Below are positions 1-33,609 of a stretch of DNA of 33,609 nucleotides, piece by piece. The position numbers and the translations under genes were made by a program. Source of the DNA: Hyphochytrium catenoides (lineage: Eukaryota; Protista; Hyphochytriomycota); contig FLMG01001812.1 of the NCBI GenBank assembly GCA_900088475.1, positions 1 to 33,609 of the forward strand, given 5' to 3'. Under the pieces are notes generated by a model, which saw only the letters and a program-made list of their open reading frames with translations, was not told the DNA's origin and made no database searches. Each line of letters starts with the position of its first letter. Within the stretch, counting starts at the first letter, position 1.

Positions 1-1413
1 AGAGTCAGATGAAAGAACGTGAGAGAAAAGTTTGATCCTCAACAATCTGTAATTCTGTCCTTCTGTGTTTCAGCAACTGCTCTCCCACCTAACTCTAATT
101 GAAAATGACCGCCTTTGCTATTTCCATCCGCAGGGACTCTTTCGTTCCTGTCGTACATGCATCTCAACATTAGCCTTTAACATTTCGCCTTGGTCCTTAA
201 CCTAACGCCTCCCGTGCCTGGCGAGCGGCGCTAAGTTCCTTTGAGGAATGATAGCGTGAGTTCTTAGTCTTGTTCTGGAACTTTTCAACTGACTGAAATA
301 GTTCTTAGGTTCTCTACTAAGCAGCATATCTACTCTGTTCTTCATTGTACCTCCTAACTTATGTTCTCCTTGCGCTACCCTACTTGCCATATCGGCTACT
401 GTCAATTCTCTTCAACATCCTTTGTAAGTCCTGTAAGCGCTCATTAATACTGTACCTTGGACAGGTATCCGCAGCGTTCTGGCTACTTCAATGTCGCTAT
501 CTAGGTAATGTCTCCTTCCATGTCCTTTGGGTCATCCTCCCTAGGTGCCTTATCCTCCGTGCCCTGATTCCTGTATGTTATATTTGCCGTGTAGGTAGCT
601 TTTCTCTCTCCATAGTTAGGGTTCTGTAGTGTCTGTACGTAGGTCTACTGTATACGCGTGTTTGTCTTCCGTCTCAGACCCTGTCACCTGGCACAAACCA
701 CTGTGGAATTGTTCCTCATCCGTGTAACATACGTCCTCCTTGGAGTGCTCCATTCTTTCTTCTGACTCGCCAGGTCCTTGGTTAGTAAGGGCAGAGAGTG
801 ACTCTCGTGAGCAACTTGTGATCTTCCTAGATTTAGTAACAGGTCCCTCACTCCTACGTCCCCGCTCTGGCTTCTCTCAGCCCCTATCCTCCAACTGCTT
901 CTCCTGTGCAAATAGCATCAGCTGCTCTTTCTCTCCTTTCCTCTTCGTCTACATCTCCCTCAACCGTAGCAACTACTGTCCCAATATTCTTCCTAACCTT
1001 ATGATAACATTCCCTTTGCCCCTTTGCAATCGCCTTACTTTTTTCCTAAACCTACATGCTCTTCACGCCCGCCGTATTCCAACAACTATTTCTTTGGTTC
1101 CTCATTCCTACCTTCCCGCTCCTGCTTCTCTCTGCTCCTTCTGGTAAATTCTGTCTTCTGTACAAATTCTTCTTGGTGCTCTCTCTCTCCCTTCTCTTAG
1201 TCGACTTCGCTGACACCACTCACTCTCTTCGCACATATAGTTGGTAGCCTGCTCATTTACCCGTCCCCAACCAAGGAAGGGAGCATGCTCCATGCGTCAG
1301 CTTCCTCTTTCTCCTCCTCTACTACTTCCTTTTGTATTGCATTCCGAGGGATAGAAGTAAGGGAAGGTAGAAATGGAGGAAATGGATTACCACAAGGAGG
1401 GCGCGCCAGCGCC

Positions 1414-1463
<50 letters not shown>
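1414..1463. repeat. (GA)n microsatellite
   Basis: About 25 GA units with one interruption, read directly from the sequence. Confidence 0.97.
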
Positions 1464-1465
<2 letters not shown>

Positions 1466-1749
1466 CACGGGAGATCAGAAGGGACAGAAGCAGTGCGAAG
1501 GGGATAGACATATGGAAGGAGATAGACGGGAGACAGATGAGCAAAATAGTAGAGAGAGATGAGGGGAGGGGCAGATAGTATATTATGAAGCGAAAGTGTG
1601 ACTTATTATAACGGATGGCGACGTTTACCTCCTTTGTTCCTTCGTCTACTCTTGCATCCTTATTATTCAGCGACTCTCGCATTACCTTTCCTTTTCACTT
1701 TCTCGATACTACTAGCCTACGCTTCCAGATTAGGTGCAAACTCTTACGT

Positions 1750-2700
1750 GTTGGTCTAGGTGCCATAGGCCTCCTCCTTAGCGCCAGTCATGGTGGCCAG
1801 TGGAGGTGGTGAAGCCTGGTACCAAACTCGATACCACGCTACGACGTGCGAGCGTAGGTGCCAGCCATAGAGTGCCAGCAGCGGGGAGTTGTCGGCCTCA
1901 AATGAAAGCTGTAGGCCGGAAAAGGCCATCGTAGCTGTCAAGCTATGTACGCCTTGGGAATGTTTTTGATGCCAGTTTCGCTGCCAGCCTTAGTAAGTGT
2001 GAGCCGAACTTGCAGCGTATGTCTTATCGATACCAAGCTAAGTAGGTATTAGCCTAGCCTAGGAGGCCTACTTGATTGCATGGCGTGGTGCCTGAAGTAG
2101 TTGCCCGCTTAGATACCACACCAAGGTGTCCAGCAGCTCAGAACACAGGCAGCCGCAGATGTAGCTTAATTGGCCTCCTTGGTGTCAGTCCCGGTGCCAG
2201 GATAGGTAGCTGCCTAGGTAATCATTGTATGTGCAGGTCTACTCTTAGCTCCGGCATTTGGGCCAACGTGTAGGTAAGTATTAGCGTTGTTATTGCTGAT
2301 CTGCCCCCGCTTTTATTAGCGTCAAGGTGCCTTGGTGTCGGCCCAGGTGCCACCCTTAAGACCACACTTATTTGCTATCTTGGTTAGGTTATAAACCCTA
2401 ATACTAAGCGGCATGTACCCGCTTAGAAGATGCCAAGCCCCATACCAGTATTACGTGGAAGCCAACTACCTGTCATCCTCATTCTACGCTTTAGTTGTCA
2501 GCGAAATTTGCTATCCGGGCAGGCAGTAGGGCCACCCCTGGTGCTAACGTAGGTGTGTGCCAAATGCCAGGCTTAGGGCCAGTCAGTCTACGTGCCAGCC
2601 TTAGGTACAGGCTTTGGAGACCAATTGGTTCTTACTCTTGAAAAATCGACACGCCTAGGTGCCTGCGTATGTTCGAGTCTACTTGTCAGGCTAGCTGTAT
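1750..2700. repeat. Highly degenerate short-motif repeat region (GGTGCCAG / TAGG rich)
   Basis: (G/A)TGCC(A) motifs recur at ~1759, 1857, 1872, 1983, 2087, 2193, 2326, 2346, 2557, 2592 and 2658. 2177-2199 matches 2330-2352 at 20/23 nt. No credible ORF. Confidence 0.45.
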
Positions 2701-3239
2701 CCGGCTGTTTCAGAAAGATTATTACCAGATTACTAATTTCTTCTGCTCACCCGGATGACGTGACAGAGCATAGGCAAGCCTCTGGCTGGAGGGATCAAAC
2801 AGCTCGAGGGTCTCGCTCACCCTTGGACATCCTCCTATAGTTCCAGCGGCCGTGAAACGAGAAAGAGGCGCTTTAAGTACCGGAACTGCCCGATAGCAAA
2901 GTCGCTGTTATTTACTGCTTGCATTCCTTCCTTTCCGCTGATGCCGACCCCGATGTGCGCCTCCTACAGAGAGAGAAGTGAGAAGAGATGCAAAGACTGA
3001 ATTAGAGAGAGAGAGAGCTTGACAAAACTAGCCTGGGAGCTCTCCTTGCCGCATAGCTGGGTCAAGCGGGAGGAGGCTCTTGGGCGTCAGAGATTAGGTC
3101 GTCGTAGCAGTGGGTTGGGTGCGCGCTTAGCTAAGCGAATATTGGGAGTGATAGTTTGAGAGCTCCTGCCTGCTTGGGCCCTACCATTCTCGCCGCGTGT
3201 CTTCCGTCTGGACGAGTTGATAGGCCGGGAAGCCTTGTT

Positions 3240-3722
3240 GGTAACGTCAGAGTGCCAGGGTCCCAAGAGCTTGATCTTTAGGTAGCCCGACCGTTCATTA
3301 GTGTAGTCGCCTCCTACCCTCAGGGGATGTGTTGAGTACCGTTCGGGCGGATTTCCGCAGGCTGCTGCTGCTTGCTTCAACAGCTTGCCCACGTCCTCCG
3401 CAGAAAAGTGATCCCGGGTCGGCCCTATCGCTAACCTCCCGCTCGTCACCTGGATGACCTCAGGCCGAGTGAACCACCTTCAGAAGACAGCCCGTTTTGA
3501 CAGGGCACAGAAGAGAGTGTCCTGACCTCCGTAAGCGACGTTGAGACCCTCTCCCGATCTGGTCGTCGTTTTGCCGCCGCGTAAATCGATAGAGACTGCT
3601 TCTGTCCTAGTGCTATCTCTGCATGGTCTGCCGGCGCAGTCTCAAAGCTGTAGGTCGTTGATCCTTAGAACGTTGGAACCATATCCTCTGCAGTAAGCAG
3701 CGAAAGCGCCAAGCTGCTCAGT
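3240..3722 (-). pseudogene. DIRS/Crypton-type tyrosine recombinase pseudogene
   Basis: Frameshifted minus-strand translation gives EQLGAFAAYC...VSIDLRGGK/DQIGRG...LCPV...DVGKLLKQAAAACGNPPERYSTHPLRVGG...IKLLGPWHSD. These match the YR motifs K-x-DQ-x-G-x-G, CPV, H-x-L-R-x-G-G and LG-R-W-x-SD. Stops, frameshifts and an apparent internal deletion are present. Confidence 0.85.
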
Positions 3723-3905
3723 TGACTGTTTCTACTGCGCTGCACGGGTGTAGTCAGCTGTGCCTCCCCTCTCCGTTGCCACTGTGTCTAGGTTCTGGGC
3801 AGGGCGCCAAAGGCTGAGGCTGATTGAGCATACCTGAGACTGAGGAGCGAGGTCAGCGTCATTCTCTAACCGCGCCAGGGAATCCTACTATCCCCTGGAT
3901 ATTTC
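3721..3905 (-). repeat. Dispersed repeat X, copy 1
   Basis: Reverse complement contains aatatccagggga...ccctggcgcggttagagaatgacgctgacctc...tcagcctcagcctttggcgccctgcccagaacctagacacagtggcaacgga, which aligns with the copies at 16303, 24334 and 32104. Confidence 0.8.
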
Positions 3906-6900
3906 GCCTAATCTAATTTGCCTACCTAGATGTCAACCTACCTGCCAGTCCCAGTGGCAGGCGATTTACTGCGGTAGCTTGGTATCAGGCTAAGCATTCG
4001 TGACTGACCATAGTCCTTACGCAGCGCCAGCTTCCTGTCAGTCTTCTAGATGCCAACCTCAACCTACTGCTTAGGACTAGTTTGCCGGAATAGGTGCTAG
4101 ATCGGTTCCAGGCTTGGACCAGCCTAGTATTACGTACCAGCATTAATGACTGACCCTACCTCTATGCAGGACCAACCCAGATGTGCGCTGAGGCGTCGGC
4201 ACTAAGTCAGGCAGCACCCAGAAGCGAGCTGAAGTAATTGACCCTAACGCTAAGCGTTCAGTGGCAGGTCAGCCACGCGTGCCAGAAGAAATGCGCTGAT
4301 ATTATGTCTTAAGGCATCGTTTTCAACAGTACCCTTTCTCTTGCTCACCTACCCGAGAGTTATGATGGTCTTGTGTGCCCTTTCTTCTCCTCCTCTCTCT
4401 CCGAATGTGATTGCTGAGGAAATCAGCAGTTATGATGGCTCCTTTCCTGTCTTGATGGTGGACCGGGCGTAAGACAGACCAAGACTTCGTAGCGTGCTTC
4501 TTTCTTTTGTTTATGCTTGCTTCTATCCTTAACCGGGATGAGAGGGGACATACACTCAAGGGAGGTGAATGGCAGACGCTAGGGAGCTCGACATTCGAAA
4601 AAAGTCAAAAGCAGCGAGAGAAAGAAGTACCGGGGCTAGCTATTGATGGCTCACACTATACAACCTATTAGAGGCTAGTAAGATGGCAAGAATATCACAT
4701 GAATGAGAGCGCAAAGAGGAAGACGGCAAAGGTAAAGAAGTTCAGAGCAACAGGTATGAAATGTCTAGTAGGAGCAAGCGGACGGAAAGGAAGGAGAGTA
4801 TGAATGAAGTTCGACGAGACAAAGAGCACAAACGGGAAATAAGAGAGGAGACGGAGGAGGGCCTCAAGTAAAACGAGACACTGAGTTCGGAGGGACGAGG
4901 GATAGTGTTTTTGTTCAGCACTTATGATACCCAAAGCAGCAGCGTGAGAAGGAGAGATGGCTGAATCAATTGTAAGAGTACCACAAGCTAGGAGAGCAAA
5001 ACAGGCTAAGGAATAAAAAGTAAGAAGAGAAAGCGAAGCTCAAGGTAGTCAGCTGTAGGAAAGCTTACAAGAAAGCGGAAAATGGTGGGCCATTTTCTAC
5101 GACAAGGGAGCGTAGCCAAGAGGGCGAAATGAAGGAGATGGGATCCGGCCTTCACCCGTACTTACTGAAAAGAGCCGAACAAGAGTGAGCCAAGACGGAG
5201 ATCAAGCTGAGAGAACCACCCAAAAGGTGCAGACACGGAGGACAACAAAAAGAGCAAATGTTACGACCCTAAGAAGCAAGGCAAGTGGGACAGGGAGGGA
5301 CTATCCAGAACGAGTGAAACATGCAACAGCATACAGATTACTTATCTCCCCCAAGCAATAGAGACACCAAGGGAGATTGTATTTAGAGGCAACGACAAGA
5401 GATCACCAGGACGAGTGCAAGATTAAGATGGAGCAAATGAAAGAAGGAGTGGTAGAGTGCACTGAAGGAGGCAACCAAGCATATATATAAATGTATAAAG
5501 AGAGAGAGAGAGACACACATCTTAAGAAGAGAGGCAGGTAGTGAGAGGTGGTGAGGCGGAAAGCAATGGTCCATATTATAGGCTCTCATTACAGGGTAGA
5601 ACTAGACGAATTATTTAGGAGTGTAGAAAGGGAAAAGGGAGGCAGTGAGGAAAGAAGTCGGAAGACCGAAGGAAGAATTGGGACGTGAGGAAAGGAGAAA
5701 GAAAACAGCGAGAAGGAGAGAAAGACAGACAGAGACCCTATGCGAGAGGGTCATGGTGAAGGTGATGGGAGGCGAGTCAACCTGAGACGAGAAATCTTTA
5801 CTCTCCTTCTCTACCTCTCCACTCTATCTAATCAAAGTTCCCAGGGGCGAAACCCAATTCTGACATGATTTCTCCTGCTTGGCTCTATGTCAATCTATCA
5901 TAAAGAAGACAAGGCTGAGTTATGAATAGTATCCGCGATGCTATTATGAAAGCGGTTGGGAGAGTAGCAGCAAGAGGAGAGGAGTAGAGGAAGGTTCATG
6001 ACTGAGGAGGGAAAAGGTCGTAGACATTGTACGAGGAGAAAGAGAGCGTGCAAGGAAATAACGGAGGAGAGGTACAGCGAGAAAACGAGGAGAAAAGAAG
6101 GTGAGGGAGTCTGTGACTGGAGAGAGAGAGAGACGGGAAGAGAGACAGACACACGGGAGAAAGGAGCTAGTGGAGAGAAGTTGATGACTTTTAGCAGAGG
6201 TAGATGTTGATGATGTCTGAAGCTCTGACTGGATGAACATGTAACAAAGGGACCTTGATGATGATTATGTGTCAATTGGAATGACTGTCACTCTTGGTGC
6301 TCTATCTGCGACCAGCGACTGGAAGAAATAACTTGGGAGAAGGAGAAAGAGAAGCAAGAAAAAGGCCTGCTGCAGGAGGAAGAGTAAGAAGAAAGGCAGT
6401 CATGGTGAAGAGAGATAAGGTTAGAGAAAGAGGGAAAGACCCAGCGGTAGATAGCAAAGAAGAGGCTAGGTAAGACCGAAAAGGGAAGGCAGAGGGCCAA
6501 TATGAAGAGGAACGAGAGATTTAGGGTAACATAATAGGGAGAAGAGAAAGAGAGTCAAAGTAAGAAAGCAAGGCGGAACAACGGAAGAGACAGGAGGCAA
6601 ATCTGGAGAAAAACAGAATGATTGATCAGTATGAAGGCGCTTCGTCTTGAGAAGTTAATTCATATTTAACTCCAGATTCCCTCTTTGTTGCGCCCTCCAC
6701 CTCCGCTGTCAACGAAAAAAGCAAACTTGGCGGTGCCTCGAGCCTAGCCTGCCACCTGAAACCTTTGGCTGCCTAAGATGATGAAAGTTGAAAATGGAAG
6801 GCTCTCAACTTTGCAGCAGTTTGTGATGCACATGGGAAAAAGGCTCTGGGGGAGGGGGTGGGTTGTAGCGAGATTGCATCGCGAGGAAAGGCACGGAGCA

Positions 6901-8115
6901 CTCCCTTAGAAGCCACATACATTGCATCCCTCTCGCTTTAGCTCTCAAACGTTATACGCGGTCTGATATGATCTCTTCTGTTTCCCCGCCCTAGTGGTCC
7001 TGGCCTGAATATCTGTACAAAGATAGAACCTTGTCAAGGATAGGTTGGAAGAGAGAAAAGGTTTAGAGAGAGAGAGAGGGGTACAAGAAGGCCAAGATGG
7101 AAAAGAGAGGAGAGTAGCAGCTCACGAAGGTGGAGGAATCAAAGAACAGAGACACTTACACAAGCAGATAAGACAACCGAGGATAATCGAGACTGCAGAA
7201 GTATGACGAGCAACAGACAAATAGAGAGGAAGTCAAGAAGAGCAGCAGAAGGGACATAGAGAGAGAATAGAGAAAGACCAAATTAAATGATCAGTAACAG
7301 AGTCTTCATCGTGTCGCATTAACTTACATATCGTCCTCAAACACTTGCCCCTCCGATAGCAATTTGACATGTGGCCGCTGTGTCCGAGGTGGAGAAGTAA
7401 CTCAGCAGATGAGTATATGAACCATCTGAGCAGCTCTGACTCTGACTCATCATACAGGACAGCAGTTTCTACAGCTACCTCAAGTGCTTCTCAAGTGCTT
7501 CATCCCCGCTCGTAGAGTCTCGTCTGACTGCACCTTTCTTCTTGGGAGTAACAGCAGTTGTTGGGGCGCTGGGCGCCGGACCTTATCGCTGCTGCTACGG
7601 GATTGGGCAGTCGCTGTGATGGGGGTAAGATGAAGCTAACAAAGCGGTGGCCCGACATTTGTTCGATTGGAAGTAGCATTTTTTAGTGGTGGGTGTCATT
7701 ACATTCATCATGGAAAATGTTCTGATGCTCAGCAAGCACTGCTTTAGTACACTCCCAGGTCTTACGATAAAACAAGATAAGCCCAATAAAGAGTCAATGC
7801 ACTTAAATTCTCGACACTACCGTCCAGCTTCTAGGACCTTCTAAGACTCTTTCATCGATCATCAGATACTATGGAAAAGCAGAAGGCCCTTGATAAAGCG
7901 CTATGTGACGTTGAGCAGGCCAAAAAACCCGGTGTAGGTGCATAGGTCAAGAAGTAGAGATTTATATTGAAGGCCCAGGAGGATTTGACGTGAGCAGCAC
8001 AAGGGTACTTAACGTGAGCAAGGGAAGGAGAGAAATGTTAGCTTTTAAAACACCAGGGCTACAGTGGAGGCGACTCGCCGTCTACAGTGAAGGTCCCATC
8101 ATCCATTATCCATTA

Positions 8116-8215
8116 TGTGCCTCCCCTATCCGTGCTGCGCGCTGAGTCCATCTTCGTTGTTCTTCTGAGCAGCAGGCGGCAGACGCTGAGGCTGACCGAG
8201 CAAAACTGAAGATAG
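8116..8215 (-). repeat. Dispersed repeat X, partial copy 2
   Basis: Reverse complement ttttgctcggtcagcctcagcgtctgccgcctgc...cacggataggggaggcaca matches the X core. Confidence 0.75.
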
Positions 8216-8392
8216 TTTACCTTGGAAGAGACACCCAAGAAGGTAGGAGGATTTTGTATCATAAAAGCATCTTGTGAGAGGGAATGGTTCAGGTTGGGCA
8301 GCAACTTACCAAGAACAACAACAGTAGTGCAAGACAATTTAGGGCTTCGTCGTCGCCTGTCCAGAAAAAGAGAACGACTAATAAAACAACTA

Positions 8393-8458
8393 AAGGCGCT
8401 ATGAAGCTGACCTTGTCAACAAGTTCATTATTACTAAGGCGCTATGAAGCTGACCTTG
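8393..8458. repeat. 23-bp perfect direct repeat (period 43)
   Basis: aaggcgctatgaagctgaccttg at 8393-8415 and 8436-8458. Confidence 0.9.
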
Positions 8459-8624
8459 CCAGCTTCTTGATCCCGTGTCGCTCCGTCAAGGGTCCGTCCA
8501 CCCGCCCAATTTCAGGCCATGATGCCTCACTCCTCTGATAAGCCATAAGTTTCCAAAGCATAGGTAGCGTTATCCTGCACTTCTTTTTATTATGTTCCAC
8601 ACTGCTGCTGATAGTGCGATGATG

Positions 8625-8777
8625 ATGTCCTCTTATTGCAAATAAGATCATTATCACTTGACAATATCCGTCATTCAATCGTATCAAATCTAGTATTTGA
8701 TAGATTGGATGACTGTCTGAGAGAGGGAAATCTCCTCTCTCTCTCAGTTTGTCTTTTTCCCTCTCTCAGTGACGACT
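8625..8777 (+). repeat. Split direct repeat A1 (left terminus)
   Basis: 153 bp, identical to 12320-12472 except for one substitution (ctAgt vs ctGgt). Confidence 0.97.
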
Positions 8778-9563
8778 GATTCAGCTACTACGCAGCTCAG
8801 TCCTCCCTTTTGAGAGAAGTCGGCGACAGCTCCAACCCTTACGATTTGGTTAGTGGTTGTATCACGAAAGGGAACTTTGGTCGGCCAAAGGACAGCCGGT
8901 GAAGAAACATTAATCACCAGAAGGCCACGAAAGCGCAGCATTCTTTCCACTGCCAACTGTCAGTAGCTGTAAACTCTTCCTCTTTACTGCTATTCTGGCA
9001 GTCGAGTCTGTCTTCTTCTTTCATCTTCCGAGACATCAACAACGTTAGCACTTAGGTGGAAACAACGACAGGACTTTACGGCGACAGAGAAGTGGGACAG
9101 AAAGATTGCGGTGTGCTTCGCATTGCGAAGAGCAAGTGGTCATCAGCAGAAGCAAAGCGGTTAGTAGCAAACGAAGATAGTCGTCTCATTGGCGACGAGG
9201 AATCAACGCGAGCATTGAGGTATCTTTTGTGCTTCCGCTCCTACGGTCAGCGTAGAAAAGCGGCGGTATCTTGATCAAACGCTTAGCTGAGGAATAAGCG
9301 CCTGGGTGCCATCGGGAAAGGCACAGGACACGAAAAAATCACAGCACTAAGGAAGTGCAACACCTCCAAACAACGAATGCTGCTGGAAGCTGTTGTTGTG
9401 AGAACACATAGTAGAGCTGGAGCCTGCCAACTCTAGAGATCAACGCCCAAGGACCAGAGAGAGAATAGTGGAGACATCTACCAGCAGTAGCGCTGTTGCT
9501 GCTCACTAAGGGTGGCCAAAGAGGGGCCATTAGCTTCTCTAAAAAGAGCATCGTCGTCACGAT

Positions 9564-11927
9564 TTGGAGAAACGCTTTCCGTCAGTGAAGCCTGTTTCAG
9601 CCTCGGGAGGAAAAGAAACGGGTTCACTAACAACGATGGGAGGCAATGGAGATCAGTCTGTGCCACTGTATCAAAAAGTGAGAGTACGGTGGCGAGAGTG
9701 GGTTAAAATTGGTGCTCCGAGAAAAATGATTGGCTGGATCCGCAATGGTGTCGAGATACCGTGGAAAGATAAGTCTCCAGATAAGTTTGATCATGGGTAT
9801 TGGTTCCGAGTGGACGGTGTTTCCCGAGAACAATGTCAGCGAGAGATTGAGAAACAAGTAGCCATGGGCGTTCTAAAAGAGGTATCAGAGGACCAAGCGC
9901 ATTGTGTTAGCTCCTCGTTCTTCATTCCAAAGCAAGGTTCATCTGATGTCCGTCTTATCGCCAACCTTATTCCCCTCAACGAGCACGTCGAAGAGAAGGG
10001 GATGCAGTACGAGCGTATTCGAGACTTGACTGGGATGTACGCAGAAGGACAAATGGGTTTCACTTGGGACTTGAAGGATGGCTATCATATGCTGGCAATT
10101 AAAAAACGCCATCGCAAGTTCTTTCAGATCCGAGTTTTTGGTAAGCTGTATGAATATCAAGTCTTGCCTTTTGGCTGGTCTCGAAGTCCAGAGTTCTTCG
10201 GACGTTGCATGAAGATTGTTGCCCGGTGGATGCGCCGCAAAGGAATTAAGGTTCTGAACTACGTTGACGACTGGGCTTGTGTAGACGAGGCAGATCGCAT
10301 TCATCAGACGCGGGACACGGTTGATCGTCTCCTCGGCACTCTGGGATTGACACGGCACCCAACGAAGGGACAATGGGAACCAAGCACAAAATTCGACTTC
10401 CTAGGCTTCACTATAGATCTGGACACTGGAGTCATCAGCTGTCAAGAGAGAATGATTGATAAGTTAGCTGAAAAGTCCAAGCAGCTAGAGGTACATATGC
10501 GTCGAGATGGTCGATGGGTCCCGAAGAGATTACTGGGCAGTTGGATTGGCATCATCAACAGCATGCGTCAAGCGAAGCCTTCCAGTGCAACACTGGTGCG
10601 GCCTTTCTACAATCTGCTCCGTCAAACTAAAGCATGGGATAGCAAAGTAAGGATAAGCGGACGCCTAGAGCGAACCGTCAAACGTATGGTTAGCCAGCTA
10701 CGAGCCCTTCCAGACACTGTCATTTGCCCCAAGCCCTGTGACTGGACAGTAACCACAGACGCATCCAAGGAGGACACCGGCGGCTGGGGCGCAACTTGGT
10801 CAAGTGCGAGCTCCAATCTCGAAGGAGAGATAATCTCAGAGGCTCTGCGGGGAGAATGGACTAAAGCAGAATTACAGCTTCCCATCGCAGTGCTTGAAAC
10901 CCGAGCTGTAAGACGTGCGCTGCAAGCGAGAGAACAAGTCGTGGAAGGACAAGAATGGAAAGTTAAAACAGACTCGATGGCGACCATGTGGGCCCTGCGG
11001 AAGAGGGCAAGTCCATCTGTGCGAATGCAAAAGGAGTTATATTCTTTGCTCAGATACTGCCTAAAGAAGAACATACCCTGGCCCCAAAGCATCGAACACG
11101 TTCCGGGAGAAGAAAACGAGATGGCAGACTACCTCTCTCGGTGGGATTCAACAAAAGAAGTTCAGCGGCTGGAGCAGGTACTTGCGTTGAAGACGGAAGT
11201 AGATTGTTTCGCAGAGGAGTGGAATGCAGTTCATTCCCTTCATTTTTCATGGCACACTACCAGGAACTCTGCTGGAAGAGATGGGCTCTCACAGAGCTGG
11301 AGGAAGCGTCTGTGCTGGTGGGCACCACCCTTTCCTTTGATCAATTGGACCTTAAAAAAGATCAAACAAGACGGAGCTCAGGGCATCATCGTCTGCCCCG
11401 AATGGCCAAGTGCAATATGGTGGCCAGTGCTGCTGGAGCTTAGTGACAAAAGGGTGTCCGTCAGAACCCAATGCGTCACATGGCACGAATCACATCCAAA
11501 ATTACCAAGCAACACTGCTGTCCCATCATCATGGCCTCTAATCGCCTGCAGGATTGGCGTCAACAAGAAAATTCACATAGCTCATGAGCAAGATCCAGTC
11601 CAGGAGACTCATATAGCCACCATGCCGCGGAGCACAGCCAACGCTAGCAATAGAGGCCAACAAGGCAGCAGCAACAACACTGACAACGAGCGACGGCTGA
11701 GACACATTAGTCATGACCCCAGCCTCATCACGAGTCTGAATTCCGATGGACCACCATCAGACAGGAAGATCAACCGAACAACACAAAGGACGAAGAAGGG
11801 AGACCCTTCCTCATCAGCAGGATCACAAGGACAAGTAGCAGCCAGCGAAGATCAGCACAGCAACAACAAAAAAGGAAAGGAGAGCCATCTTGGTAGCAAC
11901 GTCATTTGTTGCACCAACCAAGCTTGA
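9564..11927 (+). CDS. DIRS-type pol: reverse transcriptase - RNase H - adenine methyltransferase-like domain
   Basis: Uninterrupted 787-codon frame, first ATG at 9636. RT motifs: DLKDGY, LPFGWSRSP, YVDD (10260), FLGF. RNase H motifs: TDAS..GWG, LETRAV, TDS, HVPGEENEMADYLSR. DIRS MT motifs: DCFA, DGLSQSW, WWAPPFPLI, PEWPSAIWWP. The tail is low-complexity S/N/Q/T. Confidence 0.95.
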   Translation: MEKRFPSVKPVSASGGKETGSLTTMGGNGDQSVPLYQKVRVRWREWVKIGAPRKMIGWIRNGVEIPWKDKSPDKFDHGYWFRVDGVSREQCQREIEKQVAMGVLKEVSEDQAHCVSSSFFIPKQGSSDVRLIANLIPLNEHVEEKGMQYERIRDLTGMYAEGQMGFTWDLKDGYHMLAIKKRHRKFFQIRVFGKLYEYQVLPFGWSRSPEFFGRCMKIVARWMRRKGIKVLNYVDDWACVDEADRIHQTRDTVDRLLGTLGLTRHPTKGQWEPSTKFDFLGFTIDLDTGVISCQERMIDKLAEKSKQLEVHMRRDGRWVPKRLLGSWIGIINSMRQAKPSSATLVRPFYNLLRQTKAWDSKVRISGRLERTVKRMVSQLRALPDTVICPKPCDWTVTTDASKEDTGGWGATWSSASSNLEGEIISEALRGEWTKAELQLPIAVLETRAVRRALQAREQVVEGQEWKVKTDSMATMWALRKRASPSVRMQKELYSLLRYCLKKNIPWPQSIEHVPGEENEMADYLSRWDSTKEVQRLEQVLALKTEVDCFAEEWNAVHSLHFSWHTTRNSAGRDGLSQSWRKRLCWWAPPFPLINWTLKKIKQDGAQGIIVCPEWPSAIWWPVLLELSDKRVSVRTQCVTWHESHPKLPSNTAVPSSWPLIACRIGVNKKIHIAHEQDPVQETHIATMPRSTANASNRGQQGSSNNTDNERRLRHISHDPSLITSLNSDGPPSDRKINRTTQRTKKGDPSSSAGSQGQVAASEDQHSNNKKGKESHLGSNVICCTNQA

Positions 11928-12295
11928 AATTCACGCTGGACGTTATCGCCACGGTTTCACAATGTCAACCACCGACGCTGGACCTGCGGTAGCGATGCTG
12001 CTGCCAAAGAGTATTGTTATTATGACCGACCGCTTGGTCATACTACGAGTAGCTCTTCTTCATCTATGACTGCCATCTTCATCATCGTCTCATCTTCTAC
12101 CAATTCTACTTTTTAGTTGCACTTTTTATCACTCACCTTTCCTTTTCCTTCTTACACTTCTTCTTGCTGCTGGACCTGCATCCGCCCTTCAGCATCGCTA
12201 GCAACGATGTTATTCCCTTACTAACACCACATCTTCGCCCTCTTCTTCTAGGTGGGCGAGGGCGGGGTTGAAGCTGTCAAGCCGAGACGCAGAGG

Positions 12296-12322
12296 AAAGC
12301 AGACATTGTCTTCATGATAATG
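12296..12322 (+). repeat. Split direct repeat B1 (internal)
   Basis: aaagcagacattgtcttcatgataatg, identical to 12641-12667 and directly abutting A2. Confidence 0.93.
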
Positions 12323-12472
12323 TCCTCTTATTGCAAATAAGATCATTATCACTTGACAATATCCGTCATTCAATCGTATCAAATCTGGTATTTGATAGAT
12401 TGGATGACTGTCTGAGAGAGGGAAATCTCCTCTCTCTCTCAGTTTGTCTTTTTCCCTCTCTCAGTGACGACT
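12320..12472 (+). repeat. Split direct repeat A2 (internal)
   Basis: 152/153 identical to A1. Confidence 0.97.
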
Positions 12473-12640
12473 CCCGCCCTCCCACCGCTTTTGTCTTTCT
12501 TTTTTCCCTTGGAAGCTCTTGAACTTATTGGAAAACTGAAAAGGCGCAACGATGTCGATTAGCGCCAAAGAAATTACACACTGGGTTGGAGTTATTGAAT
12601 GTTGTCTGAACATCAATTCAACAATAAACAACAACGTTCA

Positions 12641-12667
12641 AAAGCAGACATTGTCTTCATGATAATG
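12641..12667 (+). repeat. Split direct repeat B2 (right terminus)
   Basis: 27-bp perfect copy of B1. Confidence 0.93.
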
Positions 12668-13518
12668 GCGCGAGATGGAGGACATGAGATTCTCTTCTAT
12701 CTATTGCATAAGGCAGTGACATCCAGGAGTCTCTAGTAGGCAGGCTTGCCAAGAAAGAAGTCGAGTACCGGCAGGAAGGCCATCTGCGTCCAAGCAAAGG
12801 TCTGAGGTCTTCTCGTCATCAAGCACTTTCATTCCCCATCAACTCAAGTGGCCAATACTCCTACCCGCTTTCGAGAGTTGGCCAATGCTCATACGTCCGT
12901 AGGAGAAGCCCATCCACCCTACACTTATGCTTTGTGCATTCTTCTGCGCTAAACTGCCATGGAGTTCCAACAACGATGGCCTGGGAAATTGCCAGCCCCT
13001 GCATCGATTGAGGTCGGCTGCATTATGATAGATGTTCCTTCCAATAATAAGAAAGGGTTTCTGCCCAATCAAGGTAAAGGAGGATGGAGTGTGATAAGAA
13101 CAATGATCGACTCACTGTGCAGACCGCCATGCCACAGGACCATCACTCTCTTATAACTACTTAGACAGAACTACCTTTGGTTCCAATGATGATGCAAGAG
13201 GATGGACAGCAAGCTTCTGTCTGTCGCAGGTAGCAGCTGATTGATGTACAATGCTTTTTATTGTACTTGTACGAGCTATGGATAATGTTAGAGCCCCAAA
13301 CCTAGTCCATCGGTCGAAAAAGAACGTCTGGGCTTTCTTTTGAAGTGCATTCTTGAGATGTAGTCCCTTTATGTCGAAGCCCCACCAGTGTTGCTGTTGC
13401 TTCTCTTGATGATCAGCTTACAATGGTTGCTATGACATAATGCTTCGCTAACTTACGACCGCAGACCTGCCATTTCAGAAGTTCTGTGGGTGCTGGGAAG
13501 AGCAAAGACGTCCATTGA

Positions 13519-15081
13519 ATGCGAAAGGGAGGAATGGCTGCACCGTCATCAGATACCTCTTCTTTAACTTCTACCCTTGGTACTGGTGCTGCTGCTGCTA
13601 CCGACCGCTTGCTCTTTCATATTCGATCTGCCGGAATCTGCTTTGGGCATCCGCATAATATACTGCACGGATCATCGCAACCTATCCAGACACCAACTCT
13701 AAACTTGCCAAACTCTAGTGGGACTGTGATATGCCACAAACCGAACTACAACTACAGAGCGAAGAATGGGACGTGGTGCGCTCAACGATTAATCATGAGG
13801 CAGGGACACTCTGGGCAATCTTCTTCTCATCGAACCCCTGTCGCAGCCTCTCGTTTATCGTCGCGGTCTCGAGCGGTAGATGGGACTACCTGCGCCTTCT
13901 TTAGTTGGCATCAAGACAGCCTTCAAGATCCAATCCAGGAGATACGTAGAATACTCCTGATCTCCGGAAGTCCTTACGACACTGACTCTGAAAGCACATT
14001 CAACACTGAAGAGACGCTGTCTAACCGCGTCATTGTTATCAACCGCTACGATTGGTGCTACTACGATGATCGCGGTGGTTGCCCTCCTCGGTATGGAAAA
14101 CAAAGCATTGAAGACGGCCAATGGGGATCGACATGTGCGCTGGTGGACTATGCTAATGCGACAGACCTATTTCAACCTTCTTCCGGCAACACTGCTTACA
14201 TCGAGCAAGCACTTTCCCCGTTGGAAAACGGTCTCTCGGAGGTGGTCGGTGTTCGAATGTTTCTAAAGCGTCATGAATATGAGTTTGGGCGCTTTGGACT
14301 GAATGCTGACAGGTCCGAAGTCCAATGCTTTTTGTTCTTCTCGTCAGATATGAGCTTCTACGACGCTACTTTTGAGGGCGAGCCTGTATAATTTCAAAGG
14401 ACAGTGGCCCAGATTGTTGCGGAGGATGGTGTCAAAAGGTTCTTAGGCTTTGGCAGGTTATCCTTGATGTTTCCGAATGGGTATCCTACGCCAAGCTCCT
14501 CAGATATGTTGCAGTTTTCAGAACAAGAGACTGTGATTGACCTTGAATCTGTGAAGAGAACGATTACACTCGTGTGCCCCAAGCTTCGCGTCGAACCACC
14601 GCTGGACAAACTTGTCGTCCGCTTGTTAGACTGCTGCATGATGACCTTTCTCTCAAGCCTTGGTGCTAAATTAGCTGGGTTTTCCACCGTAGAGGAGGGA
14701 TACGTTTCTTGGCTGCTTCCGATTATAGCAAGGACGCTCCTTCAAGTCTTGACAGGAGTCTTGGCAAATATCTGACGGTGTATCAACCTCGCACTCCAGA
14801 CTCAGATAAAGTTGAGGGTCGTATCAAGCACTTCTTTTTTCAGCGCCACAACCTTGATGCTACAGACGAGGATGCCGAGAAGATTAAAGCCATGGTGGAC
14901 TTCCTCCTGGCCGAGGTCGTCCAGATTGCCGGCAGGTCAACAGTTGGTTTCAGTAAGAGACCTTATGGCTCCTTGTGATTTACGGATCGCGATTGCATTG
15001 GACGAAGAACTAGTCAAAGCCTTCCAGCGCTGCTCGCTACTATGGATTAACGAGGACAAGAGAGTCAGCACTTCAGATTAG
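13519..15081 (+). pseudogene. Disrupted gene: unknown N-terminal domain + C-terminal H2A-like histone fold
   Basis: ORFs 13519-14391 and 14404-14775 are in the same frame, separated by one TAA. Two frameshifts (~14740, ~14950) lead to DFLLAEVVQIAG...MAPCDLRIAIALDEELVKAF, which resembles H2A EYLxAEILELAG...PRHLQLAIRNDEEL. The lesions could instead be assembly errors. Confidence 0.72.
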
Positions 15082-15330
15082 TCATACCACTAGGCAACGT
15101 AAGTATTAACCCTCGTCTTGCGCTACATTTAGTAAGCGAGCCATTTGAGGAAAATGTATATGTCATAAGCGTGTGTTGTCTTGTTCTTCTCTTTTGTCGG
15201 TAGAATGCCTTCCCCCGTGATTGTGAGACTTAGCTTTTTGCTCATCTAGTAGAATTTCGGAATCTGAGTGGGGCCACTTGAGGTCGTCTGATAGAAGACG
15301 TTATAATGTGATTGGCTTGAAGACAATTTG

Positions 15331-15346
15331 CTAACCCTAACCCTAA
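15331..15346. repeat. Short interstitial telomere-like (CCCTAA)n tract
   Basis: ctaaccctaaccctaa; similar tracts at 20797-20812, 31484-31494 and 33424-33438. Confidence 0.5.
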
Positions 15347-16302
15347 GTCTTCCTCCGCGTGGTGCTAGTCTGAACTGCGGCCTGGCCAGCCAAGGTACAG
15401 ACAATGCAACTTCTCACTCTCCTTCAAAACCCGCCCTTGGTCTTCTTACATCTTACATTTACAGCTACTGGGGCAGATCTCATGCAAGATTGAGGTCAGG
15501 GTCTACGGGTGTTATGTCCTTGTCGCTCAAGCTATCAGCGCCAGAAAGAATTATGCAGCTTACGACGTAGTAGTGTACCTAGCTATCATTCACGCTCTAA
15601 AGCTTATCCACTATTTAAAGGGACAATATCATCTCACGGGTCCTCAAAGTCACCGTTCATTGCAATACCCTCAAGTCCCAAGAGAGGCTATCAAAAAGAC
15701 GAGCTCGGTAGATTGAGCTCTGCAAGTTCATGGATATTGATATCCAGCACATCCTTGCATCTCTATGGACTTCGTCTTTCTTCAACCATCATCCGCCGGA
15801 GGGATTCAACGGTATCTGGTTCAATTGTAGATAGTTTTAGCAAGCAAGAACATTACTGGACAAGGACAATGGAGCAGAGGACATAATGATGACCTTTTTT
15901 TTTCATGGCTTGCCAAAGGTCATTCTAATATCGTATGAAGACCCAAAATTTTAACAGAGACTATTGGCAACAACTCCAACGTGATCGTGGCAGAAAGATT
16001 AGACTTTCTACCGCCTATCACTCTTAATGGGCAGAGCTGGACGAAGTTACGTAGGTTGATATGATGGATGCACTACGATGCTCCGTGACCTACAATCAAA
16101 ACAACTGAGAGGCGACCTTACAGTTGATGAGTGTTTTGTCGTCTACAATAGTGCTGAAGACTCTGCTACGGCTTCAGCCCTTCCTTCGATATTTATGGGT
16201 ACGGTCCACCAAGTGAATTGCAGTGGCATCACGTTCAGTAGACGGATTGACTCAAGTCATAGACCACTCGGTAAAGATTGTTGAAGAATCAGGAACGATA
16301 GA

Positions 16303-16482
16303 AAATATCTGGGGGGAAATTAAGTTTTCCTGGCGCAATTGGAGGATGGCGGCTGACCTCCGCCACTCCCAGTTGTGCTCGGTCAGCCTCAGCCTCTGTC
16401 GCCTGCCCGGAACCTAGACACCGCGGCAACGGATGGCAGAAGCACAGCAGATTAGACATATGCAGGGCCGCAGGACAGTCAA
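16303..16482 (+). repeat. Dispersed repeat X, copy 3
   Basis: aatatctgggggg...ttttcctggcgcaattggaggatggcggctgacctcc...cggtcagcctcagcctctgtcgcctgc...ctagacaccgcggcaacggat...gccgcaggacagtcaa; lies immediately before the satellite. Confidence 0.85.
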
Positions 16483-16519
16483 TACAGTCAGTTTCTTAGT
16501 CTTTAACCCTTCATATCTG

Positions 16520-18205
16520 ATACTGTCCTGCCACCGCTAACGACGTCTCAATGCAGGCGTTAATTCCGTCAGCCTGTAAGACAGGCTAACACACGGCTCG
16601 CCTCATACAGGTGTAGATTCGTCAGCCTGATAAAACGGCTAACACACGGCTGGCCTAAGACACTGGCGGTGTGCCCCGACTTTTTTTAAAACAGTCTAAC
16701 AGACAGCTCGCCTAAGTATATCCGTGCGCTCAAGAGAGGCTAACATACCCCTCGCCTCATGCAGGCGGCGTAGATCCGTCAGCTGCAGACTGGCTACCAG
16801 ACGGCGCAATTTGTACAGCTGTGGTCCGTCAGCCTTAGGACAGGCTCACATACTGTTCGCTTCTTACAGGTGCAAAGATTGGTCAGGGTAAATGTAAGAC
16901 AAACTAACAAACGACGACTTGCTTCATCGAGATGTGGCCCGCCAGCTGAAAACAGGCTATTGCACTGCTCGCGTCATCACACAAATGCGGTACGTCAGCC
17001 TTAAGACATGCTAACACAGCACGCTTCTTATAGGTGAAGATTGGTCAGCTTAAGACAGGCTAACACACGGCTCGCCTCATAATACAGGCGGTGTCCGCTA
17101 GCCGTAAGATCGGCTAATGCACGGATCGCGTCCTAAAGTTGTAGGTTCGTCAGCCTCGGTCGTCAGGATAAGTTAAGACAAGCTACCAGACGACGGCTCG
17201 CCCTACAGGTGGTCGTTCAGCCTTAAGAGAGGCTAACGCACGGTTCGCTTGTTGCAGGTGTCGATCCGTCATCAGCTTGATGCAGTACAGGCTACCACAC
17301 CGCTGGCTTCACACAGACGTGGTTCGCCAGCCTCAAGACAGGCTAACATAGCTCGCTTCTTACTGGTGTAGATCTGTCAGCTTAATAAGACAAGCTACCA
17401 CATGGCTCGCCTCATATGGTCTTTGTCCGCCAACCTGAAGCCAGTCTAAGAGACCGCTCGCGTCCTACAGGTGTAGTTTCGTTAGTTCGAGGCAGCTGGC
17501 AAGCGGCTCGCCTCTTTCTTACAGAAGTGGTTCCGCTAGCCATAAGACAAGCTTACACAGCTCACGTCCTAGAGCTGTAGATCCGTCAGCTAGGACATGA
17601 TAACCGACGGCTCGCTTCTTACAGCTGTAGATCCGTCAGCTGTACACTGCTAAGACCACGGCTCGCCTAATAATACAGGGGCGCTTCGTTGTCAGTCTTA
17701 CGACCGGCCAACAGACAGCTCGCTTCTTACAGCTGTAGATCCGTCAGCTTAGGACTGGTTAACACATTTTTCGCCTCCTACAGACATCGTCGTCCATGAG
17801 CCCTAAGAGAGGCCAGCGCACGGCTCGCTCCTTACAGGCCTGGCCCGCCAACTGAAGGCAGGCTACCATACGGCGCTCCATCAAGCTATTTTACGACAGG
17901 CTGATACGTGACTCACCTCATTTAGGCTTCACACGGGTGTAGTTCCGTCACCTCACTTTTAAGCGGCCCATTCACGTCTCGAGTCATTTATGAGAATGTC
18001 CGTCAGCAGGATTGCCGAATATAGCCATAGGTCCGGCAATAAAACCATGTCAGGCTAAGAACGTGCTCACCTCCTACAGGCGCAGGGCCGTCTAGCTCAA
18101 AAGAAGATAACGTAGGGCTCGCTTATTACAGGTGTACATCCGTCAGGGTGACAACGATAGGCTAACACACCGCTCCCCTAATCCAGGCATGGTCCGTCCG
18201 CTTCT
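16520..18205. repeat. Degenerate ~52-bp tandem satellite, ~30 units, dimeric higher-order structure
   Basis: Approximate consensus CCGTCAGC(C)TTAAGACAGGCTAACACACGGCTCGCYTCWTACAGGTGT(AGAT/GGT). The GGCTA anchor recurs at 16584, 16637, 16738, 16792, 16842, 17058, 17112, 17231, 17290, 17341 ... 18160. An outlier unit lies at ~18655-18695. Confidence 0.93.
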
Positions 18206-18452
18206 ATAATTCTAAGAACGAAAGTGAGTCTCTGCCTCACATGAGGCAATTACTGTGGTGGCTGCTGCTGTAAGGCCAGAATAGTGAAGCCCCATAGGAG
18301 TTGGCAGTGAGATGTGGACCAAGAAAGAATTCCCGGGAGACGCAGCCGGATTGGCACAGTCATGGACTGCTTCTGGGCAGTAGGAGCTGAGTCGCGGCTG
18401 AAGCCCTGTCTTAAGAGCGTGACGCCTCGGAGAGCGATGATGTCCCGCGCGG

Positions 18453-18512
18453 GGAGCGAGGTTAGTCCCATCTTCTAACCGTGCCATGAAAGCCTGACAT
18501 GCCCTCCGGATA
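18453..18512 (-). repeat. Dispersed repeat X, partial inverted copy 4 (5' part)
   Basis: ggagcgaggttagtcccatcttctaaccgtgccatgaaagcct...ccggata aligns with 3844-3901 (ggagcgaggtcagcgtcattctctaaccgcgccagggaatcct...ctggata). Confidence 0.65.
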
Positions 18513-19221
18513 ATCAAATGATATAGTGAGAGTTGGACCACAGTTGACACTTTAGCAGCAGCATCTGCGGCGGTTTCCCACATTCTTCTAATAGGGCTGT
18601 TCCGCCCGCCGTTAGGGCGTACTGTCGCCATCGCACACAATGCAACCATTGGGGTCCGGTTAGGGCCGGCTAACACATGGCTCGCCTCATACAAGCCTAC
18701 GACCCTTAGAGTAAGTCAGGCTAAGAGCAGTCTAGTTAACCTTCCCCAGGACTAGTAGGGCCGCCGCACCACGTTTGATGGAATAGCTCTGTATGGCATC
18801 GGCTCCCTCCTGCCCACAGCGGTCGGTCGCTCGCGTGGAATCCTGCATACATGGCGCACCACGCTTTGTTGCCTGTACCCGGATGGCCCGGCCGATGTGA
18901 TACTTTTACGATGCCAGCACCGAAGAAGAACTGCTACCTGACAGCACCACCAACTCTGTTGGGGCGCTACTATGTTGACGTACTTCTTTCTACTACGGAT
19001 GTCGAGTATTGTTTCGCGGGAAACACATCCGTTCACCCGAGGATCAAACCTTGGGTATGGGACAGGTCCCGTCGTTAATGCAGATAGCGCACAGCAGAGA
19101 CAACTTCCTTGATCTGGGCTGCGGCAGACGCTTCCATTGGAGAGGAACTCTTCAACTCTTACGAAGTTTGAGGTTCAGGCGAGGGAGAGCTGGCGAGAAG
19201 GCCGAGGACGGTATCACGGCA

Positions 19222-19310
19222 ACAGCGAAGGACGTTGCTAAGCTCGTAAAGCAAACAGCAGCAGCCAGCGGACTCCCACCGCAGGGATACTCAACACACT
19301 CTTCAAGGGC
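19222..19310 (+). pseudogene. Tyrosine recombinase fragment (same family as 3240-3722)
   Basis: AKDVAKLVKQTAAASGLPPQGYSTHSSRA versus AEDVGKLLKQAAAACGNPPERYSTHPLRV; followed by the Y motif at 19368-19423. Confidence 0.8.
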
Positions 19311-21093
19311 CCAGAGCCTTCTGGGGCGCCACACACAGCCAAGCGCCACCACCAATCATTATTCTTTGGGGCCTAGAGCCTCCTTCCGCATGATCCAGAC
19401 AGGCGGCAAGAAAAAGCTCCAGGCGAGTGATATCAAGCGCCAGTTTGATCCCCCAACCAGAGGCTTGTACATCTCCCTCTCTTGTCACGACATCCGGGTG
19501 AGTAGTAGAAGAAAGCATGAGCAGCGGTATGCAGAGGAGTACAGGAGAGAAGAAAGTTTGCAACCAATGACCTAGCAGGCTTTCTACAGAGCGTATTAGG
19601 GACGATCCTAAACGTCTCAGACCTAAAATAAAAGAGGCTGATTCCGAGGGGGACGGGATCATACTTGATTGCAGGGGTTCTACCACCACCTATGATGTCT
19701 ATATGTTTCACCCACTTTTCCATGTATCTAAGTCAAAACGGTATCGTTACGGAGATAGGAACGAGGAGCTGGGAGAGATCAAAGCAACCTTCTTCTAGAG
19801 ATTCAGGGACCGGTGAACTGGTGTGTCATTGGGAACATATTATCGTCTTGGACAAGAGGATTCGGTAGGCGGCCGAGTATCTGCTGCTCAGGTGGCAAAT
19901 TGCCAGCATCAAAAGTTTTTGGAAGAGCTCTTGGCAGCTAACAAAGCGCAGTCTCTATCCCAGAGTCTTCAAAGCAGTGAAGAGTTTGAGCTGTACTATG
20001 GCGAGGACGACGAGGAAGCCGTCCAATCTAGAGGGGAGTGGTGTAACACTAGGGTGCAAGGAGGTAATTTGCCTCCCAAGCTATTTGCTTCTCGATTGCT
20101 TCAGAAGCTGCCAGCAGAGTTTGCTATTGGACTCAGAGCTGAAACGGGCAAGGAGCCATTTTTCTAAATGTAGCAGGTGTGGTGGACTGGGACGGCCAGT
20201 GTCTGCATATGGACTAGTCGAGCAACGAATATCGCGATAGCAGCATCGAGGCTTGGAACTAGCTGCAGAAGAAGTGTAGGAATAAGCTGCCCAAGGTAGG
20301 TCTAGGGTGTGAGAGAGAAGTCGTTGTGGACAGAAGAGGAAAGCGAGGGAAGAGGAGCTTCTTCCTACAACTCTTAACAGCAGTCAGCTATTAGCTTCCA
20401 TTTATAGAGGAATCCCACTCAATAAAGCCGCTCTTCTCTCTTCTTTCGCGATTTGTCGCTCTTCGGTAGTGCTCTGTAGCCCTGACTACTGTCGCTTTTT
20501 GCCAGCTGCGTAGTCTACAAACTCTGCAACAGAAGAGCTTTCTGTGGTTTCTGGCATCTTTTGTGACAGAGACCGAGTCTGAAGGCTCCTTCTGCTTCAC
20601 TCACAATCCAAGTTTATCCTTCACTTGAACTTATGCTCTCCTTCTCGCCCTCTTGAGTCCTGAGTGCCGTCAAACAGGTGAGAGTATAGCTCCGTCCAGC
20701 GGCGATTCCCTGTCCTATGGAGGGAGAGGAGGGAGAATAAGGTAGTGAATGTCCTAACGTCTTCTGCGTGCAGAGATCGCCCTCTTCTTCTCTTCCTTAG
20801 GGGTTAGGGTTATACTCTGTCAAAATCGTAAGCAGCAGTTGCAGTGGCCATAGGAGGCTTCGTCCTTTCATACGGTTTTTCTCTTCTTCTCTTCCTTTCC
20901 TTGTTTCTTCTTGGCATCAAGAGTTTGTTTGCATTAGTGCTTCTAGTCATGGTGGTACGGTCCTAAGGAAAGACCTTCTTCAGTCCCTAATGCTTGCTAC
21001 TACTTAGCGGTACAGGCTCATGCACTAACAAGAGAAAGAAGGCTTATCATGTCCACCAGGGCCATGCAGTCTTAATATCCGCTGTTCAGGATG

Positions 21094-22317
21094 TCAAAGG
21101 ATCTGGAAGCCATGTTCTCGGTGTACAGCGCTTATAAATTCGATAGATGTCTTGTAGACATCTTGACGGGAACTTTCATCAATGAAGGCTGATGGCACTG
21201 TCACGAGCATTGACATCATCACTGTTACCGCTACTTTTGTCGCAACCAATGAGGAGCTTGTGCATAGATTAAGACTTACATTCAAGCCATCCATGAAAGC
21301 CTTTCTCATATATCCTAGCCTCAATTCTCTTCTTCTTCTTGCCCTTTCTGGACATGGCCAACTCGTCGGCTTCCCTCTTTAGACGCTGTACAAGCGCCAA
21401 CTGCTCGTGCATTAGAATGTCAATAGCTGGGACAATGAAGAGCATATCATTGGGTAAACTACTCAATTCAGCCAGAATAGGATGGAGTCGTGGATTGTCA
21501 TTGGCTTCTGGGCGAACACATGCTACATATGCGTCGTACAGCGGCTGCAAGAAGAACAAAGGGTCTTTCGCGGGGTAATTCTTCGGGACGGGTTTCTCCA
21601 TTGGAGGCCGGCGCAAGTCAACCTGTGTCAACGTTTGGTTCAATAGAAGAGAGGAGAGGCCAGTAAGCAACAGGGAAGAACAAGCAACCATGATATCCTT
21701 GAAAAGTCACCTACCGGTGCATAGAAAGTTACTGAAGCTTTAATTGCCGTCAAAGAAGGATGGCGCAAGGCCGGCTGCTGGCAAGCTGCTAACGCGAGGT
21801 TGCCTCCTGCAGAAGTGCCTCCTATGGTAAACAGCTTTGTATCTGCACCCAGCTCACTCTCCGCATGCTTGAGAAGATAAGCAACTACGTCGTCCACATC
21901 ATCATGGGCGGAGGGGAAGGTGTACCTTGGTGAATAGCGGTACTGAGTCGAGACTACTACTGCCCCAGTCTTATCAGAAAGCGTGGAACACCACCGTGCG
22001 TCATACTCAGCTGCGCCGCCAAGAAAAGCGCCCCCGTGGATATCCAGATGGAGAGGCCTTAGTCGTTTGTCACCCTCTGACCGCGGCGGTTGGAAGACAA
22101 GTGCTCGTACTTTCCTGTTCAATCTGGTTGGGATCCATATGACCGTATACCGTCGCGACGTGAGCCATGGCAAGCAGACAAAAGACATGATCAACACTTG
22201 AATGGGTTGAAGAACTAGAAGCCTCCAGCGATAGGTAAAGGGTAGATGCTTGCAGAAGAGAGCATCATACGTGGGACGGAACATGAGGTCTAACATGTCT
22301 AATAATAAAGGCGTCAT
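21094..22317 (-). CDS. Alpha/beta hydrolase, HSL/Abhydrolase_3 family esterase-lipase (3 exons, 349 aa)
   Basis: Exons 22317-21715, 21622-21280 and 21197-21094, with GT-AG introns of 92 and 82 nt, join in frame. HGGA oxyanion motif, GTSAGG nucleophile, IDIL Asp and GFHGW His are all present. Confidence 0.93.
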
Positions 22318-24333
22318 GATGATGGTTGTGGGCGGTGGTGGTGGTGGGAAGGCAACAGCTTAGCTAACAGCCTTCGTTCTTCTTGGCCAAAGGATATAAT
22401 AGGACAATGCCCTAACGTCGTTCCGTCGTGCTCCTCTATGGATGATAGAGAAATGACCAAGGGATCTTGAGGACGGTCGCTCGCTTTCTCTGCGCTCGTT
22501 GTTCTGCGACGTACAGTGTCTAATGCTGGTTTGTGACGCGCTCTGTAAAAGAGGAACTGATGATGACGACTTTTTCACGGGCCTGTGGCGCTTCCTACTC
22601 TCTTTCTATCCGATGAAGGAGGAGGATGATGGGGCTGACAGAAGCCTGAGCAGCAAACAGAAGGAGCTACAGAAGGACTAAGGAATAAGAAGATCTCTGA
22701 ATGAGATCGCGTTGAAGGGAGAGTGATTGTCCCATAGTAAAAAAATGTCCAAAATAAGACGTGGAGGATCACAGCGACTTCTTTCTGGTGTCAGAAAAGT
22801 TGCGACTTTTCGAATTACTACTCGTAGTTCTGTTATAAAGCCAGCCGTGGCGAGTGTGTCAGTAGCTGGGGCACCGCGCTGGATCGTTCTTCCTTCCTTT
22901 AGTTCTACTCCGTCAGCCGGGTTGACTGTCACCCCACCACGTCCTCCTCTCCTTTTTCTGCTACCACCCTCGTTGCCGTCCCTCTCTCGTGCTGCTTTCC
23001 CTTTTTATGGTCTTGATAAGATGTTCTGTACACTCTTCTCTCCTCCTCCTCCCTGCTGTGTCTTTCCCTCACTCCTCGTCGTCATCGCTGATGGCGCTTC
23101 CCTCTCAAAATATTTTTCCTTCTTCTTTCCTAATCTCTCCTCCCTACAAAATCGTCCTCCTCTCCCTTTTTCTTATGGATGTATGGGAACCGGCTTTGCT
23201 CCTGTCCGTTCCTCTGGTTTGACTGCGCTCTTTCCTTCTCTGCTAAGGACTTGCACTTCTTGTAACTCAAAAGAGTCTCTTGGTCTGCTCGTTATCGCCA
23301 GATCTTAACTTCGCTGGTCTTCTCCTCCCATTCGAGGAGGCAACTAAGGATCGTGGTCGGGCAAGAAACGCTAATGTGTCTGGATGATTCTACCATAGCA
23401 GAGGGTTACTCGGCTATATGAGACGAACCTCGGGCCGCTTATTATCCGTCTTTGCTGCGCTCTCACCAGCCCGCTACTCACTCTGCGGTCACTACGAACT
23501 CTTTTATATCGTTAAACTTTTGGTGAGCATCCAAGCTGGCTGAAGATGACTTGTTTGCGAAAATTGTCGTCAATGTCTAAGTGTCAGATTATGGACGGAA
23601 ACTCGGTCTATTTCTCCTAGAGCTAAGCATCTTGAGGGCTTGCCGTTCTCTGCCACTCCCTTAATTACCACCTTCTCAAGATGAGGAAATTTTTTCATCT
23701 CCTCCTTCTTCTGTCACTTCTAGGAGTACTTTCTAGTACTCAGTAGTAGAGGAAGAAGAAAACAGAAGGAGCTACAAGTCTAAGTCTCTTCATCAGCTCC
23801 CTCTTCTCCACAATCGTTACCTAAAATAGAAGAATCTTAGTTGATATTCTCAGCAAGAACAATCAAAGAACGAGGAGGAGAATTTCTGGCGCCGAGACCA
23901 TCATCACACTGGACAAGGGCAAGCAAGCGAAGGGTTTGACTGCTCCAGGAGAGTGCGCTTCTTGGACGGCAAAAGAGACTCTGCTATTATGTAGAGTTAG
24001 TTGAAGCCATCGTCGTCAGTCCAGGCCAACGACCATGATACCGGAACGCTTCAATTCGAGCGCCCCCTTGCACCTTCACAAGCTGCTGCACAGAGTCAAC
24101 GACACGAGGCATATCTCTCTAAGGACTCCCAGAAGAGAGGGGCAAACGCCTGCCCTACAGATTGACTGCGAGCCTCATACTTCTGCAGGTTGGCTTCTCA
24201 AGACAAGCAAGCTCGATAGCCGCCGTGGTGGGCTGCTCTGGATTGCAGGAGTGACTAGTAGACTACTGTTGGAAGAACGAGGAGTTATTGAGCTCTCTTT
24301 AAGTCAAAGAAGGGAAAGGTAAAGCGTCCAAGG

Positions 24334-24698
24334 GATATCTTTGGCCGCGTGATTGAAGGATGAGCTGACCTCCCTCACTTGTCACCTTTTGCTTCATCAG
24401 CCTCAGCCTCTGCCGCCTGCTTACAAGCTAGACACAGCGGCAAGAGGCACGCACCGCTGACTAGACCTATGAGGTGCCGCAGAACGGTCAACCGCACTCC
24501 CGCCCATTGCGATTGGGCCGATACTGGAGGTAGATAATAGTAGGTCTTTATTTTGGTAAAAGTAGTCGGGTGGCGAGGAGTATGTACCTATCGCTTACTT
24601 CTCGTTGGTTAATGAGCTAGGACACGGCTACTACTAATGCGCCGGGGCCAAGAGCCTCTTTCCGCTTGATTCAACCAGCCGGCAAGGTGCTCTTGCAG
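24334..24698 (+). mobile_element. Miniature non-coding derivative of the YR family (X copy 5 + Y motif)
   Basis: X at ~24334-24492 and Y (ggggccaagagcctctttccgcttga...cggcaaggtgctc) at 24644-24698, in the same order and orientation as the YR-bearing copies but without YR. Confidence 0.65.
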
Positions 24699-24844
24699 GA
24701 GGAAAGCAATAGACATGGGATTTGCAAGAACCATACATTTATCAACCCTTATTTCTTGTACTGCCTCTGTTGGACGACTTGTTGCCTGTCGGGTCAGTCC
24801 TTCTTAGTATTAACAAATGGGGAACCTATGACGACATTTCTGTC

Positions 24845-27508
24845 CTATATATAGCCCATTCTTCGAAGGCTTTCTCTCTCTTTCCGTAGCCGATCTTCAT
24901 GATTAGGAGAATCTCCTCGCTGGGTTGTTTGGTCTGCTGCTTCAACAGTAGTGGTAGACCGCAATAACGAATCCGTACTCTTCTTTCCCCCGCCCGTCAC
25001 TTTTTCCTGACAGGTAGAGGATATGTCAGTGTCGAGAGTTTTAACCTTCCCTAGGGCCGTTTGTGCTGTCAGAATTGTCCAATAGACCCATAACCTCCCC
25101 CTACTATCCCTGACACAGTCAGTAGGGCCCACCAAAAGCTCTGAAGGCAGAAGATACATTCTCATCAACTCGGGAACAGATCCTTGCATGTCTTTCGTCA
25201 CTTTCCGCATTGAGTAAGCGTAAAATGGTGCAACATAGGTCGAGAGATAGACCCCCGCAGCAATAAGGAGCTTGCAATTGCATGCCATGGGACTGCCGTT
25301 GATGGAGAAGGTAATGTCACTGATGCCCAGTGCCGTTGTATAAAGGAGTCCAGTATATGCCGCAATCACCACTTGGGCTGTTGTTACCACTAGACATCGG
25401 AGCCTATTATTAGGCACGCTGCCGTAGCAAGCCTTGCTCGTGATAGATGACACCAAGATGCTCAGCAGTATCAGAACGCCATAATTAACTGCTGCGGCAG
25501 AGCCCATAGATAAGTCAAAAACGCTAGATTCGGAAAAAGCTCCCTGAGACGTGAAGGAGACGCGCAGTGTAAGACATTCGCTATACAGGGCCACCAGGCA
25601 TGCGATGCGCAAGTAGGTGATCATGGCGCCACTGGGTCCTAGGAGCATGCAGTTACTGCCAAAGCCTGAGAGAAGAAGACTACTGGAAACTGACAGATGT
25701 TCAGTCATCATCTTGACGAAAGCAGTTTGACATGCGGCTATCACTGCAACGAGTGCCATTAGCTCTATAAGAAGGCTGGCAATATAGACTAGGACAGAAT
25801 AGGAGTTAGGCTGGCCTGAGGTCTGGTGTAGCTTTACTTGGACCTGCAGCCCGCCGTACTCCAAACTCTTGGCTGCACGGGTAAGCTGCGGCTCCTGAAT
25901 CAGCATTGAGCTCTCAATCTGCAGGCTGAGCCAAATGATCTCATCAAAGGCAGAAGAGATATTATACCTCGTCTTTGATGCGACATTGCTGAGGAACAAA
26001 ACGCGGCGACTCGGTGGCTGCCCTTTCTCCAACGATTCTCCTACCCCACTGCCGGTGTTATAGCACTGACTAAGAAGTCGAGTGATGTTGAGCCCGCTCT
26101 TGAAGTTCTTAGCTGAACATGTGTCTTCCTGCAAGAATAGTGACAAGCCTGTCGTGCTCGGGATGCCATTGCAGCTGGATCTACAAGATGCGTCACAGTA
26201 GATGATGCTATCGATCGTTGAAAGGACGTCCGCAGTAAAGTTAAGGCCACGTAGAGTTTGACAAGCTCTGTTCCGCGCCAAGGGTTCTCGTCCTCTGTAT
26301 AAGCGCAAAGCATTGGACGTATTGAGTACGAAAGGAGCCAGGGATGAAGAAGAAAGGGAGGAGACAGGAGAGAGTGTAGGCGAAGAGGCGCGGAACTCGG
26401 TCCTGAGACTGTTATAGTCTCCCATCGCAAAGCATTGGATGGCATGCCTTAACACCACAGCCTTCGCGTCGGAATAGAACATTGAAATACCGTCGTCTTT
26501 CGTCGATGCAAAAAGGAATGCCCATGCGGTCGTGACAATAGCCAGACTACCCTTCCATCCTCTCCCATAGTAATTGAAAATATTCCCTGGGACGCTCACA
26601 TAGTCCAGTTGGAGACCATGATCACTTACCTGACCTTGTCGCTGACCCGACATGCCGCTGTAGGCCGTATATAAACCTGAAGCCCAACGCCCACTAGCAT
26701 GCTCGTTGAAAAGAAGAGTGGGAGATACCCGAGAAATGTACTCCAGAGCACGGCGAGGTTCTCCTTGGGCATACCGAAGACATCGTGCATGATCTTGATC
26801 GAACGCTGAGTTGCATTTTGAGCTCTCCTGGAGACAAAGTTCATCGAGTTTCGACATCTTATCATAGTCTGCTGCAGTTATATTGAGTGCAGCACGGCGC
26901 ATCCAGAAGTATTTGCTAATCGTCAGGTTGCATACGCAGAGGGCCGCGTTGACATTGCCAAAGACGGAGCTTGCACGATCTGCCTCACGCTCTGTGATGA
27001 GAAAGTCATCGTAGAAAGACCATGTCGGCCCGCTGTCGTTAAGTGGCATCGGTTTGGGGGGACTGGACGATGAAATCCAGACATCTGAGAGCTTCCTGTT
27101 ATCACGTCTCACTTGAAGTTCGACCTGCGGATCAATAGCCCAGCCATCGATTTTCGACGCCAGCGACCAAGAATCAGGCCCGAGACTCAAAACAGCAATG
27201 GCAATGTTGTCGATTGTTGACTCCAGCGCAGAAGGTGAGAGGGTCGCATCAGCTGCAGTGGGGAAATAGGCAGGGATAGAGGAAGAGGAGGCGGAGGAAG
27301 AAACGAGGAGATTGATTGTCTCACTATAGCCTGTCAGGTTACGGAAGCTGCTTTCAAGCTTATGGATCTCGCTATCGTCGGCCACCTTCATCGTCCGTGT
27401 AATGTGCGACGGCAGGGGCCGAAGAAGAAGAGTACCCGCGCCCAGTAAGGCGACAATCAGGCTGAAGGCCACAGACCAAGTCATAAGCATGTGATTTGCA
27501 GCCACCAT
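24845..27508 (-). CDS. Uncharacterised multi-pass membrane protein (~887 aa from first ATG)
   Basis: Stop-free frame of about 2.7 kb. It has an N-terminal hydrophobic anchor (WSVAFSLIVALLGAGTLLL), a large Cys- and NxS/T-rich region and about 5-6 C-terminal hydrophobic helices. The frame stays open to 27625, so the true start may lie in an upstream exon. Confidence 0.82.
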   Translation of the reverse strand: MVAANHMLMTWSVAFSLIVALLGAGTLLLRPLPSHITRTMKVADDSEIHKLESSFRNLTGYSETINLLVSSSASSSSIPAYFPTAADATLSPSALESTIDNIAIAVLSLGPDSWSLASKIDGWAIDPQVELQVRRDNRKLSDVWISSSSPPKPMPLNDSGPTWSFYDDFLITEREADRASSVFGNVNAALCVCNLTISKYFWMRRAALNITAADYDKMSKLDELCLQESSKCNSAFDQDHARCLRYAQGEPRRALEYISRVSPTLLFNEHASGRWASGLYTAYSGMSGQRQGQVSDHGLQLDYVSVPGNIFNYYGRGWKGSLAIVTTAWAFLFASTKDDGISMFYSDAKAVVLRHAIQCFAMGDYNSLRTEFRASSPTLSPVSSLSSSSLAPFVLNTSNALRLYRGREPLARNRACQTLRGLNFTADVLSTIDSIIYCDASCRSSCNGIPSTTGLSLFLQEDTCSAKNFKSGLNITRLLSQCYNTGSGVGESLEKGQPPSRRVLFLSNVASKTRYNISSAFDEIIWLSLQIESSMLIQEPQLTRAAKSLEYGGLQVQVKLHQTSGQPNSYSVLVYIASLLIELMALVAVIAACQTAFVKMMTEHLSVSSSLLLSGFGSNCMLLGPSGAMITYLRIACLVALYSECLTLRVSFTSQGAFSESSVFDLSMGSAAAVNYGVLILLSILVSSITSKACYGSVPNNRLRCLVVTTAQVVIAAYTGLLYTTALGISDITFSINGSPMACNCKLLIAAGVYLSTYVAPFYAYSMRKVTKDMQGSVPELMRMYLLPSELLVGPTDCVRDSRGRLWVYWTILTAQTALGKVKTLDTDISSTCQEKVTGGGKKSTDSLLRSTTTVEAADQTTQRGDSPNHEDRLRKERESLRRMGYI

Positions 27509-29018
27509 GACTCCTTTTTTTTTCCACTTGGTGTTGAAGAGTGACACCACCAGGCTCGTTGCCACCAGCCCTCTTCTTTGCTGGAACCTACTATCCGGAG
27601 TGTTGGACCAAAGAAGTAGCCCCTGCTATTGACTGTCGCGAATAACACATCTAGTCATACCGTTGACAATGTGCGATGAAAAATGAGAAGCGGCAGAAAG
27701 CAAATGCAAGAAGCGGGGCCTCTCACGGTACCTCCGCCTGCGTTCTAACCAAGGTAAACGCCGCAGCTCCCTGCTGAAGTCGAAGGTCCCAAACCTGGCG
27801 GGGAGAAGGAAGGCACGGGGCACGGCAAAGTGATTACTAGGAACTCGAGGGACTGTTGGTTACAAATGAGATTGAGGCTGGGGGCCTATGAACAAACTGG
27901 GCAGGAGAGAGGAGGAGCGACGGTACGAAAGAGAGAGAAAGGAGCCTGGAGAACACTAATCCTCCTTCAATTTGTGGAGGAACGGCGATCTCGTAGTGCC
28001 CACAGACACCAAACACCAACGTTAGAACTGGATCAAAAGGCCAGGCCTAAGAAATTCTTTCCATATTCTTCTACAGAACAGCCCCAAGAGAACGGCAAAG
28101 AGCTGAACAAGCAGACGATAATTCGTCCACCATCAAAACAGCCCAAAGCAGGTAGAAAAGACAGGGTCTGAGAATCCAAGAAGGCTGTTCACCATCCTCG
28201 AAAGGCCGTTTCGCTGTGTGTAAGAAAAAGAATCAACGTTTGTAGATCAACCAATCAATGGGTTTTGGAAACTTTCATAGCTAGTAGTATAAAGAGATGC
28301 TAACATAGGAATATCATGGGGCTGCTTTGCAGCTTTCTATAAAATGAAATGTTTCGGCAACGGAAGATGGAAAGATAACTTATGTACTCATGGCCGTTTC
28401 TCCCTCCATAACGCCCACAATCCAGTATGATCATCGCGCCCTTTCGTTCCTTATTCAACTAAGCTTAACTTTTTGTTAGGCGTGGGTCACTTTTTGCTGT
28501 TCTTTCCGTAGCACTCTTCCTTCTCCATGCTTCAACAAGGTCTCCCCCTCTCTTCTTTCTCCTTTCTCTTACTCTTCTGTGTCCTCTTCAAGCTTCTTTG
28601 ATCGTTGTTCCTCTTACCCTATCTATCGTACGTAGCGACAGGCAAACGGGATGCAGGGCTGTTCCAGGGCGTTAGTCACCGCTGTGCCAATCTTTCTTGT
28701 TCAACTTACTTCATTTTCTATGCCAGTAGGTGTGTCTGACAAACCAATAATAATGGAGAAAAGAGATTTGGAGGAGCCAGCAGGTGACCAGCCCCACGGA
28801 GCAAATCATAAGGAGCCAACTGCAAAAAGGCATTGAGACGATTAGCAAACAACGAGAGACAGAAGAAATAGCGCATCCTGGCGCGAAACAAACACCGGAA
28901 ACCACCGAGCAGCCGAAAGATAGCCATAAGGAAAAAGCACGGCGCGAGGACTGAAAGAGAGGCTTTCAGTCTGTTTTACCCTAAAGAGACATAAGAGGCG
29001 CATTCACTGGTGGGAACT

Positions 29019-30819
29019 ATGGAGACAATCTCTCTATTGGATCAAGCCCAAGAGGAGAGTTACCTCACGGAGATCTCCAAGACTTGGGCATTTCCGGTGG
29101 CCATAACAGCCACTGTTGTCAACATCCTCGCGCTCCCAGCTCTCACGGCCCTCATCTGGAAGAGAAGAGACCATTTCCCGCTAAACTCCACACCACCGTT
29201 CCTTTTATTATCCACCCAGGTCGGTGCAAATCTCTACGTTGCAGCGCTAACGCATGGTCTTCTTGGGGCAAACTCTCTCCCATGCTGGCTGCACTTAATT
29301 CTTGAGTATGGCCGCTACTTCCCTTTCTTCTGCGGTACGATGGTGCAGCTCTTCCGCATATGGTTCCTCTACCGGCTGCAAGAGAGCAAAGCGAAGGGAA
29401 AGAAGAACTGGTTTGCAAGATATGCGAACCTCTCAACCGAGGGTGTGCTAAAAAGAATCTTTGTGGCCTCAGGACTGTTGCTATTTTTGGTCCCAGTGCT
29501 TCAACTTTCTCTTAACGACGCGGAGACGCTGGCCAGTCCCATGGCAAGTCTTGAATGTGTTAATGAAAAAGCTCAGGTCAGACCTTATACTCTTTCCTCT
29601 TGAAGATTGTTCTCAGCGTGGAGACTGACCACCTCAAATTGCTCTTGTTCCTTCTGTCACCTTCACTGTCATGCAGACGTTTGCAAGTATTTGCTGGTGG
29701 CTTGTCATTGGGGGTAACGTCCTGTTTGGTTATCTAGTCAAAGACATTGACGACGCCTTCAGTATCAACACAAACTGGAAGAAGATCGTTTACTTCTTTG
29801 TAATGGGCGCTCCTCTGAACGCCATGGCGATGATGTCCCCCAACCTTCGTGATGCTGAAAGATCTAATGCTTTCTCCATGGGACAACTTGCCTATGTTGG
29901 GGCATCTTTTGCTTATATGTTCTTTGCATCGATAGAGCCGATAAGGAAAACTTACGCTGCCGCTTTAGAAGAAAAAATGCAGATGCAGCGCTTAAGGGGC
30001 GGGTATGACACTGGCAGCAGCTCATCGTCGTCCTCCGACAAGGAGAAAGCTGCAGTTATTACGTCGCCGAAGGAACTTCGCGCGGCGCTGGAGGACCCCG
30101 TCCTCTGCAAGGAGTTTCTAGGATATCTTATGAGAGAATTCGCATGTAGGCTGGCTGTTCGGCTTCACCTTAATGCTTCTATTGCTTGGAATCGCCTTCT
30201 ACCGTCGGGTTCTTCTTCTCAATCAGTTCCACTTACCTCCTTGGAAGCTCCAATGGATATAGATATATCGAGAAGTTTCCTCGTAGCCTCTGCAATTAGT
30301 CCTTCTGATCGACTTCCGTCTTCTTGTGTCTTACAAATCGTATTTCTTCCACTCACATTTACAACCTTGCCTACAGGCGAAGGTCTTCTCTTTGTGAACG
30401 CGTTAAGTGAAATACGGTCGCAACTCCCTTACTTTCAAAGCAGAGGAAGTATCAGTGGCGGCACTGAAGGGACGGGACCCCTTCCTAGCTCTCTGTTGAC
30501 TCCTGGCCTGCAGAAATGTCTCGAAAATCTTTCGAACAACTTTATCACGCTCGGTGCACCTTACGAGATCAATATCTCCTCAGAGCTCAGAAATAAGATT
30601 CTGAAGCGTCAGCGAGAAATTGGAACAATCCCAACGAACCTTTCTGAAGTGCTATTCGCCCTGGATGAAGCAGAACAAGATGTCCTCGCCACTCTGATGG
30701 ACTCTTATAAGCGATTCCGTAGGCAGGACTACGCACAGATTCGATTGCGACGACCCTCTGCAGCCCCAGCAGGCATCCACGGAAAAATCTCTCCAGAAAA
30801 CAATCAAAAGGGTAGTTAG
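29019..30819 (+). CDS. 7TM-RGS protein (GPCR-like membrane domain + C-terminal RGS domain; 3 exons, 489 aa)
   Basis: Exons 29019-29576, 29677-30145 and 30377-30819, with GT-AG introns of 100 and 231 nt. About 7 hydrophobic segments precede the RGS motifs LEDP..CKEFLGYLMREFACEGLLF, FITLGAPYEINISSELRNKI and AEQDVLATL.DSYKRF. Confidence 0.9.
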
Positions 30820-31570
30820 TTGGCTGCTGCTGCTGGGGAGGTGCTCAAATATGTCGCAAAGTGACAAAGAAGAGTTGACCACTCATAGAGCCCTAGGGAT
30901 ACTTCAATAATGCCAATCGTTGACATACACAGTGTAGCAGATAACAAAACATCAGTCTTTCTTATTACCATGATAATGCTGACTCCTCTTCCATTTTAAT
31001 ATGGTTATTCTCTCCTCATCTTATTAACGTCCGCCTACTCGCACATGGACGTATGCGGAGCTCCCCTGCATGTCTATCCTCAGGGTCTCCGTATGTTTCT
31101 GGAGCAAATCGCAGGACGCAGGGGTGAGCCCTAAGCCATCCTGCTCAAGTCCTCGGCACCCTCACACTGCTTTCTCCATTCCTCTCTTTGCTTTTTTCCT
31201 AGAGATGGTTGGTTTCGATCAGTATGTGGGGGTCACCCCTGTCGTAGGGCCTGATATACCAGCCGAGTCGGATCTCAGTCTGCATGGGGAAGCTGGTGAC
31301 CACTACCATCTTTTGTGGATTAAACTCTGCATGGCCTATCGACTTCCACTGAACCCCACCCTTCGGCTGTGATGTCGCGCTGCGGCCCTCCGCTGACCCT
31401 ACTACGCTTTGTCTAAGCTCCATCGCGCTGTATCGAAAGCTGCATCTGCGCAATGTCTGACGATGGCATAATAAATTCCCCGCTTAGGGTTAGGCTGCGT
31501 CTGACCCTACTGAAACAGATTACCATGCGGAGATCTACGCATCCAGATGGTGTTAGCCCTGCCCTCTCGA

Positions 31571-31869
31571 CCTCCTTTCGCTGACAATACCTTGTTTGTC
31601 CTTCCTCACCCTTCTTTTTTTTCTCTCTCCCCCAATCTGTGTCTGCCCACATCTCTTGTACCTTCCCACTAGCTCCACGGGAGGTCAATTTTAGCTAAAT
31701 GTGCACTCGTCAAGGACATATATATATTCCTACCAACCCCTTCTCCATAGTCAGTGCAGCCCTCCTTTCTCTGACAATACCTTGTCCTTCCTCACCCACT
31801 TTTTTTCCTTTTCTCCCTTATCTGTGACTGCCCAACCACATCTCTACCTTTCCCTAGATCCACCCGAGG
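31571..31869. repeat. Diverged ~110-bp direct duplication (period ~190)
   Basis: 31571-31684 and 31761-31869 share cctcctttc.ctgacaataccttgt...ccttcctcaccc...atctgtg.ctgccca..cacatctct..acctt.cc.ctag.tccac..gagg. Confidence 0.8.
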
Positions 31870-32103
31870 CCTATCATCCCAGCTATTGCCGCTGCTGCGG
31901 ACAAGAGGTGACGCTTTTGTGCTACGGAACACTGACTCTGCAATGACCAGTGTCACCTTTGTGGGTCATATCAAGCCCGCTGCTTAATCCTCACTCTGAC
32001 TCTGCTCCGAACCCCACCAAACATACCTTCAACGAATAATCTGCATTAAAGACTTCGAATGCCTGACTTCTCCCAATCTGTTCCTTTCCCTTTCTTCTTG
32101 GTG

Positions 32104-32286
32104 GAATATCCAGGGAGGGATATTAGGTTTTCCTGGCGCGGGTGGAGGATGGGGCTGACCTCCTACGTCACTTTCAGATTTTCTCGGTCAGCCTCAGCCT
32201 CTGCCGCCTGCTCAAATCTAGACACGGCGGCAACGGATAGAAGAAGCAAAGCTGACTAGACCTATGCGCTGCCGCAGAACTGATCA
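32104..32286 (+). repeat. Dispersed repeat X, copy 6
   Basis: gaatatccagggaggg...ttttcctggcgcgggtggaggatggggctgacctcc...ctcggtcagcctcagcctctgccgcctgc...ctagacacggcggcaacggat...gactagacctatgcgctgccgcagaac. Confidence 0.85.
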
Positions 32287-32309
32287 GCATGTTCTCTCTC
32301 CTTCTAACT

Positions 32310-32372
32310 GCCTTTCTTCTTTTTCTCTTCTCTTCTCTTTTCTCTCTCTCTCTCTCGCGCGCGCTTTCTCTC
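32310..32372. repeat. CT-rich low-complexity / (CT)n microsatellite
   Basis: Polypyrimidine tract ending in (TC)n. Confidence 0.8.
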
Positions 32373-33609
32373 ACTCCACGGTATCACCTTTGGAATAACC
32401 AGGATGTTTGGCCAGAAGAGGTTATGGAGCGAGAGACTTGCTTGAAGATGAGGCATCGGTGGTAGGTTAGAAGAAGCGGGCTATACTACCTATTTAAACC
32501 CCTTCCGATTAGCCAGCGGTGCTGACAGACAGAACATGCCGGAGCCTGGTTACTACTGGGATACATGGAAAGAAGCGGGCTTGACTTTCATGAATTGATG
32601 ATAATATCCTAATTCCAGCTTTGGCCATTGATGAGGAACATTTCTTCACTGAGACGAGGTACTATCGGCCGCAATACATCTGCACAAACCAAACAACGGA
32701 CTCCCACTGTGCTGAGAGAATGCGACGTCAATCAACATGCAACGACTGCAGAGGTACTGCCAGTAGAGTCACCTTAAAGCTGGGTAACGAACGAAGAGCG
32801 GACTTTAACAGGATGGATATCGGCGGAGATGTTATTTCTGAGGGAGGACCTATGGTGTTATATATCACATGAGGCCCTACCACTCTTGTCAAGGGAGATG
32901 CAGCAAAATGGAAGATTGAGAACTTTGAAAGATAAGAACGACTTTACCACCCTAGCTGCTTCTCTTCTTGTGCTCGGGTAGACTTGGAAATAGAGTAAGG
33001 AGAAAGAGGCATGTGACGAAGCTACTGCCAGTACGCACCGGATTAGTGGTATTTAGTCCCAAGCACGTTTTACAGCGTCATACTGAGCTTTCAAAATAAA
33101 TCCTACATCAGATCCCGAAGGCTCAGTATGACGCTGTAAAAGCTTCTCATACCCAAGCAAGACTAGCCCTTCGACATGCCCCAGGTGAAAGGAGTTTTTT
33201 GAGGTCATCTCCTGGATGCTGGAGATGAGAAGTGGTCGAGATGGACAGAAATGAAGAACAAGATGACATAAAGAATACGAGCAAGCAGACAATCGGTAGA
33301 AGCGGAAGTGGAGAGAAGCAGAAGAAAGAGAAGATGAAGGTGACGAAGAGGAGTCCAGGAAGGGGGAAGACGACGGAGATCAGGAGGATGAGCCCGTGGA
33401 AGAAATGAGCGATGAGCGGGTTTGGGGTTAGGGTTAGGTCAGTCCTCCTCCGTCAATAACACCTTGTTATTCAATGCCAAGAATGGCTCACACGGCTACA
33501 GCTGCACTGCTTCAATGCTATATTATTATCTCGTCACACGAAGAAACTAGGAACAGATTAGCTCCTAGACGGAATCCACAGGACCCAAGGACCAAGACGG
33601 CCTAAGACA

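Follow-up and report, generated by a model that had tools for sequence, protein, structure and literature searches.

A PAT-like retroelement family of Hyphochytrium catenoides that retains its reverse transcriptase and encodes no YR

Introduction

How does a retroelement of the DIRS order that carries an open reverse transcriptase (RT) gene but no tyrosine recombinase (YR) of its own come to be inserted precisely in the chromosome? The question is raised by an element of Hyphochytrium catenoides that lies in contig FLMG01001812.1 (assembly GCA_900088475.1), the whole 33,609 nucleotides of which are called here the window. An earlier note on this DNA had suggested that the family obtains its integration, and gag, in trans, or else uses a different integration enzyme. 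In the reading that we favour, with a probability of roughly 0.6, the element is an RT-keeping derivative of a PAT-like retrotransposon, which lost its YR and its ORF1/gag by decay and is integrated by a YR acting in trans.

Anatomy of the element

Positions 8619-12667 of the window hold a complete split-direct-repeat (SDR) element of 4.05 kb, in the order A1 ... B1A2 ... B2. Its features are the following.

8621-8627, + strand: GATGATG derived from the target, abutting the element on the 5' side; it has its final ATG in common with the B end
8628-8777, + strand: A1 repeat, opening with the 6-3-6 palindrome CTTATT GCA AATAAG
8778-9563, + strand: non-coding 5' region, without an open frame; positional counterpart of the sister family's putative ORF1
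9564-11927, + strand: pol ORF, 787 aa, first ATG at 9636
10038-10415, + strand: reverse transcriptase core, aa 159-284 (Pfam RVT_1, E 3.3e-14)
10746-11057, + strand: RNase H, aa 395-498 (Pfam RT_RNaseH, E 5.5e-5, 23.7 bits)
11085-11633, + strand: Dam-like methyltransferase (MT), aa ~508-690 (alignment to PF05869-positive relatives, fold search)
11634-11927, + strand: low-complexity C-terminal run-on of pol, not kept in relatives
11485-12282, + strand: 798-nt stretch unlike the sister family in DNA and protein (blastn against C3817 and C4396)
12296-12322, + strand: B1 repeat, internal copy of the right end (repeat comparison)
12323-12472, + strand: A2 repeat, internal copy of the left end (repeat comparison)
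12473-12488, + strand: C-rich motif CCCGCCCTCCCACCGC, directly after A2, occurring once in the window
12489-12640, + strand: A2-B2 spacer
12641-12667, + strand: B2 repeat, the right end, terminating in ...ATGATAATG

Over 159 nt, A1 (8619-8777) and A2 (12314-12472) differ by two mismatches, the second of which falls inside the 9-nt overlap of A and B (ATGATGATG versus ATGATAATG). Counted from 8625 onward the identity is 152/153, a weaker clock than LTR identity, as homogenisation during replication could partly explain it. B1 and B2 are identical at 27/27 positions and A2 directly adjoins B1. On the 152/153 and 27/27 identities, the termini and the B-A junction, the repeat comparison agrees with the earlier note. 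The palindrome at the start of A1 is also found in the YR-bearing sister family described below, and the C-rich motif is kept after A2 in the sister copy C3817 and in the elements L058 and L061. In L063 the YR ORF is followed, at 4303, by a match to the motif. Insertion into a host gene was considered and rejected: no long ORF spans the joined flanks.

The pol polyprotein

The pol gene is, as had been claimed, uninterrupted: a single open frame of 787 aa carries RT, RNase H and a Dam-like MT, although this copy has 21 nt fewer than the others. YVDD and the acidic residues of RNase H are visible in its translation. The RT_RNaseH score lies just below the 24.8-bit cut-off, and relatives carry the same domain. 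Pfam makes no MT call on the window pol, but residues ~508-690 align with the PF05869 (Dam) regions of the related proteins P0001, P0006, P0007 and P0015, and the invariant positions D..A, W, PP and P..W are retained. In a fold search with a model of this domain, the top matches were SAM-dependent adenosine methyltransferases, at weak scores (E 1e-3, TMq 0.5).

The missing 21 nt correspond to an in-frame deletion of 7 aa within the MT, after 11147, which is private to the window copy; the other copies have these nucleotides, and the window form is in the minority within its family. Since seven residues of a conserved region are gone, this copy may itself be impaired. Two other copies (C3923 and C1416) stop ~40 codons earlier than the window pol, in the C-terminal run-on. 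The ratio pN/pS ranges from 0.19 to 0.67 on 10-22 substitutions, all from the MT core and tail, the sole region with several assembled copies; for the RT core the window holds the sole assembled copy. Open for 787 codons, pol stands against flanking internal regions in which stops occur every 40-70 codons in all frames. The nearest database relatives of its RT/RNase H are ORF1-pol-YR units with SDRs.

Absence of a YR and of gag

Such relatives elsewhere are normally organized as ORF1-pol-YR, so that both a YR and an ORF1 are expected in the ancestor of the family. Neither is seen in the window element. A YR from the same genome, used as a tblastn query, found no match in the element or in the whole window, and no match was obtained with YR and gag queries from five relatives. 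With a clade-specific YR HMM and all filters off, the best E value was 0.64, and Pfam recognized no domain in 20 open pieces taken from either side of pol. Three-frame translation of the region before pol yields no open stretch longer than 72 aa. The ORF1 of the sister family, used as a query, has no match in the window copy and one of ~20 aa (E 0.11) in the window-type copy L004. The statement that the element has no YR and no intact gag is therefore borne out by tblastn, clade HMM, Pfam and the reading of all frames, and the first three of these searches revealed no spliced or divergent YR inside the element, the possibility on which the earlier note had said its interpretation would fall. 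Pfam likewise indicates that an rve/integrase domain is absent, and nothing speaks for the different integration enzyme that had been offered as an alternative.

Two readings were rejected. The first is a YR relic: the +1 frame of 11839-12066 contains ...IHAGRYRHGF..., similar to the HSLRHGF box in the YR of the sister family, and its E value with the clade HMM is 1.3. The RHGF motif reads RHGS or RHVS in other copies, and DNA homology is absent. Nor was the YR removed by a clean deletion. Homology to the sister copy C3817 ends at 11484 and restarts at 12283; the 1300 nt of the sister element at this place encode a YR, and in the window they are replaced by 798 unrelated nt, which argues for loss by decay plus shortening.

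Other copies of the family

Is the YR-less layout a property of the family or an accident of one copy? Four further assembled copies (C3923, C1416, C711 and C2741), 3.3-6.5% apart, are colinear with the window element from the MT to B1 and have no YR; several assembled copies contain stops. In two copies of the 5' part (C4136 and C4413) the stretch ahead of pol contains no ORF, and in this 5' region the copies differ by frame-breaking indels of 1, 2, 4 and 5 nt. An old frameshifted pol fragment without termini (C4261) was set aside as uninformative. In Logan contigs from three public DNA runs, the majority variant, a colinear, YR-less contig of 2676 nt, is present at ~25-30x flank depth (443, 5105 and 68, where the flanks have 14-18, 213 and 2-4). 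The family may therefore number roughly 25-30 copies, an estimate taken from the k-mer depth of contigs, a measure that does not equal copy number. The copies are dispersed: window-type elements have six distinct left flanks and at least seven distinct right ones.

These data leave very little room for the view that a normal gag-pol-YR element suffered a single deletion after insertion, or was made to look YR-less by a chimeric assembly. The assembly is indeed fragmented, all other assembled copies break within the element, and only one RT core is assembled. Against this, the YR-less order recurs in at least four more assembled copies and in the Logan contigs of all three runs, flank contigs matching with 0 differences run into the element at both ends (8000-8648 and 12640-13300), and a window-type contig at approximately single-copy depth spans 11871-12205. 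The earlier note had named a lone deletion, with YR and gag present in other copies, as the finding that would overturn it; the four copies and the majority variant are YR-less instead.

Another view holds that the copies are extinct debris, the remains of an old burst powered by an autonomous master of the same family that has since been lost, with pol still open only through insufficient time. The divergence of the assembled copies and the stops in several of them agree with this view, as do the private MT deletion of the window copy and an assembly that lacks an intact helper. It nevertheless appears unlikely. The 2.7-kb contig at ~27x flank depth implies that many copies are near-identical over kilobases, A1 and A2 are almost the same sequence, and pol has remained open beside stop-riddled internal regions. 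Moreover, all the copies sampled, across ~6% divergence, already lack the YR, which indicates that the YR-less form went on spreading after the loss.

A sister family that encodes a YR

The favoured reading, integration in trans, calls for a donor, and a candidate is present in the same genome. It is a second family whose pol is ~50% identical to the window pol and which has the same SDR order, nearly the same sequence where A starts and where B ends, the C-rich motif after A2 and the GATGATG target. It differs from the window family in carrying a YR after the MT and a putative RGG-rich ORF1 (the latter in C4479), and its assembled copies are truncated or frameshifted. The YR gives a Pfam PF00589 match above cut-off in C3817, and a second copy of it is found in C4396. 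The catalytic residues R, HxxR, W and Y align with those of the YRs of relatives. A PDB sequence search with the sister YR returned no relevant match, and its identity rests on Pfam and on this alignment.

The two families are closest at their junctions. The sister A repeat starts TCCCTTATTGCAAATAAGTTCAT, and the first ~35 nt of A are nearly identical between the families, whereas the whole repeats are only ~70% alike. In both, B starts with AAAGCA and ends with GAT(G/A)ATG, giving a conserved B|A junction, ...GAT(G/A)ATG | TCC(T)CTTATTGCAAATAAG. In one contig (C488) the A1 that forms the 5' end of a sister-family element is placed exactly at the B2 end of a window-type one.

The assembled partners look complementary, the window family being RT+/YR- and C3817 combining an open YR frame with a broken RT: its RT/RNase H part is frameshifted and carries stops, and the copy is truncated at the 5' end. 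C4396, with 2 stops, comprises a 3' fragment, and the assembly contains no intact autonomous helper copy. Other YR genes of the genome show only weak box-II matches to the DIRS-YR profile and are unlikely helpers.

Target site and junctions

Each of the 12 independent 5' junctions, counted over both families, is preceded by GATGATG. Since the internal junctions and right ends of window-type elements carry GATAATG, the left GATGATG was not copied from the element. Right ends always terminate in ...ATGATAATG, followed by mutually unrelated flanks, and no target-site duplication was found at the examined insertions of either family. In every copy examined the ends are precise, the left core being always the target version and the right core the element version. 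This pattern points to a defined crossover point.

Could insertion proceed without any YR, for instance through cDNA ends that anneal at chromosomal breaks by GATGATG microhomology, or through host recombination? In favour of this stand the lack of a YR in the element and the homology of the target and the B end at 8/9 nt. We regard it as highly improbable, because break repair should yield truncations and variable junctions instead of precise ends with a fixed distribution of the two cores, and because a family that does encode a YR has the identical target.

A proposed model for integration in trans

In the favoured reading the family still encodes, and would use, its own RT/RNase H/MT polyprotein, and replication would presumably follow the SDR scheme from RNA to cDNA. 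The internal B1A2 junction would guide the linkage of the B end to the A end. A chromosomal GATGATG would then be the site with which the B|A junction recombines, crossing over within the shared ATG and leaving the target unduplicated. The recombinase would arrive in trans. The YR is probably borrowed, given that a YR-encoding sister family inserts at the same short motif; this family, with its retained YR, a target motif in common and a junction that is almost the same, would be the likeliest source. The earlier proposal of integration in trans is thus indirectly strengthened by the shared junction, the GATGATG target and the C488 arrangement; with no intact helper in the assembly, we still only infer the supply of YR, and of any gag function. 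A preference of the RT for its own RNA, in cis, may be the reason why pol alone has been kept.

Relation to known elements

The SDR order and a polyprotein that joins RT/RNase H to a Dam-like MT place the element near the PAT-like members of the DIRS order (Pat1, Kangaroo and Toc3), as the earlier note had recognized, and this layout matches the definitions in PMC4157794 and PMC6681497. With the DIRS order it has in common a related RT/RNase H and insertion, free of duplication, at a short target sequence common to the element ends, but not a YR of its own. With the PAT-like group it shares the SDRs and an MT downstream of RNase H, but not an ORF1/gag upstream of pol. At only 4.05 kb, it differs from these elements also in the non-conserved tail of pol and in the unrelated non-coding stretch that stands where the sister has its YR. 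Other assignments fit less well. Ngaro-like elements have SDRs without an MT, which is present here; LTR retrotransposons have two LTRs, a DDE integrase and 4-6 bp duplications, whereas here the repeats are split and there is neither integrase nor duplication.

SIRE, a non-coding derivative of VIPER (PMC6681497), is, like the window family, a non-autonomous derivative of a YR-retroelement in which the terminal repeat region is preserved. Whereas SIRE lacks coding capacity, the window family retains a full RT/RNase H/MT ORF; only a solo A-x-B copy (C1721) is its direct analogue.

A further parallel is the metagenomic element L058, whose protein P0001 is the best database match (29% identity). 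This 4.1-kb SDR element likewise has a single RT/RNase H/Dam ORF (776 aa), no YR and the C-rich motif after A2. It comes from another organism and lineage, its A/B overlap is merely 3 nt (AAT), and its pre-pol region, unlike that of the window element, is mostly open (138 + 103 aa), so that it may still have an ORF1. As the nearest relative of the window family has a YR, the loss in L058 is independent.

Among LTR retrotransposons, gag-defective BARE-2 depends on the related autonomous BARE-1. This too is a coding yet incomplete element that spreads with the proteins of a relative; it belongs to another retroelement order, and it lacks gag alone, as against the integration enzyme and gag in the window family.

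Significance

In the literature searched (open-access text), we found no description of a DIRS-order family that retains its RT and lacks a YR. Surveys that require a YR near an RT/Dam ORF, such as the 3-kb window rule in bioRxiv 10.64898/2026.05.21.726589, will miss such lineages and file them as 'orphans'. It is tempting, if still tentative, to see here a stable 'RT-only' lifestyle of the DIRS order, in which an RT that prefers its own RNA is kept and integration and gag are outsourced to a YR-bearing relative. Such a strategy would be recurrent and not an accident, as L058 arose independently with the same YR-less layout.

The integration of YR-retrotransposons is still poorly understood, and this genome offers a natural dissection of it: the replication module is in one family and the recombinase in its sister, with a sharply defined common junction and a 7-nt target. 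The G/A difference in the core is a natural single-base marker that places the crossover in the last three bases, and the shared junction and target are recombination substrates open to direct testing.

Organization of the element

The split direct repeats (SDRs) described in the earlier note were confirmed by mapping A1, B1A2 and B2. B1 adjoins A2 directly, giving the order A1 ... B1A2 ... B2, and from 8625 on the A copies are 152/153 identical.

Features of the window element
8619-8777 (A1) and 12314-12472 (A2), plus strand: A repeat, 159 nt, 2 mismatches between copies
9564-11927, plus strand: pol ORF, 787 aa, first ATG at 9636, between A1 and B1
12296-12322 (B1) and 12641-12667 (B2), plus strand: B repeat, 27 nt, copies identical

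The start of A (8628-8645) carries a perfect 6-3-6 palindrome, CTTATT GCA AATAAG, and its middle (8716-8746) a GA/TC-rich imperfect hairpin, CTGAGAGAGGGA AAT CTCCTCTCTCTCAG.

Pol is the sole ORF between A1 and B1, leaving 368 nt up to B1, and matches Pfam RVT_1 and RT_RNaseH. Its C-terminal domain receives no Pfam call on the protein itself; it aligns with the Pfam Dam region (PF05869) of four relatives, with the invariant positions kept, and the best matches of its structural model (mean pLDDT 67) are SAM-dependent adenosine methyltransferases, at a weak level. The usual "MT" (methyltransferase) of DIRS elements is a Dam-type domain (2026 preprint). The RT-RH-MT assignment made previously therefore holds. 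One difference is of consequence: 21 nt after 11147, present in all other copies, are missing here. With them, the protein reads ...SRWD-ARHQWQI-STKEV, matching the clade pattern LSR-x5/6-W-x-[LI], and we therefore regard the window pol as open but carrying a private 7-aa deletion in the MT. For a test of selection on pol, only ~160 codons are present in more than one assembled copy.

Every search agreed that the element lacks a tyrosine recombinase (YR) and an intact gag, as had been claimed. The YR of a same-genome relative gave no tblastn match in the element or the entire window, 16520-18205 included. Nor did the element match the YR or ORF1 sequences from five database relatives, which find each other at E 1e-4 to 1e-37. 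With its filters all disabled, an HMM built from the relatives' YRs was applied to each open piece of 20 aa or more and gave a best E of 0.64. Twenty open pieces on either side of pol gave no Pfam match, and ahead of pol no stretch stays open for more than 72 aa.

Left of the element, 8000-8350 is itself a repeated region: contigs there reach 10-25 times single-copy depth, and loose ends are numerous at 8023, 8109, 8171 and 8209.

Other features of the window
7973-8020: 24-nt tandem units
8393-8461: 26-nt pair
13519-14391, plus strand: ORF, 290 aa, no Pfam family
24845-27565, minus strand: ORF, 906 aa, no Pfam family

A family without recombinase

The earlier note had named a single post-insertion deletion as one case that would overturn its reading. 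In the 61-Mb assembly (4759 contigs; C plus a number denotes a contig), the entire element is assembled at the window locus only, and other window-type copies are pieces at contig ends. Four of these (C3923, C1416, C711, C2741) are colinear from the MT up to B1 or B2 and have no YR; they differ by 3.3-4.3% among themselves and by 5-6.5% from the window copy. Two 5' pieces (C4136, C4413) have no ORF before pol and differ from the window there by 1-, 2-, 4- and 5-nt indels, the pattern expected of non-coding DNA. Contigs built independently from three public H. catenoides DNA runs, compared over 8000-13300, have the same YR-less order. A 2676-nt contig colinear with 8748-11425 has depths of 443, 5105 and 68, against flank word depths of 14-18, 213 and 2-4 in the same runs, and shorter high-depth contigs continue colinearly up to B2. 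Loss of YR and gag is thus a trait of the whole family.

These depths suggest a majority variant of ~25-30 copies, nearly identical to one another; contig depth, the basis of this estimate, does not equate to copy number. The window copy is ~4% divergent from this variant, and a 345-nt contig matching it with 2 differences puts its own depth at roughly one copy. All family comparisons were made between natural copies.

Contigs of two runs, at about single-copy depth, link 8836 to 11313 with only 20 letters on the shorter side; the 2476 nt they omit make up most of pol, and they may represent a copy with an internal deletion. A solo A-x-B copy in C1721 (606-957) matches query 3698-4049 only and follows GATGATG; it is an analogue of SIRE in VIPER elements and could have arisen by A1 x A2 recombination.

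Relatives with a recombinase

Protein searches of the genome uncovered a sister family with ~50% pol identity. Downstream of the MT region, C3817 encodes a YR that scores above the Pfam PF00589 cut-off and has its R, HxxR, W and Y residues aligned; B1A2 and B2 come next. A second copy of this family, the 3' fragment in C4396, has 80% DNA identity and two stops in the YR. The 5' part is found in C4479, where an open frame of 192 aa and one of 133 aa, the latter RGG-rich, together make up a putative ORF1 that matches no Pfam family. No further DIRS-type YR was found in the assembly. As C3817 is 5'-truncated and frameshifted in its RT/RH part, an intact autonomous sister copy is absent from the assembly. 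On the minus strand of C3817, a 1018-aa frame (4440-7496) is open from the RT core to the YR; the RH/MT homology between these lies in a different frame, with four stops. This frame is flanked immediately upstream by a Harbinger/PIF-type DDE_Tnp_4 transposase ORF (7904-9094, minus strand, 396 aa) and downstream by a subtilase gene.

DNA similarity between the window element and C3817 ends at 11484, the MT end, and restarts at 12283, just before B1; in between, the window has 798 unrelated nt and C3817 has 1300 nt encoding the YR. The region before pol is about as long as in the sister family, with all coding capacity lost. From this comparison, YR and gag look to have decayed where they stood and to have shortened somewhat, whereas pol stayed open.

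The best database relatives of the window pol are metagenomic and 24-33% identical. Seven of the eight relatives' contigs examined have the order ORF1-pol-ORF3; in L061, one of the seven, ORF3 proved to be a YR and SDRs are present. The eighth, L058, which encodes the best hit, is an SDR element of 4.1 kb that is complete: its A copies lie at 47-135 and 3345-3433 and its B copies at 3324-3347 and 4130-4153, and it has a single RT/RH/Dam ORF of 776 aa and no YR in any frame. A YR is present in the window family's closest relative, which makes the loss in L058 and that in the window family independent events.

Target site and integration

All six window-type 5' junctions (window, C4136, C2888, C278, C711, C1721) and all six of the sister family (C3856, C4479, C85, C1802, C4328, C2901), with different flanks, lie directly after GATGATG (12/12). 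GATAATG stands instead at the internal junction of the window family and at each of its right ends, so the GATGATG on the left comes from the target and is not element-derived. Judged from these junctions, the crossover must fall within the last three bases, ATG, common to target and B end. There is no target duplication, and the right flanks are mutually unrelated. Such a pattern is that expected from site-specific recombination between a circular B|A junction (B end joined to A start) and the target. A short trinucleotide in common agrees with what is reported elsewhere, namely TTT in Xenopus DIRS-like families and AAT in L058.

The repeats of the two families are ~70% alike overall. Both have the B start AAAGCA and the B end, the first ~35 nt of A including the palindrome, a block around CCGTCATTC, and a C-rich motif right after A2. 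This motif, CCC(G/A)CCCTCCC..., occurs once in the 33.6-kb window (12473-12488) and directly follows A2 also in C3817 (minus strand), L058 (3433-3448) and L061 (6042-6056), although the pols of L058 and L061 are only 24-33% identical to the window's; in the metagenomic relative L063, whose A2 is unmapped, a match lies at 4303, downstream of the YR ORF. The motif is probably a cis-acting replication element that the clade has conserved, and no description of it was found in the papers searched.

In C488 (~1792-1984), a sister-family A1 with its 5' internal sequence directly abuts the terminal GATAATG of a window-type B2 (...CATGATAATG); one family therefore inserted exactly at the other's end. 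This hybrid junction shows that the machinery that inserted the sister element accepts a window-type B arm. Most simply, the window family would be integrated in trans by a sister-type YR. The earlier reading, in which the family keeps its own RT and obtains integration in trans, is supported; the trans step, our inference, is backed indirectly by the target and junction in common.

Age and significance

Recent activity, as previously proposed, is indicated by the 152/153 match of A1 and A2 and by how nearly identical the majority copies are. The A1/A2 identity is a weaker clock than that of LTRs, however, since the A copies of SDRs are not necessarily reset in each cycle. The YR is already missing from all copies sampled, across ~6% divergence, which implies that spread in the YR-less form has gone on for some time.

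The window family is PAT-like-derived and dispersed, has kept RT/RH/MT and lost YR and gag, and was probably active recently; its target and junction are those of a YR-bearing sister family in the same genome. It would serve as a useful natural system in which to work out YR-retroelement integration.
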